A stretch of DNA of 64,000 nt, from positions 7,284 to 71,283 of the forward strand of contig JACRBQ010000028.1 in assembly GCA_016213135.1 (NCBI GenBank), read 5' to 3'. Below are positions 1 through 64,000 of this stretch, piece after piece. Every line of letters begins with the position of its first letter. The first letter of the stretch is position 1. Made by a program: the position numbers and the translations under genes. The notes beneath the pieces are model-generated. The model made no database searches. It saw nothing but the letters and a program-made list of their open reading frames with translations, and was not told where the DNA came from. Source of the stretch: Chloroflexota bacterium. Its GTDB lineage: Bacteria > Chloroflexota > Anaerolineae > Anaerolineales > VGOW01.

Positions 1-259
1 CGAAATCGACTGCCCCTTCGGGCAAGGCCATGCCGATGTTGGAAATGACTCCGGCGTGGCAATCGGGCGAGGCCAACGACTCGATGCGGATAGGCTCGCC
101 GACTTGCCGGGCCAGGTATTGGAGCAATTTGGCCACGCTTTTGAAGTCGACGAGTTCGCCGGTAGCGACGTTCTGCAAACTCACTCGAACCGCAGTGCTC
201 GGCCCGTCACGCCACAATCTAACTAGATAGGATTGGTAAGCTTTTGACCGCGTGGTCAT
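1..259 (-). CDS. hypothetical protein, N-terminal part only (runs off window start)
   Basis: My own translation from the ATG at 259-257 stays open to position 1: MTTRSKAYQSYLVRLWRDGPSTAVRVSLQNVATGELVDFKSVAKLLQYLARQVGEP... It is absent from the ORF track because no stop lies in the window. Composition is balanced. No family recognised. Confidence 0.35.
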   Translation of the reverse strand, partial: MTTRSKAYQSYLVRLWRDGPSTAVRVSLQNVATGELVDFKSVAKLLQYLARQVGEPIRIESLASPDCHAGVISNIGMALPEGAVDF

Positions 260-450
260 AACTGCCCCCTTGCAGTGAGAAAACGAAAGCCGGTGTGCAT
301 TTGTTGAGGGTAGTATGGCGCGGCCCCGTTTACAAGCCGTTATACGCAGGTGACTGTCACCTTAATTTTCGATTCCATGTTAGTCGGCTTTCGCGCGGTG
401 TAAATTAGACAATTGTCGTAACTGACTGCTCAAGGCAACCGATAAGGGCT

Positions 451-456
451 TATAAT
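451..456 (+). promoter_or_regulatory. possible -10 box (TATAAT), implying a leaderless or near-leaderless mRNA for the STAND regulator
   Basis: A perfect TATAAT ends 8 nt before the ATG at 465. There is no SD in between and no good -35 box. Confidence 0.3.
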
Positions 457-464
457 CTTCCACT

Positions 465-3400
465 ATGGGTGTTGCGTTAGCATTGTTCGGGCCGGCCAGT
501 GTGATCATTGGCGCGGGCCGACCGGCAGTTTTTAGAACTGCGAAGGATCAAGCGCTTCTGACTTATCTGGTCATGGAGGCCGAGCGCGCGCATCCTCGGG
601 TCATGCTGGCCGCCATGCTGTGGCCCGAGTCTCCCGAATCAACGGCACGCGGCAATCTCCGGCAATCCCTCAGCCGGCTGCGCGATCTGCTCGGAAGTGA
701 GCACTCCCGGCAGGACTACCTCATTGGCTCCCCGGAAACAATCCAGTTCAATCGCCATTCAACGCACTGGCTTGATGTGGCCTGCTTCCAGTCGTTGCGC
801 AAGGCGGTCCTGGAGCACGTCCACCGCAGCGTGACGACTTGCGACTCGTGCGGCCTGTTGCTGGCTCAAGCTCTCGAGCTATACCGGGGCGACTTTCTGG
901 GGGAGTTTTCCCTGCGCGACAGCACGCCCTTTGAAGAGTGGGTCATCACCCGGCGCGAGCAGCTCAAAATTCAAGCCATGTGGGCGGTGTCGGAGTTGAC
1001 GGCGTACTTCGAGGCGCACGGGGACTACGAGCGCATGGCCCGTTACGCGCGCCGCGCCCTGGACATGGAAAGCATGTCGGACGGGGCGCACTTCAACCTG
1101 GTGCGGGCGCTGGCTTTTGGCGGCCAGCGCGATGCAGCCCTGAGCCACTATCAGGCCTACTGCGAGCTGAACGAGCGTGAAGGTTTGCCTCCGCCGTCCG
1201 GCGCGTTTGCTGAATTCCATGGCCGGTTGCGCTCCGGGGCCGCCCTGCGCCCTCTCGATGGCGAGTCGGTTGCGGAGCCGGGCGAAGCCCCCTTTAAGGG
1301 GCTGCACTACTTTGACGAGCAGGACGCCGACCTGTTCTTTGGGCGCGAGCGGCTGGTCAACAAACTGGTGTCGCAGTTGCGAAAGGCGGCTTTGGACGCG
1401 GAGTCTGAGGCCCCACGCTTTTATGCCATTGTGGGAGCCTCGGGCAGCGGCAAAACGTCGCTCGTCCGCGCCGGACTTATTCCGGCGATCAAGAAGGCGC
1501 AGCCGGTCTCCGGAGTCGACGCGGCGCAGTACGACACCGAATGGATTGTGCGCGCCATGACGCCTACGGCCAAGCCGCTGGGGCAATTGGCTTTAGCCAT
1601 GGGCGCGTCGGCGAACACGGCGGGCGCCTGGCAACTGGCCCGCGACTTTGCGGCCGATCCACGCGCCCTCACCGATGCGGCTGCCCGGCTGGGCGTCGAT
1701 GGCGAATTGGGCCGGCGTCGTGTGTTGCTGGTCATCGATCAATTCGAAGAATTGTTTACCCTGTGCCCGGACGAAGACGAGCGGCAGGCGTTTGTGGACA
1801 ACCTGGTCACGGCGGCGGCCGAACCGGACGGGGCCTTCGTGCTCTTCATGGCTTTGCGCGGCGACTATTACGCCCATTGCGCCCGCTATCCCTCGCTGCG
1901 CGATCTGCTTCCCGGCAGGCACGAAATGCTGGGGCCGATGTCCAGCGACGACCTGCGCCGGGCCATTGAGGAGCCGGCCCAGCAAGGCAACTGGGCTTTG
2001 GAGGACGGGCTAGTGGAATTGTTGTTGCGCGACGTGGGCCGCGAACCGGGGAGCTTGCCTCTTCTTTCTCACGCCCTGCTTGGCACGTGGCAACAGCGTG
2101 AAGGGCGCAGGCTCACCCTCCGGGGCTACGTAGCCACGGGGGGCGTTCGCCAGGCGCTGACACACACCGCTGAGAAAACCTACGCCTCGCTCAATCCAGC
2201 CCAGCAGGCAGTAGCGCGCGCGGTCTTTGTCGGCCTGACGCAGGTTGGCGACAACGGGCGCTATACCCGCCGCCGCGCAACCCGAGCCGAACTGCTGGAA
2301 GGGGTCGAACAGGCCGAATGGCTCGATCAGGTGCTAACGGTGCTGGCCGATGCCCGGTTGATCACCATTGCCGAGTATTCAGTGGAGGTGGCCCACGAGG
2401 CCCTCATCACCGAATGGGACCGCTGGTCTCAGTGGCTGGAAGAAGATCGCGAAGACTTGCAGACGCGGCGATCGCTGGGCGAGTCGGCCGCCTCGTGGGT
2501 GAAGTCGAACCGCGAGCCGGAAGCGCTGTTGCGGGGCCGGCGACTGGCGAAGCTGCGCGAGTGGGCCGACGCTCACCCCGATAAACTCAATGCGCTGGAT
2601 CGGGAATTTCTGGACGTGTCGGTGGCGGCAGCGCAGCGCGAGAGCGAAGAACGCGAAGCCCGGCGCCGGCGCGAGTTGCTGGCCGCCCAACAACTGGCCG
2701 AGACGGAACGGCAACGGGCCGAGGAGCAGACGCAGGCTGCAAAAAAACTGAACGAGCGCAACGTTGCACTGAGTGCCGCATCTGTTTTGGCTGTCATATT
2801 GATGTTAGTGGCGGTAATCGTAGCGGGTCAGGCTAGGCAAATCGGTGACCGAAATAAGGTGTTGGCCGACGAGAACATAAACGTTGCCGCCACCGCCGGC
2901 GCGGGCCGCGCCACCGCGCAGGCGGCCAGCACTTTGGCCGTAGCCGAGTCGCACCTGAGCGCCACCCATGAAGCCGATGCCAATGCTGCCAGGGCGACCG
3001 CGGTAGCCATTGCCAACCAGCTGGAGGCCGAGCGGCTGGCCGTCGAGTCCAACAATCTCTTTCTCACCGGCGGGCGGGCTAATCTGATAGCGTTGTTGAG
3101 CTTGCGCTCGGTGAAAACTCGGCACACTTCACAGGGCGACAGCGCGCTGGTCGTGGCGCAATCGCTCGATTACCCGTACCGTGTTTTCAACAGCGCGTCC
3201 AACGTGCTGGCGGCGGCATTTTCGCCGGACGGGCGCGCGGTGGTGCTTGGCGGCGTCGGTGGAACTATAGAGGTATGGGATGCTCAACAGGGCACACTGG
3301 CGCGCTCGCCGGCGGGGCACTCGAAGGATGTGCAGTCAGTGGCAGTATCGCCGGATGGCCGCTGGATTCTGAGTGGCAGCGCCGATGGCACGGCTATTCT

Positions 3401-5027
3401 CTGGGAACTGGCCACCGGACAACAGGTGCGGACGTTCAAAGGGCACGCCGAGTCGGTGAACGGCGTGGCGTTCTCGCCCGACGGCGCGCACATTGCCACG
3501 GCCAGCGTGGACAAAACGGTCATCATTTGGAATACGCAGACGGGCGAGCCGGAGCGCACCATCAGCGGGCACACTGATTTATTGCTCAGCGTAGCCTATT
3601 CGCCGGACGGCCTCTCTATTCTGACCGCCGGCGCCGATGGCACTGCCCGGCTGTGGGATGCGTTGACCGGGCGGGAGTTGGTGATATTCAAAGGCCACGC
3701 CGACCGGGTGCTCAAAGCGGCATTCTCGGCGGATGGCAACACCGTGATCACGAGCAGTGTGGACGGCGCCGCTATTCTGTGGGATGCGCACTCCGGCGCC
3801 TTGTTGCGGAAGTTCACGGGGCACGGCGGCCCGGTCACCGGGGCGGCCATCTCCCCGGATGGACGCTACGTGCTGACCGCCGGCTACGACAACACGGCCC
3901 GGCTTTGGGATGCGGCCACTGGCGGCGAACTGCGCCGGTATGTGGGTCATACGAGGGGCATCAATGCAGTTGTATTTTCGCCGGATGGACGTTCTTTCGT
4001 TACCGTCGCTTCTGACAACACGGCCAGGCTGTGGCTGACGTTGGGCGCGCCACCGCTGCCGGCTTTGAACGGGCATGCCGCCTCGGTGAATGTGGCAGTG
4101 TTATCGTCCGATGGCCGCTATGCCTTCACCGGCAGCTCCGACCACACGGCCCGGCTGTGGGATGCCGCAACGGGCGCGACCCTCAGTGTATTCACTGAAC
4201 ACACCGACGTGGTGAACGGTGTGGGTATCTCGCCGGATGGCCGCTGGTTGGCCACGTCAGGTTGGAGCGGCCACATCAGAGTATGGGATGCTGCGACGTG
4301 GGCTGAACTGCGGAGCTTTGACCACCCCGGCGGCGTGCTGGCGTTGGCAATTTCGCACGATGGCACACAAATACTGACTGGCGGCTGGAACGGCAATGCC
4401 ATGCTGTGGGATGCCGCCACCGGCCGGCAATTGGCCCTGCTCACGGGGCACACCGATCTGGTTTTTAGTGTGGCGTTTTCGCCCGACGGCAAATTTGCGC
4501 TCACCGGCAGTTTCGACAAGACCGCCCGGCTGTGGGACTTGGCCACTCAGTCCGTCGCCGCCACCTTTAGCGGCCACGACGAGGGCGTGACGGGTGTCGC
4601 CTTTTCGCCGGACGGCCAATTCGTGTTTGCCGCCGGCACCGATGAAACAATACTCCAATGGCAAACTGCCACCGGCACGCTGGTGCGCAAGGTTGGGGAT
4701 TCCACAGATGTGGTGTGGGCCGTGGCCGCGTCGCGCGACGGCAAGTATCTTGCCAGCGGCGGCGGCGACAAGCTGGTGCGCATTTATGACCTTGCCACCG
4801 GCCGGTTGCTGCGGGTGCTGTCGGGCCACACCGCCGCCATCGAATCGGTCGCGTTTTCCGCCGATGGCAGGGCGCTCATCACTGGCAGCGACGACGGCAC
4901 GGCCCGGCAGTGGTACACCGACTACCACGATATCGTGCGCTACCTGTGCTCGCTGCCCTTGGGCGATCTGACGGCGGACGAACGGGCGTATTATGGCGTG
5001 CGCGACACCGGGCCGACGTGTCCTTGA
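465..5027 (+). CDS. SARP-family (wHTH + BTAD) regulator fused to a STAND P-loop NTPase, a hydrophobic helix and 14 WD40 repeats
   Basis: ORF of 1520 aa. N-terminus resembles SARP regulators (LLTYLVMEAERAHPRVMLAAMLWPE, ALELYRGDFLGEF...EEWV). It is followed by PFKGLHYFDEQDADLFFGRE and the Walker A motif GASGSGKTS. Next come an Arg/Glu coiled coil and a hydrophobic helix ALSAASVLAVILMLVAVIVAG. The C-terminus has 14 units of the GHxxxVxxVAFSPDGxxxxTxSxDxTARLWD type. Confidence 0.9.
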   Translation: MGVALALFGPASVIIGAGRPAVFRTAKDQALLTYLVMEAERAHPRVMLAAMLWPESPESTARGNLRQSLSRLRDLLGSEHSRQDYLIGSPETIQFNRHSTHWLDVACFQSLRKAVLEHVHRSVTTCDSCGLLLAQALELYRGDFLGEFSLRDSTPFEEWVITRREQLKIQAMWAVSELTAYFEAHGDYERMARYARRALDMESMSDGAHFNLVRALAFGGQRDAALSHYQAYCELNEREGLPPPSGAFAEFHGRLRSGAALRPLDGESVAEPGEAPFKGLHYFDEQDADLFFGRERLVNKLVSQLRKAALDAESEAPRFYAIVGASGSGKTSLVRAGLIPAIKKAQPVSGVDAAQYDTEWIVRAMTPTAKPLGQLALAMGASANTAGAWQLARDFAADPRALTDAAARLGVDGELGRRRVLLVIDQFEELFTLCPDEDERQAFVDNLVTAAAEPDGAFVLFMALRGDYYAHCARYPSLRDLLPGRHEMLGPMSSDDLRRAIEEPAQQGNWALEDGLVELLLRDVGREPGSLPLLSHALLGTWQQREGRRLTLRGYVATGGVRQALTHTAEKTYASLNPAQQAVARAVFVGLTQVGDNGRYTRRRATRAELLEGVEQAEWLDQVLTVLADARLITIAEYSVEVAHEALITEWDRWSQWLEEDREDLQTRRSLGESAASWVKSNREPEALLRGRRLAKLREWADAHPDKLNALDREFLDVSVAAAQRESEEREARRRRELLAAQQLAETERQRAEEQTQAAKKLNERNVALSAASVLAVILMLVAVIVAGQARQIGDRNKVLADENINVAATAGAGRATAQAASTLAVAESHLSATHEADANAARATAVAIANQLEAERLAVESNNLFLTGGRANLIALLSLRSVKTRHTSQGDSALVVAQSLDYPYRVFNSASNVLAAAFSPDGRAVVLGGVGGTIEVWDAQQGTLARSPAGHSKDVQSVAVSPDGRWILSGSADGTAILWELATGQQVRTFKGHAESVNGVAFSPDGAHIATASVDKTVIIWNTQTGEPERTISGHTDLLLSVAYSPDGLSILTAGADGTARLWDALTGRELVIFKGHADRVLKAAFSADGNTVITSSVDGAAILWDAHSGALLRKFTGHGGPVTGAAISPDGRYVLTAGYDNTARLWDAATGGELRRYVGHTRGINAVVFSPDGRSFVTVASDNTARLWLTLGAPPLPALNGHAASVNVAVLSSDGRYAFTGSSDHTARLWDAATGATLSVFTEHTDVVNGVGISPDGRWLATSGWSGHIRVWDAATWAELRSFDHPGGVLALAISHDGTQILTGGWNGNAMLWDAATGRQLALLTGHTDLVFSVAFSPDGKFALTGSFDKTARLWDLATQSVAATFSGHDEGVTGVAFSPDGQFVFAAGTDETILQWQTATGTLVRKVGDSTDVVWAVAASRDGKYLASGGGDKLVRIYDLATGRLLRVLSGHTAAIESVAFSADGRALITGSDDGTARQWYTDYHDIVRYLCSLPLGDLTADERAYYGVRDTGPTCP

Positions 5028-5042
5028 GAGTCGGTTCGGTAA

Positions 5043-5071
5043 TTGACAACCCCGCGCCACCCCGCTATAAT
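5043..5071 (+). promoter_or_regulatory. consensus sigma70-type promoter of the rplU-rpmA operon
   Basis: TTGACA (5043-5048), a 17-nt spacer, then TATAAT (5066-5071). It lies about 160 nt upstream of rplU. Confidence 0.7.
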
Positions 5072-5078
5072 TCCCAGC

Positions 5079-5109
5079 GTTGCCCCGGGCGTACGCTAGC
5101 CGGGGCAAC
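5079..5109 (+). promoter_or_regulatory. 5' leader hairpin of the rplU transcript
   Basis: Perfect 10-bp stem GTTGCCCCGG / CCGGGGCAAC with an 11-nt loop, starting about 7-8 nt after the -10 box. Confidence 0.5.
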
Positions 5110-5233
5110 ATCGTGCATCTATCCTTCCCCGTTTTGAGGCCGGTGCCAGTCATCGCGCAGGACGTAAGTCCGTTGACTGGAGCAGTCGGGCGTGGCCGCC
5201 GACACGGTGAAGCCGAAGGGAGAAGAAAGTCAA

Positions 5234-5548
5234 ATGAAATACGCAATAGTCCAAAGCGGCTCGCGTCAGTTGCGGGCCGAAGAGGGCGGCACGCTGGAAG
5301 TTGATCTGCTGCCCAACGCCGCCGGCGACACGATTGAGTTGGAGGTGTTGATGGTGACCGATGGTGAGGCCGTGACCGTCGGCGCACCGCTGGTGGCCGG
5401 GTCCAAAGTGCAGGCCACCGTGGTCGAGCACTTCCGCGGCGAAAAAATTCGCATCTTTAAATACAAAGCCAAAGAGCGGCAGCGCAAGCGCGGCGGCCAT
5501 CGCCAGTCTTACACGCGGCTCAAAGTGGATAAAATTGTAGCTGGCTAA
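5234..5548 (+). CDS. rplU: 50S ribosomal protein L21
   Basis: [26 protein letters not shown]...[24 protein letters not shown]. The internal ATG at 5234 follows a GGGAGAAG RBS. Confidence 0.95.
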
Positions 5549-5628
5549 GGAAGGAGCAGGCAGCCGACGGTTGGCAAGCGCTGATGGACTGGCGAGTTGC
5601 TTCCGGCAATCTGCCTATCACTAACAAC

Positions 5629-5916
5629 ATGGCACATAAAAAAGGCGCAGGCTCAAGCAAGAACGGTCGCGATTCCAATGCCCAACGGCTGGGCGTCAAA
5701 CGCTTTGGCGGCGAGTATGTCCGCTCCGGCAACATCATCGTCCGCCAGCACGGCACCCGCATCCGGCCCGGCGACGGGGTAATGCTCGGCAGCGACTACA
5801 CCATTTTCGCCGTGATTGAGGGCCGGGTGAAATACGAGACGTTGCCCACCGGCCAAAAGCGGGTCAACGTCGAACCGGTCGCCGAAGGCCGGCTGGCCCA
5901 GGCCTCCCACGTTTGA
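5629..5916 (+). CDS. rpmA: 50S ribosomal protein L27
   Basis: [48 protein letters not shown] is canonical L27. The start is placed at the internal ATG. Confidence 0.95.
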
Positions 5917-5932
5917 CTCTGAAAGGTCGATC

Positions 5933-6448
5933 ATGAAACAGGGTATTCATCCCAAGTACTTTCCCAACGCCGTCGTCATGTGCGCTACCTGCGGCACGAC
6001 GTGGACCGTTGGTTCAACGCGCGAATCAATCCACACCGACCTGTGTTTCAACTGCCACCCCTTTTACACGGGCGAACAGCGCATCGTGGACACGGAGGGG
6101 CAGGTGGATCGCTTCATCAAGAAACTGGATGCTCGCGCCACGCACAAGCAGCAGGAAGAAAGCCGCAAGGCCTCGCGCACCTCGCCCGAACTGACGGTGA
6201 CGGCGCTCAACCTCGGCGTCCGCGCCGAAGCGGCGCTGGCGAAGGCCGGCGTCACCACCGCCGGCCAAATCATGGAGCGCCTGGGGCAGGGCGACGACGG
6301 CTTGCTTTCCATTGAAGGCTTTGGCCGCAAGAGCCTGGCCGACACCAAAAAGCGGCTGCGCTCGCGCGGCTTTGAACTGCCTTCCGAAGCCGCCAACGAA
6401 CCCGCTCTGGAAGCCCCGGCCTCGGAAGCCGAGTCCACGGAAGCCTGA
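5933..6448 (+). CDS. rpmE: 50S ribosomal protein L31 (Zn-ribbon type) with a C-terminal extension of about 100 aa resembling the RpoA alpha-CTD helix-hairpin-helix
   Basis: N-terminus is [11 protein letters not shown]...CATCGTTW...[24 protein letters not shown]. The C-terminus [26 protein letters not shown]...[26 protein letters not shown] follows the alpha-CTD pattern L.LsvR..n.L...gi.t...L......L..i.nfG.KSl.Eik..L...G. Confidence 0.88.
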
Positions 6449-6471
6449 GGCAGAATCGAATAGGTCCCACA

Positions 6472-6509
6472 GGGCAGATGCTGATCGCAGGCATCTGCCC
6501 TTTCTGTTT
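6472..6509 (+). terminator. intrinsic terminator after rpmE
   Basis: Stem GGGCAGATGC (6472-6481) / GCATCTGCCC (6491-6500), followed by TTTCTGTTT. Confidence 0.7.
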
Positions 6510-6574
6510 ATAATACGGGTTATACCGCGCGCGGCCACGGATTGCGTTTTTTTGACCCTATCGTCTTGCCGTTG

Positions 6575-6638
6575 GGGCGAAGCATTCGCGTTGCGGCCAA
6601 CCGCAAAAATAAGCTGGTTGTGCGCGAATGCTTCGCCC
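6575..6638. repeat. 64-bp nested hairpin element (REP/MITE-like, family C)
   Basis: The 16-bp arms GGGCGAAGCATTCGCG / CGCGAATGCTTCGCCC enclose an inner hairpin TTGCGG-CCAA-CCGCAA. The element ends 21 nt before the tdk start. Confidence 0.75.
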
Positions 6639-6659
6639 TTACAAAGCCCCGGAGAGTTT

Positions 6660-7229
6660 ATGCGCCATCTCACTGGCTCGATTGAGGTGATTACCGGCTC
6701 GATGTTTAGCGGCAAAACCGACGAGCTGATTCGCCGGTTGCGCCGCGCGGACATTGCCAAGCAAAGTATACAAGTGTTCAAGCCCATCATAGACAACCGC
6801 TACGCCGTGGAAAAAGTGACCTCGCACGCGGGCAGCGAATTCGATGCCACCCCGGTGGAGAGCGCGAAATACATCATCGCGCTGGTGCAGCCCGATACCA
6901 CGGTCGTGGCCATCGACGAGGCCCAGTTCTTCGACTGGCACATTGCCGAAGTGACGCAACAATTGGCCGACCGGGGCGTGCGGGTGATTGTGGCCGGGCT
7001 GGACATGGATTTCCGGGCCGAACCGTTTGGCCCCATGCCGCTGCTGCTGGCCGAGGCCGAAAAGGTCGACAAGTTGCAGGCCATTTGTGTGGTCTGCGGT
7101 CTTCCGGCCTCCCGCACCCAGCGCCTCATTGACGGCCGACCGGCCAACTATCACGACCCGGTGGTGCAGGTGGGCGGCAGCGAGGCCTACGAAGCCCGTT
7201 GCCGCGAGCACCACGAAGTGCCGCGATAA
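6660..7229 (+). CDS. tdk: thymidine kinase
   Basis: [20 protein letters not shown]-loop and a C-terminal Zn motif CVVCG...CREHH. The start is the internal ATG at 6660 after a GGAGAG RBS. Confidence 0.93.
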
Positions 7230-7248
7230 ACAAAAGGCAGAGACTCCC

Positions 7249-7779
7249 ATGTATCACCATGTGCTTCAGGAAGTGCTCATCCCCGCCGACGTGTTGCAGC
7301 AGCGCATCGCCGAACTGGGCGCCGAGATCAGCCGCGACTATGAAGGCGAAGAGATTTTGATGATCTGCATTTTGCGCGGCGGGGTGATGTTCCTCACCGA
7401 CCTCATCCGGCACATCACTATCCCGGTCGCCATCGACTTCATGGCCGTGTCGTCGTACGGCGTGGGCGCGCGCCAATCGCAGGGCGAAGTGCGCATCGCC
7501 ATGGACTTGAACACCCCGCTGGCCGACCGGCACGTGATTCTGGTCGAGGACATTGTGGACACCGGCCACACTATTGCCGCCGTGCTGGAAATGCTGGAAA
7601 CGCGCCACCCCAAAAGCCTGCGCGTGTGCTCGTTGCTCGACAAGAGCGTGCGCCGCGAAATCGTTGTGCCGATTCACTATCGCGGCTTCGAAATTCCAAA
7701 CAAATTTGTCTTTGGCTACGGGCTTGATCTCGATGAACACTGGCGCAACCTGCCGTTCATCGGCGTAGCCAAAACCTGA
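7249..7779 (+). CDS. hpt: hypoxanthine phosphoribosyltransferase
   Basis: ILRGGVMFLTDL, PRPP motif HVILVEDIVDTGHT, and FVFGYGLDLDEHWRNLPFIG. Confidence 0.93.
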   Translation: MYHHVLQEVLIPADVLQQRIAELGAEISRDYEGEEILMICILRGGVMFLTDLIRHITIPVAIDFMAVSSYGVGARQSQGEVRIAMDLNTPLADRHVILVEDIVDTGHTIAAVLEMLETRHPKSLRVCSLLDKSVRREIVVPIHYRGFEIPNKFVFGYGLDLDEHWRNLPFIGVAKT

Positions 7780-7863
7780 TTGTCGCCCGTGCGCCCGTAA
7801 CCCGCTTCGCACTTCCGGTCCGCGCCCCACTGAGGCAACTGCTATCACGGAAACTGCCCGCCA

Positions 7864-9537
7864 ATGCCCCGTCCCTCCCGGCTCCCCCGCACCGGCCCGC
7901 TCGCGTTCCGGTATCGTGGTTGGGTTGCGCTGGCCGGGTCCAAAGTCGTGGGCACCGGGCGCACCGCCGACGAGGCCCTCGCCGCCGCTCAATTGTCGCA
8001 AATCAAGGAATCTTTTGTCGTGGTGTACCTCCCTCCGGACGACTCGCCGTCGCTTGAACTGCCGCCGTTGGTGGAGCGTGTGAGCCGGGCGCTGCCCGAC
8101 CCGGCCCAGGTGTGGCTGGTGGGCGGCTCGGTGCGCGACATTCTCATGGATCGCCCGGCGCACGATCTGGATTTTGCGGTGGCCGGCGACGGGCTGGCCG
8201 TGGCCCGGCGTGTGGCCGACCGGCTGGGGGGCGCATACTTTGCGCTGGATGAGAGTCGCGGCACCGGGCGGGTGGTCTTGCGTGTAGAGGGCGGCCAATT
8301 CACTTTGGATTTTGCCCGGTTGCGCGGGCAAGACCTGACCGACGATCTATCGGGCCGCGATTTTTCAGTCAACGCCATTGCGGTCAGCCTCGAGCCGATG
8401 GGGCGCGTGTTCGACCCCATGGGCGGCCAGGCCGACATCAAAGACAAAATCCTTCGCATGTGTCACCCGGACGCATTCGTCAACGATCCCGTCCGTACTC
8501 TGCGCGCCGTCCGGCTCGCCGCGCAGCTCAACTTCCGAATTGAGCGCGCCACCCGTGAGGGCGCGCGCGAAGCCGCCCCGTTGATTGCCAATGTATCTGC
8601 GGAACGTATCCGGGATGAGTTCATGCGCGCGCTCGGCGGACGCAAACCCGCCGCCTGCCTGCGAGCCATGGATAGCCTCGGCCTGCTGGGGCACATCGTC
8701 CCCGAAGTCGGCGCTCTCAAAGGGGTCACCCAGTCGCCGCCGCACGTGCACGACGTGTGGGAGCACACACTGGCTACGGTGGATCGCCTTGAGGCGTTGC
8801 TGTCGGTGTTGGGCCGCGCTCACGATCTGGACGCCGCTTCGGAATTTGCCCTGGGCTACGCGTCGGCCCGCGTTGGCCGCTTTCGCAATCAACTGTCCGA
8901 TCACCTCGACCGGCAATTGAGCGTGAGCCGCCCGGCGCGTAGCCTGCTGTTTTTTGCGGCGCTGCTGCACGACGTGTCCAAACCCGAAACGCGGACTGTG
9001 GACGCGGCCACCGGGCGGATCCGATTTTTGGAACACGAGGGGCGGGGGGCGCAGGTGGCACAAGCGCGGGCCGCGCAGTTGCGCCTGAGCCACGACGAGG
9101 TTGAACGGGTGGGCGCGGTGGTGGCCCACCACATGCGGCCTTCGTTGTTGACCCAACCGGGGGAAGGGCGCGTCACCGCCCGCGCCGCATATCGCTTTTA
9201 CAAAGCCGCGGGCGCGGTGGGTGTGGACGTGTGCCTGCTCAGCCTGGCCGATTTATGGGGCGCGCGCGGTTCCGACCTGGGCCAGGACGAATGGAGCGAG
9301 CGGGTGAACACCGTGGTAACTTTGCTCGACGCGTACTTCACTCATCGCGAAGAGATCGTTGCCCCGCCGGCCCTGCTCACCGGGGATGATGTGATGACAT
9401 TGCTCGGCGTTCCGCAGGGGCCGCAGGTGGGCGCCGTGCTGGAGGCGCTGCGCGAAGCGCAAGTCGCCGGCGAGGTGGCTACGCGCGAGCAGGCGTTGGA
9501 ATGGGCGCGGCTGTTTGTGACGGGCGGTCAGGGATAA
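7864..9537 (+). CDS. cca: CCA-adding enzyme / poly(A) polymerase family nucleotidyltransferase with an HD domain and an N-terminal extension of about 70 aa
   Basis: GGSVRDILMDRPAHDLDFAV nucleotidyltransferase motif. HD region AALLHDVSKPE. The start codon is uncertain. Confidence 0.82.
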   Translation: MPRPSRLPRTGPLAFRYRGWVALAGSKVVGTGRTADEALAAAQLSQIKESFVVVYLPPDDSPSLELPPLVERVSRALPDPAQVWLVGGSVRDILMDRPAHDLDFAVAGDGLAVARRVADRLGGAYFALDESRGTGRVVLRVEGGQFTLDFARLRGQDLTDDLSGRDFSVNAIAVSLEPMGRVFDPMGGQADIKDKILRMCHPDAFVNDPVRTLRAVRLAAQLNFRIERATREGAREAAPLIANVSAERIRDEFMRALGGRKPAACLRAMDSLGLLGHIVPEVGALKGVTQSPPHVHDVWEHTLATVDRLEALLSVLGRAHDLDAASEFALGYASARVGRFRNQLSDHLDRQLSVSRPARSLLFFAALLHDVSKPETRTVDAATGRIRFLEHEGRGAQVAQARAAQLRLSHDEVERVGAVVAHHMRPSLLTQPGEGRVTARAAYRFYKAAGAVGVDVCLLSLADLWGARGSDLGQDEWSERVNTVVTLLDAYFTHREEIVAPPALLTGDDVMTLLGVPQGPQVGAVLEALREAQVAGEVATREQALEWARLFVTGGQG

Positions 9538-9824
9538 ATCTCGTTTAGGGCCGGTTCGTAGAAGGCCTCGCATCCGTTGGGGCACGAGCAGCCCGCAATC
9601 GGCAGGGCAGGGGCAACCGGCTTAAGATACGTGCCCGCGGCGGCCTGGCAGGCCGGGCAGGCATCGGCTCTAACCATGAGGCGGATATCGCGGACGCGCG
9701 GGTTGGCGCGCAGCTTGGTCAGTGAGCGCGCGGCGGCCGAGTCGACGGCCAAATCGGCGCCGCACTTCGGGCAGCGTTCAGTTTCGTCGGGTGTTCGTGT
9801 GTTGCAAACGGCGCAGGTACGCAA
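9528..9824 (-). CDS. small Cys-rich (zinc-ribbon-like) hypothetical protein
   Basis: Only the 3' part of the 477-aa ORF looks coding: CAVCNTRTPDETERCPKCGADL ... ACPACQ ... GCSCPNGC. A TTG at 9824 is preceded by GGAGGA. The upstream part of the ORF is antisense to the 9930..11144 gene. Confidence 0.4.
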   Translation of the reverse strand: MRTCAVCNTRTPDETERCPKCGADLAVDSAAARSLTKLRANPRVRDIRLMVRADACPACQAAAGTYLKPVAPALPIAGCSCPNGCEAFYEPALNEIYP

Positions 9825-9929
9825 GGCGTCCTCCAAAAGAAAAATAAGTGTGATTGCCAATTCTACTATACTCGGCGCTAACCGCGCACCACAGAGTTTG
9901 TCCGCTCCCGTCGTTCCATTTGCCAACCC

Positions 9930-11144
9930 ATGCCTTCTCGCCGCATAAGTCTCGTTGATGTATTGCTCTGGCTGGTGGGCATCGTCGCCGCGCTGGTGCT
10001 GATTGCGTTGTTTCTCTCGGCCTCCAAACGCCAGGCCCCGGCCCCCGTCGATCAGGCCATTGTGCTGGTGACGCCCACCTTCACTCCGGCGGCGTCGGCC
10101 ACGGCAGAAAACGTGTGGCAGATCATTGTGACCCCCACGCCCGGCGGCGAGCTGTATTTGCGGCCCACCGTGGTGTATTCCACCCCGCTGCCGGTCATCT
10201 ATCCGCCGCCTCGCCCGCGCGCCGCGTTCGATTTTGGCGGGCACGTGCTCGATTTCAAAGCGCCCGACCAAATGGCATACGCCGGGATGAAATGGGTCAA
10301 GTTTCAGGTTCACGAAGGCGACAACGACGCCGCCGACAAGATCGCGCGCGGCCACGGCAAAGGATTCAAAGTGCTGTTGGGCGTGGTGGGCGACGTGAAC
10401 CGCGTGGCCGACCCGACCTATTACCCGCAGTTTGCGGCTTACGTGGGGAGCCTGGCTGCCGGCGGCGCGGATGCCATAGAGATTTGGAACGAGCCTAACA
10501 TCGCCCGCGACTGGCCCTCCGGCCAGATCAGCCCGACTCTCTATATTGACTTTCTGCGCCCCAGCTATCAGGCCATCAAGGCAGCCAACGCCAATACGTT
10601 GGTCATCACGGCGGGCATGGCCGCCACGCTCATGGCGCAGAACCTGCGCACGCCAAACTTTTGGGCGGAGGTGGATTACACCACGGAGTTTGTGCTGCAG
10701 GGCGGGTTGCTCTACGCGGACTGCGTGGGCGTTCACTACAATATCGGCATCACTGCGCCCGACTACAGCGAGGCCGCCCCCACCGGTGATGCGGCGTTCT
10801 TCTATTACCCGCGTATCCTTGAGCATTACGCCAACATCACCCGGGGCACGCGACCGTTGTGTTTCACCGAGTTCGGCTACCTCACCGACGACGGCTACCC
10901 GCCGCTGAGCCAGGTGGCCCCCGACTTTGGCTGGGCGCAAAACAACACCATTCAGGATCAAGCTCAGTGGTTCGCGCAGGCGGTCAAGCTGGCCTCAGCC
11001 AACCCGCAGGTGGAGATGTTCATAGTTTGGAACGTCGACTTTTGGAGCTATGGCGTGGACCCTCATGCCGGTTACGCCATCATCCGCCAGGACGGCGGCT
11101 GCCCCGCCTGCGACGCATTGCACGGGCTGGGATTGGGAGGTTGA
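9930..11144 (+). CDS. membrane-anchored clan GH-A (GH5-like) glycoside hydrolase
   Basis: N-terminal TM helix VLLWLVGIVAALVLIALFL. Acid/base-type motif AIEIWNEPN and nucleophile-type motif CFTEFGY. Confidence 0.65.
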   Translation: MPSRRISLVDVLLWLVGIVAALVLIALFLSASKRQAPAPVDQAIVLVTPTFTPAASATAENVWQIIVTPTPGGELYLRPTVVYSTPLPVIYPPPRPRAAFDFGGHVLDFKAPDQMAYAGMKWVKFQVHEGDNDAADKIARGHGKGFKVLLGVVGDVNRVADPTYYPQFAAYVGSLAAGGADAIEIWNEPNIARDWPSGQISPTLYIDFLRPSYQAIKAANANTLVITAGMAATLMAQNLRTPNFWAEVDYTTEFVLQGGLLYADCVGVHYNIGITAPDYSEAAPTGDAAFFYYPRILEHYANITRGTRPLCFTEFGYLTDDGYPPLSQVAPDFGWAQNNTIQDQAQWFAQAVKLASANPQVEMFIVWNVDFWSYGVDPHAGYAIIRQDGGCPACDALHGLGLGG

Positions 11145-11154
11145 TTCCGCTTCC

Positions 11155-11183
11155 TTGACATCCGCCCATGCTACCGATAACAT
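11155..11183 (+). promoter_or_regulatory. sigma70-type promoter of the inositol-lipid gene pair
   Basis: TTGACA (11155-11160), a 17-nt spacer, then TAACAT (11178-11183). It overlaps the ORF-track ATG at 11168, which argues for the downstream GTG start. Confidence 0.55.
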
Positions 11184-11215
11184 ACCGGCAACTACTCTAT
11201 GGAAGGAAATTCGCT

Positions 11216-12310
11216 GTGGCAACTAAAAAAGGCAAGAAAGTTCGTGTGGCAATTGTCGGCGTGGGCAACTGCGCTTCGTCGTTTGTGCAGGGGTTGCACT
11301 ATTACCGCAACGCCAAGGCTGCCGACACCGTCCCCGGTCTCATGCACGTCAATCTGGGCGGCTATCACATTCGGGATATTGAAGTCTCGGCGGCGTTCGA
11401 CGTGGTGGACACCAAAGTGGGCCTCGACGTGTCCGAGGCCATCTTTTCTTATCCCAACAACACCTACAAATTCTCCGACGTGCCCAAGCTGGGCGTGAAG
11501 GTGGAGCGCGGCATGACGCACGATGGCATCGGCAAGTATTTGGCCCAAAAGGTCAAAAAGGCCCCCGGCCCTACCGCCGACATCGTGAAGATTCTCAAAG
11601 ACACCAAAACCGACGTGGTCGTGTCGTACCTGCCGGTTGGCTCGGAAATGGCGACGAAGTGGTACGTGGAACAGATGCTGGAAGCCGGGTGCGGGTTTGT
11701 GAACTGCATCCCCGTGTTCATCGCCTCGCAAGATTACTGGCGCAAGCGCTTCGAAGAGCGCAAACTGCCCATCATCGGTGACGATATCAAAAGCCAGGTG
11801 GGCGCCACCATCACCCACCGTGTGCTGACCAACCTGTTCGTCGAGCGCGGCGTGCAACTGGATCGCACCTACCAGCTCAACTTCGGCGGCAACATGGACT
11901 TCTTCAACATGCTGGAGCGCGACCGGCTGGAGTCGAAAAAGATTTCCAAGACCGGCGCAGTGACCTCGCAGTTGCCGTACCAGCTTGACCCCGACAACGT
12001 GCACGTCGGCCCCTCCGATTACGTGCCGTGGCTCACCGACCGCAAGTGGTGTTACATCCGCATGGAAGGCACCACCTTTGGCGATGTGCCGCTGAATGTG
12101 GAAGTGAAACTGGAAGTGTGGGATTCGCCCAACTCGGCGGGCGTGGTCATCGACGCGGTGCGCTGCGCCAAGCTGGCAATGGATCGCGGCATCGGCGGCG
12201 CACTCTACGAGCCGTCGTCGTACCTTATGAAGACGCCGCCGGAGCAGTACACCGACGATGAGGCGCGGCGCAAGATGGAAGAGTTCATCATCGGCAAGGC
12301 CAAAGAGTAG
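11216..12310 (+). CDS. ino1: myo-inositol-1-phosphate synthase (archaeal/bacterial short type)
   Basis: [23 protein letters not shown] at the N-terminus and a family-typical length. GTG at 11216 follows GGAAGGAAA. Confidence 0.88.
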
Positions 12311-12322
12311 GTCGCCTGCCTC

Positions 12323-12946
12323 ATGGACTCGCCTAAAATTATCAAACGCCGGTCGTTTACCGACTGGCTGCGCTTGCGGCTCAAGTGGCTCACCGAACCG
12401 GTGGGCGCATTAGTGGCCCGGTTGGGCATCCACCCCAACGTGCTCACGGTGATCGGTTTTGTGGGCAACGTGCTGGGCGCGGCCGCGTTGGCCGCCGGCC
12501 GCATCTCGCTCGGCGGCTGGATTATTCTGGCAATGGGGCCTGTCGACGGGCTGGATGGCGCGACCGCCCGCGCCAGGGGCCAGCCGTCGCCCTTCGGCGC
12601 CTTTGTGGATTCGGTGACCGACCGCTACTCCGAGGCAGTTATCTATCTCGGCCTGCTGATCTCTTTCCTCGGACAGCCGGGCGATCACTCTCAAGCGTTT
12701 GTTCTGGCCTTCGTGGCCTTCGTCGGTTCGGTGATGGTCTCGTACGTCAAAGCTCGCGCCGAAGCCCTGGGCTTCGAGTGCAACGTGGGCCTGCTCACGC
12801 GAGTGGAGCGCTATCTCATCCTCGCCCCGCTGCTCATCTTTGACTTGCCCATGGCTGCGCTGTGGATCATTGCCATACTGGCCAATGTGACGGCCCTACA
12901 GCGCATCTGGCACGTTCGCAGGCAGTGGTACGATAAAATTAGGTAA
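12323..12946 (+). CDS. CDP-alcohol phosphatidyltransferase (likely phosphatidylinositol-phosphate synthase type)
   Basis: DG(x)2AR...G(x)3D(x)3D motif in GPVDGLDGATARARGQPSPFGAFVDSVTDRYSE. Multiple TM helices. Sits directly downstream of ino1. Confidence 0.85.
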   Translation: MDSPKIIKRRSFTDWLRLRLKWLTEPVGALVARLGIHPNVLTVIGFVGNVLGAAALAAGRISLGGWIILAMGPVDGLDGATARARGQPSPFGAFVDSVTDRYSEAVIYLGLLISFLGQPGDHSQAFVLAFVAFVGSVMVSYVKARAEALGFECNVGLLTRVERYLILAPLLIFDLPMAALWIIAILANVTALQRIWHVRRQWYDKIR

Positions 12947-13017
12947 TGAACAATGAAAGAATGAACAATGAACAACGGGCGTTGCCATTGTTCATTGTTC
13001 ATTGTTCATAGTTCATT
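12946..13017. repeat. inverted pair of heptamer arrays (GAACAAT-type) forming a long hairpin
   Basis: The left arm ATGAACAATGAAAGAATGAACAATGAACAA faces the right arm TTGTTCATTGTTCATTGTTCATAGTTCATT. It lies between the CDP-alcohol gene stop and the lgt start. Confidence 0.8.
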
Positions 13018-13029
13018 CACAGGTTTAGC

Positions 13030-13869
13030 ATGTCAATCGATAGCCTCGGCATTCACATCGGCACGCTGCTGTACATCCGTTTCTACGGCATCATCCTCGT
13101 CACCGGCGCGGTGATCGGCACCTATCTGGCCTCGACCGAAGCCCGGCGCAAGGGGCAAGACCCGAACCTCGTTTGGGACGCGTTGGTGTGGGCGCTCGTC
13201 GGAGGCATCATCGGCGCGCGTCTGTACCACGTGTTCACCCCGCCGCCCAGCATGGTGGCCGCCGGCTTCACCACGGCCGCCTACTTTGCCGACCCGGTCA
13301 AGATTTTCCAAGTGTGGAACGGCGGCCTCGGCATCCCCGGCGGCATTGTGGGCGGGCTGCTGGCAATGTGGCTGTACGCCCGCTATGCCAAAGTGGACTT
13401 CCTCACCTGGGTGGACATCGCCGCGCCGGCCGTGCCGTTGGCGCAAGCCATCGGCCGCTGGGGCAACTTCGTCAACCAGGAGTTGTATGGCCAGCCTACC
13501 GACCTGCCGTGGGCCATCTATATCGCGCCGCTGAATCGCGTTGCGGGCTTCGAGCAGTTCGAGCGTTTTCACCCGGTGTTCCTGTACGAATCGATCCTCA
13601 ACTTGCTCGTATGCCTGGCGATGTTGTGGCTCGCCCGCCGCTTTGCCGGGCGCCTCAGGTCGGGCGACATGCTGTTGCTCTATCTCATGTTTTATCCCAC
13701 CGTTCGCTTTTTCATGGAATTCCTGCGGCTGGATAGCAGCGGCTTCGGTAACCTGAACATCAACCAGACCCTGTCGGCGGCCGTGGCGGTATTGGCGGGT
13801 GTTGGGTTTGCCGTCCGGCACCGCCGCCAGCGCCGCGCCGGTCTCCATGCTGCCGGCACGCCGGGGTAG
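13030..13869 (+). CDS. lgt: prolipoprotein diacylglyceryl transferase
   Basis: IRFYGIILVTGAVIG, GGIIGARLYH, WNGGLGIPGG, IGRWGNFVNQELYG. Confidence 0.93.
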   Translation: MSIDSLGIHIGTLLYIRFYGIILVTGAVIGTYLASTEARRKGQDPNLVWDALVWALVGGIIGARLYHVFTPPPSMVAAGFTTAAYFADPVKIFQVWNGGLGIPGGIVGGLLAMWLYARYAKVDFLTWVDIAAPAVPLAQAIGRWGNFVNQELYGQPTDLPWAIYIAPLNRVAGFEQFERFHPVFLYESILNLLVCLAMLWLARRFAGRLRSGDMLLLYLMFYPTVRFFMEFLRLDSSGFGNLNINQTLSAAVAVLAGVGFAVRHRRQRRAGLHAAGTPG

Positions 13870-13896
13870 CCCACTCTCAGCCTGCTGAATGATTGC

Positions 13897-14817
13897 GTGA
13901 TACAAGCTCAAGGACTCACCAAACACTTCGAAGACTTCCACGCGGTGGAGGATGTTTCGTTGACCGTGTCGGCGGGGCAAGTGCTGGCGCTGCTCGGGCC
14001 GAACGGCGCCGGCAAAACCACCACCATCCGCATGCTCACCGCGGTCCTGAAGCCCACCCGTGGCACGGCCCTGGTGGCCGGGTACGACGTGGTGCGCCAG
14101 CCCGATCAAGTGCGGGGCAGCGTGGGCGTGCTCACCGAGAACCACGGCCTCTATTTGCGCAGCAGCGGCGCAGAATACCTCGACTTCTTCGGCGACCTGT
14201 ACGGCATTCCCGCGCCGCGCCGCCGCCGGCGCATCGGCGAACTGCTCGAGCGCTTTGGCATGGCCGAGGCCGCCCCCCGCCGCATCGGCGAATACTCCAA
14301 AGGCATGCGGCAAAAGCTGGCCATCATCCGCGCCATGCTGCACGACCCGCCCGTGCTGCTGCTGGACGAGCCGACTTCGGCCATGGACCCGCAGAGCGCC
14401 AAGCTGGTGCGCGACGCCATCGTCGATCTGCGCACCGACCGCCGCGCCGTCATCATCTGCACCCACAACCTCGCCGAAGCCGAAATGCTGGCCGACACCA
14501 TTGCCATTATTCGCAAAGGCCGCATCATCGCCAGCGGCCCGCCGGAGTCGCTCAAGGACCAACTGCTCGGCCCGGCGCTCATGGAGTTGCGGCTGGCCGG
14601 CCCGAGCAACGGGCTGGCCGAGAGCATCGCCGATCTGGTGACGGTGCTGGAAAGCGGCGACGGCTGGCTGCGCTACAGCGCCCGGCGTCCGCAGGAAACC
14701 AACCCGCGCCTGCTCAACCGCCTTGGGCGAAGCGACGTGCCCGTGCTCACTCTCACCGAAGTGCCGCGCAGTTTAGAGTCCGTCTATCTGCGAGCGGTCG
14801 AAGAGGATGAAAGGTAG
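13897..14817 (+). CDS. ABC transporter ATP-binding protein
   Basis: Walker A GPNGAGKTTT, signature YSKGMRQKL, Walker B LLLDEPTSAMD. Confidence 0.93.
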   Translation: MIQAQGLTKHFEDFHAVEDVSLTVSAGQVLALLGPNGAGKTTTIRMLTAVLKPTRGTALVAGYDVVRQPDQVRGSVGVLTENHGLYLRSSGAEYLDFFGDLYGIPAPRRRRRIGELLERFGMAEAAPRRIGEYSKGMRQKLAIIRAMLHDPPVLLLDEPTSAMDPQSAKLVRDAIVDLRTDRRAVIICTHNLAEAEMLADTIAIIRKGRIIASGPPESLKDQLLGPALMELRLAGPSNGLAESIADLVTVLESGDGWLRYSARRPQETNPRLLNRLGRSDVPVLTLTEVPRSLESVYLRAVEEDER

Positions 14818-16270
14818 TTCACGTCATATGGCCGTCTTTACCCTGCCCCGCCCGTCACTTTCCCGCGCGCTGGTCATTACCCGCCGCGAAATCCGCGACG
14901 GCTTGCGCGACTGGCGGATCATCGCGCCCATTCTGGTGCTCACGCTGTTCTTTCCGGCGCTCATGAACTTCACCGCCGCTCGCCTCATGGCCTTCGTCAC
15001 GGATTACGGCGCGCCCGTCATCGGCGACCGGCTCATTCCGTTTCTGTTGATGATCGTCGGCTTCTTCCCGACCTCGGTGTCGCTGGTGATCGCCCTCGAG
15101 AGCTTTGTCGGCGAAAAGGAGCGGCACTCGCTGGAGCCGTTGTTATCCTCGCCGCTCACCGATCTGCAGCTCTACATCGGCAAAACCATCGCCGCCAGCC
15201 TGCCGCCGCTCGTCGCCGCGTACCTCGGCATCGTCGTCTACCTCACCGGCCTGTACATCGCGCTGCGCTGGGTTCCCACGTTTCAACTGTTGCTGCAAAT
15301 CGTCCTGCTCACCACCGTGCAGGCCACCGTAATGGTCAGCGGCGCGGTCGTCATTTCCACCCAGACCACCAGCGTGCGGGCCGCCAACCTGCTGGCCTCG
15401 TTCATCATCGTGCCCATGGCCCTGCTGGTGCAGGGTGAAAGCGTCGTCATGTTTTGGGCGCGCTACGACGTGCTGTGGGTGATCATTATCGGATTGGTGT
15501 TTGTGAACGTGGTGCTGGTGCGCATGGGCGCGCGGCTGTTCAACCGTGAAGAACTGCTGGGGCACGAACTCGACGAAATCAACCTCCGCGCCGCGTGGCG
15601 CGTGGTTCGCCGCGAGTTCGTCGGTGACGCCGCCGGCTCGCCCGTGCGTTGGTACCGCCGTGAAATTCCGCGCGCCCTGGGCCGCTTGCGTTGGCCCGTT
15701 GCCATGATGGTACTGGCCGTGGCCGCGGGCTTTGGCCTCGGTGTGCGCTACGCCGCAGTGTTCCAGCTTCCGCCCTCCCTCATCGATTTCCGGATCTCGG
15801 CCGCCGGCTTGCGCGAACAACTTGAACAGTTTGGCCTCTTCTCGGTGAGCGGGGCGGGGCGCGTGTTCTTCCAGAACGTGCGCGCCGTGCTCATCGCCGC
15901 CGCGCTGGGAACCTTTACTATCGGCGTGCTGGGCATCGTCGTCCTCATGCTGCCCATGGCCCTCGTGGGCTACTTCATGGGCCAAATGTCACTGGCCGGG
16001 CTTGACCCGTTGCTCTTCTTCACGGCGTTCATCCTGCCGCACGGCTTGCTTGAAGTCCCGGCGGTTATCCTCGTGGGCGCGGCCACCATCCGCCTGGGCG
16101 CCAGCTTGCTGGCGCCGCCGCCCGGCAAAACCGTGGGCGATGGCTGGCTGACGGCCCTGGCCGATTGGCTCAAAGTATTCTTGGGGCTGGTCCTTCCCCT
16201 GCTCGTCGGCGCGGCCTTTTTGGAAGTCTATGTGACGCCCAATGTGCTGATAGCCCTCTTGGGCCGTTAG
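14807..16270 (+). CDS. ABC-2-type permease fused to a SpoIIM-like (DUF95) membrane domain
   Basis: Polytopic membrane protein overlapping the ATPase gene by 11 nt. The C-terminal half carries HGLLEVPAVILVGAATIRLG, typical of SpoIIM-like proteins. Confidence 0.65.
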   Translation: MKGSSRHMAVFTLPRPSLSRALVITRREIRDGLRDWRIIAPILVLTLFFPALMNFTAARLMAFVTDYGAPVIGDRLIPFLLMIVGFFPTSVSLVIALESFVGEKERHSLEPLLSSPLTDLQLYIGKTIAASLPPLVAAYLGIVVYLTGLYIALRWVPTFQLLLQIVLLTTVQATVMVSGAVVISTQTTSVRAANLLASFIIVPMALLVQGESVVMFWARYDVLWVIIIGLVFVNVVLVRMGARLFNREELLGHELDEINLRAAWRVVRREFVGDAAGSPVRWYRREIPRALGRLRWPVAMMVLAVAAGFGLGVRYAAVFQLPPSLIDFRISAAGLREQLEQFGLFSVSGAGRVFFQNVRAVLIAAALGTFTIGVLGIVVLMLPMALVGYFMGQMSLAGLDPLLFFTAFILPHGLLEVPAVILVGAATIRLGASLLAPPPGKTVGDGWLTALADWLKVFLGLVLPLLVGAAFLEVYVTPNVLIALLGR

Positions 16271-16306
16271 GTTTATACTGGAGCAACAGCAAGGAGAGCT
16301 TGAACC

Positions 16307-16672
16307 ATGTTACTCCGTTCCAATCGTCTCTTTTCCTTTACCCAATACGTCGCCTGGCAGCCGCCCACCGATGTTTACGAAACCGAAGACGGCCTCGTAG
16401 TGCAGGTCGAGATCGCCGGGATGCGCGACGGCGATCTGCAAGTGTCCCTGGAAGATCGGTTGCTCGTCATCTCCGGCGTGCGCGACGACCCCGCTGCCGA
16501 GCGGCGCGCGTACCATCAAATGGAAATCCGCTCCGGCGAATTCCGCATCGAGCTGGAAATTCCCATCCCGGTCGATGCCCGTGGCATCGAGGCCCAATAC
16601 GAGGACGGTTTCTTGCGGGTGATTCTAAAAAGACCCGTCGTCGTCCGCGTGGCACTTAGCGAATCCGAATGA
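16307..16672 (+). CDS. Hsp20/alpha-crystallin small heat-shock protein
   Basis: [43 protein letters not shown]...[15 protein letters not shown]. Confidence 0.9.
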
Positions 16673-19302
16673 CAGCTTCTAAATGGTACACCTTTGAATT
16701 CAAGCCCGACGCCGAAGATGGCATTAACGAACTGACGGAGGCCCAGTTCATGCCCATCGTTACCAAGGTGGGCGACGCCTCTGCCACCCCCCCCGGCGAC
16801 ACTCAGAACCCCGGCGGCGACCCTTCGATTCCCGCCGTGCTAGCCATCCTGCCATTGCGCGGGGTGGTGGTCTACCCACTCACCGCTGTGCCCCTCACGG
16901 TGGGTCAGCCGCGCTCCATGAAATTGATTGACGATGCTTCCGTGGGGCAGCGCGTCATCGGGCTGGTGACCAGCCAGAACGCCGACATTGAATCCCCCGG
17001 CCCGGACGACCTCTTCCGGATGGGCACCGCCGCGCAGGTGCACCGCCTCTTCCGCTCGGCCGACGGCACGATCCGGCTGCTGGTGCAGGGCCTGGCCCGG
17101 TTCCGCGTGGAAGAGTTTGTCGCCGCCGAGCCTTACCTCAGAGCGCGCATCTCCCTGGCCCCGGAAAGTAGGGAAGCCGACAGCCTCGAGCTTGAAGCCC
17201 TGATGCGAAGCGTCACGGAGCGCTTCCAGCGATTTGCCGAGCTGGTGCCGTCCATGCCCGCCGAACTGCTCACCGCGGCCCTCAGCGTTGACGACCCGCG
17301 CCAACTGGCCTACGGCGTGGCCAACTACATCCGCATTTCGGTCGTCGATGCCCAGCGCCTGCTGGAATTGGAGAGCATCAGCGAAAAACTCAAAACCCTG
17401 CTCACCCTGCTCAACAAAGAAGTGGAAGTGATGGAACTGGGCCGCAAGATTCAGGCCGACGCGCAGGGCGAGATGGAGAAGATGCAGCGCGATTACTTCC
17501 TGCGCGAGCAAATGAAAGCCATCCAGCGCGAACTGGGCGAGGGCGACGAACAAACGCTGGAGGCCGAAGAGTTCCGCAAGAAGCTCGAGGCCCTCAACCT
17601 GCCCGACGAAGCCGCCAAAGAGGCCCGGCGCGAACTGGACCGGTTGAGCAAGTTGCCCACCGCCGCCGCCGAGTACGGCGTCATCCGCACCTATCTCGAC
17701 TGGCTCACCTCGTTGCCGTGGAACACGACCACTCCCGACAACCTCGACGTGGCCCACGCCCGGCAAGTGCTGGACGAAGATCATTACGGACTCAAGGACA
17801 TCAAAGAGCGCATCCTCGAATTCCTGGCCGTGCGCAAGTTGCGGCTGGAGCGCGCCGACGAGCGCGCCGCCCGCGCCGCCACCGAGCCTACCGACCACAT
17901 CCGCCGCGAGCGCGAAGGCGTCATCCTGTGTTTCGTCGGCCCGCCCGGCGTGGGCAAGACCTCGCTGGGCCAGTCCATCGCCCGGGCCATGGGCCGCAAG
18001 TTCATCCGCATGTCACTCGGCGGCGTGCGCGACGAGGCCGAGATACGCGGCCACCGCCGCACCTACATTGGCGCGCTGCCGGGTCGCGTGATGCAGGCTC
18101 TGCGCCGGGCCGAATCCAGGAACCCGGTGTTTATGTTGGACGAGGTGGACAAGCTCGGCGCCGACTATCGCGGCGACCCCTCGTCGGCGCTGCTCGAACT
18201 GCTCGACCCCGAACAGAACCGCGAGTTTCGCGACCATTATCTCGACGTGCCCTTCGATCTGTCGCAGGTCATGTTCATCACCACCGCCAACTGGCTCGAT
18301 ACCGTGCCCGGCCCCCTGCGCGACCGCATGGAAGTGCTTGAGCTTTCGAGTTACACCGAAGGCGAAAAGCTCGCCATTGCACGCGGCTACCTCATCCCGC
18401 GCCAGGTCCGCGAAAACGGACTGCGGCTCGACGAGCTTTCCTTTACCGAAGAAGCTGTCCGCAAAGTAATTCGCAGCTATACCCGCGAAGCCGGAGTGCG
18501 CAACCTTGAGCGCGAAATCGGCAGCATCTCCCGCAAAGTGGTCACCAAAATCGCCGAGGGCAAAGCCACAGTGGTGCCGTTGGATGTCGGGGACGTGCAA
18601 GAGTATCTCGGCAAACCCCGGTTTTACTATACCGAGGAAATCGAAGAGCGCACTGCCCTGGCCGGGGTGGCCACGGCCCTGGCCTGGACTCCGGTGGGCG
18701 GCGATGTGATGTTCATCGAAGCCACTTACATGCCCGGCGCGCACGGCTTTCAGCTTACCGGCCAGTTGGGCGACGTGATGCAAGAGTCGGCCCGGGCCGC
18801 GCTGTCGTACGTGCGGGCCAAAGCCGGCGACTTCGGCTTGCCCAAAGACTTTTTTGAGAAGCACGACATCCACCTTCACATCCCTTCCGGCGCGCAGCCT
18901 AAAGACGGCCCCAGCGCCGGGGTGACCATGGCGACGGCGCTCGTCTCCCTCATCGTCGGCATACCGGTGCGCAGCGACGTGGGCATGACCGGCGAAATCA
19001 CCCTGCGCGGCAAGGTGCTGCCCATCGGCGGCGTAAAGGAAAAAGTGCTGGCCGCGCACCGCGCCGGACTCAAAACAATCATCCTGCCTCAGCGCAATCA
19101 GAAGGACATTGAGGACGTGCCTGAGGAAATTCGCGGCCAAATCAACTTCGTATTTGCCGACCGTGTCGACGACGTGATCCGGGCCGCCCTGGCCGAGCCG
19201 TTGCCCATCGTTCCCGCCGACGGCAGCAACGGGCAAGGCGGGCGCAAAGCCCGGACTCCCGCCAAACGGCGGCGCGCCGATAAGCAGCCCGCGCGCGCCT
19301 GA
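16669..19302 (+). CDS. lon: ATP-dependent Lon protease
   Basis: LON N-domain [10 protein letters not shown], Walker [10 protein letters not shown], catalytic PKDGPSAG. The ATGA overlap joins it to the hsp20 stop. Confidence 0.97.
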
Positions 19303-19335
19303 ATCGATCATCCTGTCCACAAAAGGAATCTGGCC

Positions 19336-19692
19336 GTGCCTAAGGTGCTACTTGTTGACGACGATCGAAATGTAGTCATGCTCCTCAAAACGCTGCTGCA
19401 GTTGGAGAAATTCACCGTGACCCTCGAATCGCGCGCCGAGGAGGTTCTTCCAACCATCCGCCGCGAACAGCCCGACATCGTGCTGATGGATGTTCATCTG
19501 GCCGACGCCGACGGCCTGCAAATTCTGGCCGAGATTCGCCGGGACCCGGCGCTGGCCCAAACCCGCGTGGTCATTGCATCCGGCGAGGATGTGAGCTACC
19601 AGTGCCGACAGGCCGGGGCCAACGATTTTGTGCTCAAGCCGTACTCGCCCGATCACCTCATCAGCGTTATTCGCAAAGTGCTGCTCGCCTGA
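19336..19692 (+). CDS. single-domain response regulator (REC only)
   Basis: VLLVDDDRNVVMLLKTLL...DIVLMDVHLADADG...KPY. GTG start. Confidence 0.87.
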   Translation: MPKVLLVDDDRNVVMLLKTLLQLEKFTVTLESRAEEVLPTIRREQPDIVLMDVHLADADGLQILAEIRRDPALAQTRVVIASGEDVSYQCRQAGANDFVLKPYSPDHLISVIRKVLLA

Positions 19693-19740
19693 GCGGCGCC
19701 CCTGCCGCCGGCCTGTTTAGCCCGGCCCATAGGACATTCT

Positions 19741-21585
19741 GTGACTCGAAGGACTCGAAAACAACCCACCGCTCCATCCCGCTCGTGGCGGCGCATGGAT
19801 CTGCATCTGCACACTCCCGCCTCCAGCGACTACCAGGAACCTAAAGTGACCTGGCTCGACATTCTGCGCCGCGCCGAAACGCGCGGCCTCGACATCATCG
19901 GCATCGCCGACCACAACACCGTCGACGGCTATCGCACCCTGCGCGCCGAACTGGACGAACTGCAACTGCTGGAGCGGCTCAACCGCCTGCGTCCCGACGA
20001 AAAGAAACGCCTCGACGACTATCGCCGCCTGCTGGCCAAAATCCTCGTCCTGCCCGGCTTTGAATTCACAGCCACGTTCGGCTTTCACATCATCGGGCTG
20101 TTCGACCCCGCCACGCTCGTTCGCGATCTCGAACACATTCTGCTCAACCTCAATGTCCCCTCCAGCCAGCTCGACCTCGGCTCCTCCACCGTGGGGGCCA
20201 CCGCCGACGTGCTCACCGCCTATCGCCTGATCGACGAGGCCGGGGGTATCGTCATCGCCGCCCATGCCAACTCTTCCAACGGTGTGGCGATGCGCGGCTT
20301 CAACTTCGGCGGACAGACCAAGATTGCCTACACTCAGGACCCGCACCTGCACGCCCTCGAGGTGACCGACCTCGAGCACAAGAGCCGCCGCACCACCGCC
20401 GCATTCTTCGACGGCAGCAAATCCGAATACCCGCGCCGCATGCACTGCATTCAAGGCTCCGACTCGCATCGCCTGCGCGGCGACGGCAAGAACGTCAAAA
20501 ATCTCGGCCTCGGCGACCGCGCCACCGAAGTGATGCTGGAGGAAGTCACCTTCGCCGCGCTGCGCCGCCTTTTCCTCGGCGACGACTTCAGCGCCACCCG
20601 GCCTGCCCGCGCCGCCGCCGACGAAACCTTCGACGATGTGCAAGCCGCCCGCCTCCTCGGCCCCGGCCCGGCGCAGAGCTTCCACCCCGTCCTCAGCTTT
20701 CGCGGCGGCAAGCTCAACCCTGTCCTCGCCGACGTTTGCGCCTTTGCCAACACCGGCGGTGGCGTCGTGTATATCGGTGCGAGCGGCGACGCCAGACATG
20801 CTCCGGCCGGATTGGCGCAGGCGGCGAGCGCGCTGGCTAAACTGCAAAAAGAAATTTCCGCCAAGATTACCCCGGCGCTCAACGTCACGATTGACAAACA
20901 GGAAACGCGCGGCAAGGTCGTGCTGCGCGTCGTCGTTCCCCGTGGCGACGAAACGCCCTACGCCGTGGACGGCAACCAGATTTTTCTCCGGCGGGTTACC
21001 GAGACCACCCTCGCCGTGCGCGACGAAATCGTGCAGCTCATTACGCGGGGACGCCGCTCGCTGACGGCGACTCTGCCGCCGGTGGACACGGGCGCGCCCG
21101 TGGCTGATCAGCCTGCGGCCCAACCCAGGCGATCTCGCAGCCGGCGCTCGCGCTCCGGCGCGCGCGCCCATGCCGCCGTGGCTCCACGTTCCACACCCGC
21201 ACCCGAGCGCCCCCCGGAATCGGTTGTAGCGGGGGGGCCGCTGCCGCGCACCGGAGTCGAAATCGTGGCCTCCGAGAATCGCAAGGGCAAGCTCTATCAC
21301 ACCGTGCGCGATCTGCGCAACGGCAACGTCGTCAAAAATGTCACCCGTTCGTCGGCCCGGCACCTGTGGCGCTACGCCATTCTGCAACTCGAAACCGCCG
21401 CCCCCGATGAGGCCGCCATTGAATGGCGCGGCGACGCGGCTCTGATTGGCACGCAGCACATCGGCGCAATCAGCCGCTACGATTTCGCCCAGCGCAACCC
21501 CGGCGGCATGCGCCTGTTCTACGGCGTCACCGACGACGGCCTGCCCGACGAATGGAAGGCGCTGGTGAGCGCCAGCGAGGTTTAG
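19741..21585 (+). CDS. PHP-domain phosphoesterase fused to an AlbA_2 (Schlafen-like) domain, an Arg/Ser-rich linker and an unknown C-terminal domain
   Basis: PHP motifs [42 protein letters not shown]. AlbA_2-like [27 protein letters not shown]. Linker [15 protein letters not shown]. The start could be the ATG at 19795. Confidence 0.75.
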
Positions 21586-21597
21586 CCGCCTGCTTTC

Positions 21598-22017
21598 ATG
21601 ATCCGCCCGTTTGACCTTGACCGCGACTACGAGGCCGCCCTGCGCCTGTGGCGCGCCGCCGGCCCCGGCGTCAACGTCAGCCCCTCCGATTCGCGTGATG
21701 CGTTGGCTCTCAAACTCACCCGCGACCCCGATCTGTTTCTTGTGGCCGGTGACGAGGCGGGGCAACTCATCGGCACGGTCATCGGCGGCTTCGACGGGCG
21801 GCGGGGGCTGGTGTATCACCTGGCCGTGGCCGCCGGGCACCGCGGGCGCGGACTGGGCACGGCCCTGATGGCCGAACTGGAGCGCCGCCTCAAGGCCAAA
21901 GGTTGTCACAAGTATTACTTGCTCATCACGCCCGACAATCCATCTGTGGCCGACTTTTATCGCCGCCTCGACTGGGATTTCATGCCCATGCAAATCATGG
22001 GAAAGGTGATCGAATGA
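21598..22017 (+). CDS. GNAT family N-acetyltransferase
   Basis: LVYHLAVAAGHRGRGLGTALMAELERRL acetyl-CoA-binding motif. Confidence 0.8.
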   Translation: MIRPFDLDRDYEAALRLWRAAGPGVNVSPSDSRDALALKLTRDPDLFLVAGDEAGQLIGTVIGGFDGRRGLVYHLAVAAGHRGRGLGTALMAELERRLKAKGCHKYYLLITPDNPSVADFYRRLDWDFMPMQIMGKVIE

Positions 22018-22514
22018 ACGTCGGCATCCTCACCATTTCCGACCGTTCCTTCCGCGGCGAGCGGCCCGACGCGGGCGGCCCGCTCATTGCCCAGATCGTC
22101 GGCGACCGGCTGGGCTGGGATTGCTCGCTTACCGCCGTCGTCCCCGACGAATTTGATCACATTCGCGACACGCTTATGGCCTGGGCCGATGCCGACCGCG
22201 CTGCGCTCATCCTCACCACCGGGGGTACCGGCTTCGCCCCGCGCGACGTGACGCCCGAAGCCACCCGCGCCGTCATCGAGCGCGAAGCCCCCGGCATCCC
22301 CGAAGCCTTGCGCGCCGCCAGCCTGATCATTACCAAACATGCCATGCTCTCCCGCGCCGTCGCCGGAATCCGCAAGCACACGCTCATCGTCAATCTGCCG
22401 GGCAATCCCAAAGCCGTGCGCGAGAATTTGGAAGTGCTGCTTCCTGTTTTGCCGCACGCGGTGGAGTTGGTGAGGGGAGATGCAGGGGCGGAGCAGGGGC
22501 ATAGAACAGTGTAA
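22014..22514 (+). CDS. mogA: molybdopterin adenylyltransferase MogA/MoaB family
   Basis: MNVGILTISDR...LILTTGGTGFAPRDVTPEAT...NLPGNPKA. The ATGA overlap joins it to the GNAT stop. Confidence 0.87.
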   Translation: MNVGILTISDRSFRGERPDAGGPLIAQIVGDRLGWDCSLTAVVPDEFDHIRDTLMAWADADRAALILTTGGTGFAPRDVTPEATRAVIEREAPGIPEALRAASLIITKHAMLSRAVAGIRKHTLIVNLPGNPKAVRENLEVLLPVLPHAVELVRGDAGAEQGHRTV

Positions 22515-22565
22515 TCGGGCTGCTGAATAGCAGTATAATCTCTGCGTATTCAAGGAGTGTGCGCC

Positions 22566-22811
22566 ATGCCTGCTCAAACGAATGTACCGCCTCCCTTACT
22601 CCAACATTCGGCCGAAATTCTGGGCGGTGCGCTTGTGTTCGGTGGAACTCGCGTGCCGTTTCAAACTCTGATTGACTATCTCAAGGCTGGCGACACGCTT
22701 GACGATTTCCTCGACGATTTTCCCTCAGTGACTCGCGAACAAGCGTTTGAAGTATTAGAGCTTGCCCAAGAAGCAATCGTGAGAGAGATCGATGCGAGTC
22801 CTGTTGGATGA
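22566..22811 (+). CDS. DUF433 antitoxin-like protein
   Basis: GGTRVPFQTLIDYLKAGDTLDDFLDDFPSVTREQAFEVLE. ATG at 22566 lies 8 nt after an AAGGAG RBS. Confidence 0.72.
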   Translation: MPAQTNVPPPLLQHSAEILGGALVFGGTRVPFQTLIDYLKAGDTLDDFLDDFPSVTREQAFEVLELAQEAIVREIDASPVG

Positions 22812-23112
22812 GTGTCTCCCCAGAAAACTAAAAAACGAGTTCGTGGAGAATCAAACCGCGACCGTGCCGGACATGGGTTGGGCCGGCAAGAAAAATGGCG
22901 AGTTGATACATCTGGCCGCGGGCGAGTTCCAAGCATTCATCACAATCGATCAAAACTTGACTTTTCAACAGAATCTTGCCACTTCCACGCTAGCTGTGGT
23001 CATGTTTGTTGCGCCTGATAGTCGACTGGAGACGCTGAAGCCGTTAGTGCCAGGAGTGGAAAAAGCATTGCGAACGGCACAACCCGGCGACGTTATTCAC
23101 ATAGGTTATTGA
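22792..23112 (+). CDS. DUF5615 / Mut7-C PIN-like putative toxin
   Basis: MRVLLDECLPRKLKNEF...AFITIDQNL. It overlaps the DUF433 gene by 20 nt, the classic pairing. Confidence 0.68.
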   Translation: MRVLLDECLPRKLKNEFVENQTATVPDMGWAGKKNGELIHLAAGEFQAFITIDQNLTFQQNLATSTLAVVMFVAPDSRLETLKPLVPGVEKALRTAQPGDVIHIGY

Positions 23113-23113
23113 C

Positions 23114-24496
23114 ATGAAACTCTCCTACTCTCAAAAACTACTCTACGCCGCCGGTTCGCTTGGCGTCGCCCTTTCGTATCAAGCCTTCGGCACGTACATT
23201 CAATTCCTCTACATTGATATTCTCGGCCTCAAAGCTTCGCTGGTCGGCATCGGCTGGAGTCTGTACGGCATTTGGAATGCGGTCAACGATCCGCTGGCCG
23301 GATACTTGTCGGACAACACCCGCACTCGCTGGGGCCGGCGCATTCCATGGATTGTCAGCACGTTCATCCCCGTCGGCTTATTTTTCTACTTGCTCTGGGT
23401 TCCGCCCTCGCCGCTCATCAAAGGCGGGCAGACTCCGTTGTTCATCTACTTCATGGCCGTCGTCCTGCTCTTCGATTTGCTGTGGACGATCATCGTGATG
23501 AACTGGACGGCGCTCTTCCCCGAAATGATCCCCGACGAAAAAGAACGCGCTACCGTCTCCGGCTGGCGGCAGTTCTTTTCGCTCATCGGGCTTCTGCTCG
23601 GCGTGGCCCTGCCGCCCATCCTGGTCGGCGCGGATTGGAGCGGGCGCGGCGGTATGGCGTTGACGTTTGCCGCCATTACTTCGATCACGTTCGGCATTTC
23701 ATTATTGGGCAGTAAAGAGAATCTGGCTATTCAACACGAAAAACAGCCGCCGTTCATTCCGGCGATTAAGGCGTCACTCCAAAGCATTGCCTTCCGCTGG
23801 TTTCTGGTTGCCAACCTGCACAAAGAATTCATTTACAGCATCATGACGGCTTCGATTCCATTTTGGGCGAAATACGTGTTGAAGATTCAGGCGCCGGTCC
23901 AATTGTTCGGCGCGGAGCTGGACGCCGGGATACAGAACTCGCTTTTGCTCGGCCTGGCCTTCATTATGGCCCTGCCTGGCCTGCCCATTTGGACGGCGGT
24001 TGCCAAACGAGTCGGCGGGCGGCGCGGCTGGCAAATTTCGCAAGGCACGTTTGCGCTCTCGATGATCTTGTTGTTCCTGGCCAATGATTTCTTTCAAGGC
24101 ATCGCCGCCACGTCCATCCTCGGCCTCAGCCTGGCCGGTCTGCTCGTCTTCCCTGATCTATTGATCTCCGACGTGATCGACGAAGACGAAACGGTGACCG
24201 GCGCGCGGCGCGAAGGCATGTATTTTGGCATGAACGGATTCATCATCCGCTTTGCCTTTTCGATGCAAGGGATCACCACCGGCGTGATCCTCTACCTGAG
24301 CGGCTACGTCCACTCCACCGCCGAAGATTTGTATCCGGCCCAACCGCCGCTGGCCGTGCTAGGCATTCGCGCCATGACCGCCTTTGTGCCAATCCTTGCC
24401 TCCGCCGTCGTCATTTTTGCCCTCAGCCGCTATCCACTGCACGGCGAGCGGTTGAAAGCCTTGCGCGGCAGGGTAGCTTTATTGAGGGACAGATGA
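23114..24496 (+). CDS. GPH-family (MelB-like) glycoside/cation symporter, MFS superfamily
   Basis: YAAGSLGVALSYQAFGTYIQFLYIDILGL, NDPLAGYLSDNTRTRWGRRIPWI, about 12 TM helices. Confidence 0.87.
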   Translation: MKLSYSQKLLYAAGSLGVALSYQAFGTYIQFLYIDILGLKASLVGIGWSLYGIWNAVNDPLAGYLSDNTRTRWGRRIPWIVSTFIPVGLFFYLLWVPPSPLIKGGQTPLFIYFMAVVLLFDLLWTIIVMNWTALFPEMIPDEKERATVSGWRQFFSLIGLLLGVALPPILVGADWSGRGGMALTFAAITSITFGISLLGSKENLAIQHEKQPPFIPAIKASLQSIAFRWFLVANLHKEFIYSIMTASIPFWAKYVLKIQAPVQLFGAELDAGIQNSLLLGLAFIMALPGLPIWTAVAKRVGGRRGWQISQGTFALSMILLFLANDFFQGIAATSILGLSLAGLLVFPDLLISDVIDEDETVTGARREGMYFGMNGFIIRFAFSMQGITTGVILYLSGYVHSTAEDLYPAQPPLAVLGIRAMTAFVPILASAVVIFALSRYPLHGERLKALRGRVALLRDR

Positions 24497-24499
24497 TTC

Positions 24500-24585
24500 A
24501 CCGCAGAGACGTAGAGAAGCGCCGAGAGCGCAGAGAAGTTGATAAAATCTCTGCGAACTCCGCGCGAACTCCGCGTCTCTGCGGT
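24500..24585. repeat. 86-bp hairpin element, family A (ACCGCAGAGACG ... CGTCTCTGCGGT)
   Basis: 12-bp terminal inverted repeats. A second copy lies at 39736..39822, and a variant with the same architecture lies at 29597..29683. Confidence 0.85.
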
Positions 24586-24591
24586 TAATAC

Positions 24592-26034
24592 GTGCATCGC
24601 CTCGAAGCCCGCGAAGGCTCTTCACAAGTCACCACCCGCTCGGTGGCTGCCGCGCTGCGCCTGCAGCACCTCGACGTGTACGAATTGCCCGCGTGGCAAA
24701 AGGCGGGCCTCACGCTGCTCAACTCTTTCCCCGCCGCGCTCATCCGCGTCATCGAACTCAACTACTCCGTCTCGGGCCTCGACCATGCCCTTGCCCGCAC
24801 CGTCCGCACCGCCGACCTGGTTCGGGAGTCGTTGGCGCATTACGAAGGGTTGGAGGGGCCATTCGAGGCCGTGGTCATCGGCGCGGCGGGGCAGGGGGCC
24901 GCGCATCTCGCCGTCGCGCTGGGCGCGCCCTTCCTCCCGCAACCGTTCGTCCTCGGCTTTCGCGGCGGCGGCTCCAAAGCCGACGACGCCCGCGCCGCCC
25001 AGCGCAGCGGGCAGGCCCTCTCCGAACTCATCCTCGCCAACAACCCGGACGTGTGCATCGTCAATCACTTCGACCCGATTCACGACGGCCGGTTCACGCC
25101 GTACATCACCCATGCCCGGCTCAAGCTCATCGAACTGCACGAGGAGTACGCCGCCTTCGTCCGCTCGCGCCTCAAGCCGGGCGGGGCGCTCGTGTTCCTC
25201 GACTGCACCGCGCCCTGGCCGCAGTTCCGCATTGGCCCGCGCCTCACGTTTCAAATCGGCGGCTGGGGCGGCATTGCCCCGAGCGAATACCTCGACGGCA
25301 GCCCGCGCATTGACGCCATGAAAGCCGCGCAAGGCTCGCCGCACCGCGGCGGCTGGCGCGTGGATTTTCCGCTGGAGCAGCAGCCGGAGTCGGAGTGGGG
25401 CACGGCCCCCGGCCTGCGCGAGTCGGTGCGCGCCTTTGCCGAGCGCGAGGGCTATCGGTTCGTCCCGGTCACAGCGGTTGAGCCGGAGCAATTGGGCGAA
25501 CTGGCATTCCTTGCCCACGCGCGTCTCTACGAAAAAGAAGGCCGCGAGCCGGCGGGCACGCTGGTTGAAATGTTCACTCGCACCGACCCCGCCGCCGCCC
25601 GCCTCGCCGCGCTGCTGCCGTGCTGGATCATTTGGAACACTACCGAGTCCCTGGCCTTCCTCCAGCGGATGCTTCCGCGCTTCCCGCAAAACAAGCCCAT
25701 CCTTTTCACCCCGCTGGCAAACTTTGTCGTCACCCCGGACCTCGTGCCGTGGGCGCAATGGGCCGCCACTTTCGCCGGTCGCCAGTGGCAAGCCCTCGGC
25801 TGGAATCCCGACCGCTGGCCCTCGGATGCGCCCGCCATGTGGCGGCCCACCGAAGCACTGGCGCGCTACTGCGAGGCTCACCCCAACCCCATGCGCGCCA
25901 CCCTTACCATAGATGAACTGGTTGACTGCACGAAGCAAATCAACATCCCCTCGCCCGACGGAGCCTCCCCAACGAAGCCGCCAAGCGGTGAAGTCGAGGA
26001 ACGCAGCCGCCGCCCGCGCTATTGCGAAGGGTGA
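24592..26034 (+). CDS. hypothetical protein (no family recognised)
   Basis: Of three overlapping long ORFs, only this frame has balanced composition (W, F, Y, E, D, K present). The other two are R/P/S/A-rich or G/R/A/V-rich off-frame artefacts. GTG start, uncertain. Confidence 0.55.
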   Translation: MHRLEAREGSSQVTTRSVAAALRLQHLDVYELPAWQKAGLTLLNSFPAALIRVIELNYSVSGLDHALARTVRTADLVRESLAHYEGLEGPFEAVVIGAAGQGAAHLAVALGAPFLPQPFVLGFRGGGSKADDARAAQRSGQALSELILANNPDVCIVNHFDPIHDGRFTPYITHARLKLIELHEEYAAFVRSRLKPGGALVFLDCTAPWPQFRIGPRLTFQIGGWGGIAPSEYLDGSPRIDAMKAAQGSPHRGGWRVDFPLEQQPESEWGTAPGLRESVRAFAEREGYRFVPVTAVEPEQLGELAFLAHARLYEKEGREPAGTLVEMFTRTDPAAARLAALLPCWIIWNTTESLAFLQRMLPRFPQNKPILFTPLANFVVTPDLVPWAQWAATFAGRQWQALGWNPDRWPSDAPAMWRPTEALARYCEAHPNPMRATLTIDELVDCTKQINIPSPDGASPTKPPSGEVEERSRRPRYCEG

Positions 26035-26108
26035 TTCGGAGATTGCCTTCAATGCTACAATACGGGTAGCTGCTCAGGCCTTCCGCATTGGCGCATCATC
26101 GAGAACAG

Positions 26109-26156
26109 CGGATCATCCGAATTGAGCGGATCGATCCGTTAAATTCGGCGAATCCG
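26109..26156. repeat. intergenic hairpin element (CGGATCATCCGAAT ... ATTCGGCGAATCCG)
   Basis: Imperfect inverted arms around the GGATCGATCC palindrome. Confidence 0.5.
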
Positions 26157-26177
26157 TAGTTCTTTAGTGATTGGGCT

Positions 26178-28565
26178 GTGCAGTTACAAAACCCCTTCGT
26201 GACCCCCACACCCCCACACCCCCACACCCCCACACTCACACATCGCGACCTCGCCGCGCTCGCCCTCCTCTTCCTCGCCGCCTTCGCCTTCTGCTGGCCC
26301 ATCTTCGCCCCCGGCTGGATCATCCCGCAGGGCGGCGGCGACCTCGTCTCCTTCCTCTGGCCTACCTACCGCTACGCCGCGCGCGTGCTTCATAGTCAAC
26401 CTTGCGCCTCTTTCTCCACAATGTTCAATCCGCAATCTGCAATCTGCAATCTGCAATCTGCATATTCCGCCCTCCTCTGGAACCCCACCCTCTACTCCGG
26501 CGCGCCCTTCGCCGCCGATAACCAGACCGGACTCTTCTACCCCCCGAACCTCGTTGCGTTTCTCCTCTTTCCCGACCTGCCCTACGCCGCCCTCGAAACC
26601 CTCGTCGCCCTGCACCTCTTCCTCGCCGGGGTCGGCGCCTACCTCTTCGTGCGTTTGGAGTTTCCGGCGAGAGATTCGAAGTTGGAAGTTGGAAATTTGA
26701 AATTTGAAGTTGGAAGTTGGAAGTTTGAAGCTGGCCTCGTCTCCGCCCTTGCCTTCATGGCCTCCGACGTATTCATCACCCACCTCGGCAACTACAACAT
26801 CGTCGCCGTCTCTGCTTACCTCCCCTTCATCTTTCTCTGTCTTCGCCGCTCCCTCTCCCATACCCCCACACCCCCATACTCGTCCGTCAAATGGTCTGTG
26901 TTAGCAGGTCTGTCCCTCGGCCTCGCCGCCCTCGCCGGCCACGCCCAGATGACCCTCATCCTCGCCTTCGCCTGCGCCCTCTACACCCTCTACCACCTCC
27001 TCACTCACATCCCGTCACTCCTCACGCCTCGCGCCTCACTGCTCACTGATCACAGGCCACTGCCCACTGGTCACCGCCCACTGCTCGCTGCCCACTGGCC
27101 CCTGCTCACTATTCCTCTCGTCGCCTTCGGCCTCGCCGCCATCGCCCTCCTGCCCGCCCTGCAAATGGTCGGCTACACCGCCCGCACCGCCCTCAGCTAC
27201 ACCGACGCCTCGCGCTGGAGCCTCCCGCCCCTCGGCCTCGCCGGAGCCGTCAGCCCGCTCGTCTTCGGGCGCGGCGCGCGCGACTTCTGGCCGACGTGGG
27301 ATCGCGTCGAATTCGGCTACATGGGCATCGTGGCCCTCAGCCTTGCCGCCCTCGCCCGCAAGCCGCGTTTCTTCATCGCCCTCGCCCTCGTCGCCCTCGT
27401 CATCGCCCTGGGCCGCTACACCCCCGTTCATCAACTCCTCTTTCAGTTCGTTCCCGGATTCGCTTCCATTCGCGTCCCGGCCCGCTTCATCCTCCTCACT
27501 AACTTTTCCCTCGCCGTCCTCGCCGGTCACTCATTGATTGAAAAACGAAACCGCCCATGGATCATCCTTGCGGCAGTGGCCCTCGCCTCGACCCTCCTCA
27601 TCCTTGCCGCCGATCTGGCCTGGGCGCATCCCCCGGCGTGGGGGGCCATCATCACCACCCTGGCCCTCATCGCCGCCACCGCCCTCCTCTACCAGCGCGC
27701 CCCGGCCCTCCTCCCGCTCTTCCTCTTCGCCGAACTCTTCACCTTTGGCGCATTCGTCGAAACCGACCGCGCCGATCCAAACGCCGGCTACACCCGTGGC
27801 CCCGCCCTCGACTACCTGCTTGCCCAACCCGGCCCCACCCGCATCGACCTTGCCACTTCGCAATGGCAGCCCGATGCCCCTGCCGTGTTCGGCCTCGAAT
27901 CGATCACCGGCATCGCCAACCCGCTCGCCCTCGCCGCCTATGACCGCTACTACTGGTCCGTGGGCTACCGTGGCTCGCCGCAATATAACTTCCTCGGCGC
28001 GCAATTCGTCGTCGCCGACAAAAACCACCCTCCCGCCGACAGCAGCTTTGTTCCCGTCTTCAACGAAGACCCTGCCGTAGACGTTTATCTCAACACCAAC
28101 GCCATGCCCCGCATCAGCCTCATCACCGACCCCGTCTTCGTCCCCGACCCGGGCTCTGCCTTCGCTGCTATCCACGACCCGGCCTTCAACCCCGCCGCCC
28201 AAGTCGTACTCGAAAGTCAGGCGTCAGCGGTCAGCGGCCAGCCATCGGCTAACACGAATCTCTTTTACACCGCGTATGCGCCCGGCCAATTCACCATCGT
28301 CGCCCAAACCCCGGCCCCGGCCTACCTCGTCCTCGCCGAAGTGTGGTACCCCGGCTGGGTCGCCACCCTCAACGGGCAACCCGCGCCCATCCTTCGCGCG
28401 GACACTGCCTTCATGGCCGTGCTCCTTCCCGCAGGCGAAAGCACCGTCGCCTTCCATTTCACCTCGCCCCTGCTCACCCTCGGCGCAATCATCACCCTCA
28501 TCACTCTCCTCGCCTCTGTGATTCTGTTGTTCATCCTTCATCCTTCATCGTTCATCCTTCCATGA
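26178..28565 (+). CDS. YfhO-family polytopic membrane glycosyltransferase-like protein carrying several in-frame oligomer arrays
   Basis: LWNPTLYSGAPFAADNQTGLFYPPNL near the N-terminus and LAEVWYPGWVATLNGQPAPILRADTAFMAVLLPAGESTVAFHF near the C-terminus, both typical of YfhO. The start is uncertain (GTG at 26178 or 26199). Confidence 0.7.
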   Translation: MQLQNPFVTPTPPHPHTPTLTHRDLAALALLFLAAFAFCWPIFAPGWIIPQGGGDLVSFLWPTYRYAARVLHSQPCASFSTMFNPQSAICNLQSAYSALLWNPTLYSGAPFAADNQTGLFYPPNLVAFLLFPDLPYAALETLVALHLFLAGVGAYLFVRLEFPARDSKLEVGNLKFEVGSWKFEAGLVSALAFMASDVFITHLGNYNIVAVSAYLPFIFLCLRRSLSHTPTPPYSSVKWSVLAGLSLGLAALAGHAQMTLILAFACALYTLYHLLTHIPSLLTPRASLLTDHRPLPTGHRPLLAAHWPLLTIPLVAFGLAAIALLPALQMVGYTARTALSYTDASRWSLPPLGLAGAVSPLVFGRGARDFWPTWDRVEFGYMGIVALSLAALARKPRFFIALALVALVIALGRYTPVHQLLFQFVPGFASIRVPARFILLTNFSLAVLAGHSLIEKRNRPWIILAAVALASTLLILAADLAWAHPPAWGAIITTLALIAATALLYQRAPALLPLFLFAELFTFGAFVETDRADPNAGYTRGPALDYLLAQPGPTRIDLATSQWQPDAPAVFGLESITGIANPLALAAYDRYYWSVGYRGSPQYNFLGAQFVVADKNHPPADSSFVPVFNEDPAVDVYLNTNAMPRISLITDPVFVPDPGSAFAAIHDPAFNPAAQVVLESQASAVSGQPSANTNLFYTAYAPGQFTIVAQTPAPAYLVLAEVWYPGWVATLNGQPAPILRADTAFMAVLLPAGESTVAFHFTSPLLTLGAIITLITLLASVILLFILHPSSFILP
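26203..26242. repeat. tandem octamer array (CCCCCACA)x4-5 inside the YfhO-like ORF
   Basis: Four perfect units plus a degenerate one, translated as TPTPPHPHTPTLTH. A related array of three units lies at 26856..26879. Confidence 0.85.
26424..26465. repeat. tandem heptamer array (TGCAATC-type, 6 units) inside the YfhO-like ORF
   Basis: TTCAATC CGCAATC TGCAATC x3 TGCATAT. 42 bp = 14 codons (FNPQSAICNLQSAY). Confidence 0.85.
26676..26731. repeat. tandem heptamer array (TGGAAGT/TTGAAAT-type, 8 units) inside the YfhO-like ORF
   Basis: TCGAAGT TGGAAGT TGGAAAT TTGAAAT TTGAAGT TGGAAGT TGGAAGT TTGAAGC, translated as SKLEVGNLKFEVGSWKFEA. Confidence 0.85.
27002..27113. repeat. tandem heptamer array (CACTGCT-type, about 16 units) inside the YfhO-like ORF
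   Basis: CACTGCT CACTGAT CACAGGC CACTGCC CACTGGT CACCGCC CACTGCT CGCTGCC CACTGGC CCCTGCT CACTATT, preceded by 5 degenerate units. This gives a 7-aa protein periodicity (LLTDHRP LPTGHRP LLAAHWP). Confidence 0.8.
28526..28560. repeat. tandem heptamer array (ATCCTTC/ATCGTTC, 5 units) at the 3' end of the YfhO-like ORF
   Basis: GTTGTTC ATCCTTC ATCCTTC ATCGTTC ATCCTTC. This is the same family, in reverse orientation, as the array at 60152..60210. Confidence 0.8.
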
Positions 28566-30466
28566 ACCGCCTCCCCGTCATTCTCATTATTTTCACCGCC
28601 GCCCTCCTGCGGCTCGGTTGGCCCGGCCTCACCGAATTCAAAGCCGACGAAGCGCGGCTGTATTCGCTGGCCCTCAGCATGGCCGAATATAAATCGTTCG
28701 CCCTGCGCGGCATCGGCTCCTCGCTCGGCCTGCCCAACTTTCCCCTTTCCGTGTGGCTGTTCTCGCTGCCGCTGTTCGTGTGGAAGCACCCCTATTCGGC
28801 CACGTTGTTTGTCGCCGCGCTGAACACGCTTGCCGTGTACGTCTGCTATCGGCTCACCCGCCGCCATTGGGGCGAGGCCGCCGCCCTCGTCGCCGCGCTG
28901 TTCTTTGCCGTCAGCCCGTGGGCTGTCATCTATTCGCGCAAAATCTGGGCCCAGGATTTGCTGCCCCTGTTTGTGTTGGCCTACATCGGCGCCGCCCTCG
29001 CCGCCTTTGTCGATAAGCGGCGTTGGGCGTTGGCTATGCATCTTGTCGCCCTTGCCTGTGTGGTGCAAATTCACCTCTCCGGGTTGGCCTTTGTCCCCCT
29101 CACTGCCCTGTGGCTGATCGTTTTCCGGCGGGATGTTCGCTGGCGCGAAGTGGCCGTGGGTGTGGCCGCCGCCGCGCTCACCGCGCTTCCTTTTGGCATT
29201 TACCTGCTGGGAAACATGGGCAATACCGCCGCCGTGGGCGGCCTCCTCGCTCGAAAAGCTTCCATCGATCCCGATTCTCTCCGTTACTCGTGGATGCTGC
29301 TCACCGGGGCAGACATTCACTCATTGGCCGGGCCGCAGGCCTTTGGCGATTTTCTGCGCTCCGTGCCGAACATTGACCCCGTCCGTTGGCTGTGGGGCGT
29401 GCTGGCCGTGGCGGGCCTCGCCGTGGCCCTTTACCGCCGCCGCCCCGCCGATCTCATTTTGGTTTCGTGGCTCGCTGCTCCGATTCTCTTTTTCATCCGC
29501 CACAGCACGCCGGTGTTCCCGCACTACTTCATCGTCACCCTTCCGGCGGGATACATGCTGGCGGGCATTGCGGTCAACGCGTTTGCAGATTTTCTTACCG
29601 CGAAGGCGCGAAGAGCGCAAAGGCAAGAAACAAATGACCCTTCGCGTACGCCTGCCCTCTTCAGAGGGTCGCGCCTTCGCGGTTCTATCTTTGCGCTGGC
29701 TATCGCGAGTGCGGCGGCGCAAGCGGGCGTGTGGCTGGCGCTGCTGTTTTTCGTGGGGCGGGTGGCCACGCCCAATGGCTTCGGCACACCGCTGGGGATG
29801 CTGCTCAACGTGGCGGATCAAGCCAAGGAGTGGCGCCTGGCGCGGGGCGCGCCGGAGATTTTGCTCGTGGGTAAAGGCGATGATCCACAGGTGGACGAGT
29901 TCGCCGCGGTGACCGACTCCCTCTTTCACGGCCTGCCGCACCGATTCGTGGACGGCGCGGCGGCGGCGGTGTTGCCGCAGGGCGGGGCGGTAGTCGTCAT
30001 CCAATCCGGCGATTTCACCGCGCGCGGCTGGTACGAAAAACTGGCCGAGAGCGCAACGTGCCTGCTCTTGCGCGAGCACGAAATAGGCATCGAGCTGCTC
30101 GCCGTTCCGCCGAGCCTCGCGCTCCAGCCCGCGCACGCTTTCGCCGAACCGAGGCTGCTCGCCAACGGCGTGGAGCTATTGGGCTGGGAGGCTGCCCCGG
30201 CGTGGACCGTGATCTGGCGCGTGGGCTACATCCCGCCCGCCGCCGACTACCACTTTTTCAACCACGCCCCCTCGGCGCAAGCGGACGGAGTGGGCTACCC
30301 CTCGCGTTACTGGCGCGATGGCGATAGGGTGCTGAGCTTTTTTGACTTGAGTCCGCTGGCGTGGCCGGTGCGGGTGGGGATGTACGAGTTTCCGTCGGTG
30401 ACGAACGTGCCAGTGTTGGATGCGATGGGCAACCCGTATTCGGACGCGGTGACGGCGGGGCCGTAA
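28562..30466 (+). CDS. GT39 / ArnT-PMT-like membrane glycosyltransferase
   Basis: MNRLPVILIIFTAALLRLGWPGLTEFKADEARLY...SPWAVIYSRKIWAQDLLPLF. The ATGA overlap joins it to the YfhO-like stop. The start was chosen at the internal ATG. Confidence 0.83.
   Translation: MNRLPVILIIFTAALLRLGWPGLTEFKADEARLYSLALSMAEYKSFALRGIGSSLGLPNFPLSVWLFSLPLFVWKHPYSATLFVAALNTLAVYVCYRLTRRHWGEAAALVAALFFAVSPWAVIYSRKIWAQDLLPLFVLAYIGAALAAFVDKRRWALAMHLVALACVVQIHLSGLAFVPLTALWLIVFRRDVRWREVAVGVAAAALTALPFGIYLLGNMGNTAAVGGLLARKASIDPDSLRYSWMLLTGADIHSLAGPQAFGDFLRSVPNIDPVRWLWGVLAVAGLAVALYRRRPADLILVSWLAAPILFFIRHSTPVFPHYFIVTLPAGYMLAGIAVNAFADFLTAKARRAQRQETNDPSRTPALFRGSRLRGSIFALAIASAAAQAGVWLALLFFVGRVATPNGFGTPLGMLLNVADQAKEWRLARGAPEILLVGKGDDPQVDEFAAVTDSLFHGLPHRFVDGAAAAVLPQGGAVVVIQSGDFTARGWYEKLAESATCLLLREHEIGIELLAVPPSLALQPAHAFAEPRLLANGVELLGWEAAPAWTVIWRVGYIPPAADYHFFNHAPSAQADGVGYPSRYWRDGDRVLSFFDLSPLAWPVRVGMYEFPSVTNVPVLDAMGNPYSDAVTAGP
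29597..29683. repeat. 87-bp family-A-like hairpin element inserted in frame in the GT39 gene
   Basis: Arms ACCGCGAAGGCGCG / CGCGCCTTCGCGGT. It starts on a codon boundary and its length is 29 codons, translated as TAKARRAQRQETNDPSRTPALFRGSRLRG. Confidence 0.75.
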
Positions 30467-30478
30467 CAGAACTCACAT

Positions 30479-31573
30479 TCAGCCTGTTAGCGTCGGCGGC
30501 AAGCCGAAGCGCACTGGCAAAGAGGGATCAATGAAGCTGATGATTTGAGCGAGTCGATCTGCCTGGCAGGCCAGCACGTGAATCCCGAAGGCTTGATACT
30601 CTTTCTCTCCGGTCTGTTGATAGATGGCAAAGGCAGGTTGAGCATTGGCCTGAGTCGGCTGGAGCCGCCAGCGGCCGGCGGCCTCACCGGGGAACATCCC
30701 CTCATCCGCAAACACGGTTGCGGCCATGAACACGCCAATCGCCGCGCGCCCGCGATACCAGGAAGGTGAAGGCGGCATCGCGAACGTTGCATCCTCTTTG
30801 AGTAAGGCAACCAGCCCGGCCACATCGGCGGTTTCCCAGACTTGAACATAGCGCTCAAGCAGTCCCCGGGTTCGCTCGTCCGCTGCCGAGGGACTGAGGC
30901 CCTCCAACGCCCGGCCGTGGTAGTGTTTCTCCAGCGTCGTCCGTGCCCGGTGGAGGGCGCTGTTGGCCGCCGAGACGGTCAGCCCGAGGAGCTCCGCTAC
31001 CTCGCGGGAAGGCCAGTCCAGCACATCACTTAGGATCAGTGTAGCCCGTTGACGCGGCGGCAGGGCCTGCAAGGCGATTAAGAAGGCAAGCGAGACGCTT
31101 TCGTAGGCGGAGTAGCGAGCCTCGGGGCCGGCTGTGGCCTCAATCAGCCATTCATCCGGAAAAGGCTCCAACCAGCTTATATCTGAGGCGGGGGGCAAAA
31201 TTGGGGCCTGGGGGTCTGAGACGGGATGGGTTTGGGCCGGAAGCAGGCGGCGGCTTCGCGCTCGATCCAGGGCATCGAGGCAGGCATTGGTGGCAATCTT
31301 GTAGAGCCAGGCCCGGAACGACGCCCGGCCCTGGTAGGTATCGAGCCGCCGCCAGGCGCGCAGAAGCGTTTCCTGCACCAGGTCTTCCGCTTCGTGCAGT
31401 GAGCCGAGGATGCGATAGCAATGAACCTGTAGCTCGCGGTGGTAAGGCTCGGTCAGATCGCTAAACTCGCGCTGATCTCCGCGTCGGGCGGCGGCGAGGC
31501 GCTCGGCCTCAACCGGGTTGGGGAAGAAGGGGATGCGCTTGATGGTGAAATTCCGGCTATTAGCTTTAGACAT
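30479..31573 (-). CDS. ECF sigma factor with a C-terminal SnoaL/NTF2-like extension (ECF41/SigJ-like architecture)
   Basis: Region 2 is HRELQVHCYRILGSLHEAEDLVQETLLRAW, region 4 is LPPRQRATLILSDVLDWPSREVAELLGLTVSAANSALHRAR. A further domain of about 130 aa follows. Confidence 0.87.
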   Translation of the reverse strand: MSKANSRNFTIKRIPFFPNPVEAERLAAARRGDQREFSDLTEPYHRELQVHCYRILGSLHEAEDLVQETLLRAWRRLDTYQGRASFRAWLYKIATNACLDALDRARSRRLLPAQTHPVSDPQAPILPPASDISWLEPFPDEWLIEATAGPEARYSAYESVSLAFLIALQALPPRQRATLILSDVLDWPSREVAELLGLTVSAANSALHRARTTLEKHYHGRALEGLSPSAADERTRGLLERYVQVWETADVAGLVALLKEDATFAMPPSPSWYRGRAAIGVFMAATVFADEGMFPGEAAGRWRLQPTQANAQPAFAIYQQTGEKEYQAFGIHVLACQADRLAQIISFIDPSLPVRFGLPPTLTG

Positions 31574-31729
31574 GGCAGTTTTCTCGCACTTGTCGGATTC
31601 AGGTGATTATGACGGTTCACTGGGGTCAAACTGTGCGGTGATGTTCCATACGCAAGTTCCGGGCTGACCGCACAATTTTGGCATCTGCTCCCGTCTTACA
31701 TAGAAACCAACAATCACAAGGAGATTACC

Positions 31730-32035
31730 ATGAAATACATTACTGTGGTACGAGGCAAACTCAAGGGCAGTCAGAAAGTAGCTCAGACGGCCCACGATGC
31801 GACGGTCGAGAAGCTGTCGGCCATGACCCGGCCGATGGGAGCCATCGGGCATCAGGCTTATCTGAATCCCCAGAACCCGATGGAATTTCTGGCCGTTGAC
31901 ACCTGGACCAATCTGGAAGGCCTGCAAAAATTCATGGGCGACCCGAACGTGGCCGCGGCGTTTGGCCAGCTCTTTGAGGACATGCCCGATATTTCCATTT
32001 GGTCTGAATCGGGCTGGGCTTCCTTCTCCGGGTAA
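31730..32035 (+). CDS. small ABM/Dabb-fold-like protein
   Basis: 101 aa with an AAGGAGA RBS. EFLAVDTWTNLEGLQKFMGDPNVAAAF resembles the ABM pattern (f..e.W.s.ea...f). Divergent from the ECF sigma gene. Confidence 0.45.
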   Translation: MKYITVVRGKLKGSQKVAQTAHDATVEKLSAMTRPMGAIGHQAYLNPQNPMEFLAVDTWTNLEGLQKFMGDPNVAAAFGQLFEDMPDISIWSESGWASFSG

Positions 32036-32203
32036 GCCGCCTCTACAACCTGTCTCTGTCTGCAATGCCCGGCGCGCGCCTCACGTGGCCGCCGGGCATG
32101 GAGTCGTTAAGTTTCGCCCTCGGCATCACCCGCCGCGCAAATCTTGCAAACCCGCACCTGTGGTGCTCACCGCCTTCATCGGTCAAGCCATCCCCGCGTT
32201 TGC

Positions 32204-32431
32204 GCCGCCGACTACCACTTTTTCAATCACGCCCCCTCGGCGCAAGCGGATGGGGTGGGATACCCTTCGCTTTACTAGCGCGATGGCGATACGGTGCTGA
32301 GCTTTTTTGACTTGAGTCCGCTGGCGTGGCCGGTGCGCGTGGGGATGTACGAGTTCCCGTCGGTGACGAACGTGCCGGTGATGGACGCGATGGGCAACCC
32401 GTATTCGGATGCCGTGACGACGGAGAGGTGA
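32204..32431 (+). pseudogene. displaced duplicate of the last 75 codons of the GT39 gene, carrying an in-frame TAG
   Basis: Aligns without gaps to 30239..30466 with about 20 mismatches in 228 nt (manual count). TGG is changed to TAG at 32276-32278. No upstream gene body is present. Confidence 0.85.
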
Positions 32432-32460
32432 AAAACGCAGGATCGCGTGGGGGCCGAACA

Positions 32461-32727
32461 CTACGGGAAATATCTGTAAATGTCTTTTCGGTGCAAGATG
32501 CGGACAAAGGCAACGGTCTCGCCTTCCAAAATCAGGCCGACTCTGTAGTCGCCAATCCTGATGCGGTAATAGCGGTCATCGCCTTTGAGCTTCTTGATGT
32601 CCTTTATCTCTTGAAGGCTTTTGGCTTTTTCAACAAACTCAATAACCTGCTTGACTCGCGCCTTCAAGTCCGTGTCTTTGACTTTCTTCAAGTCTTTGGC
32701 GAAACTGCTCTTGAATTCGACCTTCAA
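32461..32727 (-). CDS. RelE/ParE-family type II toxin
   Basis: KKLKGDDRYYRIRIGDYRVGLILEGETVAFVRILHRKDIYRYF. Confidence 0.85.
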   Translation of the reverse strand: MKVEFKSSFAKDLKKVKDTDLKARVKQVIEFVEKAKSLQEIKDIKKLKGDDRYYRIRIGDYRVGLILEGETVAFVRILHRKDIYRYFP

Positions 32728-32933
32728 GCTGGGCTCTCCAATATTTGGAAAACTTCTGCCCGGTTGACCGTTTCGCTAGACTCGCTTTCCTTAATGGCGT
32801 TTACGAGCGCCAAATCCTCTAGGACTTCCACGAACAGGTCATAAAGTAGGCCCTTCTGTTCTTGAAGAAGTTCTATGATGGCTTGCTTAAACAACTCTTT
32901 AACTCGCGCTTCATCGAGAGATACTTGTGCCAT
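32724..32933 (-). CDS. cognate antitoxin (putative)
   Basis: 69 aa from the internal ATG (MAQVSLDEARVKELFKQAIIELL...). There is a 4-nt overlap with the toxin start. Confidence 0.6.
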   Translation of the reverse strand: MAQVSLDEARVKELFKQAIIELLQEQKGLLYDLFVEVLEDLALVNAIKESESSETVNRAEVFQILESPA

Positions 32934-33100
32934 ATCTGCCTCCGGTCTTAGTTTGAGCAAATCATACCATACGCACTCGCGCCTCAGCGCACTCGGCGCG
33001 AAGTCGTTCATCATAGACTGTGAGCGTTGCTAAAGTTCAAATATCACGCTCAACCTTCGTAACCATTCGAGTGACAGCCTTCGCGTTATAGGATTTGCCA

Positions 33101-33559
33101 TCACTCCCACGGCATATCAAACCAATAAACATATTCCGAGTATGCATCATCGGCGATGCTGTACTGTTGCCCGCGCGCACCGACTCGGCCATACTCAACA
33201 CCGGCGTCTTTGAATAGTTGGGCTACGGCATCGTGAAGCAAGTCTTTGACTTCATCGGGGTCGGATGTCTCAGTGGATTCCATCAACGACTGGTTGATCG
33301 ATTTTTCGTCGGCGTCATCGCCTTGCTTATCTTCCGTCACACTACAGGCATATTGAAGCATGGCCGCGAGCAGTGGCGCGAGGCGGTGAGTTCGCCCGCC
33401 GGGGACGAGCACGCGCAACATACTGACCCAAGCGCGGTAAACTTCCGGGCCAACCACTTCCTGTAGACTTCGGGAGCTTCTCGCCTTCTTGGCCGTTTTT
33501 GTTTTCGCCTTTTGCGGAGTGGATTTGCTTTTTAGTTTCGATGGCGCTTTTGCAGTCAT
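33101..33559 (-). CDS. hypothetical protein with a Lys-rich N-terminal tail and an acidic body
   Basis: MTAKAPSKLKSKSTPQKAKTKTAKKARS... then ...TEDKQGDDADEKSINQSLMESTETSDPDEV. No family recognised. The upstream part of the ORF is a helicase remnant. Confidence 0.4.
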   Translation of the reverse strand: MTAKAPSKLKSKSTPQKAKTKTAKKARSSRSLQEVVGPEVYRAWVSMLRVLVPGGRTHRLAPLLAAMLQYACSVTEDKQGDDADEKSINQSLMESTETSDPDEVKDLLHDAVAQLFKDAGVEYGRVGARGQQYSIADDAYSEYVYWFDMPWE

Positions 33560-33658
33560 TGGCGGCCTTTCGACTCGTGATGGGTGTGTGTCAGTTTGCC
33601 AATGGCTCGATTGACCTGCAGTCGATCTGCCCACGGCTGGACGCGGTGTTGGGCGGCC

Positions 33659-33954
33659 TTTGGTCTTGCCCGTGCCCGTCGCCATTTTTACCACCAGGCG
33701 CCGCCAAGTTTCGTCAAACATACCCGTCGAGACTGCGCCGGAATTATCAAATTGAGCAAACTGCAGCTCGTCTCGGTGGCCTCGGCATAGCTTTTATCGC
33801 GCCACGTTTTCACCCGCTTGCGAAGCTCAGGCACCAGTGGCGGGAGCAGTTTTTCCATGCTGCTCTCCCGCAAGGCTTCATCCGCCGGGAACCAGCGAAT
33901 CTCCGGGTCAAGGATCGCGTGGGGCGAGGCGGGGAAATTAGGATGGAGTGCCAT
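33659..33954 (-). pseudogene. decayed type III restriction Res / DEAD-like helicase gene (N-terminal remnant)
   Basis: MALHPNFPASPHAILDPEIRWFPADEALRE...LLPPLVPELRKRVKTWRD is a typical Res N-terminus. A Walker A piece, VVKMATGTGKTK, lies in another frame (33721-33659). The rest of the gene is missing. Confidence 0.6.
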
Positions 33955-34032
33955 TGATGAACTTCAGGACGCGGTCACCGAACTGAATGAGATCATCCAA
34001 GCCGGAAACGATGACCGATTTGACAATATCGT

Positions 34033-34451
34033 TCATACGGCGTAAGCCCTCCCGGTTCTGTAAAAGGCATCCAGGATTTCCCGGCGCTCTTCGTTTAGTT
34101 TTTGGTAGTAGGAAATGACCAGCATTTCAAATTCATCCGCCGCGTACGGATCGGCGCAATAGAGGCGGACGCCGCCAATGATTTCCTTTTGAAAGACGGT
34201 GGAAACCTGCCGGGCATTGAGCAAATCAACCTCGCTGGATAAGGCAGCTTGCAGATCAAAACGGCACCGGCTCAAGAGAAGATTTTTTCTTGCCTGGCTT
34301 GCTCGGGTGGCAAGAGCAAGGCGATGTCAATGTCGCTGTCGGGCAATTCTTTGTGGGTGTCATAAGAGCCAAACAGGTAAATCCCCTGTGCCGCGGGATA
34401 GTGCGCCAAAATGATTTGGATGATGGTTGCGGTTGTTTCAGCCCGGTTCAT
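34033..34451 (-). pseudogene. MNT-type minimal nucleotidyltransferase (HEPN-MNT antitoxin), frameshifted, followed by a truncated HEPN-like stub
   Basis: Frame 1 gives MNRAETT...GIYLFGSYDTHKELPDSDIDIALLLPPEQA and stops at 34272-34274. The sequence continues in another frame as ...LSSEVDLLNARQVSTVFQKEIIGGVRLYC. The shift lies near the A6 run at 34284-34289. A 32-codon ORF starts at the ATGA overlap (34036) and breaks off at the Res copy. Confidence 0.6.
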
Positions 34452-34505
34452 ATCTTCACCTTCACAATCGTCATGGTGTCGTTGCCGAAGATGCCCGCAA
34501 ATGCA

Positions 34506-34582
34506 TCATCCGCCGGAAACCAGCGCATAGCCGGATCGAGAATGGCGTGGGGCGAGGCGGGGAAGTTGGGATGGAGCGCCAT
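34506..34582 (-). pseudogene. second copy of the Res gene 5' end (first about 26 codons)
   Basis: MALHPNFPASPHAILDPAMRWFPADDA. It aligns to 33878..33954 with about 11 mismatches in 77 nt (manual count). Confidence 0.6.
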
Positions 34583-34731
34583 CAGGCTAGTTCCATTTCC
34601 AGAACCCGCCGGGCGTCCCGACAGCCGAGCACCAGTTCTGCTCCGAGGGCGCCCAGCCCCATTGCGATTTCCATCCCGATGCCCGAGGTCGGACCCGTGA
34701 TGATAGCCCGCTTGCCTTTGATGAAATCCAT
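34582..34731 (-). pseudogene. N-terminal fragment of a short-chain dehydrogenase/reductase
   Basis: My own translation is MDFIKGKRAIITGPTSGIGMEIAMGLGALGAELVLGCRDARRVLEMELA, then a stop. The Rossmann TGxxxGIG motif is present. Only 49 codons remain. Confidence 0.5.
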
Positions 34732-34860
34732 GGAATTTCTCTTATCGCCTTCGGCCGGCTAACGTTTTCGGCATCAGCCACTTGCGAGGCGTAGCGCCGG
34801 GTCGCCTGGATGCGGTTGTTAGCCGGACACACTGTGTCGTTGCCATTTAGCCATGCAAGC

Positions 34861-35325
34861 TTACTGAGAAGTTTCGAATTCCTCAAACTGATCGAGTCTC
34901 TTTAACAGAGCATTCGGGTGGAAATATCGAAACAAATTGGGATTACGCAAGATGTCCGCACCTTGCTTATTAGCCAACGGCTTATCACCATACTTAAATT
35001 TGAACATGGCGAGTGCCGCTTTCTCCAATTTCTTATGCATGTCTTTGAGGCCCCGCACACCTTGATAGGTCAAAATATATGCTGACAACTTTCTGATGCC
35101 TTGCCTTTTTAGAATTGCACTGGCTTGATAGGCCGTACTGGACGCAACGCGAGCAAGGCCCCTCTTTGTTGTACCGATATATACTATTTTAGACTTGCCG
35201 CTGGTATAACGCACCTCTTTATCAGCAACCAACACATACACCAATTGCTTACTCTCAATTGCAGTCCTTGTAACAACCAAGGCCGGAACAGCATGTAGCT
35301 TCAGGGGTTTCTTGCGTGGTGGCAT
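34861..35325 (-). CDS. small GIY-YIG-like protein (putative nuclease fold)
   Basis: The ATG at 35325 follows a strong AGGAGGT RBS. LVYVLVADKE...KIVYIGTTKRGLARV plus KKLEKAALAMFKFKYGDKPLANKQG matches the GIY..YIG..R....E....N order. Low GC. Confidence 0.5.
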   Translation of the reverse strand: MPPRKKPLKLHAVPALVVTRTAIESKQLVYVLVADKEVRYTSGKSKIVYIGTTKRGLARVASSTAYQASAILKRQGIRKLSAYILTYQGVRGLKDMHKKLEKAALAMFKFKYGDKPLANKQGADILRNPNLFRYFHPNALLKRLDQFEEFETSQ

Positions 35326-35475
35326 CTTGTGACCTCCTATTATCTTCCTTGTGATATTCAAGTGAATTCGTGAATGTCCGCCCAACGTTGCGCGTCAGCC
35401 GTTTGCGAACCTCCAGCGGAGCAAACCCGCTGCAGCGCGGCGTTGGAATGTGCCTTTTCAAGCCAGTACCGAATA

Positions 35476-36306
35476 CTATGCGTCAGAATCGTAGTCGTTA
35501 CCTGCAGAGACCCGGTTCTTGCCAGCGGTTTTCGCCTGATATAAGGCTGCATCAGCACGCTTGACCAACTGATTGACAGATTCTCCCAGAACATAAAAGC
35601 CAACACCGATACTCACAGTTACACATATCTTGTTGCTCCCGATATCGACACGCTTTTTTTCAATGGCTTGGCGTATGCGTTCTGAGGTTGTAATCGCCTC
35701 CTCGCGAGTGAAGTTGGGCAGTACGACTGCCATTTCCTCTCCGCCATAGCGGTACGCATTAGCCTTGTTGGCGATAGCGTCCTTCACTTCTTGCGCCATT
35801 TCCTTGAGAACGGAATCCCCGGCAGGGTGGCCATGTTGATCGTTGACTTTCTTGAAAGAATCGATGTCTATCATCGCCAATGCGAGAGGCGATAACGCAG
35901 AGTTCGCGACTCCAACAAGAGCTTCAAGGTCATTGTCAAAGTTGCCCCGGACATATAGTCCAGTCAGCGCATCAATCTGCGGTAGAGGGCCTCCTCTTGG
36001 CGAACCTCTCCTCGGGAGACCGCACAGACCTCTGTCGAATCCAAATGTCCACTTGGGGAATGGCCCTTCCTTGGACAAAATCCTAATTCTGCCATCTCTC
36101 TGCCATCGGTCTAGGACCATTTTGAAATTGATGAAACGGTTGACGGGCTTAGGTCCGATGTAGCCCATTTGGATGAAGCCATCATTGCCGATTCCATTGA
36201 AGACGTCCTCCACAGGGACCGTGTCATCGACCAAGTCCATTCGTGCTACGAACTCGGCTAACAGCTTCTGCGTTTCACCGTCTTCCTGCGCTTGCGTAAT
36301 CCCCAT
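35476..36306 (-). CDS. GGDEF diguanylate cyclase with an unrecognised N-terminal domain of about 115 aa
   Basis: IDALTGLYVRGNF, DIDSFKKVNDQHGHPAGD, active site RYGGEEMAV, ADAALYQAKTAGKNRV. No RxxD I-site is visible upstream of GGEEM. Confidence 0.87.
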   Translation of the reverse strand: MGITQAQEDGETQKLLAEFVARMDLVDDTVPVEDVFNGIGNDGFIQMGYIGPKPVNRFINFKMVLDRWQRDGRIRILSKEGPFPKWTFGFDRGLCGLPRRGSPRGGPLPQIDALTGLYVRGNFDNDLEALVGVANSALSPLALAMIDIDSFKKVNDQHGHPAGDSVLKEMAQEVKDAIANKANAYRYGGEEMAVVLPNFTREEAITTSERIRQAIEKKRVDIGSNKICVTVSIGVGFYVLGESVNQLVKRADAALYQAKTAGKNRVSAGNDYDSDA

Positions 36307-36427
36307 ATGAGGTGTCAGTCAACCATTACTTGAGAACGATTGCAATGTTCGGCTCAAATTCCTCCACCATTGTTGAGTTGTTGCTCCTTTTACTTGACCA
36401 TGATGGCATCTTATCGCAGCACTCTAA

Positions 36428-37432
36428 GAGGCCGTTTTGAAATTCAGTGTTGATAGCTTTTGATAGCGCCTGGAGTTGCGATCCAGTGCAGCTACTCTCG
36501 GTGTACTCGACTATGTCTTGCTCTCACTGCAAACTTCCGATGTCGACCAACAGACAGACTCCTCCCTTGTCATCCTTAGGCTGTGACGGGGCGAGCCAAT
36601 CGCCTCACCATCAAGCGCGTCATGGCGGCGTACACCCAGGCTTCACTGGTGCTGGTCAATCGCTCGTAGTCTTTGCTCAATCGCCGCGAACGATTCAACC
36701 AAGCCAACGTGCGTTCCACGATCCAGCGTTTGGGCAGCACCGCAAACCCACTGAGATTGTCCGAGCGTTTGACGATCTCCAGCACCCAATGACAAAACTG
36801 CTTGACCCACTCGCCCAACTTCGGGCCCGCGTAGCCGCCATCCGCCCAGACCAGCTTCAAACGCGGAAAGCGCTGACGGACTTTCTCCAACACCTGTTGT
36901 CCGCCATCCCGGTCTTGTACACCCGCCGAATGCACCACCACCGACAGCACCAAGCCCAAGGTGTCCACCAGCAAGTGACGTTTGCGTCCCTTGACCTTCT
37001 TCCCGGCGTCATAGCCGCGCTCGCCACCTTCTTCTGTCGTCTTCACCGATTGACTATCCAGAATCGCCGCGCTCGGTTCAGTCTCTTTACCGGCCAGCTC
37101 TCGAACGCGCCCGCGCAGGGTGTCATTGATCCGGCCCCAAGTGCCATCATTCTTCCATTGATTGAAGTAGCCAAAGACGGTGTCGGCAGGCGGAAAGTCG
37201 TGCGGCAGATACCCCCACTGACAGCCCGTGTGCAAGACGTAGAAAATCGCATTCAGAATTTCCCGCAGGTCTGCTCTCCGCTTTCGCCCGCGCGGTTTGG
37301 GAGGCGGCAGCATCGCTTCGATGACTTCCCATTCTGGATCGGTCAAGTCGGAGGGGTAGGATTTGCGTTTGAAGAGCATAGCTGGATATTACACCCTTTG
37401 ACCCGCAAGAGTCCGATTTAACAAACAGCCTC
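36428..37432 (-). mobile_element. IS5-family insertion sequence (about 1005 bp) with a TAA target duplication
   Basis: Imperfect terminal IRs GAGGCCGTTTTGAAATTCAG (left) and GAGGCTGTTTGTTAAATCGG (right, reverse complement), similar in style to IS903-type ends. TAA flanks both ends (36425-36427 and 37433-37435). Confidence 0.78.
36576..37379 (-). CDS. IS5-family DDE transposase
   Basis: LTDPEWEVIEAMLPPPKPRGRKRRADLREILNAIFYVLHTGCQW...SQSVKTTE...VWADGGY...VERTLAWLNRSRRLSKDYE. Confidence 0.92.
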   Translation of the reverse strand: MLFKRKSYPSDLTDPEWEVIEAMLPPPKPRGRKRRADLREILNAIFYVLHTGCQWGYLPHDFPPADTVFGYFNQWKNDGTWGRINDTLRGRVRELAGKETEPSAAILDSQSVKTTEEGGERGYDAGKKVKGRKRHLLVDTLGLVLSVVVHSAGVQDRDGGQQVLEKVRQRFPRLKLVWADGGYAGPKLGEWVKQFCHWVLEIVKRSDNLSGFAVLPKRWIVERTLAWLNRSRRLSKDYERLTSTSEAWVYAAMTRLMVRRLARPVTA

Positions 37433-37596
37433 TAACACATGAGCAAGCCGCATCCAGCTTGCGGCAATATCTCCCCCCAGACCCAAATCGTCGCACGCTG
37501 CGTCTTTTCGTCCTTCTGGGGCCGTTTTTTCGCCGCACCCTTGACGCCAATCCTCACCCGCCAAGTATAGCCCCTGCCCACCGCGATGCAACTCCC

Positions 37597-37760
37597 TCAC
37601 AGACTGCCCAACACCCCCTTCAACACTTTCACCCCCGCCGCCACCGTTTTCCCTGCCTTATCCAGGGTCGGGTCAACCGCCGAAAGCGTAACGGCCATCA
37701 GCCGTTTGTTGGCGATCAGATCGCGACAAATGCGGATGGCCTCGTCACTGCTCAAGCCGC
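37597..37760 (-). pseudogene. displaced duplicate of the arginase-family gene 3' end (about 54 codons, frame and stop intact)
   Basis: Aligns without gaps to 38724..38887 with about 14 mismatches in 164 nt (manual count). It translates as ...GKTVAAGVKVLKGVLGSL then stop. Confidence 0.8.
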
Positions 37761-37958
37761 GCCCGGTGCGCCGCCCTATGCCTGCTTTACTGCGCTTGGT
37801 TTCGCTTGATAACTGTCCGCATAAAGCATTTCACGCACCTTATCAATCACCACTCCCTCGCCTGTGTTTTCATCAATGGTGTACCAATGCTCCCACCCAT
37901 TGCAAGGGGCATTTTGAGTTTCTCATCCGCCAGCGCCAAACGCTCACGCCTTGTCAAC

Positions 37959-38384
37959 TCAGTTTTTTGGCTTTGGCCCTTCTGAGCCGAGCAGGTCTAT
38001 GATCTCAGCCAGCGCCTTCCGCAAGTCGGGCGCTTCGACGGAGAGGACGTTCTCTTCGCCGCCAGAATGCTTGTGATGAGGAAAGTTCGGCAGCCCGGGA
38101 TAGTGCGGCGTGTCGTCGTAACGAAAAACGAGCGATGTGCCGCTGCGCTGATAATGATAACTGTACATCTGTCGCGCCCGCGTGCTTTCCAGATCAACGA
38201 GTTCCCGAAAATGCAATAAAGACCCGTCGGCAAATTGCACATCCCCGCGAATCAAACCGGCCTGCGGTCCGCGCTTGTCAAGCGCAACGTCGGACGTATG
38301 CACGTTGGGCATCTCTTTGATGGCGGCCAGAAGGTCTTGGAAGTAGGCTTCAATTGACAATGCGCGCCTCCTGCAAGGCGGCAT
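37959..38384 (-). CDS. TumE-like (DUF6516-like) putative toxin
   Basis: LHFRELVDLE...YSYHYQRSGTSLVFRYDDTPHYPGLPNFPHHKH matches the RYDN.PHHP....PHHKH signature I recall for TumE/DUF6516. The start may instead be the TTG at 38360. Confidence 0.5.
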   Translation of the reverse strand: MPPCRRRALSIEAYFQDLLAAIKEMPNVHTSDVALDKRGPQAGLIRGDVQFADGSLLHFRELVDLESTRARQMYSYHYQRSGTSLVFRYDDTPHYPGLPNFPHHKHSGGEENVLSVEAPDLRKALAEIIDLLGSEGPKPKN

Positions 38385-38652
38385 ATTTCTTTTCCAACAA
38401 CGCTAACATCCCGATCTCCATACGCCAGTCGGTGAACTCGAAACTCTCTTGAATCTCGCGGGCGTTCAGGCGGCGCTCAAATTCGGCAGAGACCATGCCG
38501 TGGCGTTTCTCAAATTCGGCCAACTTTGCCCGCGTGCGCTCCAAGTCTGATTTGATTGCCTTTTTCTCATTCTCTATCGCCGACTCCAGCAAAGGCTTGA
38601 GCGACGCCTTGTCGTTGGTGACGATGACGACTTTTTCCATCTGTGTTGACAT
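38350..38652 (-). CDS. small coiled-coil partner protein (putative antitoxin)
   Basis: 100 aa, K/E-rich helical sequence (AIENEKKAIKSDLERTRAKLAEFEKRH). It overlaps the downstream TumE-like gene. Confidence 0.45.
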   Translation of the reverse strand: MSTQMEKVVIVTNDKASLKPLLESAIENEKKAIKSDLERTRAKLAEFEKRHGMVSAEFERRLNAREIQESFEFTDWRMEIGMLALLEKKYAALQEARIVN

Positions 38653-38723
38653 TTATTTCTCCTTTAGCCATTCGCGCGTGAAGCGGTCGTATTCTGCAAA
38701 TCCGCTGAACTTATCCCAATCGC

Positions 38724-39725
38724 CTACAAATTGCCCAACACCCCCTCCAACACCTTGACGGCCGCCGCGACCGTTTTCCCTGCCTTATCCAGAGTCGGGT
38801 CGACCGCCGAAAGCGTAACGGCCATCAGCCGTTTGTTGGCGATCAGATCGCGACAAATGCGAATTGCCTCGTCACTGCTCAAGCCGCCCGGCGCGGGGTA
38901 GTTCACACCGGGCGCTTCTTTCAAGTCCAGCACGTCAATATCGAAGTGAAGATAAAACGTCTGCACGTTGCTCAAGGCTTTCGCGGCCAGTGAGTGATCG
39001 CGCCGCGCTCCTTCGGCGTCCAACACGGTGAGCTGCGTCGTTTTCATCAGCGCCGCTTCCGGCGGGTCAAGGTCGCGCGCGCCGACCAACGCGCAGTTTT
39101 GAGTCCGCGCGGGCTTGGCGAGCCTGGCGGCCTGGCGCAGCGGCGCGTTGCCGTAACCGCAAATTGTCGCGTACGGCATCCCGCCGATGTATCCGGAGAG
39201 AGACGTCTCTTCGGTGTTCCAGTCGCCGTGCGCGTCGAACCAAACCACGCCGGTCTTCTGCGGGTCTCGCGTGCGTGTGATCCCGCTCCACACGCCAATG
39301 GCGTTGCAACAGTCGCCGCCGAGAATGACCGGCAGAAGTTTGTGGTCGAGCGCCTCGGCCACTGCTTCCGCGACGTGCTCCTGCAACCGCCCCAGCCGTT
39401 CCAGCATAGTGCCCTCGCCCAGGTCTGTCCTGAGCGCAGCCGAAGGGCCTGCCCCGGCCGTAGCTGAAGGGCTTGTCCTGAGCGTAGCCGAAGGACTTGT
39501 CCTGAGCGTAGCCGAAGGACTTGTCCTGAGCGCAGCCGAAGGACTTGTCCTGAGCGTAGTCGAAGGATCGTCAGTCATTCTTTGCGTATACGCGATCGTC
39601 AAACCGAGGGATGCCAACCGATCCGGCAGTCCGGCGGCGAACAGCGCGTCCGGCGCTTGCCCCGTGCCGACCAAATGCCGGTCCTGGCTGAATGGAACAG
39701 AGATGAGGGCGATTTCTTTTGGCAT
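38724..39725 (-). CDS. arginase/agmatinase/formiminoglutamase-family ureohydrolase with a 48-aa in-frame repeat insert
   Basis: Metal-binding motifs VVWFDAHGDWN, LVGARDLDPPE, LHFDIDVLD. The insert runs from aa 53 to aa 100. Confidence 0.83.
   Translation of the reverse strand: MPKEIALISVPFSQDRHLVGTGQAPDALFAAGLPDRLASLGLTIAYTQRMTDDPSTTLRTSPSAALRTSPSATLRTSPSATLRTSPSATAGAGPSAALRTDLGEGTMLERLGRLQEHVAEAVAEALDHKLLPVILGGDCCNAIGVWSGITRTRDPQKTGVVWFDAHGDWNTEETSLSGYIGGMPYATICGYGNAPLRQAARLAKPARTQNCALVGARDLDPPEAALMKTTQLTVLDAEGARRDHSLAAKALSNVQTFYLHFDIDVLDLKEAPGVNYPAPGGLSSDEAIRICRDLIANKRLMAVTLSAVDPTLDKAGKTVAAAVKVLEGVLGNL
39426..39569. repeat. six tandem 24-bp units (TGTCCTGAGCGTAGCCGAAGGACT) in frame in the ureohydrolase gene
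   Basis: Four near-perfect and two degenerate units. Each contains the palindrome GTCCT...AGGAC. Translation is (SPSATLRT)n. Confidence 0.9.
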
Positions 39726-39735
39726 ATTGGAATCA

Positions 39736-39822
39736 ACCGCAGAGACGCAGAGCAGGTGCGGAGTCTGCAGAGAGATAACAATAATCTCCGCGAACTCTGC
39801 GTGAACTCCGCGTCTCTGCGGT
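39736..39822. repeat. 87-bp hairpin element, family A, copy 2
   Basis: It has the same 12-bp termini and a similar interior to 24500..24585, in the same orientation. Confidence 0.85.
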
Positions 39823-39831
39823 GAGCATGTC

Positions 39832-40995
39832 TTACTTTGACCCTAACAGACTACGAGCAATCACCAGCCGCTGAATTTCGCTCGTGCCCTCACCAATGGT
39901 CATCAGTCGCTGGTCGCGGTAAATGCGCTCCACCGGATACTCGGCGGAGTAGCCGTAGCCGCCGTGAATTTGAATGGCATTGAAGCACACGCGCTCGGCG
40001 GTTTCGGTGGCGAACAGTTTCGCCATGGCCGCCTCTTTGGTGTAGGGCCGGCCGTTCTCTTTGAGCCACGCCGCGCGATACACCATCAGCCGGGCGGCAT
40101 CCAGCTCGGTGGCGGCGTCGGCAATCATCCATTGGATGGCTTGATGTTGGGCAATGGGCAGGCCGAAGGTGTGGCGTTCCTTTGCATATTTGATCGCCGC
40201 CTCGTACGCCGCTTGCGCCAGCCCCACCGAGAGCGCCCCGATGCTAATGCGCCCGCCGTCCAGCACTTTGAGCGTTTGCCCCAACCCTTTGCCCTCCGCG
40301 CCGAGCAGGTTTTCTTTCGGCACGCGCACTTCGTCGTAAGTCACGGCGTGCGTCGGCGAACCTTTCAGTCCCATCTTCTTTTCGGCGGCGCCGATGTGCA
40401 GGCCGGGGGTGTCGGTGGGGACGATGACCAGGCTCAGGCGGTCGGGCGAGGTGCGGCACAGGGTGATGATCACCTCGGCGATGGAGGCGTTGGTCGTCCA
40501 CATTTTCGCGCCGTCGATGATCCACGAGTCGCCTTCGGCCACCGCGCGGGTTTTCACGCCGCCGGCAAGGTCGCTGCCCGCGCCCGGTTCGGTGAGGGCC
40601 AGTGAGCCAAGTAGGGGCCGACCTTGTGTGTCGGCCCGGCCCGCGCCGGTCGCCAGCGGCCTCAGCCACTTTTCTTTTTGCTCGTGCGTGCCGAACAGCG
40701 CCAGCGGGCCGCAGGCCAGCCCGTTGTGCGCGGCAATCGCCAGGCCGGTGGAACCGCAGCCGCGCCCAATCTCCTCGATGGCAATAGCCGCGCTCACTGC
40801 GTCCACGCCCGCGCCGCCGTATTCTTCGGGAGCGTTGAGGCCCAGCAGCCCCAGCGGCCCCATTTTGTGAACGGCTTCCCAGTTGAACCGGGCCTGCTCG
40901 TCCACCTCGCGCGCGCGCGGCGCAAGTTCCCTGTCGGAAAAGTCGCGCACCGCTTCGCGCCAACGTTGCTGTTCTTCAGAAAGTTGGAAATCCAT
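39832..40995 (-). CDS. acyl-CoA dehydrogenase
   Basis: MDFQLSEEQQRWREAVRDF..., ALTEPGAGSD, IQIHGGYGYSAEYPVERIYRDQRLMTIGEGTSEIQR. The start is the internal ATG; the ORF's first 14 codons come from the hairpin element. Confidence 0.93.
   Translation of the reverse strand: MDFQLSEEQQRWREAVRDFSDRELAPRAREVDEQARFNWEAVHKMGPLGLLGLNAPEEYGGAGVDAVSAAIAIEEIGRGCGSTGLAIAAHNGLACGPLALFGTHEQKEKWLRPLATGAGRADTQGRPLLGSLALTEPGAGSDLAGGVKTRAVAEGDSWIIDGAKMWTTNASIAEVIITLCRTSPDRLSLVIVPTDTPGLHIGAAEKKMGLKGSPTHAVTYDEVRVPKENLLGAEGKGLGQTLKVLDGGRISIGALSVGLAQAAYEAAIKYAKERHTFGLPIAQHQAIQWMIADAATELDAARLMVYRAAWLKENGRPYTKEAAMAKLFATETAERVCFNAIQIHGGYGYSAEYPVERIYRDQRLMTIGEGTSEIQRLVIARSLLGSK
40611..40640. repeat. about 30-bp GC palindrome inserted in frame in the acyl-CoA dehydrogenase gene
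   Basis: Arms GGGCCGAC / GTCGGCCC with a CCCCTAC-type tail on the coding strand. It encodes AGRADTQGRP immediately before the conserved LALTEPGAGSD segment, where homologues I recall have no such stretch. Confidence 0.55.
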
Positions 40996-41016
40996 TGAAT
41001 GCTCCTCAGTGTCGTA

Positions 41017-41079
41017 GGTGACTGTCACCGCGCACAAGACGCTTGAATTTTCGAACTCTGATGCGCGGTGACAGTCACC
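41017..41079. repeat. 63-bp hairpin element, family B, copy 1
   Basis: The 18-bp perfect arms GGTGACTGTCACCGCGCA / TGCGCGGTGACAGTCACC enclose a 27-nt loop. Confidence 0.9.
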
Positions 41080-41100
41080 TTAAAGCGCAACGGCCGGTGT

Positions 41101-42537
41101 TCACCCGTTTGACTGGCCCACGGTGTGCAGCAGCACGATGTTGGCCGGCCCCATGTGCCCGATGGGCAGCCCGGCGATGAGGACGACCTGCTGGCCGGGG
41201 GTGAGTCCGGTTTCGCGAATGAGCGCGTCTTCCACGTCGAGGATCATTTCTTCGACCGAGGTGGCGGTGGGGACGAGATAAGGCTGCACGCCCCACAGCA
41301 TGGCGAGGCGCGGGTAAGTGTCCGGCTCCGGCGTGAAGGCCAGCACCGGGACGGAGGGCCGTTCTTTGGAAAGGATGCGGGCGCTGCGTCCAGTGCGGGT
41401 GAAGATGGCAATGCTCTCCACGTTGCGGTCGCGCGCCAGTTCGCGGGCGGCGCGAGCAATAGCCACGGCGTCCACCGAGGTGCTCTCGTGCACTTCGCGG
41501 AAGTGCCCCCATTCCTTTTCGTGCTGCTCGGCTTCGTCGGCAATGGCGGCCATCATCTTCACGGCCTCCACCGGATATTGGCCGGAGGCGGTTTCGGCGG
41601 AGAGCATCACGGCATCGGTGCCGTCGAATATGGCGTTGGCCACGTCGGAGGCTTCGGCGCGGGTGGGGCGCGGGCTGTTGATCATCGACTCCAGCATTTG
41701 CGTGGCGGTGATGACGATCTTGCCGCGCCCGTTGGCCGCCTCGATAATCTGTTTTTGCGCCGTGGGCACCTGTTGTGGGCTAAGCTCCACGCCCATGTCG
41801 CCGCGGGCCACCATCACGCCGTCGGCGGCGTCGAGAATGGCCGAAAGGTTTTCGAGCGCGGCGGGTTTCTCAAGTTTGGCGATGATCGGGGTGTTGTCCT
41901 TCGCGGGGTCGATCTTGTGTATGGCTCGCCGCACGTCCAACACGTCGGGGGCGCGTTGAATGAACGAAATGGCGACGTAATCCACGCCGTGCTCGAGACC
42001 GAAGGCCAGGTCGGCGCGGTCTTTTTCAGTCAGGGGCGGCACGTTGACTAGGATGCCCGGCAGGTTGATGCCTTTGCGCGGTTTGAGCAGGCCGCCGTGG
42101 GTGACCGTGGTGGTCACGTCGGTGTCGGAGGTGTCCTGCACTTTCAATTCGATGTTGCCATCGTAGAGCAGGATCACGTCGCCGGGGTTGAGATCCCACG
42201 GCAGGCCGCGATAGGTGGTGCTCACAAGCTGTTCGGTGCCGGGCACGTCGCGGGTGGTGATGACGAAAGTTGCGCCATCCTTGAGTGTGGCCTCTCCGCC
42301 GTCGGCAAAGGCGCCAATGCGAATCTTGGGGCCTTGCAAGTCCTGCAGAACTGCGATGGGCCTCCTGAGCCGCGCCGCCACCTGCCGGACGGTGTCAAGC
42401 ACCCGGGCGTGGTAGTCGTGCGTGCCGTGCGAAAAGTTGAGCCGGGCAACGTTCATCCCGGCGCGGATTAAGGCTTCGATCTTCTCAGGGGTGTCGGAAG
42501 ACGGGCCGAGGGTGGCGATGATTTTTGTTTTGCGCAT
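41101..42537 (-). CDS. pyk: pyruvate kinase
   Basis: MRKTKIIATLGPSSDTPEKIEALIRAGMNVARLNFSHGTHDYH, MVARGDMGVE. Confidence 0.96.
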   Translation of the reverse strand: MRKTKIIATLGPSSDTPEKIEALIRAGMNVARLNFSHGTHDYHARVLDTVRQVAARLRRPIAVLQDLQGPKIRIGAFADGGEATLKDGATFVITTRDVPGTEQLVSTTYRGLPWDLNPGDVILLYDGNIELKVQDTSDTDVTTTVTHGGLLKPRKGINLPGILVNVPPLTEKDRADLAFGLEHGVDYVAISFIQRAPDVLDVRRAIHKIDPAKDNTPIIAKLEKPAALENLSAILDAADGVMVARGDMGVELSPQQVPTAQKQIIEAANGRGKIVITATQMLESMINSPRPTRAEASDVANAIFDGTDAVMLSAETASGQYPVEAVKMMAAIADEAEQHEKEWGHFREVHESTSVDAVAIARAARELARDRNVESIAIFTRTGRSARILSKERPSVPVLAFTPEPDTYPRLAMLWGVQPYLVPTATSVEEMILDVEDALIRETGLTPGQQVVLIAGLPIGHMGPANIVLLHTVGQSNG

Positions 42538-42653
42538 GATTTTGGGACGGGCCTCGCGAGTTGGAAGTTATTATACACGCCCGCCGGTGGGTTTTTGCGC
42601 CGGGGGGGGATCGGCGCGGCAGGGGCGGGGCTTGTCCCCGCCCGCGTTTGAAA

Positions 42654-42716
42654 GGTGACTGTCACCGCGCACAAGATGCTTGGATTTTCGAACTCTGATG
42701 CGCGGTGACAGTCGCC
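42654..42716. repeat. 63-bp hairpin element, family B, copy 2
   Basis: Nearly identical to 41017..41079 (3 differences by eye). A half-copy, GGTGACTGTCACC, lies at 349..361. Confidence 0.9.
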
Positions 42717-42782
42717 TGCGACAGGTTTAGAGATAAGTTCTGAACCGATGGGGTGAGGTGGAAAGCAACGGACGCGGCGCAA

Positions 42783-43502
42783 TTACAGGCGCGCGCGACT
42801 GCTCGTGTCGGGCGGGGTGATCATGCCGAGTTGCCGGGCTTTAGTAACGGCGGCCAGGCGGTTGTTGACCCCCAGGCGGAGGTACGCGCCGGAGAGCAGG
42901 TTGCGGGCGGTGGAGTGGGTTACGCCGAGCCTTTTGCCGAGCCTCTCAATCGTGTCGGTGGGGTAGGTGGCGCACAGCGACAGCGCTTCCAACTGGCGAG
43001 AGGTGAGGTCCGGCTCGGGCGTGTCGGCGCGACGCAGGAAAAGCTGCTTGTGCGCCTGCTCGCTCAGGTACACGCCGCCGTCGGCGACCGAGCGGACGAT
43101 GGCGCTAAGCCCCAGGATGGCGGAGGTGTCGCTTTTGAGAATGTACCCATTGGCTCCGGCATCCATCACCGCTTTAATCAGCGGGCGCTCGTTGTACCCG
43201 GTGATGACCAGTATCGCCAGATCGGGGAATCGATCAATCAGTTGCGGGATGAGGTGCAGGATGGGATAGGGGTTGGGGTTGGTGGGCGAGGTGGGCACGT
43301 TGATGTCGAGCAGCAACACGTCCACAGGATGCTCGTTTAACAGCGGCTCCAGCTCTTCGCCAAAGGAGGCAGCGGCCACCACTTTGACATGGTCGGTGTG
43401 TTCAAATTCGTAAAGATAGCCATTGATGATTGATGCGTGATCATCCAGGATGGCCACCGTGACTTTCTTTTGTGAAGCGCGGGCAGCGAGCTTTGTAATC
43501 AT
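42783..43502 (-). CDS. NarL/LuxR-family response regulator
   Basis: REC domain VTVAILDDHASIINGY...VLLLDINVP and a LuxR HTH LTSRQLEALSLCAT...LGVTHSTARNLLSGAYLRLGVNNRLAAV. Confidence 0.87.
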   Translation of the reverse strand: MITKLAARASQKKVTVAILDDHASIINGYLYEFEHTDHVKVVAAASFGEELEPLLNEHPVDVLLLDINVPTSPTNPNPYPILHLIPQLIDRFPDLAILVITGYNERPLIKAVMDAGANGYILKSDTSAILGLSAIVRSVADGGVYLSEQAHKQLFLRRADTPEPDLTSRQLEALSLCATYPTDTIERLGKRLGVTHSTARNLLSGAYLRLGVNNRLAAVTKARQLGMITPPDTSSRARL

Positions 43503-43680
43503 GCTCACAGCATAGCAACAATGCGGTTTTGATTCAAGTGTTTTAGCCAAAGTCAGTACAAATGCCTATGGCGCGAAGACAATTGTCTAGGCCAGAGCGC
43601 CGATCACGGCCCCGCAGCGACCTGAGGGCGCGAGGCGATAGTGACAGTTCGGGGTTGCATAAGCTGGTTCAACCTAAACA

Positions 43681-43710
43681 TTGACGGGCGATTCGGCCCT
43701 GCGTTATACT
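43681..43710 (+). promoter_or_regulatory. sigma70-type promoter upstream of the PGDH-like gene
   Basis: TTGACG (43681-43686), an 18-nt spacer, then TATACT (43705-43710). A 9-bp GC hairpin follows in the leader (43722-43742). Confidence 0.5.
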
Positions 43711-43799
43711 GCCCCGACCCCGCGCCCGCCCATGGCGGGCGCTGCGCAAAGCAAGTTTGTGCGGGTCGAGTGTAAACTACCGGAACGAGGAGCATCGAA

Positions 43800-44741
43800 A
43801 TGGACAAGCCGAAAGTACTGATTGCCGATGGCCTTTCTGCCGAGGGCATCAATTTGCTGAAGCGCACCGTGGTAGTTGACGTGCTGCCAAAAATTACTGC
43901 CGAGGAGTTGCTGGTCGCCCTCCCGCAATATCAGGCGCTGGTGGTGCGCAGCCGCACCAAGGTGACAGCTAAAGCGTTGGCGGCGGGGACATCTTTGAAG
44001 GTGGTGGGCCGGGCCGGGGTGGGCGTGGACAATATCGACGTGCCTGCGGCCTTAGCCAGAGGCATCACGGTGGTGAACTCGCCGCTTGCGGCCACGGTGG
44101 CGGTGGCCGAGCTTACATTGGGGCTGATGCTGGCCTTGGCCAGGGAGATTCCGCGCGCCGATGCCGGGCTGAAAAAGGGCGAGTGGCTGAAGAGCGGACT
44201 CAATGGCGTGGAACTGTATGGCAAGACCCTGGGCCTGGTGGCCGTAGGCCGCATTGGCGCCGCCGTGGCGGGACGCGCCGGAGCCATGGGGATGCGGGTG
44301 ATGGCTTACGACCCGTTTCTCTCGCCAGAGGACATTCGCCAGCGGCAGGCTCATCCGACAACGCTCGACGAGTTGTTTGCCGCCTCCGATTTCATCTCCA
44401 TCCATTCGCCGCTCACGCCGCAGACGAAGTCGCTCATTAGCACGGCGGCATTTGAACAGATGAAGCGGGGGGTGCGCATCATTTGCGCGGCCCGGGGCGG
44501 GGTGGTAGATGAGGCCGCGCTGCTGGTGGCGCTGGAATCGGGCAAGGTGGCCGGGGTGGCGCTGGACGTGTTTGCGGTGGAGCCGCCCGGCATGTCGCCA
44601 TTGGCGACTCACCCTAAAGTGATTTGCACACCGCACATTGGGGCGCAAACCGCCGAGGCGCAGGATCGGGCCGGGGTGGATATTGCCGAAGAGGTGTTGG
44701 CAGTGTTGAACGGTCGCGAGCCCAGGTGGAAAGTGAGTTAG
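43800..44741 (+). CDS. D-3-phosphoglycerate dehydrogenase-like D-2-hydroxyacid dehydrogenase (short form, no ACT domain)
   Basis: VLIADGLSAEGINLL, VVGRAGVGVDNIDV, GLVAVGRIGAAVA, TPHIGAQT. Confidence 0.83.
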   Translation: MDKPKVLIADGLSAEGINLLKRTVVVDVLPKITAEELLVALPQYQALVVRSRTKVTAKALAAGTSLKVVGRAGVGVDNIDVPAALARGITVVNSPLAATVAVAELTLGLMLALAREIPRADAGLKKGEWLKSGLNGVELYGKTLGLVAVGRIGAAVAGRAGAMGMRVMAYDPFLSPEDIRQRQAHPTTLDELFAASDFISIHSPLTPQTKSLISTAAFEQMKRGVRIICAARGGVVDEAALLVALESGKVAGVALDVFAVEPPGMSPLATHPKVICTPHIGAQTAEAQDRAGVDIAEEVLAVLNGREPRWKVS

Positions 44742-44776
44742 GAATGGTGAATGTTGAGTGATGATTGAATCACGTA

Positions 44777-45607
44777 TCACGAGTTGTGCCGCGTGAGCGC
44801 GGCCAATAGTCGCCTGTGTTTTTCGTCAAACGGCGCGCGCATAGCCGACCCTGCGAGGGCTAACGCCCGGTGGAGTCGAGCAGTGCGCGCGCCGTAGTGT
44901 TTTTCGATGAGCCGTAGTTCGGAGAGGGTGACACGGGCAAGCCGGTCCGGGCCGAGGGCCGCGCCGGCGGCGTTGCCGTGGTGGATCATTTGCGACTCGG
45001 GCACGTATCGAACGCGCCACCCAGCTTTGCGAGCGCGGTAGCACAAATCCCAATCTTCCCCATAAAGAAAAATAGATTCATCGAAGCCGCCGATCTCGTC
45101 GAAGCATGGGCGGCGGATGAGGAGGGCCGCGCCCAACAACCAGTCGGCCGCAACGTCTCCCTCACCCCCGGCCCCTCCCCGTGAGGGAGCGGGGAACGGG
45201 ATGCGCGCGGCGAGGGTTTCGGCAAAAAGGATGTGTCGGGCAAAGGCCGCGCGCAGTGACGGGTCGGGGAAGGCGGTGTGTTGGACGCGCCCTTGTGGCG
45301 ACACGAGCGAGGGGCCGAGGATGCCCACGCGCGGATCCGCTTCGGCGGCGGCGAGGAGGGGAGCGAGGGAGTCGGGGCGCAGTTCAATGTCGGCGTTGAG
45401 GAGGAGGACGAGCGGTGTCGCCGCCGCCGTTATCCCCCTATTGGCCGCGGCGCCAAAGCCGAGGTTGCGCGAGTTGCGAAAGGTCGCCAGTTCGGCGGAG
45501 CCGTCGGTGGAGGCGTTGTCGACGACGATGGCCGGGCCGGGCAGTGTGGCTAGGCAGCGTTGCAGCAACGCGCGGGTGTTGTAGCTGATGACGACGAAGG
45601 CGAGCAT
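44777..45607 (-). CDS. GT2 family glycosyltransferase
   Basis: MLAFVVISYNT...VVDNASTDGS...NLGFGAA...YGEDWDLCYRARKAGWRV. Confidence 0.8.
   Translation of the reverse strand: MLAFVVISYNTRALLQRCLATLPGPAIVVDNASTDGSAELATFRNSRNLGFGAAANRGITAAATPLVLLLNADIELRPDSLAPLLAAAEADPRVGILGPSLVSPQGRVQHTAFPDPSLRAAFARHILFAETLAARIPFPAPSRGGAGGEGDVAADWLLGAALLIRRPCFDEIGGFDESIFLYGEDWDLCYRARKAGWRVRYVPESQMIHHGNAAGAALGPDRLARVTLSELRLIEKHYGARTARLHRALALAGSAMRAPFDEKHRRLLAALTRHNS
45157..45189. repeat. 33-bp palindromic element in frame in the GT2 gene
   Basis: Arms CTCCCTCAC / GTGAGGGAG around a CCCCGGCCCCTCCCC core; 11 codons (…PSRGGAGGEGD…). Confidence 0.55.
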
Positions 45608-45653
45608 GGTTGGCGTAGGCGCGCGTCGCGGCTGCAAGCCGCTCCCACCCAAT

Positions 45654-46568
45654 TCAGGAGCGTGCCGATCCCACGACTCTTTTTTCGGCGGGCGTCATGC
45701 GGGCGCGGAGGAGTTTGTAGCGGCGCACGGTTTCGATGGCGGTGTAGACGAGCCAGTTGAATGGCGCGGGATAGCGGGCGGCGAAGTGCTTGCGGTGAAA
45801 GAGTTGCATGGCATCGTAGAAGGCGTTGATCATGCGCTCCGGTTGCTTGCGGGTGGACGTGCCCTTGAGATGCTTGACGGTGACTTCGGGCCAGTAGACG
45901 ACGCGATAGCCGCGCTTTTTGATTCGCAGGTTGAGGTCGAGGTCTTCGCCGTACATGAAAAAGGATTCGTCCATAAGGCCCGCTTTGACGAGAGCCTCGC
46001 CGCGCATGAGCATGCACGCACCGACGACGGAGTCCACGTCGGCGGTTTGGCGCTCGGGCAGGAAGGTCATGTTGTAGCGGGCGAAGGCGGGGCTGTGTGG
46101 AAAGAGTTTGGCGAGGCCGAAGATGTAATAGAACGATGTGACGGGGGTCGGCTCGCCCCGGCGGCAGGCGAGGTCGAGCGAGCCGTCGGCCAGTTCGAGG
46201 CGCGGGCCGAGCACGCCGATGTCGGGGTGCGAGTCGAGGTGGGCCACCATGCGGCGCAGGGCGTCGGGCGGGGTTTCGGTGTCGGGGTTGAGCAGCATGG
46301 CGTGGCGGTAGCGCGGGGCATCGGGGAAGCCCGCCGCCTTCAGACCGAGGTTGTTGCCGAAGGAGTAACCGCCGTTGGTGCGCGAGTCGATGACTTTGCA
46401 CCAGCCGAACTGCCGGCGCACGAAGTCGGCGGCGCCGTCCGTGCCGCCGTTGTCCACCACGAACACATCGGCCTCCAGCCCTTCCAGCGCGGCGCGCAGG
46501 GCGCCGAGGCACGGGGGGAGGAATTCTTTGGAATTGTGCGAGACGATGACGATGGCGAGGGTATTCAT
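45654..46568 (-). CDS. GT2 family glycosyltransferase
   Basis: LAIVIVSHNSKEFL...VVDNGGTDGAADF...GGYSFGNNLG...YGEDLDLNLRIKKRGYRV. Confidence 0.88.
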   Translation of the reverse strand: MNTLAIVIVSHNSKEFLPPCLGALRAALEGLEADVFVVDNGGTDGAADFVRRQFGWCKVIDSRTNGGYSFGNNLGLKAAGFPDAPRYRHAMLLNPDTETPPDALRRMVAHLDSHPDIGVLGPRLELADGSLDLACRRGEPTPVTSFYYIFGLAKLFPHSPAFARYNMTFLPERQTADVDSVVGACMLMRGEALVKAGLMDESFFMYGEDLDLNLRIKKRGYRVVYWPEVTVKHLKGTSTRKQPERMINAFYDAMQLFHRKHFAARYPAPFNWLVYTAIETVRRYKLLRARMTPAEKRVVGSARS

Positions 46569-46595
46569 GATTACAGGAGTCAGGAGTCAGATGGC

Positions 46596-46728
46596 GGAGG
46601 TCGGAGGTCGGAGGTCGGAGGTCGGAGGTCGGAGGTCGGAGGTCGGAGGTCGGAGGTCGGAGGTCGGAGGTCGGAGGTCGGAGGTCGGAGGTCGGAGGTC
46701 GGAGGTCGGAGGTCGGAGGTCGGAGGTC
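46596..46728. repeat. perfect tandem array (GGAGGTC)x19
   Basis: 133 bp with no deviation from the 7-nt period. Flanked by (CAGGAGT)x2.4 at 46574-46590 and two copies of the 14-mer CATTCCGACTCCTG at 46731-46758. Confidence 0.97.
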
Positions 46729-46762
46729 GACATTCCGACTCCTGCATTCCGACTCCTGAATA

Positions 46763-47737
46763 CTATGCTTTTAGTATCTCCCAATAGCTCCCCAGCCGCC
46801 GCTGGAGTTTCGCGTCGTCGATTTTGCCGGTGAGGCGGCCTTTGAGGGTGCGGGCCAGCCAAAAAAGCAGGCCCACCACGGTAATGGCTTTGAGCGCGGC
46901 GTACGGCAGCAGCCCGTAGTTCTTGCGATAAAAGTACGACTGGCTGCGGTAGAACTGCGCCGAGAATCTCTCCGGGTCTTTGGAGGTGCTGTGCGCGCCG
47001 AGGTGGGTGATGGTGGCCTCGGGAGTGTAGAGTAGCTTCCACCCGGCGCGGCGGGCGCGGTAGCACCAGTCGGTCTCCTCAAAATAGATGCCGAACTTTT
47101 CGTCCATCCCCGGCAGTTGCTCGTAGAGCGCGCGGCGAAAGAGCAGCGTAGCGCCCAGGATGTGTTCCACCTCGCGCACGCGGCGGTAGTCGTCGGGCAG
47201 GTAACGCCCGTTTTGCGGCGAGTCCACCGGTGTGAGCATTTCGAAGAAACCGTAGAACGCCGTTTGCAGGCTGGGGAAGCGGAAGGTGTTGTGTTGCAGT
47301 GTGCCGTCGGGGTTGACGACGTGCGGCGCGATCATGCCCGCCTTGGGATGCTGGTTGGCAAAGGCTGCCAGCCGCGCCAGCGCGCCGGGGTGAACGACGG
47401 TGTCCGGGTTGAGCATGAAGATGAGGGGCGCGGTCGCTTGCCTGAACCCGAAGTTGTTGCCCCCGGCGAATAGCAGATTGCCGTGCCCCGCAAACAGCCG
47501 CACCCACGGGAACTCGCGGGCGATGATCTCCGGCGTGCCGTCTGTGGAGCCGTTGTCCACGACGATGGTCTCAACTTCAGACGGTGGACGAAAGACGAGG
47601 GTGGGTAGCTGGTCGTTGGTCGCGGGTTGTTGGTCGCCGGGCTGGCCGCTCCAGCCGCCGGGGATGGAGGCAAGGCAATCGCGGATGACAGTGGCCGAGT
47701 TATAGGTGACGATGACGATGGACAGGGCGGGAGGCAT
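46763..47737 (-). CDS. GT2 family glycosyltransferase with a low-complexity insert
   Basis: LSIVIVTYNSATVI...VVDNGSTDGTPEI...NNFGFRQA...FEETDWCYRARRAGWKL. The insert GGWSGQPGDQQPATNDQLP overlaps a TTGGTCG-type heptamer run at 47609-47636. Confidence 0.85.
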   Translation of the reverse strand: MPPALSIVIVTYNSATVIRDCLASIPGGWSGQPGDQQPATNDQLPTLVFRPPSEVETIVVDNGSTDGTPEIIAREFPWVRLFAGHGNLLFAGGNNFGFRQATAPLIFMLNPDTVVHPGALARLAAFANQHPKAGMIAPHVVNPDGTLQHNTFRFPSLQTAFYGFFEMLTPVDSPQNGRYLPDDYRRVREVEHILGATLLFRRALYEQLPGMDEKFGIYFEETDWCYRARRAGWKLLYTPEATITHLGAHSTSKDPERFSAQFYRSQSYFYRKNYGLLPYAALKAITVVGLLFWLARTLKGRLTGKIDDAKLQRRLGSYWEILKA

Positions 47738-47741
47738 TGAG

Positions 47742-47776
47742 AGAAGTCAGAAGTCAGAAGTCAGAGGTCAGAAGTT
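47742..47776. repeat. tandem heptamer array (AGAAGTC x3, AGAGGTC, AGAAGTT)
   Basis: Lies between the DedA stop and the GT2 start. A partly complementary segment, TTCTGACTCCTGAATTCTGTCTTCTGGCTCCTG, follows at about 47790-47822. Confidence 0.85.
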
Positions 47777-47824
47777 TGTGTATGCTTTCATTCTGACTCC
47801 TGAATTCTGTCTTCTGGCTCCTGT

Positions 47825-48397
47825 TTACTTGAAGAACTGCGCTACCCATCCGATGGAGTACGCTCCGGCATAGGCCACAATCCACATTTTGATCAGCTTG
47901 CCGAAGAGTGTGGCGGTGAGGAACTTGGGAATGGGCATCCTCAGCGTCCCGGCAGCCACTCCGGCCAGGTCGAAGAGTGGCAGCGGCTGGATCGCCAGCA
48001 GAAAAATGGTGATCATGCCGTAGCGCCCGGTCAGGCTGTGCAGGGTATCGTACAGCCTTGTCTTCTCTACCACGGCCTGCCCGGAGAATCCGGCCCCGTA
48101 GCCCGAAAGCTCGCCCAGCGTGGCCCCCAACCCGGCGGCGATGCCCAGCCAGAACGGGTTGAACGCCGGGATGCCCGCCACGGCGAACACGATGGCCAGC
48201 GCCGGGGCGGGCAGAAAAATGGTGGCGCTGCCCAGCAGGTTGATGACGAAAATGCCCGGATAGCCGAACCGCTGAAGCGTCTGCACTTGGTCGCGAATCA
48301 AATACACGAACACGGTGATGCCAATGACCCCGGCCAGCACCAAAATGCGCGCAGCGGTCAGTTTCCAGTTGCGGGGCTGGGGCGCGGATTGGGTCAT
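47825..48397 (-). CDS. DedA/VTT-domain membrane protein
   Basis: GYPGIFVINLLGSATIFLPAPALAIVFAVAG...PKFLTATLFGKLIKMWIVAYAG. The internal ATG was chosen; the upstream ORF part is R/P-rich. Confidence 0.83.
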   Translation of the reverse strand: MTQSAPQPRNWKLTAARILVLAGVIGITVFVYLIRDQVQTLQRFGYPGIFVINLLGSATIFLPAPALAIVFAVAGIPAFNPFWLGIAAGLGATLGELSGYGAGFSGQAVVEKTRLYDTLHSLTGRYGMITIFLLAIQPLPLFDLAGVAAGTLRMPIPKFLTATLFGKLIKMWIVAYAGAYSIGWVAQFFK

Positions 48398-48410
48398 GGA
48401 GGAAGTAGTC

Positions 48411-51400
48411 TCATTTCCCAATGCGGTCGAGGGTGGCCTGTGCGGCGGCCTTCGAGTCGGCGTCCGGCGCGGCATCCAGCGCCTTTTGGGCGTAGCCCCG
48501 CGCCGTGGCTTTGTCGCCCTTGCCCAGATACGCATCGGCTAATGCATTATAAACCGCCCACAGGTTGTAGCCTTCACCCGTCAGGGTCACTACTTCCTCA
48601 TAGGCGGCAATGGAGGCTTCCCAGTGGCCCAGCGCCTTTTGCGCCGAACCCAGCCCCACGCGCACCGCCACCGATTTGGGCGTGCCGGCCCGCGCCGCTT
48701 CGGCGGTGATGGCCTGCCCGTAATAGTCCACGGCCTTGGTGTAATCGGCCTGTTGCGTCGCCGCGTCCGTTGCCGCCTGGGCGGCCTTCGACCAGTAATC
48801 GCCAAACGCGGCATAGGTGTCGCTGTACGTGTCGTCCAGCTTCAGCGATGTTTCCAGTTTTTGCAGGCCGCCCGTCATGTCGCCGCGCAAACCGAACTGC
48901 AGCCGCGCCCACTCGTTCCACAGCCCCACCGCGTTCGGGCTTAGGCTCACTGCGGTCGCATAATACGCATCAGCCTCGGCCAGCTTCTGACCGGCCTGCG
49001 TTGCATCGGCGGCCTTCGCCGCCCACTGCTCATCCAGCCTCGCCAAATTGGCCGCGTGGTCCGGGTTCAGCGGGTTCAGCCGCTCGGCAATCAGCAACTC
49101 GTCATGGCCGAGCTTCAGCATCTCCGGCCAACGAGAGGCATCGGCAATCTGCCCGATCACCTGCAAATAGGCGCGGCCCAAAAACAAGTGATACTGATCC
49201 TCCAGCGGCGCGAGCCGGACAGCCTGCTGATACAGCGGTATCGCCGTGCTCAATCGCCCCTGCGCGTCCAGCGGCCCGGCGATCTTATACATCACGTTGG
49301 CTTGCACCGGGCGCGTGTTCGTAAGGTAACCCGCCGCCAGCGCCAGCGCCACCCCTGCCGCCGCCAGCGCCGCCCGCCCGGCCCCGCGCCACGCCGCGCA
49401 AGCCGCACGCGTGGGCCACTCGGTCGCCAACGCCAGCGCGCCGAGCGCCAGCATCATCATCACCCACAGCGCGAACATGCCGTAGGCCCCGGCCAACAGC
49501 GTCACCGTTTGCACCAACTCGTCCACGTTGGCGGGCTGTCGCGTAGCCACTGCGCCCAGTCGCTGCAAATATGGCAGGGTGAACATCAGCCACACACCCG
49601 CCGACCCGGCCCACGTCAGCGCCGCCCCGCGCAGGTCGTCGCACCACAGCACGATGGCGGCCAGCCACACTGCCGCAAACATCGCCAACATCCAGTAACT
49701 CGTCGCACCCGTCGAGCCGAACAGCGTCGTCAGCGACGCGCGCAGCATCTCAACGACCGACGACGTTTTGGCCGGGTTGGTGATGAAGTCATACGTCATC
49801 GTCGTCAACACCAATCCAATGAAGATGGCTGGACTCAGCCGCGCCAGCCGGTTCGGTTGGGGAGCCGACTCAGCCGCGCGGCCGGTTTGCCGCTTCCGAG
49901 GTGTGGGTGGCGGCCCGGCCGTTTGTGGGCTGGCCGTATGCTCCTCCCCGTGGGAGCGCATCGCCCACCCCACCGCTATCAGCACCCCGGCGTACGCCCA
50001 AAAGTGCGTCCGGCTTGACACAACGCCGATGCCAAAATGAATCTCGGTGAAGTGCGCCACGATCCCGCCCAGCAGCGCGGCCACAATCCAGCCCGTCCAC
50101 TCGTCGGTGGCGCAGTCCCCCTGTTCGTGGGCGGCGGCGGGGTGCCGGGTTACGGCCAGCCACGCCACAAACGCCAGCACGCCGAGCAAAATGCCAAACG
50201 GCAGCCCCACGCCAAAATACTCCGGCCCGCGCCACGCCACCAGCGCCGCCGCGCCTGCCACGCCCCCGCCCGCGTAAAATGCCGCGAACGTCCAGCGGTC
50301 GGCCTCGGTCACCGCCCCGATCCACACCAGCCCATAAAAAATTACGGCGGCAAACAGAACGAGATACGCCGCCAGCCCCAGCGCGCCGGTGGTCGCCAAC
50401 GCGTCGAATGTTTCATTGTGCGCCCGGTCGGGTGTGGCGTTGCGCCGCTCGTAGTGAGCAATCTCCGGTTCGTAAAAACGGTTGAAGGCCACGTACATCG
50501 ACTCCGGGCCATAGCCGATCAACGGTCGGATGACGTTGAAAGCGTCCGGGCGGTTATCGGGGTACACCAGTGGCCCGTGGGGCAGGGCCAGCTTCACCGC
50601 CCCACGCCAGATCAGCAATCGCACTTTGCTGGTGTCGTCCTGCACTTCAAACACCCGGCCCAGCCGCCCCAGCGCCTGCGTGTCGCGCAGCGGTTGCAGC
50701 GGGCCGTTGGGGATGTTGAGCGCGATCAGAAACGCGGCGGCGAGCGCGGCCACTCCCAAAATGGCGACCGTGGCCCGGCGGCGTTTGAACACCACCGTGA
50801 GCAGCAGCGCCCAGCAGAACAGCCCGGCGGCAGCACCCAGCCACGGCCCCCGGCTGCCGCTGAACCACAGCGCCAGCAGTTGCATGGCGAGCGCGAACAC
50901 GTACACCGTGGCGCGGGCAAGGTTGCGCGGCAACCCGGCTTCTTCGCGCAGCACGGCGCGGAACGATTGCAGCATTCGCATGGCCGTGAGCGGCAAGGCC
51001 ATGATCAAATACGAGCCGATGAATATGGCGTTGCCCATCGTGGACGTGACGCGCTGGGTGGTGTCTTCGCCCCACGGCAGCGGATCGACCTTCAGCCGTT
51101 GCATCACGCCGTACAGGCTCACCGGCAGGCTGGTGAGGATCACCATCGTGATCAGCCGTTCCACTTGCTCGCGGCGGCGCATGTGCGCGGCAATTGCCGC
51201 AAAGATGACGAGATAGGCCAGCAGGGTGTACGTGCCCTGCAAGCGCGCATAGGATCCCCACAGGCTGGCATGGGGCGTCACCGAGAACAGCGTGGAAAGC
51301 AGGTAGGTGCTCAACAGCCCTGCCACCGGCACGGCCAGCGGCCACCGGCTCCACCGCCGCACGTCTGGGCGGAAGGGCAGGCTCAGGCCGCCCCGTTGCG

Positions 51401-51581
51401 CGTCGAACGCCTTCGCCCCCCACGCCGCCAGCATCACCAGCGCAATGCTGCGCACCAGCGAAATCTTGTCCGGCTCGAACACCCGATCCGAAAACGTGTT
51501 GAAGAACAGCGGAGCCAGCACCAGCGCCGCCAGCCAGCCCGCCTCCAAAACGCCGTCGCAAAAACGAGAGAGCTTTGTCAT
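48411..51581 (-). CDS. O-antigen ligase/polymerase-like (Wzy_C) polytopic membrane protein with C-terminal TPR repeats
   Basis: 1056 aa with many TM helices. GSRGPWLGAAAGLF is a Wzy_C-like loop. The C-terminal 350 aa or so have TPR-like A/Y/L periodicity (LGRAYLQ, AVDYYGQAI, ALADAYLGKGDKATARGYAQKAL). Confidence 0.82.
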   Translation of the reverse strand: MTKLSRFCDGVLEAGWLAALVLAPLFFNTFSDRVFEPDKISLVRSIALVMLAAWGAKAFDAQRGGLSLPFRPDVRRWSRWPLAVPVAGLLSTYLLSTLFSVTPHASLWGSYARLQGTYTLLAYLVIFAAIAAHMRRREQVERLITMVILTSLPVSLYGVMQRLKVDPLPWGEDTTQRVTSTMGNAIFIGSYLIMALPLTAMRMLQSFRAVLREEAGLPRNLARATVYVFALAMQLLALWFSGSRGPWLGAAAGLFCWALLLTVVFKRRRATVAILGVAALAAAFLIALNIPNGPLQPLRDTQALGRLGRVFEVQDDTSKVRLLIWRGAVKLALPHGPLVYPDNRPDAFNVIRPLIGYGPESMYVAFNRFYEPEIAHYERRNATPDRAHNETFDALATTGALGLAAYLVLFAAVIFYGLVWIGAVTEADRWTFAAFYAGGGVAGAAALVAWRGPEYFGVGLPFGILLGVLAFVAWLAVTRHPAAAHEQGDCATDEWTGWIVAALLGGIVAHFTEIHFGIGVVSSRTHFWAYAGVLIAVGWAMRSHGEEHTASPQTAGPPPTPRKRQTGRAAESAPQPNRLARLSPAIFIGLVLTTMTYDFITNPAKTSSVVEMLRASLTTLFGSTGATSYWMLAMFAAVWLAAIVLWCDDLRGAALTWAGSAGVWLMFTLPYLQRLGAVATRQPANVDELVQTVTLLAGAYGMFALWVMMMLALGALALATEWPTRAACAAWRGAGRAALAAAGVALALAAGYLTNTRPVQANVMYKIAGPLDAQGRLSTAIPLYQQAVRLAPLEDQYHLFLGRAYLQVIGQIADASRWPEMLKLGHDELLIAERLNPLNPDHAANLARLDEQWAAKAADATQAGQKLAEADAYYATAVSLSPNAVGLWNEWARLQFGLRGDMTGGLQKLETSLKLDDTYSDTYAAFGDYWSKAAQAATDAATQQADYTKAVDYYGQAITAEAARAGTPKSVAVRVGLGSAQKALGHWEASIAAYEEVVTLTGEGYNLWAVYNALADAYLGKGDKATARGYAQKALDAAPDADSKAAAQATLDRIGK

Positions 51582-52666
51582 AAAGGCTGAATGCTGACAG
51601 CTTCATAAACCGCCTCAATCCTATCGATCATCGTCTCCACCTCAAACTCCCGCCGCGCGCGCGCCTGCCCCGCCTCGCCCATGCGCGCGCGCAGGGCTTC
51701 GTCGGCCAGCAGCCGCCCCGCCGCCTCGGCCAGCGCCCCCGGTGTGCGCGCCGGAACCACCAGCCCGGTGAGGTTGTGCTGCACCACAAACGACGTTCCC
51801 GTGCCAAGCTCCGTCGTCACGCACGGCAGCCCGGCGGCCATCGCCTCCAGCAGCACAATGCCAAACGCCTCCGAGCGCGCGCTGGCCGGCAGCACAAACA
51901 CGTCCGCGCTGCGGTACAGGGCGGGCAGTTCGGCATCGGGAACCGTGCCCAAGAACCGCACCTTCTCGCCCAGCGCCAACTCGCCCGCCAGCCGTTCCCA
52001 CGCCGGGCGCATCGGGCCGTCGCCCGCCACAATCAAATCGGCATCCACCTCCGGCATGGCCCGCAGCAAATCCGGCAAGCCTTTGTAATATCGGTGGCGG
52101 CCCACAAACAACAGCGTGGGCCGCGCGCGGCGCGTGCGCGGCGGCGCGGCAAACCGCTCCGGGGCAATGCCCAGCGGCACCACCAAACAGCGGTGCGCCA
52201 GCCGCGCCAACTCCGGAGACGATACCACATAATTCGGGCTGGTCGCCAACAACGCATCGGCCCGGCGCAGGCCCCAGCGCATCACGGGCCGATAGGCCGC
52301 GCTAATCATCCGCTGCCGCACCACGTCGCTCTGATACGAAATCACCGTGCGTCCGTGCCCGCGCCACCAGTGGCTCACCTCGCCCAGCGGATACGGAAAC
52401 TGCAAATGAGTCACATCGGGCCGCTCGCGTGCCAACAGCCTCGGCAACTCTGCCGACAGCGGCGTGCTGGCCACCGTGCGTGCCCGCGCTGCGCGGATCA
52501 CCCGCACCCCGTTCAGCATCCCCACCTCGGTGCGTGCGTCGGGGTGGCACACCAGCACAGTCACCTCGTGCCCGCGCCGCGCCAGCCCCTCGGCCAGCGC
52601 CCGCAAATGATTTTCAATTCCCCCGATGACGGGATAGTAGTCTTTATAAACGTGAAGTATTTTCAC
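51578..52666 (-). CDS. GT4 family glycosyltransferase
   Basis: MKILHVYKDYYPVIGGIENHL...SEAFGIVLLEAMAAGLPCV. Confidence 0.9.
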   Translation of the reverse strand: MKILHVYKDYYPVIGGIENHLRALAEGLARRGHEVTVLVCHPDARTEVGMLNGVRVIRAARARTVASTPLSAELPRLLARERPDVTHLQFPYPLGEVSHWWRGHGRTVISYQSDVVRQRMISAAYRPVMRWGLRRADALLATSPNYVVSSPELARLAHRCLVVPLGIAPERFAAPPRTRRARPTLLFVGRHRYYKGLPDLLRAMPEVDADLIVAGDGPMRPAWERLAGELALGEKVRFLGTVPDAELPALYRSADVFVLPASARSEAFGIVLLEAMAAGLPCVTTELGTGTSFVVQHNLTGLVVPARTPGALAEAAGRLLADEALRARMGEAGQARARREFEVETMIDRIEAVYEAVSIQPL

Positions 52667-53622
52667 AACGCCGACTCAATCGCCTGCACCGTTGCATCCC
52701 ATGTAAAGCGCCTCGCCCATTCCAATCCGGCCTCGCGCTTCGCCTCGCGCACCGCCGGGTCGGCCAGCCTTCGCACCGCCTCGGCCAGCGCCTCGGTCGT
52801 CATGTCCTCGGCCATCATCGCCGCGCCTCCCGCCGCCTCGCGCACGCCCGGCGCGGGCAAACACGCCACCGGCGCGCCGCAGGCCATCGCCTCGATAATC
52901 GGCAAGCCGAACCCCTCGCGCAGCGACGGAAAGATCAACCCCCTCGCCGCCGAATACAGCGCGGGCAAATCGGCCTCGCGCACCGCGCCCTCCACTATCA
53001 CCAGCGGCTCCGCGCCCGCGGCCAACACCGCGGCCTGCACATTCTTGTGCCATCGGGCCGATCCGAAACACAGCCAGAATGATTCGGGAAAATTGTATGC
53101 CGCCGTAACTTCCGCAATCGCTCGTGCGGATTCCGGGCGAAACCGGTCGGGAAGCCCCGGCGGGCACACGACCATTTTGTTCCGGGGGACGCCTATCTCT
53201 GCCATTTCCTCCCGCGCCGACTCACTCAACACAATCACCTTTTTTGCCACGCCGCTCGCCAACCGATTTGCTATCTTGTACAAGGCCCGACCCATCGTCG
53301 AAAGTCCGGGTCCCTTCAGTGGCGTGGCATCGTACAGAGTCACCACTGCCGGGCAGGGCAGCGCATAGGGCATCAAATAATACGGCGAGTAATACAGGTC
53401 TGCGCTGCGCGCGATCAACGGCGCCTGCAACTGCGCCAGCGGCGAGCGCACACCGGCGCAGGCCACACGCTTGCCGCCCGATCCGAACCGCGTCTCCTTC
53501 AGCGCCGGATCGTACAGCGCCACGCTCACCCGTTCGCCCAACGCTTGCAACAACCCGTGCGCGTACCGCCCGATGCCCGGATAGTGATCGCCAATCGTCC
53601 GGGCGTCAAACGCCAGCCGCAT
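52663..53622 (-). CDS. GT4 family glycosyltransferase
   Basis: MRLAFDARTIGDHYPGIGRYAHGLL...REGFGLPIIEAMACGAPV. Confidence 0.85.
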   Translation of the reverse strand: MRLAFDARTIGDHYPGIGRYAHGLLQALGERVSVALYDPALKETRFGSGGKRVACAGVRSPLAQLQAPLIARSADLYYSPYYLMPYALPCPAVVTLYDATPLKGPGLSTMGRALYKIANRLASGVAKKVIVLSESAREEMAEIGVPRNKMVVCPPGLPDRFRPESARAIAEVTAAYNFPESFWLCFGSARWHKNVQAAVLAAGAEPLVIVEGAVREADLPALYSAARGLIFPSLREGFGLPIIEAMACGAPVACLPAPGVREAAGGAAMMAEDMTTEALAEAVRRLADPAVREAKREAGLEWARRFTWDATVQAIESAL

Positions 53623-54694
53623 CGCGCCACACCTCTTCCAGCCGCCGCGTCATTGCGCCCAACTCAAACCGCGCCAGCGCCCGTTCGCGGCCCTCTCGCC
53701 CCAACCGTACTCGCGTGCGCTCGTCCATCGCCAGCGCCGCCGCCAGCCCCACTGCGTCCCCCGATGGAAACAGTCTCCCCGCCTCACCCACCACCTCCGC
53801 AATGGCCCCGGAGTGGGAAGCCGCCACCGGTATCCCGGCCATCATGGCCTGCACTACCGCGCGCCCAAACGGTTCGGGGCGGGTGGACGTGTGGGCGAAT
53901 ACATCACACGCCGCGAACAACTCTCGCAAGTCGGCGCGATGGCCTAGCAATCTGTACGGGCGTTCATTTGAACGCCCCGACACACCGCACATTGTCTCCA
54001 ATTCCTCCCTCAACCCTTTGCCGCCTAACTCGCCCTCCGATTCGTCCTCGCCCCCGGCGATGAGGCCGGTGACGCCGCTGAGCTTCACCGCCCGCGCAAA
54101 CAGTGTGTGCCCCTTCCACCGCACCAGCCGCGCCACCGAGAGCGCCACCCGTTCGTCGGGCCGCAGCCCCAACGCCGCCCGTGCGCTCTGGCGCATCCCC
54201 GGCGGAGTAAGGCCGGGGTTGGGCAAACCGTCGGGGATGATGACGGTTTTGGCCGGTTGTGGCGAGCAGCGTCCCGCGATAAATGCCGACACGGCGACGA
54301 TCCGTTTGGGAATGGGAGCAAAGGCACGGGCCAGGGCAGGGGGCAGGGTGTCGTCGGCCAGCCGCCAGATCAAAGGTGTTTGGGAGAGAGAAGCGGCCAC
54401 CGATCCAATGGCGTGAGCGCGGGCGGTGGTGGTCATCAACACATCGGCCGTGCGGGCCAATCGCGCCAATCCCGCGCCGGCCCAAAACATGGCCGCCGGG
54501 TTGCGGCGCAATCGGGGCAATGGCACACGCCGCGCGTCGGGCCAATTGAATTGCACCGGGCTGGCGTTGTCGGTGACGAGGGTGAGGGCGAACGCGCCCG
54601 AGTCCGCCGCGCCCACCAGATCGCGAATCATGGCCTCCACCCCGCCGAAGATGGGGGCGTGATCGACAATCAGTATTTTGAGGGGGCGGCTCAT
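53606..54694 (-). CDS. GT4 family glycosyltransferase
   Basis: LKILIVDHAPIFGGVEAM...PEPFGRAVVQAMMAGIPV. Confidence 0.85.
   Translation of the reverse strand: MSRPLKILIVDHAPIFGGVEAMIRDLVGAADSGAFALTLVTDNASPVQFNWPDARRVPLPRLRRNPAAMFWAGAGLARLARTADVLMTTTARAHAIGSVAASLSQTPLIWRLADDTLPPALARAFAPIPKRIVAVSAFIAGRCSPQPAKTVIIPDGLPNPGLTPPGMRQSARAALGLRPDERVALSVARLVRWKGHTLFARAVKLSGVTGLIAGGEDESEGELGGKGLREELETMCGVSGRSNERPYRLLGHRADLRELFAACDVFAHTSTRPEPFGRAVVQAMMAGIPVAASHSGAIAEVVGEAGRLFPSGDAVGLAAALAMDERTRVRLGREGRERALARFELGAMTRRLEEVWRDAAGV
53958..53977. repeat. 20-bp palindrome GGGCGTTCATTTGAACGCCC in frame in a GT4 gene (family D)
   Basis: A second copy, GGGCGTTCAATTGAACGCCC, lies at 56826..56845 inside the epimerase gene. 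With flanks, the two are reverse complements of each other (GTACGGGCGTTCA.TTGAACGCCCCGAC). Confidence 0.8.
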
Positions 54695-55320
54695 GTCCGC
54701 AGCAGCGATTCGATTCGGGCGGCGAGCATTTCGATGGCGACTTCGTTCTGCCCGCCTTCGGGGATGATGAGGTCGGCGTAGCGTTTGGAAGGCTCGACGA
54801 ATTCGAGGTGCATGGGACGCACGGTGGACAGGTACTGGGCAATGACTGAGTCGGGGGTGCGGCCACGCTCGGCCACGTCGCGCTGCAGGCGGCGGATGAA
54901 GCGCAGGTCGGCGTCGGTGTCCACGAAAATTTTCACGTCGAACAATGCGCGCAGGGCAGGCTCGACAAAGATGAGGATGCCCTCGACCATGATGACCGGC
55001 TCTGGCTCGATGGGCACGGCGCCGCCGGTGCGGGTGTAGGTGGTGAAGTCGTACACGGGCAATCGAATGGCGCGCCCGGCTTTGAGTTCCTGCAAGTGTT
55101 CGATGAGCAGGGGCGTTTCCAGCGAGTCGGGGTGATCGAAGTTGGGCGCGCCGCGCTGCGAGAGCGGGATGTTCGGCAGGTCGCGGTAGTAGGCGTCGTG
55201 GGGCAGGGCGGCGATGCGCTGCGCGCCCACTTTGGCCATAATGGCGTTGGCGACGGTGGTTTTGCCGGAGCCGGTGCCGCCCGCCAGGCCGATGATGACG
55301 GGAGGGCGGGGAAGGGTCAT
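54691..55320 (-). CDS. udk: uridine kinase
   Basis: VIIGLAGGTGSGKTTVANAI...FDHPDSLE...ILIFVEPALRALFDVKIFVDTDADLRFIRRLQRD. Confidence 0.93.
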   Translation of the reverse strand: MTLPRPPVIIGLAGGTGSGKTTVANAIMAKVGAQRIAALPHDAYYRDLPNIPLSQRGAPNFDHPDSLETPLLIEHLQELKAGRAIRLPVYDFTTYTRTGGAVPIEPEPVIMVEGILIFVEPALRALFDVKIFVDTDADLRFIRRLQRDVAERGRTPDSVIAQYLSTVRPMHLEFVEPSKRYADLIIPEGGQNEVAIEMLAARIESLLRT

Positions 55321-55328
55321 GCCCTCGA

Positions 55329-55973
55329 TTATAACTCTGCGGCGGCGAACACGTCAGCGACGTTAACCGAAAGACCCGGCAGCAAAGCCGACGTTGCCGT
55401 TTCGCCTGCTTTGAACTCGCCGCGCAGAGCGTATTGCTCGCCCTGCAAGCGCAGCACGGTGATGAGCTTGTCCCGCAAATCTACAATCCAATATTCGGCG
55501 ATTCCGGCCTGGGCGTATTCTTCGCGCTTCTTCTGCAAGTCACGCTCACGGTTATCGTCGCCCTCGCTCACAATCTCCACCGCTAGATCCGCGCCCTGCC
55601 AGTAGTCGTTGCCGCGCCGCGAGGCATGTTCGGCCAGCATGAAAACGATGTCCGGCTCGCGATATTTCTCTGACCAGAGTCTTACGCGGAGCGGGGCAAA
55701 AAGCGCCACGCCCAGTTTTTGCGGCGTGATGAAAGAAAGCAAAACCTGATAGATGAACGACAAGATGAGTTGGTGGCTTTGAGTCGGCACGTCGTGCACC
55801 TCCAGATGGCCGTGAGAATATTCAATAATCCGGCTGGGGCGCAAGGCCATATACTCCTCCTCGCTCCACGCGCCCTGCAGCGGGAAGAGGTAAGCGATCT
55901 CCCACGTGGGTTCAGTTTTGGCATGGGTGGCGGACTCTCGGAGTTGGCGAGGCTTGGGCTGCGCGGCGGTCAT
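55329..55973 (-). CDS. Uma2-family (DUF820) endonuclease
   Basis: EEEYMAL...IEYSHGHLEV...SHQLILSFIY...REPDIVF...ADLAVEIVSEGD...KKREEYAQAGIAEYWIVD. Confidence 0.85.
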   Translation of the reverse strand: MTAAQPKPRQLRESATHAKTEPTWEIAYLFPLQGAWSEEEYMALRPSRIIEYSHGHLEVHDVPTQSHQLILSFIYQVLLSFITPQKLGVALFAPLRVRLWSEKYREPDIVFMLAEHASRRGNDYWQGADLAVEIVSEGDDNRERDLQKKREEYAQAGIAEYWIVDLRDKLITVLRLQGEQYALRGEFKAGETATSALLPGLSVNVADVFAAAEL

Positions 55974-56025
55974 CGAATTCTCCCAGCGATGTGGTTGTGC
56001 TGATTATACTCCTCTCAACAGGCCG

Positions 56026-56943
56026 CTATTTTATCAAATCCTGCAACGCGCCCTCAGCTTCGGGGAATTTGAAATTGTATCCCGCGGCCAGCAGTTTATC
56101 GGCTTTCGCATTCTGCCCTTCAAGCACCACGACGCTCATCTCGCCCAGCGCGAGCTTGAGGGCAAAGCCCGGCGTGGGCATGAAGGCCGGGCGGCCCATC
56201 ACTTTGCCCAGCGCGCGCCCGAACTCGGCGTTGGTGACCACGTTGGGGGCGGCGAGGTTGAACGCGCCACGGGCGTTTTCGTTTTCCATCAGAAAACGCA
56301 TCGCGCCCACTTCGTCGGCGGGATGTATCCACGGGAACGGCTGTTTGCCGCTGCCCAACGGCCCCCCGGCGAAAAGTTTGAACGGGATGACCATCCGCGC
56401 CAGCGCGCCCTCGGCGGGGTCAATCACAATGCCGGTGCGCGTAACCACGCGGCGCACGCCCAGGGACTCGACCTCGGCGGTGGCGGCTTCCCACTTTTTG
56501 CACACCTCCGCGAGAAAGTCGTCGCCGGGCGCGGCCTGTTCGTCCACCGGTTGGGGGGCATTGCCGTAATAGCCCACGGCGCTGGCTTGCACCAGCACTT
56601 TAGGCTTCACGCCCGCGCTGCGAACGGCCTCGACCACGGCCTGGCCCGCGCCAATGCGGCTGTTGAGGCAAGCGGCTTTGTGCGCCGCGCTCCACAGCTT
56701 CGCGCCGATGTTTTCTCCGGCGAGGTTGACGATGGCAAATGCGCCGTCGGCCAGTTCGCCCCAGCCCTGCGCGGTTTTGCCATCCCAGCCCACGACTTGC
56801 ACGCCGGGCATGGCGGGACGGGTCGGGGCGTTCAATTGAACGCCCGTACGCCGGCTGAGGATGACAACCTCGTAATCTTCTTTGAGAGTGTCGGCGAGCT
56901 GCCGGCCAATGTAGCCGCTACCGCCGGTGATGATGACTCGCAT
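56026..56943 (-). CDS. TIGR01777/YfcH-type NAD-dependent epimerase (SDR with a DUF1731 C-terminus)
   Basis: MRVIITGGSGYIGRQL...GGPLGSGKQPFPWIHPADEV...FNLAAPNVVTNAEFGRALGKVMGRPAF. The internal ATG was chosen. Confidence 0.87.
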   Translation of the reverse strand: MRVIITGGSGYIGRQLADTLKEDYEVVILSRRTGVQLNAPTRPAMPGVQVVGWDGKTAQGWGELADGAFAIVNLAGENIGAKLWSAAHKAACLNSRIGAGQAVVEAVRSAGVKPKVLVQASAVGYYGNAPQPVDEQAAPGDDFLAEVCKKWEAATAEVESLGVRRVVTRTGIVIDPAEGALARMVIPFKLFAGGPLGSGKQPFPWIHPADEVGAMRFLMENENARGAFNLAAPNVVTNAEFGRALGKVMGRPAFMPTPGFALKLALGEMSVVVLEGQNAKADKLLAAGYNFKFPEAEGALQDLIK

Positions 56944-56989
56944 GATCGCATTCCTTTTGGTGGAAACGTTGCACGCTTCGTGAACGTCT

Positions 56990-58054
56990 CTACGAACGGT
57001 TGGCGCGGGTGATTTTGACGAGGGTCTTGGGCTCGGAAAAAATTGCCAGCCCGTCGTCGGGGGCCAGCACAGTGTCGTTGTGCGGGTGCAACATGCTTTG
57101 GCCGTTGCGCTCCAGCAGAACAACCGTAGCGTCGAACCGATTCTCAAACTGGTCGATGGTGAGGCCCGCCAGCGCCGACTTGGCGGTGATGGCAATGCGC
57201 GCCAGGCTGAGCGCGCGCCCGGCAATGCTGATGGGGCTGGACACGTCGGACTTATTGGCCAGGCCGGCTATGGCCGGGGCCGCCAGCGCCGAGGCGCTGA
57301 AAGCCTCGTCGATGCCGAAGTGATTCTGAATCTCGGCGGCGAAGTCCTCGTCGAACAGGCGCACCAGCACCCGGGCTTTGCTGTTGAGGTTGCGCGCCTT
57401 GATGGCAATCTGCAGGTTCATGGCGTCGTTGGAGGTGCAGAGGACGATGGCGCTGGCCCGCTCGACGCCCGCGTCCCGGAGGGTCTCCAGTTTGGTGGCG
57501 TCGGCTTTGATGATGGGGATGCCGAGGGCGTGGGCCTCGGCCAGCAATTCCGCGCCGGGGTCGAGTTCAACGGCTACCACGTCGTCGCCGAGGCGGTGCA
57601 ACTCGCGGACGACGCGGAAGCCCAAATGCCCCAGCCCAATGAGCACGATGTGATCGGAATAGGTTGAAGTGACTGCCACTTGCCATGCCTCCCCTCGCAA
57701 ACGGCGGTTGAACAGCAGCACGCCGAAGTCGGCGCCGCCTGCGAGCAATGCCAGACCCGAGATTGGCATGATGAAGAAAAATAATTGCCGGAACCATTCA
57801 TCCGGAAAATCGGCCTGGGCTTGCAGAAACATCATGGACAGGACGACGAACACGGCTTCGGCCGGCGACAGGCTGCGGTCGCCCGCAAAGATGGATAGCT
57901 CCCGATACAGCCAACCGCCGACGAACACCACCCCGCTGAAGAGGGCGAGAGTGCCCCTGAATTCGTTGACCAGCACAAGGGTGTCGCGGACGCTGGCGCG
58001 CAGGTTGCGCAGGCGCGGCCAGCGCCGGGGCGGGCGATGCCAGATGAGGTTCAT
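56990..58054 (-). CDS. membrane protein with RCK (TrkA-N/TrkA-C) domains, K+-channel-like but without an obvious GYG filter
   Basis: N-terminal TM helices, then IVLIGLGHLGFRVVRELHRLGDDVVAVELD. I could not find a TVGYG-type selectivity filter. Confidence 0.72.
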   Translation of the reverse strand: MNLIWHRPPRRWPRLRNLRASVRDTLVLVNEFRGTLALFSGVVFVGGWLYRELSIFAGDRSLSPAEAVFVVLSMMFLQAQADFPDEWFRQLFFFIMPISGLALLAGGADFGVLLFNRRLRGEAWQVAVTSTYSDHIVLIGLGHLGFRVVRELHRLGDDVVAVELDPGAELLAEAHALGIPIIKADATKLETLRDAGVERASAIVLCTSNDAMNLQIAIKARNLNSKARVLVRLFDEDFAAEIQNHFGIDEAFSASALAAPAIAGLANKSDVSSPISIAGRALSLARIAITAKSALAGLTIDQFENRFDATVVLLERNGQSMLHPHNDTVLAPDDGLAIFSEPKTLVKITRANRS

Positions 58055-58066
58055 GCGGCAGTGATT

Positions 58067-58717
58067 CTACTCCATCCCGCCGGGTTTGTCGGCGAGGATG
58101 ATCCAGACGAGGCTGCGCGGCAGGGTGGTGGTGGCGACGCGGGTTTGGAATCCGGTTTCGTGGTAGGGGCGGGTGAGGCGGGCGGCCCATTGTTCGGGGT
58201 CGGGCGGGGCGCTCTGGCCGGTGAGTTTGAATAGCCACAGGGCCAGCGTGTCGGCGAGGTGGGCGGGGACGATGCGGGCGGCGGGGACGATGATCAGGCG
58301 CCCGCCGGGGGCGAGGACGCGCCAGCACTCGCGGGCGGTGGCCGGCTCGGCGATGAAATCGGCGGGGAAGGTGGTGAGCAGGGTAGTGAAGTGGCCGGCG
58401 GGGAAGGGGAGGGCCTGCGCCCCCGCGCGCACAAAGGGCGGGCGCAGGTGGCGGGTTGCCAGCTTGTGTTTTGCGATTCGGCCCATGTGCGGCGAGCGGT
58501 CGAGGGCGATAGAGCGGTGTCCCGCACGGGCCAGATCAATCTGCAGGTTGCCGGTGCCGTGGGCCAGTTCGAGCAGGCGCGTGCCTACAATGTGCGGCAG
58601 GCTCTGCCGCTGCCATTGCCGCCACTGGCCGATGGAGACGGCCCAACTGACAAAGTCGTAGCTGAAGGCGAAGGGGTTGTAGAGGAGGTGGAAGGCGGCG
58701 CGGAGCAGGGTTCGCAT
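58067..58717 (-). CDS. class I SAM-dependent methyltransferase
   Basis: LLELAHGTGNLQIDLA (motif I), IALDRSPHM, LAPGGRLIIV. Confidence 0.8.
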   Translation of the reverse strand: MRTLLRAAFHLLYNPFAFSYDFVSWAVSIGQWRQWQRQSLPHIVGTRLLELAHGTGNLQIDLARAGHRSIALDRSPHMGRIAKHKLATRHLRPPFVRAGAQALPFPAGHFTTLLTTFPADFIAEPATARECWRVLAPGGRLIIVPAARIVPAHLADTLALWLFKLTGQSAPPDPEQWAARLTRPYHETGFQTRVATTTLPRSLVWIILADKPGGME

Positions 58718-58726
58718 AAGGGGCGA

Positions 58727-60085
58727 TCACGTGAGGTAGGGCAGGAGGACGGTGGCGAGTCCGAGGAAGAGGGCGAAGCCGACGCAATCGGTGACGGTGG
58801 TGACGATGACAGCGGAGGCCAGAGCGGGATCGAGCTTGAGGGCTTTGAGAGTAAGGGGGACGAAGGCTCCGGCGATGCCGCCGGCGATCATGTTGCCGAT
58901 CATGGCCAGGCCGATGATGAGGCCGAGGACGGGCTTGCCTTTCCACAGGTAGGCGCCAACGCCGACGATGACGCCGATGGCGACGCCGTTGAGGACGCCG
59001 AGGGAGGCTTCGCGGGTCATGGCGCGCAGGGCGTCTTTGGTTTCGACTTCGCCGAGGGCCATGCCGCGCACGATGACGGTGAGACTTTGGGTGGCGGAGT
59101 TACCGCCCTGCCCGGCGACGATGGATTGGAGGGCGGCGAGGACGGCCACGCGGGCGATGGTGGATTCGAAGAGGCTGACGACCCACGCCGCGAGGAAGGC
59201 GGTGCCGAGGTTGACGATGAGCCACGGGAGGCGGCTGCGAACGGAGCGGGTGACGGGGCTGAAGACGTGCTCGTCGCTGTCGGCGACGTTGGCGAGGCGG
59301 TACATGTCTTCGGTGGCTTCTTCTTCCATGACTTCGACGATGTCGTCATTGTGAATGACGCCGACGAGGCGGCCGTCGGGGCCGACGACGGGCAGGGCCA
59401 GCAGGCCGTAGCGGGCGATGATACGGGCGCATTCCTCTTGATCGGTGCCGAGGGGCACGGTGATGAGGTCGGGGTTCATCACGGATTCGATGGTGGTGTC
59501 GGGGTCGGAGATGATGAGGTCGCGCAGGCCGACGACGCCGATGAGTTTGCCGTCGCGGTCGAGTACGTAAAGGTAATAAGGCGTTTCGGTTTCGGGGTGC
59601 AGTTTGCGGAGGTGCTCGATGGCCTGCTGGCAGGTCATTTGCCGCCGCAGATGCGGAAAGTCGGGGGTCATTAGGCCGCCGGCGGTGTCGTCGTCGTAGG
59701 CGAGGAGCGGGATGACGTCTTCGGCTTGCTCGGCGTCCATTTGGGCGATGACGGTGGCGGCTTGATCGGGGGGCAGGTCGCCCAGAACGTCGGCGGCTTC
59801 GTCGGGATCCATTTCGTCGAGGACGTCGGCGAGGCGGCCGGGGGAGAGGCGGGAGGCGGCTTCGGCGGCTTCGTCGTCCCCGAGTTGCTCGAGGAGCTCG
59901 GCGGCGGCGTCTACGTTGAGGCGGGGGAGGACTTCGGCTTGATCGTCCGGCTTGAGATCGCTGAAGGCTTCGGCCTGATCGGCGGGGTGGAGGCTGATGA
60001 GGGCGGTGATCGCCTCGTCCACCTGCCCCGCTTCCAGGGCGGCGCGGATGCGCTCGAGGGCGGCATCGATGACATGTTGTTCCAT
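58727..60085 (-). CDS. mgtE: magnesium transporter MgtE
   Basis: MgtE_N acidic helical domain, a tandem CBS pair, and a C-terminal TM domain with GNSATQSLTVIVRGMALGE. Confidence 0.95.
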   Translation of the reverse strand: MEQHVIDAALERIRAALEAGQVDEAITALISLHPADQAEAFSDLKPDDQAEVLPRLNVDAAAELLEQLGDDEAAEAASRLSPGRLADVLDEMDPDEAADVLGDLPPDQAATVIAQMDAEQAEDVIPLLAYDDDTAGGLMTPDFPHLRRQMTCQQAIEHLRKLHPETETPYYLYVLDRDGKLIGVVGLRDLIISDPDTTIESVMNPDLITVPLGTDQEECARIIARYGLLALPVVGPDGRLVGVIHNDDIVEVMEEEATEDMYRLANVADSDEHVFSPVTRSVRSRLPWLIVNLGTAFLAAWVVSLFESTIARVAVLAALQSIVAGQGGNSATQSLTVIVRGMALGEVETKDALRAMTREASLGVLNGVAIGVIVGVGAYLWKGKPVLGLIIGLAMIGNMIAGGIAGAFVPLTLKALKLDPALASAVIVTTVTDCVGFALFLGLATVLLPYLT

Positions 60086-60151
60086 GGATGACTCCTTGGG
60101 CGGTGGGATTAAATGCCGCGCCCCGGTCGGAGAGTCGGGGCGCGTAAAACC

Positions 60152-60262
60152 GAAGGATGAACGATGAAGGATGAACGATGAAGGATGAACGATGAACGAT
60201 GAACGATGAAATCCGACCTCCGACCTCCGACCTCCGACCTCTGACCTCCGACCTCTGACCTC
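60152..60262. repeat. two abutting heptamer arrays: (GAAGGAT/GAACGAT)x8 then (CGACCTC/TGACCTC)x7
   Basis: They fill most of the trkA-mgtE spacer. The second array (60214-60262) is the reverse complement of the GGAGGTC family at 46596..46728. A GC hairpin, GCGCCCCG/CGGGGCGC, lies at 60118-60143. Confidence 0.9.
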
Positions 60263-60272
60263 TATCTCCAGT

Positions 60273-60950
60273 CTACTTGAAGTCGCTTGGTCGACCGAGA
60301 AGTTTGGCGAGCGCTTCGCGCGCCGAGTCGTCCACGAGGGCCAGCACTTCGTCGCCTTCTTCCAAGATCGTGAGGCCGCGCGGCAGGATCATCTTGTCGT
60401 GGCGCAGGATGCCGGAGATGGTGCAGTTTTGCGGCAGGACCAGGTCTTTGATTGCTTTGCCCACAGCCAGGGCGCCGGGGTAGATTTTTTCTTCCACCAG
60501 CAAGTATTGGCCCCGGCGGAGTTTCTGCAGAATCATCATGTCGCCGAGCGACATTTCTTCCTCAATGAGCTTGGCCATGAGGTCGGCGTTGTTGAGAGCC
60601 ACATCCACGCCCATTTCCTGCGTGAACAGCCAGGCGTGCCGGGGGTTGTTGATGCGGCCAATCACGCGATTGACGCCGTAGAATTCGCGGGCCATGGCGC
60701 AAGCCAGCAGGTTGTCGGCATCTTCGGAGGTGACGGCGGCCAGCACGTGGGCGTGCTTGATGCCGGCGGCTTCGAGGGCGGCGGGATCGGTGCCGTCGCC
60801 TTCAAAGATGACCTCGGTGGGCAGTTCGCGGTGGAGGTTATCCAACGTGTCGCGGCGCGATTCGATCAGCCGGACTTCGTGATTCTGGGAGAGCAGGAGT
60901 GAGGCCAGGTGCGAGCCGGTGCGCCCGCCGCCGACGATGATGACAAACAT
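60273..60950 (-). CDS. trkA: TrkA-type K+ transport regulatory protein (RCK N + C)
   Basis: MFVIIVGGGRTGSHLASLLLSQNHEVRLIE. Confidence 0.88.
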   Translation of the reverse strand: MFVIIVGGGRTGSHLASLLLSQNHEVRLIESRRDTLDNLHRELPTEVIFEGDGTDPAALEAAGIKHAHVLAAVTSEDADNLLACAMAREFYGVNRVIGRINNPRHAWLFTQEMGVDVALNNADLMAKLIEEEMSLGDMMILQKLRRGQYLLVEEKIYPGALAVGKAIKDLVLPQNCTISGILRHDKMILPRGLTILEEGDEVLALVDDSAREALAKLLGRPSDFK

Positions 60951-60953
60951 GTA

Positions 60954-61637
60954 CTATGCCTTTCGGGTGGCGCCAAGCCCCAGGTTTTGCCGAAGCTGGG
61001 CGATGCCCTGCGTGGTGGCGCTCACTTGCAGGATGTCGTAGGTTTTGAGCACGGTCTGGGTGTTTGGCAGCGAGGCGCGCCCGCCACGGGTGAGGGCTGC
61101 GGCCAACGCTTCGCCGGAGGGCACGAGGTCGGCCATGGGGCGGTCGTTCCACTCTGCGCCGATGGCGATTTCGTAAATCTGCACTTCGCCCTGCCCGGCA
61201 GTGTAGATGCTTTGCAGCCCCGGGTGCAGCAGCAGTTGCTCGATGCGCTGGGCGCCCCACGAGGAGGAGGCCACGGTTTGCAGGCCCAGCTTTTCGTAGA
61301 GAGTGGTGCGGGTGGGGTTGTACACACGGGCCACCACGTGTTCGATGTGGTACACGTCGCGGGCGACACGGGCGGAGATGATGTTGACGCTGTCCGAGGA
61401 GGTGACTGTGGCAAAGGCGTCGGCTTTTTCGATATTGGCGCGCTGGAGCGCGTCGTAGTCAAATCCTTCGCCGCGCACGGTGCGTCCCCGGTAATCTGCG
61501 CCCAGCCGATCAAAGGCCCGCTCGTCGCTGTCTACGATGCTGACGATGTGGCCCTGCCGGGAGACGGAGGTGGCAAGTTCTGCGCCGACGCGGCCGCAGC
61601 CGATGATGGTGACGAATTTGGCAGGGGCGTTTCCCAT
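60954..61637 (-). CDS. trkA: TrkA-type K+ transport regulatory protein (second paralogue)
   Basis: MGNAPAKFVTIIGCGRVGAELATSVSRQGHIVSIVDSD. Only the last 227 codons of the 720-aa ORF are credible. Confidence 0.88.
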   Translation of the reverse strand: MGNAPAKFVTIIGCGRVGAELATSVSRQGHIVSIVDSDERAFDRLGADYRGRTVRGEGFDYDALQRANIEKADAFATVTSSDSVNIISARVARDVYHIEHVVARVYNPTRTTLYEKLGLQTVASSSWGAQRIEQLLLHPGLQSIYTAGQGEVQIYEIAIGAEWNDRPMADLVPSGEALAAALTRGGRASLPNTQTVLKTYDILQVSATTQGIAQLRQNLGLGATRKA

Positions 61638-61639
61638 GG

Positions 61640-63574
61640 CTAGTGCTTTCCGGCCACGCGATCGGTGGCAATATGATACGGGACTTCCATGACCACGATA
61701 TCCGGCTGGCTGAGCAGCTTTTCGCGTAGAATGCTTGCCGTGTTCATGTGAAGCGCGTTGTAAATGGGATTGGAGGGCACAAATTGCGGAACGACGATGG
61801 TGAGCATTTCGTGCGGCTGCCGGTCTTCGGCCATCGTGGCGATGTAGTTGAGCAGGGGTTCCACCAGCCGCCGGTCGGGCGAATTGATGATGACCAGCCG
61901 GACGCCGTCGCCCCAGGTTTGCCACTTGCGCATCAGTTTTTCCGTCTCGGCGGGTTCGGCGGCAATGTGGACGGCGGTGATGTCTTGCGACAGTGAACGG
62001 GCATAGCGCAAGGCGTTTAGGACGCCGCGATGCACGCCGCCGATGAGCAGAAGAACGCGGTTGCGGTGCACGCGGGGCGGGGCGCCGAACGAATCCAGCG
62101 AGAGCGCGGCGGCCAGGTCTTTGTAATGGTGGTGAATGCCGAAGAACAGGAGCACCAGCATGGGAATGAGGAAGACGACGACCCACGCGCCGGAGGCGAA
62201 TTTGGTGATGGCAAAGACGACCATGACGATGAAAGTGGACACTGCGCCAAAGGCATTGACGGCCAGCTTGAGCTTCCACCGGGGGTCGTAGCGCAGCACG
62301 GAGCCAAGCTGCAGCCGCTCTTCGCCGGGTTTGAGTTTGCTGCATTTCCACCAGCGCACGGCCATGCCGGTCTGCGACAGGGTGAACGAAAGAAACACAC
62401 CGATGGCATAGAGCGGAATGAGGGAGCTGGTTTGGGCGCGGAAGATAATGACCAGCGCCGAGGCCAGACCGGCCAATGCAAGGATGCCGTAGGTGTACAC
62501 CAGCCGGCTGCCGCGATAGGTGAGTTGTTTGGGCAGAAAACTGTCGGCCGCCTGCAGCGCGCCGAGGCGGGGAAAGTCGGCATAGGAGGTGTTGGCCGCC
62601 ATGATCAGGATGAGCGTGGTGGAGCCGAGCAGGATGAGATACAGCGGGCTGCCTGAGCCGTAGATGACGCGGCCGATTTGCGAGAACACCGTTTCGGTGT
62701 GCGACGGAAGCGCGTTGACGTGGCGAGCCAGGAAGGTGATGCCGAAGAACATCACCGACAGAATGGAGCTCATCCAGATGAGGGTGACGCCGGCGTTCCG
62801 GCTCTTTGGCTCTTTGAAGACGGTGATGCCGTTGCTGATGGCCTCGACCCCGGTGAGGGCGGTGCAGCCGCTGGAGAACGCCTTGAGGATGAGGAACAAC
62901 GTCAGCGCTTGCGTGGCCTCGCCCGCGGCTTCCACGCCGGTGACCACCCCCAGGGTGCCGGTGAAGTAGCGGTAGAAGCCAATGCCCACAGTGAGCAGCG
63001 TGGCGAAGAGAAAGAAATACGTGGGAATGGCAAACACCCGGCCCGACTCTTTTACGCCCCGCAAATTCATGATGGTCGTGAAGCCAATGAGGCTCAAGGC
63101 AATCACCACGCGCCACGGATGCAGCCCTGGGAAAGCGGAGGTGATCTGCGCTACCCCGGACGAAATGGACACGGCCACGGTGAGGATGTAGTCGGTGAGC
63201 AGGGCCGCCCCGGCGGTCTGCGCGGGCACCTCGCCCAGATTGTCGCGGGCCACGATGTATGCGCCGCCGCCGCCCGGATAGGCATGGATGGTCTGCTGAT
63301 AGGAGATGGTGACGATGGCGAGCAGGGCCACGATGGTGATGGCGACGGGCAGCGAAAAGGTCAACGCCGCGGTGCCGGCGGCCACCAGCACGAGGAGGAT
63401 TTCATCTGTGGCGTATGCGGTGGACGAGAGAGCGTCTGAGGCGAACACGGCCAGACCGACGGCTTTGCCGATGGTCTGATGCGGCGCATCCGCCGTAAGC
63501 AGGCGGGGGCCGAGGAGGATCTGTTTCAGGTTTTCGGTAAGGACCGCAGTTCTACTTTGAGTAGCCATGCTCAC
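61640..63574 (-). CDS. APC-superfamily permease with a cytoplasmic C-terminal domain of about 200 aa
   Basis: 12-TM APC-like core (SSTAYATDEILLVL, GGGGAYIVARDNLG) plus a soluble C-terminus. GTG start. It forms an operon with the two trkA genes (2- to 3-nt gaps). Confidence 0.85.
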   Translation of the reverse strand: MSMATQSRTAVLTENLKQILLGPRLLTADAPHQTIGKAVGLAVFASDALSSTAYATDEILLVLVAAGTAALTFSLPVAITIVALLAIVTISYQQTIHAYPGGGGAYIVARDNLGEVPAQTAGAALLTDYILTVAVSISSGVAQITSAFPGLHPWRVVIALSLIGFTTIMNLRGVKESGRVFAIPTYFFLFATLLTVGIGFYRYFTGTLGVVTGVEAAGEATQALTLFLILKAFSSGCTALTGVEAISNGITVFKEPKSRNAGVTLIWMSSILSVMFFGITFLARHVNALPSHTETVFSQIGRVIYGSGSPLYLILLGSTTLILIMAANTSYADFPRLGALQAADSFLPKQLTYRGSRLVYTYGILALAGLASALVIIFRAQTSSLIPLYAIGVFLSFTLSQTGMAVRWWKCSKLKPGEERLQLGSVLRYDPRWKLKLAVNAFGAVSTFIVMVVFAITKFASGAWVVVFLIPMLVLLFFGIHHHYKDLAAALSLDSFGAPPRVHRNRVLLLIGGVHRGVLNALRYARSLSQDITAVHIAAEPAETEKLMRKWQTWGDGVRLVIINSPDRRLVEPLLNYIATMAEDRQPHEMLTIVVPQFVPSNPIYNALHMNTASILREKLLSQPDIVVMEVPYHIATDRVAGKH

Positions 63575-63615
63575 TTCAGTCTGGTGTAATGATGGGAGAC
63601 CCCTATCAATGAATG

Positions 63616-63649
63616 CAACACAAAGCCCGCCTCAAAGGGAATGGCGGGC
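63616..63649 (-). terminator. intrinsic-terminator-like hairpin (terminator of the upstream gene or an attenuator in the permease leader)
   Basis: On the minus strand, GCCCGCC-11 nt-GGCGGGC is followed by TTTGTGTTG. It lies between the stop at 63708 and the start at 63574. Confidence 0.5.
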
Positions 63650-63707
63650 CAGCGCGAGAAATCTTATACCTCTTCGGGTCTTGCGTCAACACCTGCGATG
63701 CCCAGAG

Positions 63708-64000
63708 CTACCGTCGAATACCCGTGATCTGCAACATGGCAAAGCCGTAAGCTAGCGGCAGCCACACGGTAAAGCCGCGATAGGCCAGGGTGATGACTAC
63801 GGCGGCCTCGATGGGCACCCTCAGGCTGGTGAGCGTGAGCACCATGGCGCCTTCGGCCACGCCGATGCCCAGCGGCGTGGGCGACACAATGGTGAAGAGA
63901 TACCCGAGGCTGAACACGGCGGTGATGGCGCCCACCGAAAACGGCTGGCCGAAGGCTAGGAACATGAGGAACAACAATGTAATGAGCAGGGCTTTGCTGC
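63708..64000 (-). CDS. lysylphosphatidylglycerol-synthase-TM-region (UPF0104, flippase-like) membrane protein, C-terminal part only
   Basis: SPTPLGIGVAEGAMVLTLTSLRVPIEAAVVITLAYRGFTVWLPL. The reading frame continues to the window end. Confidence 0.6.
   Translation of the reverse strand, partial: SKALLITLLFLMFLAFGQPFSVGAITAVFSLGYLFTIVSPTPLGIGVAEGAMVLTLTSLRVPIEAAVVITLAYRGFTVWLPLAYGFAMLQITGIRR

What the first reader, a model, noticed from the sequence alone, without database searches (positions are those of the whole stretch)
26178..28565. A YfhO-like glycosyltransferase ORF stays open through six separate oligomer arrays
Inside one 795-codon ORF lie six arrays:
- (CCCCCACA)x4-5 at 26203.
- (TGCAATC)x6 at 26424.
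- (TGGAAGT)x8 at 26676.
- (CCCCCAYA)x3 at 26856.
- About 16 CACTGCT-type heptamers at 27002.
- (ATCCTTC)x5 at 28526.
Units of 7-8 nt are not multiples of 3, yet the frame is preserved across all of them. That implies selection on net length, or insertions confined to loops. Gain or loss of a single unit would shift the frame, so the arrays could act as built-in contingency switches for a surface-glycosylation enzyme.
Basis: partly seen in the sequence, partly recalled or inferred. Interest (0 to 1): 0.6.

Follow-up and report, generated by a model that had tools for sequence, protein, structure and literature searches.

The report
In-frame heptamer repeats in glycosyltransferase loops
An intact membrane sugar-transferase gene of an uncultured Anaerolineae (Chloroflexota) bacterium is read straight through seven short runs of 7- or 8-base DNA repeats; each run forms a floppy loop or tail of the protein, and I found no sign that the runs work as on/off switches.

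Summary
The ORF (26178-28565; likely start GTG 26199, 788 aa) carries the six reported 7-8 nt arrays plus a seventh at 28223. Codon-shuffled copies of the gene give 0.13 such arrays on average.

The gene is a functional YfhO-family GT-C glycosyltransferase:
- The AF2 model has pLDDT 89, and its best fold matches are AftD and ArnT.
- Core dN/dS is 0.14-0.24.

Every array coincides with a low-confidence loop or tail of the model. By the positive-inside rule, five of the seven face the cytoplasm.

The arrays are a local case of a genome-wide feature: 508 period-7 arrays with 120 different units. In-frame arrays are about 3.5-fold enriched in polytopic membrane proteins, mostly GT-C-like.

Orthologues across Anaerolineae carry arrays in the same loops but with other units. 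Close relatives differ inside arrays by 7-codon (21-nt) steps.

The switch reading finds no support:
- A strain 98.9% identical over 18 kb has identical copy numbers in all seven arrays.
- None of the roughly 90 orthologous loci checked is frameshifted.

"Loop-confined, length-selected insertions" is therefore supported and "contingency switch" is not. This scan has noted the same phenomenon before in GT-C genes of other genomes.

The parts
26199..28565 (+). YfhO-family GT-C fold membrane glycosyltransferase gene (788 aa; the frame is open from 26178)
   Evidence: Pfam PF09586, 37.7 bits against a cut-off of 28.5. There are 481 homologues, and most of the 120 listed carry a precomputed PF09586 hit. 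AF2 model pLDDT 89.1, pTM 0.91. Foldseek top hits: AftD 1e-9, ArnT 1e-7, then STT3, EmbB and PglB. Core dN/dS 0.14-0.24 against three orthologues.
26331..26342 (+). GGGD motif (residues 45-48) in the first extracytoplasmic loop; candidate catalytic Asp
   Evidence: G45, G46, G47 and D48 are nearly invariant in 109 homologues. The loop has net negative charge, consistent with facing outside. A catalytic role is inferred from the GT-C architecture, not tested.
26202..26242 (+). Array 1: (ACCCCCAC)x4.2, perfect, starting 3 nt after the start codon; encodes TPTPPHPHTPTLTH (residues 2-15), the cytoplasmic N-terminal tail
   Evidence: It is present in degenerate form in L001 and L003 and absent in L002 and L085. 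Copy number is identical in the 99.5%-identical strain.
26415..26462 (+). Array 2: (CAATCTG)x5.3; residues 73-88, inside extracytoplasmic loop 1
   Evidence: pLDDT is below 50 at residues 69-86. The segment, 15 codons in all, is absent in L001, L002 and L085 and present in L003.
26674..26734 (+). Array 3: (GAAGTTG)x8.1; residues 159-179, cytoplasmic loop between TM2 and TM3
   Evidence: L002 and L085 are shorter by exactly 7 codons. Orthologues carry TTGGAAG, TTGGAGA, TTGGGAT or TTGGCAT arrays in the same register. GC3 is 0.30 against 0.83 for the rest of the gene.
26857..26876 (+). Array 4: (CCCACACC)x2.5, the same unit family as array 1; residues 220-226, cytoplasmic turn between TM4 and TM5
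   Evidence: L001, L002 and L003 carry 7-nt arrays (TTCACGT, TCACGAG) at the same position.
27015..27110 (+). Array 5: degenerate (TCACGCC)x3.6 plus (CTCACTG)x10.9; residues 273-304, cytoplasmic loop between TM6 and TM7
   Evidence: L001 is 7 codons longer and L002 and L085 are 14 codons shorter. This loop averages 4 residues in 109 homologues. It is the richest array hot spot among orthologues.
28223..28242 (+).
   Evidence: L003 has a 120-nt 8-mer array at the same place (x15, CCCGACTA), and 15 further orthologues have arrays there.
28530..28560 (+). Array 6: (TTCATCC)x4.4; residues 778-788, cytoplasmic C-terminal tail. It abuts the ATGA stop/start overlap with the next gene (28562-28565).
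   Evidence: The unit belongs to the commonest family in the genome (AAGGATG, 41 arrays). Strain L098 and L001 carry a 27-nt palindromic insert inside this array.
28562..30466 (+). Downstream, translationally coupled PMT_2-like GT-C gene
   Evidence: Pfam PMT_2 at 24.5 bits, below the cut-off. Synteny is conserved in L001-L003 and L100.
24592..26034 (+). Upstream conserved 480-aa gene with no family hit; it belongs to the same conserved gene cluster, together with the MFS_2 transporter at 23114-24496

Best explanation
The gene is a working YfhO-family GT-C glycosyltransferase. The seven 7-8 nt arrays inside it are the coding-region share of a genome-wide, class-wide population of short non-triplet tandem repeats (heptanucleotide SSR / STRR-like).

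Such arrays arise and turn over by slipped-strand gain and loss of units, and possibly by insertion of junction-type repeat elements. Inside a gene they persist only under three conditions:
- the unit has no stop codon in any of its three phases;
- the net added length is a multiple of 3, so surviving changes come in steps of three units (21 or 24 nt, 7 or 8 codons);
- the site is a structurally permissive loop or tail.

Polytopic GT-C enzymes offer many short cytoplasmic turns and tails of this kind, so they accumulate arrays. The arrays are translated as 7-residue-periodic, poorly codon-adapted, near-neutrally evolving filler peptide. Single-unit changes must occur and would kill the gene, but they are purged rather than used.

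Shown here: loop location, 21-nt steps, recurrence at the same loops, purifying selection on the core, and stability between near-identical strains. Inferred: slippage as the mechanism, actual translation, and the absence of function.
For: - Genome-wide context: 508 period-7 arrays with 120 canonical units; unit GC 44% against 62.5% for the genome.
- Arrays are depleted inside coding frames (20% read-through against 47% for random control positions) and enriched at gene junctions (30% against 12.5%).
- In-frame arrays are enriched in proteins with >=8 TM helices: 25 of 74 against 9.6% of coding length, p = 1e-8. Seven of the 12 ORFs with most arrays give matches to GT-C-type families (PMT_2/PMT, PTPS_related, TMEM260-like and this YfhO gene; two of the matches fall below Pfam's cut-off), and an eighth is a polytopic membrane protein with no family hit.
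- Every 10-residue block with mean pLDDT below 70 in a pLDDT-89 model overlaps an array.
- Loops A4 and A5 average about 4 residues and loop A3 about 12 in 109 homologues.
- Indels inside arrays are 7 or 14 codons.
- Among 85 orthologous loci, period-7/8 arrays cluster in the same loops, with none in the conserved cores, and the units differ.
- In loop A3, orthologues of 60% identity or more keep a TTGG core in register while the other three bases change and are homogenised. This is concerted evolution of an inherited array.
- Core dN/dS is 0.14-0.24. In the array loops pN (0.20-0.37) is about 0.55-0.8 of pS (0.31-0.54).
- Array codons have a CAI-like score of 0.42 against 0.68 for the rest, and 32% rare codons against 10%.
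- No copy-number change in 7 arrays between strains with 146 SNPs over 18 kb.
- No frameshifted orthologue.
Against: - No read-level or expression data could be obtained, so rare off-variants within the population are not excluded.
- Many arrays stay internally near-perfect although orthologues have diverged. This shows ongoing slippage, so frameshift mutants must arise, and a slow mutational on/off role cannot be formally ruled out.
- Permissiveness alone does not obviously explain why GT-C genes collect these arrays far more than other proteins with flexible linkers.
- Some units (AAGGATG, ACACCCCC) belong to dispersed families. That hints at sequence preference or a spreading mechanism rather than purely local slippage.
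Confidence: 0.8

Rival explanations
1. Contingency (phase-variable) locus. Slippage by single units in one or more arrays switches the glycosyltransferase off and on at high frequency, as in neuO of E. coli K1. This would give the population heterogeneous surface glycosylation.
For: - The units are not multiples of 3 and lie inside an ORF for a surface-glycan enzyme.
- Array 1 is perfect and starts 3 nt after the start codon. The neuO VNTR starts 2 nt after its start codon (PMC3046976).
- Arrays remain internally homogeneous across diverged orthologues, so slippage is ongoing.
Against: - Tracts are short (2.5-11 units) and mostly degenerate (69-96% matches). neuO carries 2-93 perfect copies.
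- All seven arrays have identical copy numbers in a strain with 146 SNPs over 18 kb.
- Differences between relatives inside arrays are only 3 or 6 units.
- None of about 90 orthologous loci is out of frame.
- Seven independent switches in one gene would make the ON state improbable if each were hypermutable.
- Five of the seven arrays are cytoplasmic.
Confidence: 0.07
2. RPE-like origin. Some or all arrays are intergenic-type repeat elements (array-hairpin-array junction elements) that were inserted or absorbed into the coding sequence at permissive sites, rather than grown in place by slippage.
For: - The C-terminal array uses the commonest unit family in the genome (AAGGATG, 41 arrays) and sits on the gene junction.
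- In L098 and L001 that array is split by a 27-nt palindrome (CACTTGC...GCAAGTG), which gives the array-hairpin-array layout.
- Arrays 1 and 4 share the unit family ACACCCCC with 6 of the 54 octamer arrays in the genome.
- Strain L099 is identical upstream of loop A3 but carries a different array in that loop, so whole array alleles move by recombination.
Against: - The units of arrays 3, 5 and 7 are unique in the genome.
- The units of loop A3 in relatives form a graded series around a TTGG core in the same register. That fits in-place descent with homogenisation better than repeated insertion.
- No target-site duplications or transposase were seen.
Confidence: 0.2
3. Selected function at the DNA, RNA or protein level. 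For example, rare-codon arrays placed after transmembrane helices could slow translation and help membrane insertion. The arrays could tune loop length. They could be binding sites for a heptamer-reading nucleic-acid-binding protein.
For: - Arrays recur at the same loops over the whole class although the units change, so the DNA repeat persists rather than the peptide.
- Array codons are markedly rare.
- Arrays lie between TM helices.
- In-frame arrays are enriched in GT-C genes.
Against: - Many orthologues have only 3-4 residue turns at these sites and lack arrays altogether.
- L002 and L085 lack arrays 1 and 2 and much of array 5, yet keep an intact gene under purifying selection.
- Poor codon adaptation follows arithmetically from reading one 7-mer in all three phases.
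- Recurrence is expected wherever insertions are tolerated.
Confidence: 0.08
4. Decaying pseudogene or assembly artefact.
For: Repeats often cause mis-assembly. The L099 contig ends about 80 nt after its loop-A3 array.
Against: - The full-length frame is collinear with homologues to the last residue.
- The nearly invariant motifs are intact.
- dN/dS is 0.14-0.24.
- The same arrays appear in independent assemblies (L098/L100, L001, L002, L085, L003, L004).
Confidence: 0.01

Closest known systems
Heptanucleotide long simple-sequence repeats of prokaryotes: LSSR5-11 of Mrazek, Guo & Shah 2007 (as summarised in PMC4679880); TAACTGA repeats of Beggiatoaceae, Cyanobacteria and Bacteroidetes (MacGregor 2015, PMC4679880); cyanobacterial STRR (from my own knowledge)
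   Same: Tandem 7-nt units at hundreds of loci per genome, mostly between genes. Whether a unit can be translated depends on which orientation contains stop codons. Translation of stop-free units gives a 7-residue periodic peptide.
   Different: This genome has 120 different units rather than one favoured heptamer. At least a fifth of the arrays are read in frame. A single gene carries seven of them, all in loops, and the loop positions are shared across a whole class. According to PMC4679880, Mrazek et al. found that units in multiples of 3 are the ones most likely to lie in coding regions.
neuO O-acetyltransferase of E. coli K1 (CUS-3 prophage): a 5' heptanucleotide VNTR that causes phase variation (PMC3046976)
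   Same: A 7-nt unit inside the ORF of a surface-glycan-modifying enzyme. Only copy numbers that keep the frame give full-length protein. Three units are translated as one heptad. The peptide is dispensable for activity. Array 1 here, like the neuO VNTR, begins right after the start codon.
   Different: neuO has one long perfect tract (2-93 copies) that varies between isolates, with +/-1 unit as the commonest event. Here there are seven short, mostly degenerate tracts. They show no variation between strains 98.9% identical, only 3- or 6-unit differences between species, and no off alleles.
Rickettsia palindromic elements inserted in frame into protein genes (Ogata et al. 2000; from my own knowledge)
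   Same: Repetitive DNA of the intergenic type is tolerated inside ORFs, where it encodes a surface loop that does not disturb the fold.
   Different: RPEs are mobile palindromic elements of 100-150 bp with one consensus sequence. The features here are tandem 7-8 nt arrays with many units that change by whole-unit steps.
B. subtilis YfhO / L. monocytogenes Lmo1079 (PF09586), GT-C fold enzymes needed for teichoic-acid glycosylation (PMC5836110)
   Same: The same Pfam family. A similar architecture: about 13 TM helices, a large extracytoplasmic domain before the last TM helix, and a predicted GT-C fold.
   Different: Only the C-terminal 49 residues match the Pfam model directly. The acceptor in Chloroflexota is unknown. 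No csbB-like GT-A partner gene was seen next to it; the neighbours are an MFS_2 transporter, an unknown 480-aa protein and a second GT-C-like gene.

Membership tests
YfhO family (PF09586), GT-C fold glycosyltransferases | Sequence match to the family model above the curated cut-off | tested here: met
   PF09586 at 37.7 bits against a cut-off of 28.5, but only residues 725-773 are matched. Most of the 120 listed homologues carry a precomputed PF09586 hit. There is no NCBIfam hit.
YfhO family (PF09586), GT-C fold glycosyltransferases | GT-C fold: 8-13 TM helices with long extracytoplasmic loops or a domain | tested here: met
   AF2 model with pLDDT 89.1 and pTM 0.91. Foldseek against the PDB: AftD 1.2e-9, ArnT 1.1e-7, then STT3/OST, EmbB, PglB, Pmt1-2 and AftB. 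A profile search of PDB sequences found nothing.
YfhO family (PF09586), GT-C fold glycosyltransferases | Conserved acidic residue in the first extracytoplasmic loop | tested here: met
   The GGGD motif (D48) is nearly invariant in 109 homologues. The loop has net negative charge, consistent with facing outside. The catalytic role itself was not tested.
YfhO family (PF09586), GT-C fold glycosyltransferases | Transfer of a sugar from a polyprenyl-phosphate donor to an extracytoplasmic acceptor | not testable with these tools
   This needs biochemistry or genetics.
SSR-mediated contingency (phase-variable) gene, neuO/pglE type | Repeat with a unit not divisible by 3 inside the ORF, so that single-unit slippage shifts the frame | tested here: met
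   Seven arrays of 7- or 8-nt units lie inside the ORF.
SSR-mediated contingency (phase-variable) gene, neuO/pglE type | A long uninterrupted tract, longer than genome composition predicts and long enough to be hypermutable | tested here: inconclusive
   The tracts far exceed chance. However, they are short (2.5-11 units) and 69-96% matched; only array 1 is perfect, at 4.2 units. No hypermutability threshold is known for this organism.
SSR-mediated contingency (phase-variable) gene, neuO/pglE type | Copy number differs between closely related strains or within a population | tested here: not met
   None of the 7 arrays differs between the window and strain L098/L100 (98.9% identity over 18 kb).
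SSR-mediated contingency (phase-variable) gene, neuO/pglE type | Out-of-frame (OFF) alleles occur in nature | tested here: not met
   All 84 loci in the tblastn frame check gave a single frame except L081, whose break is a run of Ns. L085-L087, L098 and L100 are also intact.
Heptanucleotide SSR / STRR-type genome-wide repeats | Many dispersed tandem arrays of 7-nt units, mostly non-coding | tested here: met
   508 period-7 arrays with 120 units. Arrays are depleted in read-through coding frames and enriched at gene junctions.
Heptanucleotide SSR / STRR-type genome-wide repeats | Change by gain or loss of whole units | tested here: met
   Differences inside arrays of loops A3 and A5 between relatives are 21 or 42 nt.

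The most novel reading that the evidence does not exclude
The recurrence of non-triplet (7-8 nt) arrays at the same cytoplasmic loops of GT-C glycosyltransferases is not mere tolerance. On this reading selection maintains the DNA repeat itself, not the peptide. The arrays recur across a whole bacterial class and, according to unchecked notes of this scan, in several phyla. Their units keep changing while each array stays internally homogeneous. The selected role could be a slow, reversible mutational on/off or dosage device for a large paralogous family of surface-glycan enzymes. Alternatively it could be a translational pause element that helps membrane insertion.
Probability: 0.1. Interest if true: 0.75.

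Novelty: new variant of a known kind. Interest (0 to 1): 0.42.

Why it matters
The finding shows how a genome loaded with non-triplet microsatellites accommodates them inside working genes. Three filters are at work: stop-free units, changes in steps of three units, and placement in permissive loops. The result is a 7-residue-periodic filler peptide.

For annotators, low-complexity peptides such as LEVGSWK, FILHPSS or SLFIVHC in Anaerolineae membrane enzymes are translated DNA repeats, not motifs. AlphaFold's low-confidence segments in these proteins map onto them one to one.

For evolutionary biology, the gene family offers a natural series of inherited arrays under concerted evolution within a reading-frame constraint. 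It also poses a clean test of whether such tracts are a liability that is purged or a slow switch.

For the contingency-locus field, this is a counter-example. A non-triplet repeat inside a surface-glycosylation gene is not sufficient evidence of phase variation.

Tried and rejected
- A strain-level, genome-wide calibration of intergenic against coding arrays failed. The L098 genome is not held. Three exact-protein look-ups next to the 19-copy array at 46595 found nothing; two of them used wrong minus-strand coordinates, which was my error, and the third had correct coordinates but still found nothing.
- The single apparent frameshifted orthologue, L081, turned out to be a scaffold gap of Ns.
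- TRF array lengths modulo 3, and rounded copy numbers modulo 3, do not separate coding from non-coding arrays because TRF boundaries are fuzzy. I relied on comparative indels instead.
- My first crude gene caller missed genes that overlap at their 5' ends. I replaced it with a local flank-frame classifier, which is conservative: only 47% of random positions score as 'read-through'.
- The first AF2 model, built from 19 sequences, was poor (pLDDT 64.6). I redid it with 109 sequences.
- No inverted-repeat pairing between arrays was found inside the gene, so there is no hairpin reading for the internal arrays.
- A profile search of PDB sequences found nothing.
- Literature searches for heptanucleotide repeats in Chloroflexi, for STRR, and for in-frame heptanucleotide repeats returned nothing specific.
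Full report
**Observation**

The window holds an ORF at 26178..28565 (+), 795 codons. Tandem Repeats Finder reports the following arrays inside it (sequence read directly):
- (ACCCCCAC)x4.2 at 26202-26235, perfect.
- (CAATCTG)x5.3 at 26426-26462.
- (GAAGTTG)x8.1 at 26678-26734.
- (CCCACACC)x2.5 at 26857-26876.
- Two overlapping degenerate arrays at 27015-27110, (TCACGCC)x3.6 and (CTCACTG)x10.9.
- (TTCATCC)x4.4 at 28530-28560.

In 300 codon-shuffled versions of the gene, the mean number of period-7/8 arrays was 0.13 and none scored 50 or more. The real gene has 8 rows, five of them scoring 50 or more.

The likely start is the GTG at 26199, giving 788 aa. That is the length of the called protein P0001, and orthologues begin there; L003 has an ATG at the same place.

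**What the gene is**

- Pfam gives YfhO (PF09586) above its cut-off, though only for the C-terminal 49 residues.
- The database search finds 481 homologues. All named ones come from Chloroflexota (Anaerolineae, Anaerolineales), and most of the 120 listed carry PF09586.
- An AlphaFold2 model built on 109 homologues reaches pLDDT 89.1 and pTM 0.91.
- Its best structural matches are the GT-C enzymes AftD (E = 1e-9) and ArnT (1e-7), followed by STT3, EmbB, PglB, Pmt1-2 and AftB.
- A GGGD motif after the first TM helix is nearly invariant.
- Core dN/dS against three orthologues is 0.14-0.24.

The gene is therefore an intact enzyme gene under purifying selection, not a pseudogene. B. subtilis YfhO is the family's characterised member; it is needed for GlcNAc decoration of lipoteichoic acid and is predicted to be a GT-C enzyme acting outside the cell (PMC5836110). 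The acceptor in this organism is unknown.

**Where the arrays lie in the protein**

In 788-residue numbering the arrays cover residues 2-15, 73-88, 159-179, 220-226, 273-304, 675-682 and 778-788. In the model, every 10-residue block with mean pLDDT below 70 falls in or on an array: blocks 1-10, 71-90, 151-170, 281-290 and 781-788. All arrays lie in coil between helices or in the two tails.

Charge counts over 109 homologues give a consistent N-in topology:

| Segment | Net charge | Side |
|---|---|---|
| N-tail | +1.5 | cytoplasm |
| Loop 1 | -0.9 | outside |
| Loop A3 | +0.6 | cytoplasm |
| Loop A4 | +0.6 | cytoplasm |
| Loop A5 | +0.4 | cytoplasm |
| C-terminal domain | -11.7 | outside |
| C-tail | +3.1 | cytoplasm |

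Five arrays therefore face the cytoplasm (1, 3, 4, 5 and 6) and two face outside (2 and 7). In typical homologues loops A4 and A5 are turns of about 4 residues and loop A3 is about 12 residues. The arrays are thus insertions into short turns.

**Genome context**

The window lies in a 3.84-Mb, 62.5% GC MAG.
- TRF finds 508 period-7 arrays with 120 distinct canonical units. Median copy number is 4.6 and unit GC is 44%.
- A flank-frame classifier shows arrays depleted inside continuous coding frames (20% against 47% for random positions). They are enriched between two coding regions (30% against 12.5%).
- Of 74 period-7 arrays read through in frame, 25 lie in ORFs with 8 or more predicted TM helices. 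Such ORFs make up 9.6% of coding length (p = 1e-8; arrays in one ORF are not independent; by ORF the count is 14 of 51).
- Of the 12 ORFs with most arrays, seven match GT-C-type families (PMT_2/PMT, PTPS_related, TMEM260-like and this YfhO gene; two of the matches are below Pfam's cut-off). One more is a polytopic membrane protein with no family hit.

This gene is therefore the most array-rich example I saw of a class tendency, not a singular device.

**Comparative evidence**

I obtained DNA for close relatives: L098/L100 (99.5% identical in the gene), L099 (partial), L001, L002 and L085 (84-85% aa identity), L003/L004 (67%), and L005, L006, L086 and L087 (about 60%). All complete copies are intact ORFs.

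Codon alignments show that length differences inside arrays are 7 or 14 codons:
- Loop A3: window 31 residues, L002 and L085 24.
- Loop A5: window 47, L001 54, L002 and L085 33.

Other differences are also in frame: 15 codons in loop 1, and 9 and 16 codons in the C-tail.

Over 18 kb the window and L100 differ by 146 substitutions, yet all seven arrays have the same copy number. The only indel in the gene is a 27-nt palindromic insert inside the C-terminal array.

Among 84 orthologous loci, one (L081) appeared to be in two frames, but the break is a run of Ns.

**Recurrence and turnover**

TRF on 85 orthologue ORFs finds 133 period-7/8 arrays in 49 loci. Their positions pile up at the N-tail, at query residues 160-179, 220-239, 260-299, 440-520 and 660-699, and at the C-tail. 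The conserved cores have none. This holds out to Caldilinea and Litorilinea MAGs at 30-35% identity.

The units differ almost everywhere. In loop A3, orthologues of 60% identity or more carry TTGGAAG, TTGGAGA, TTGGGAT or TTGGCAT in the same register. The peptides therefore keep L, W and G from the TTGG core read in three phases, while the other positions change. Arrays stay 80-100% homogeneous internally although units differ between species. That is the signature of an inherited array under concerted evolution by continuing slippage.

In the array loops pN (0.20-0.37) is roughly 0.55-0.8 of pS (0.31-0.54), so the peptide itself is close to neutral. Array codons are poorly adapted: CAI-like score 0.42 against 0.68, 32% rare codons against 10%, and GC3 of 0.30-0.69 for six of the seven arrays against 0.83 for the rest. 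This is expected when one 7-mer is read in all three phases.

**Interpretation**

The contingency-switch idea fails the tests that could be run:
- no strain-level copy-number variation;
- no off alleles;
- short, degenerate tracts;
- mostly cytoplasmic location;
- seven independent frame-shifters in one gene, which would make the ON state rare if each were hypermutable.

The best known comparison is neuO. It has a single perfect heptanucleotide VNTR right after the start codon, with 2-93 copies. It is ON only at multiples of three, and +/-1 unit is the usual event (PMC3046976). Array 1 here has the same position but is stable.

**Origin**

Origin is unresolved between in-place slippage and absorption of junction-type repeat elements.

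For absorption:
- The C-terminal array uses the commonest unit family in the genome (AAGGATG, 41 arrays).
- It sits on the ATGA overlap with the next gene.
- In L098 and L001 it is split by a small palindrome, as intergenic elements are.

For in-place growth:
- The units of arrays 3, 5 and 7 are unique in the genome.
- The graded TTGG series points to descent in place.

Strain L099 is identical to the window upstream of loop A3 but then carries a different, L001-like array allele. Whole loop alleles therefore also move by recombination.

**Relation to the literature and to this scan**

Heptanucleotide repeats in prokaryotes are known. MacGregor 2015 (PMC4679880) summarises the LSSR survey of Mrazek et al. 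2007 and describes TAACTGA arrays; that paper also notes the stop-codon arithmetic and the 7-residue peptide of the stop-free orientation. I found no paper that describes non-triplet arrays systematically occupying loops of GT-C enzymes.

Earlier notes of this scan report the same phenomenon in GT-C genes of other genomes and in this genome. I used them as leads only. The tests reported here were run on this locus.

I rate this a new variant of a known kind, of moderate interest.

Noticed in passing
window 46574-46758: (CGGAGGT)x19.3, a perfect 135-nt array. It is flanked by (CAGGAGT)x2.4 and a 14-mer x2, and lies between two minus-strand ORFs (45654..46568 and 46763..47737). It is the longest perfect array in the window and a far better candidate for a hypermutable tract than any array in the YfhO gene. 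On the plus strand it reads as tandem GGAGG.
   Followed up: partly
window 39426-39567: A 24-nt unit x5.9 (TGTCCTGAGCGTAGCCGAAGGACT). Each unit has AGTCCT/AGGACT inverted ends, so the array could form a row of small hairpins.
   Followed up: no
window 60152-60262 and 12945-13017: Pairs of abutting heptamer arrays with different units: GAACGAT x8.4 next to TCCGACC x7.3, and AATGAAC x4.3 facing CATTGTT x4.6. The second pair is an inverted pair.
   Followed up: no
window 26102-26163: An imperfect palindrome with 34-nt arms (79% complementary) in the spacer just upstream of the YfhO gene. It is built from GCGGATC/GATCCG-like pieces and could be a terminator, operator or junction element.
   Followed up: no
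L098:3850 region (equivalent to window 28548); also L001: A 27-nt in-frame insert, CACTTGCACCAGCACGCAAGTGCGGTG (stem CACTTGC/GCAAGTG), splits the C-terminal TTCATCC array in a 99.5%-identical strain and in L001. It is absent in the window.
   Followed up: yes
L099 (GCA_016235375.1), last 160 nt: A mosaic allele. The sequence shows no difference from the window in the roughly 600 nt compared upstream of loop A3. It then switches to an L001-like sequence with a GGCATTT-type array, and the contig ends about 80 nt later. This suggests recombination at array-bearing loops, or population heterogeneity that breaks the assembly.
   Followed up: partly
window 29650-29705: In the downstream PMT_2-like gene, a 55-nt patch is completely divergent between the window and the 98.9%-identical strain, with a net 18-nt in-frame difference. 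It lies next to an 8-mer array at 29599. This is another loop replaced as a block.
   Followed up: no
G000:C126:2433-4883 (-), about 2.4 kb before the window start: A PMT-like GT-C ORF (its PMT and PMT_2 hits are below Pfam's cut-off) with four in-frame heptamer arrays in two adjacent pairs. The neighbouring ORF C126:459-2432 (PMT_2) has two more. Their peptides include SLFIVHCSLFIV, which is hydrophobic enough to look like a membrane segment.
   Followed up: partly
G000:C19:36433-36822: A YfhO-like paralogue whose match contains one in-frame TAG. This may be a broken paralogue or two adjacent genes.
   Followed up: no
genome-wide (G000): The five commonest heptamer units (AAGGATG, AACAATG, AACGATG, AATGATG, AATGACG) are one-substitution neighbours. 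On the complementary strand four of them fit CATnnTT; the fifth reads CGTCATT. This suggests sequence preference or common descent of many arrays.
   Followed up: no

Follow-up and report, generated by a model that had tools for sequence, protein, structure and literature searches.

A perfect 19-copy heptanucleotide array between two glycosyltransferase genes of an uncultivated Chloroflexota bacterium: a probable recent microsatellite expansion

RESULTS

A flawless heptanucleotide array separates two glycosyltransferase genes

The window (i.e. the whole 64-kb stretch of DNA that was analysed) belongs to an uncultivated Chloroflexota bacterium, as indicated by the source names of its homologues. 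A 100% identical protein is on record as MBI5290908.1 ('MAG: Chloroflexi bacterium'), and several relatives derive from groundwater metagenomes. Synteny with relatives gives the order of the gene cluster as four GT4 genes, a Wzy_C-TPR protein, a VTT/DedA-like protein and three GT2 genes, and most neighbours in the operon overlap or almost touch. The ends of GT2b and GT2a match the lengths of their orthologues (304 aa and 313–324 aa, respectively), and the spacer from the GT2a stop to the GT2b start measures 194 nt in the window. The junction comprises the following features.

45654–46568, minus strand: GT2b, a family 2 glycosyltransferase gene downstream of the array, with no Shine–Dalgarno (SD) sequence at its start (Pfam PF00535/PF13641/PF13632; 304-aa homologues)
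46574–46590, minus strand: pyrimidine-rich 3′ arm, (CTGACTC)x2.4 on the mRNA strand (sequence read, TRF)
46595–46729, minus strand: perfect heptanucleotide array, 19.3 copies (TRF, exact-period scan, sequence read)
46731–46758, minus strand: purine-rich 5′ arm, CAGGAGTCGGAATG x2 on the mRNA strand (sequence read, TRF)
46763–47737, minus strand: GT2a, a family 2 glycosyltransferase gene upstream of the array (Pfam PF00535/PF13641; synteny in L002, L004, L210 and L213)

TRF reports the array as CGGAGGT x19.3 with 100% matches, no indels and a score of 270, and an exact-period scan as well as direct reading of the sequence agree with this in giving a flawless period-7 run of 135 nt at 46595–46729. 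The unit reads GGAGGTC (or CGGAGGT) on the plus strand and GACCUCC on the minus strand, which is the mRNA sense of the operon. As is typical of long simple sequence repeats (SSRs), the 19.3 perfect copies stand uninterrupted and head to tail in a run far longer than expected by chance. The pyrimidine-rich 3′ arm (CAGGAGT x2.4 on the plus strand by TRF and sequence reading) stops 5 nt short of the GT2b ATG, and the purine-rich 5′ arm (CATTCCGACTCCTG x2 on the plus strand by the same means) consists of two pairs of CRGARKT-type heptamers, each copy offering AGGAG, 5 nt and AUG. In heptamer register, the mRNA strand of the spacer runs from CAGGAGT, CGGAATG, CAGGAGT and CGGAATG through a single T to CGACCTC x19, followed by CGCCATC, TGACTCC, TGACTCC and TG, and finally by TAATC and the ATG. 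The first-pass annotation of this DNA had described a perfect (GGAGGTC)x19 array between two GT2 genes that reads (GACCUCC)19 on the mRNA and is flanked by CAGGAGT repeats on one side and two 14-mers on the other, and each of these elements is recovered here.

Transcription probably proceeds through the array, which on the upstream side comes to within 26 nt of the GT2b start and is part of an operon whose genes overlap or follow one another at short distance. A promoter/terminator consensus scan gave no sites in the array spacer, and an Rfam scan of 45.5–48.5 kb returned no relevant RNA family. Two ORFs, starting at 46747 and 46733, read through the array. A peptide-coding role was set aside on the grounds that the frame is not kept in the L210 allele and that the array is missing from close strains.

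Nearly identical strains carry one unit or no element

When relatives are compared at this junction, rapid change in the spacer becomes apparent. Locus L210, with 97.5–98.3% DNA identity over 10 kb and the same flanks, has a 75-nt spacer that contains one 14-mer, the units GACCTTC, GCATTCC and GACCTCC, and (CTGACTC)x3.4. All three repeat blocks vary between the window and L210 (19 units vs one perfect GACCTCC, the 14-mer x2 vs x1, and CTGACTC x2.4 vs x3.4), i.e. copy number differs between close genomes while the flanks are kept, as in long SSRs generally. In L001 and L213–216 (GT2b ~94% identical as protein), the stop and start codons are separated by a 6-nt junction (TAA-CCCACC-ATG) and there is no array. 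A 6-nt junction is also present in L209, which is 99.1% identical to the window downstream of the junction vs 93.9% upstream of it and is therefore a recombinant. The contig of L211, from another MAG and 99.3% identical, begins right at the array's 3′ edge, inside the (CTGACTC) arm. In more distant relatives the junction is occupied by other heptamers: a 77-nt spacer of AGAGAAT/TGGAGAT heptamers plus inverted copies in L002 (80%), a 64-nt spacer ending in (TTCTGAC)x4.7 in L004–L008 (78%), AACGACA/TCGTTTG heptamers in L129 (82%), GGAAGTC...TTCTGAC CTCCGAC in L131 (75%) and (TTATCAC)x4 in L132 (73%). In L212, (CCACTGC)x5 precedes GT2b and the upstream gene differs.

Because strains that are ~98–99% identical have one unit or no element, the 19-copy run points to a very recent expansion, as the first-pass annotation had proposed on the strength of the perfect period (very recent expansion or active slippage). 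Conservation of the array, on the other hand, is refuted by the same comparison, with 0 or 1 unit in near-identical strains and other heptamers in distant relatives. As judged from this comparison the whole spacer element is dispensable, being missing from near-identical strains; the element-free junctions may themselves have been derived by recombination, as the identity values of L209 suggest, and the proposed direction of change is accordingly tentative. Both slippage and heterogeneity within the population are what we infer from the differences among assemblies.

The 3′ end of the array offers a candidate source for the unit. This sequence, CCGACCTCCGCCATC (CCGACCT-CGCCATC), agrees at 14 of 15 positions with the opening codons of GT2b from strains that lack the element (ATG CCC GAC CTC GCC ATC), a score that was reached by 5 of 5000 shuffles, and other spacers score far lower. 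The match suggests that the unit was seeded from duplicated local sequence and not imported.

Presence or absence among close strains, together with the hairpin-like architecture of the spacer and a genuine 65-nt dispersed palindrome elsewhere in the window, would also be compatible with a small MITE- or REP-like mobile element inserted between GT2a and GT2b. The filled and empty junctions, however, are not related by a clean insertion, with no target-site duplication and no terminal inverted repeat, and codons 2–3 of GT2b and the GT2a stop region differ too. Moreover, the units change from spacer to spacer such that there is no single conserved element, and the unit of the array matches local coding sequence. 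We regard an insertion of this kind as highly improbable.

The copy number of 19 rests on one metagenome assembly, and it might be that the array is real with a count that was collapsed or arbitrarily set during assembly. Short-read metagenome assemblers work with k-mers and reads not much different in length from a perfect 135-nt period-7 run, and the break of the L211 contig at the 3′ array edge suggests that assemblers struggle here. The 19 copies are not reproduced by an independent assembly, and a search of metagenome contigs with the locus-specific junction pattern gave 0 matches and no further alleles of this variant. Against an artefactual length, the contig of the window traverses the array and has unique sequence on either side of it, and arrays of 11–17 copies of the GGAGGTC unit exist among the matches listed from other genomes (see below). 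An erroneous count is unlikely in our estimate, and a wrong count would leave the nature of the element unchanged.

Period-7 arrays of diverse units populate the window and its relatives

Among perfect arrays of at least three copies in the window, the exact-period scan finds six at period 7, one at period 8 and none at periods 4–6 and 9–12. With mismatches allowed, period 7 accounts for 12 of the 19 arrays of at least three copies, and it also dominates the related contigs L002, L004 and L005. Such an excess of period-7 arrays, enriched outside coding sequence in the 64-kb window and its relatives, is again a trait of long SSRs. The period-7 units of the window are diverse (AATGAAC, CAATCTG, GAAGTTG, CTCACTG, TTCATCC, AGAAGTC, GAACGAT and TCCGACC), and 590 kb of Chloroflexota loci, picked solely for encoding a GT2b relative, contain 50 period-7 arrays of ~30 different units, with a concentration in the closest relatives. 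Genes of all kinds adjoin heptamer arrays (MgtE, TrkA, YfhO, acyl-CoA dehydrogenase and others), and heptamer arrays also occur as in-frame loop insertions in a YfhO-like coding sequence. Four further features of the window bear on the interpretation of the 19-copy array.

12945–13017, plus strand: inverted heptamer pair, (AATGAAC)x4 then (GTTCATT)x4.6, an intercistronic hairpin directly preceding the start at 13030 (TRF; fold)
47738–47824, minus strand: spacer A, from the VTT/DedA-like gene to GT2a, an inverted-heptamer hairpin (heptamer register; fold)
60152–60210, minus strand: (GAACGAT/GAAGGAT)x8.4 array, AUCGUUC (pyrimidine-rich) on the mRNA, upstream of the MgtE gene and adjoining the array at 60212–60262 (TRF, sequence)
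60212–60262, minus strand: second array of the GGAGGTC unit family, (TCCGACC/TCTGACC)x7.3 on the plus strand (TRF, sequence)

Spacer A follows the same plan as the array spacer, with five purine-rich heptamers of the CAGRAGN type (CAGGAGC, CAGAAGA, CAGAATT, CAGGAGT and CAGAATG), a loop, and five heptamers of the CTTCTGA type (CTTCTGA, CCTCTGA, CTTCTGA, CTTCTGA and CTTCTCT) that lead through CA up to the ATG; in L210 its place is taken by other heptamers. The minus-strand mRNA of the array at 60212–60262 reads GGAGGUC/AGAGGUC, opposite to the 19-copy array, and begins 10 nt past the stop of the TrkA-like gene. This second array is missing from the orthologous spacer of L004.

The strand that faces a start codon follows a general purine/pyrimidine rule

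The start-proximal heptamer arrays of the clade are pyrimidine-rich on the mRNA in 15 of 16 cases (p = 5e-4, some of the arrays being orthologous and so not independent). Most of these 16 arrays have no CCUCC (e.g. TTCATCG, CTTCTGA, CCACTGC, CATTGTT and CCTTCGT), and among them no orientation bias specific to CCUCC-containing units was found. Both arrays of the GGAGGTC type in the window follow the same polarity. As units without CCUCC obey the rule too, an 'anti-SD strand before the start' is but one case of a general purine/pyrimidine rule. The orientation bias indicates that selection acts on the transcribed strand and, therefore, that the arrays are not entirely neutral. The simplest reason for the rule would be that start codons tolerate no purine-rich, SD-like repeats in their immediate vicinity; C/U-rich leaders may also aid SD-independent initiation, an effect that is inseparable from the avoidance of SD-like repeats.

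The first-pass annotation had gone further in describing (GACCUCC)19 as a mimic of the 16S rRNA anti-SD core and in suggesting that it might serve as a length-variable coupler or decoupler of translation, as an SD-sequestering element or as an RNA sponge, each of which would constitute a new type of regulator. A length-variable coupler or decoupler may yet apply, whereas a dedicated mimic, sequestering element or sponge is not supported. The mRNA strand does present 19 CCUCC cores, and the two AGGAG motifs of the 5′ arm would be open to masking. It had also seen no SD at the downstream GT2 start, and indeed no SD-like 4-mer precedes the GT2b start at 46568 in the window. An SD is, however, equally lacking at the GT2b start of every relative examined, whether the array is present or absent, and so there is no SD to sequester in any lineage. 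Since no more than 13 of the window's 45 roughly called gene starts have an SD 4-mer and relatives without the array lack the SD as well, its absence at GT2b is the norm in the window and not a consequence of the array. Further points against a dedicated mimic are that the array is missing or replaced in all relatives, that the strand bias is shared by CCUCC-free arrays (TTCATCG, CTTCTGA, CCACTGC and CATTGTT), and that the GGAGGTC unit family is transcribed in the SD-like sense at 60212–60262. In the predicted minimum free energy (MFE) fold, moreover, the AGGAG arm at 46731–46758 pairs with the 3′ CUGACUCCUG flank and not with the array. The idea of an anti-SD mimic therefore has very little left to recommend it, and we hold it to be most improbable.

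GGAGGTC arrays in other phyla show the same polarity around starts and stops

A scan of reference genomes for (GGAGGTC)x4 gave at least 120 stretches. The hosts among the matches listed span Verrucomicrobiota, Planctomycetota, Lentisphaerota, Gemmatimonadota, Bacteroidota, Nostoc and Proteobacteria, with 4–17 copies per array. At the loci of the matches listed, period-7 arrays number 237 and no other period exceeds 18; the units most often seen besides GGAGGTC differ from it by one base. When position is ignored, co-directional gene spacers among the matches listed show 14 arrays that are C-rich on the mRNA vs 12. Among the same matches and with crude ORF calls, the C-rich strand is in the sense direction in 27 vs 10 arrays at 40 nt or less upstream of a long-ORF start (p = 0.008), and the G-rich strand in 24 vs 15 arrays at 40 nt or less after a stop (Fisher p = 0.003). 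This cross-phylum census of GGAGGTC arrays and their orientation is in part favourable to the anti-SD idea, as the C-rich strand is preferred before starts among the matches listed, and in part unfavourable, as the unit is widespread and the polarity is general to heptamers. An 'inside ORFs' class (56 arrays among the matches listed) was discarded as unreliable owing to spurious ORFs: GGAGGTC arrays create long spurious ORFs because all six of their frames are free of stop codons, and the window itself provides an example.

The array interrupts a hairpin plan that is predicted to be stable elsewhere

In the predicted MFE fold of the mRNA, the purine-rich and pyrimidine-rich flanks pair with each other around the array, in agreement with the earlier proposal that the flanking repeats can pair. 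The whole array spacer is no more stable than its shuffles (z = -1.36 for the mRNA strand, +1.59 for the other strand), and the short L210 allele gives z = -2.51. Spacer A, in comparison, folds with an MFE of -33.2 kcal/mol and z = -4.27 (0 of 200 shuffles as stable), and strong stability is likewise predicted for other inverted-heptamer spacers (z = -7.52 for 12940–13032 of the window, -8.09 for L002, -4.54 for L129 and -4.84 for L132). According to these folding models, expansion has swamped the hairpin plan in the array spacer, and the array itself is predicted to be essentially unstructured C-rich RNA.

These structures bear on the possibility that the array is a selected, length-tunable regulator, i.e. 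a contingency locus at which the array and the RNA structure of the purine arm would set the expression of GT2b and GT2c by analogy with hmw1A. Several observations point this way: the length polymorphism occurs at strain level at a glycosyltransferase gene, the purine and pyrimidine arms pair around the array, the inverted heptamer hairpins of sister spacers are strongly stable (z -4.3 to -8.1), and the strand bias of start-proximal arrays implies a constraint at the RNA level. The gene cluster is concerned with surface glycans, for which tunable expression has been selected in other bacteria, and the hmw genes provide a precedent (PMC12721329). The case is weakened because the arrays flank genes of every kind and not just surface genes. 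Furthermore, the whole-spacer fold of the array allele does not surpass its shuffles, and the element is dispensable in near-identical strains. On balance we consider a selected regulator rather unlikely.

DISCUSSION

We propose, with a probability of roughly 0.78, that the array is a slippage-generated heptanucleotide SSR that was very recently expanded from one unit of an intercistronic heptamer hairpin, and that its effect is passive. We envisage that the array began as a single GACCTCC unit, which seems to go back to a duplication of the first part of the GT2b coding sequence and which lay in the 3′ pyrimidine-rich arm of a small inverted-heptamer hairpin between the two genes. Strand slippage would then have driven growth from this single unit to 19 copies. 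Compared with strains that lack the element, a stop-to-start distance of 6 nt, which permits translational coupling, would have been replaced by 194 nt of largely unstructured C-rich RNA, and the longer spacer would probably lower or uncouple the translation of GT2b and of the overlapping or abutting GT2c. Such uncoupling would be heritable and yet reversible with changes in copy number. On this reading, the array is probably no more than a passive spacer with an uncoupling effect on translation. A dedicated anti-SD function is mostly not supported, the C-rich orientation before the start being that of the general rule.

A broader variant of the regulatory interpretation would hold that, in this SD-poor Chloroflexota lineage, heptamer arrays are length-variable intercistronic RNA elements throughout the genome, with a purine arm after each stop and a pyrimidine arm leading to the next start, in which changes in length by slippage adjust, for each gene separately, either coupling or processing by RNase. 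The 19-copy allele, at a glycan-modifying glycosyltransferase gene, would represent the extreme low-coupling state of an hmw-like contingency locus, here in a free-living groundwater bacterium. We consider this doubtful.

Viewed as a recent SSR expansion, the locus offers a natural example of fast heptanucleotide microsatellite turnover, with 0, 1 and 19 units among strains that are ~98–99% identical; its setting is the space between two cistrons of a glycan gene cluster, and the Chloroflexota lineage concerned is uncultivated. It also contributes evidence that selection constrains which strand of an array faces start codons. A tandem anti-SD mimic, if true, would have represented a translational regulator of a new class, and the comparative evidence is against it. 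For annotators, perfect G-rich/C-rich heptamer arrays are a source of long spurious ORFs and broken short-read assemblies.

Comparison with known heptamer repeats

Tandem heptamer families scattered through intergenic DNA are also familiar from filamentous cyanobacteria, for which Mazel et al. in 1990 reportedly described STRR units of the sequences CCCCAGT, TTGGTCA and CAACAGT. The arrays here resemble STRRs in this scattered, intergenic distribution. An identity with the STRRs was rejected, the host being a member of the Chloroflexota and the units differing from the canonical ones.

Heptanucleotide repeats are regarded as the most abundant class of long SSR in most prokaryotic genomes, and polymerase slippage over a contact of ~7 nt has been proposed as their cause (Mrazek, Guo and Shah 2007, as reported in PMC4679880 and PMC4692102). 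Like the array, the long heptanucleotide SSRs consist of head-to-tail 7-nt units that are mostly non-coding, occur many times per genome in scattered lineages, and vary in copy number between close relatives. Unlike those SSRs, the array belongs to a Chloroflexota lineage, a GGAGGTC unit and an inverted layout of purine- and pyrimidine-rich arms for which the literature consulted gives no description. Other heptamers on record are the (GATAGRA)n satellites of Chloroflexus aurantiacus (PMC6749651) and the GGACCGG and MTYCTGA sets of Geobacter metallireducens (PMC2700814).

The GGGNATC and GGGGA(C/T)T heptamers of Xanthomonas and Nostoc are found in 2–26 copies, mainly between co-directional ORFs (Rehm et al. 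2015, PMC4692102). The GGGNATC repeats have the G-rich strand after stops and its antisense before starts and show extensive length variation between related genomes, with no regulatory role established; their occurrence beside all kinds of genes was used by Rehm et al. as an argument against phase variation (PMC4692102). They share with the arrays here the G-rich heptamer, the placement between co-directional ORFs, the polarity and the length variation, and differ in their G3–4 tracts, G-quadruplexes and preference for four copies, whereas GGAGGTC has only GG runs and many unrelated units coexist in the present genomes. The TAACTGA direct repeats of marine Beggiatoaceae, cyanobacteria and Bacteroidetes adjoin SD-less starts, are found within ORFs as well and belong to a genome poor in SD sequences (MacGregor 2015, PMC4679880), and a role in translation has been proposed for them, not shown (PMC4679880). 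They are similar to the arrays described here in being direct heptamer repeats at SD-less starts and within ORFs; unlike here, with diverse units that change from strain to strain, one unit dominates in one orientation and mostly in 2–6 copies.

The (ATCTTTC)n repeat of hmw1A/hmw2A in Haemophilus influenzae is phase-variable (PMC12721329; PMC8262952), and in hmw1A the transcribed repeat forms a 5′-UTR hairpin with a G-rich arm, is subject to RNase III processing, and lowers expression as the repeat number rises (PMC12721329). It was the sole mechanistically dissected heptamer case found in our literature search. As in the array spacer, pyrimidine-rich heptamers lie upstream of a surface-related gene, a purine-rich partner arm is present and copy number varies between strains; in contrast, the hmw repeats lie in a promoter-proximal 5′-UTR and their dependence on length and RNase III was shown by experiment, whereas the present array is intercistronic and belongs to a genome-wide set of arrays. 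Finally, taken together with these systems, the comparative data indicate that the array is a further case of the known heptanucleotide microsatellites and not a new type of regulator.

Small ORFs and a putative recombination breakpoint at the array spacer

Upstream of the 19-copy (GGAGGTC) array (46595-46729), which separates the minus-strand glycosyltransferase genes GT2a and GT2b, each 14-mer CAGGAGTCGGAATG presents AGGAG, a 5-nt gap and AUG. The two AUGs start small ORFs at 46580-46747 (-) and 46587-46735 (-) that cross the array, with predicted products of (RPPTSDL)n or (TSDLRPP)n, and end 14 and 21 nt upstream of the GT2b ATG. Comparison with the spacer of the close strain L210, a short allele, indicates that the small-ORF frame of the window is not kept there. 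Spacer A (47738-47824, minus strand), between the VTT/DedA-like gene and GT2a, contains AGGAGTCAGAATG, which resembles the 14-mer. In strain L209 (L209:1-110 versus window 46560-46856), identity to the window is 99.1% downstream of the GT2b start, whereas it is only 93.9% upstream, and the GT2a-GT2b junction is of the array-less 6-nt L001 type. This identity split, together with the junction type, implies a putative recombination breakpoint in L209 at or beside the repeat-bearing spacer.

Other repeats and hairpins in the window

A YfhO-like membrane protein gene at 26178-28565 (+) carries in-frame tandem arrays, four of heptamers and one of octamers:

26202-26235, plus strand, in-gene array
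26426-26462, plus strand, in-gene array
26678-26734, plus strand, in-gene array
27035-27110, plus strand, in-gene array
28530-28560, plus strand, in-gene array

In alignment with the orthologue in L005, a related locus, to which 484 residues are identical, these arrays match in-frame insertions of ∼12-16 residues each that separate conserved blocks; the L005 orthologue has heptamer arrays of its own, with units GTGGGGC, CCAATCT and CAGTGAT. Three further elements are found:

41016-41080 and 42653-42717, minus strand, 65-nt palindromic element in two copies, AGGYGACTGTCACCGCGCA ... TGCGCGGTGACAGTCACCT
39426-39567, 24-nt tandem unit TGTCCTGAGCGTAGCCGAAGGACT, 5.9 copies, 86% identity, TRF score 207
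60085-60152, minus strand, GC-rich hairpin GCGCCCCGAC...CCGGGGCGC, lying between heptamer arrays and the MgtE start

The palindrome copies, identical at 62 of 65 positions, bracket the pyruvate kinase gene (41101-42537), and the element is present too in L209, L210, L212 and L213. Against Rfam it gave only sub-threshold matches, to miRNA-precursor hairpins; in appearance it resembles the dispersed hairpins of REP/MITE-like elements. The 24-nt repeat lies within or adjoins ORF 38724-39725 (-). Upstream of MgtE, the GC-rich hairpin is followed by AAGGAG, a good SD motif of a quality that is scarce elsewhere in the window; the orthologous leader in L004 is likewise structured and GC-rich but differs in sequence.

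Strand polarity of heptamer arrays

Among the reference-genome matches listed (L009-L128), (GGAGGTC) arrays of at least 4 and up to 17 copies occur in many unrelated phyla, Verrucomicrobiota and Planctomycetota being especially frequent hosts, and the one-base variants CAGAGGT, GGAAGTC and GAAGTCA also recur. Heptamer arrays follow a positional strand rule, with the pyrimidine-rich strand on the mRNA directly 5′ of start codons and the G-rich strand directly after stops. Within the clade (window, L002, L004, L005, L129, L132, L210, L212 and L213), 15 of 16 arrays directly 5′ of start codons place the pyrimidine-rich strand on the mRNA. Across phyla, the listed (GGAGGTC)n matches are C-rich on the mRNA in 27 cases and G-rich in 10 before starts, versus 15 and 24 after stops (Fisher p 0.003; proximity within 40 nt, crude ORF calls). 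An identical polarity was reported for GGGNATC repeats (Rehm 2015, PMC4692102).
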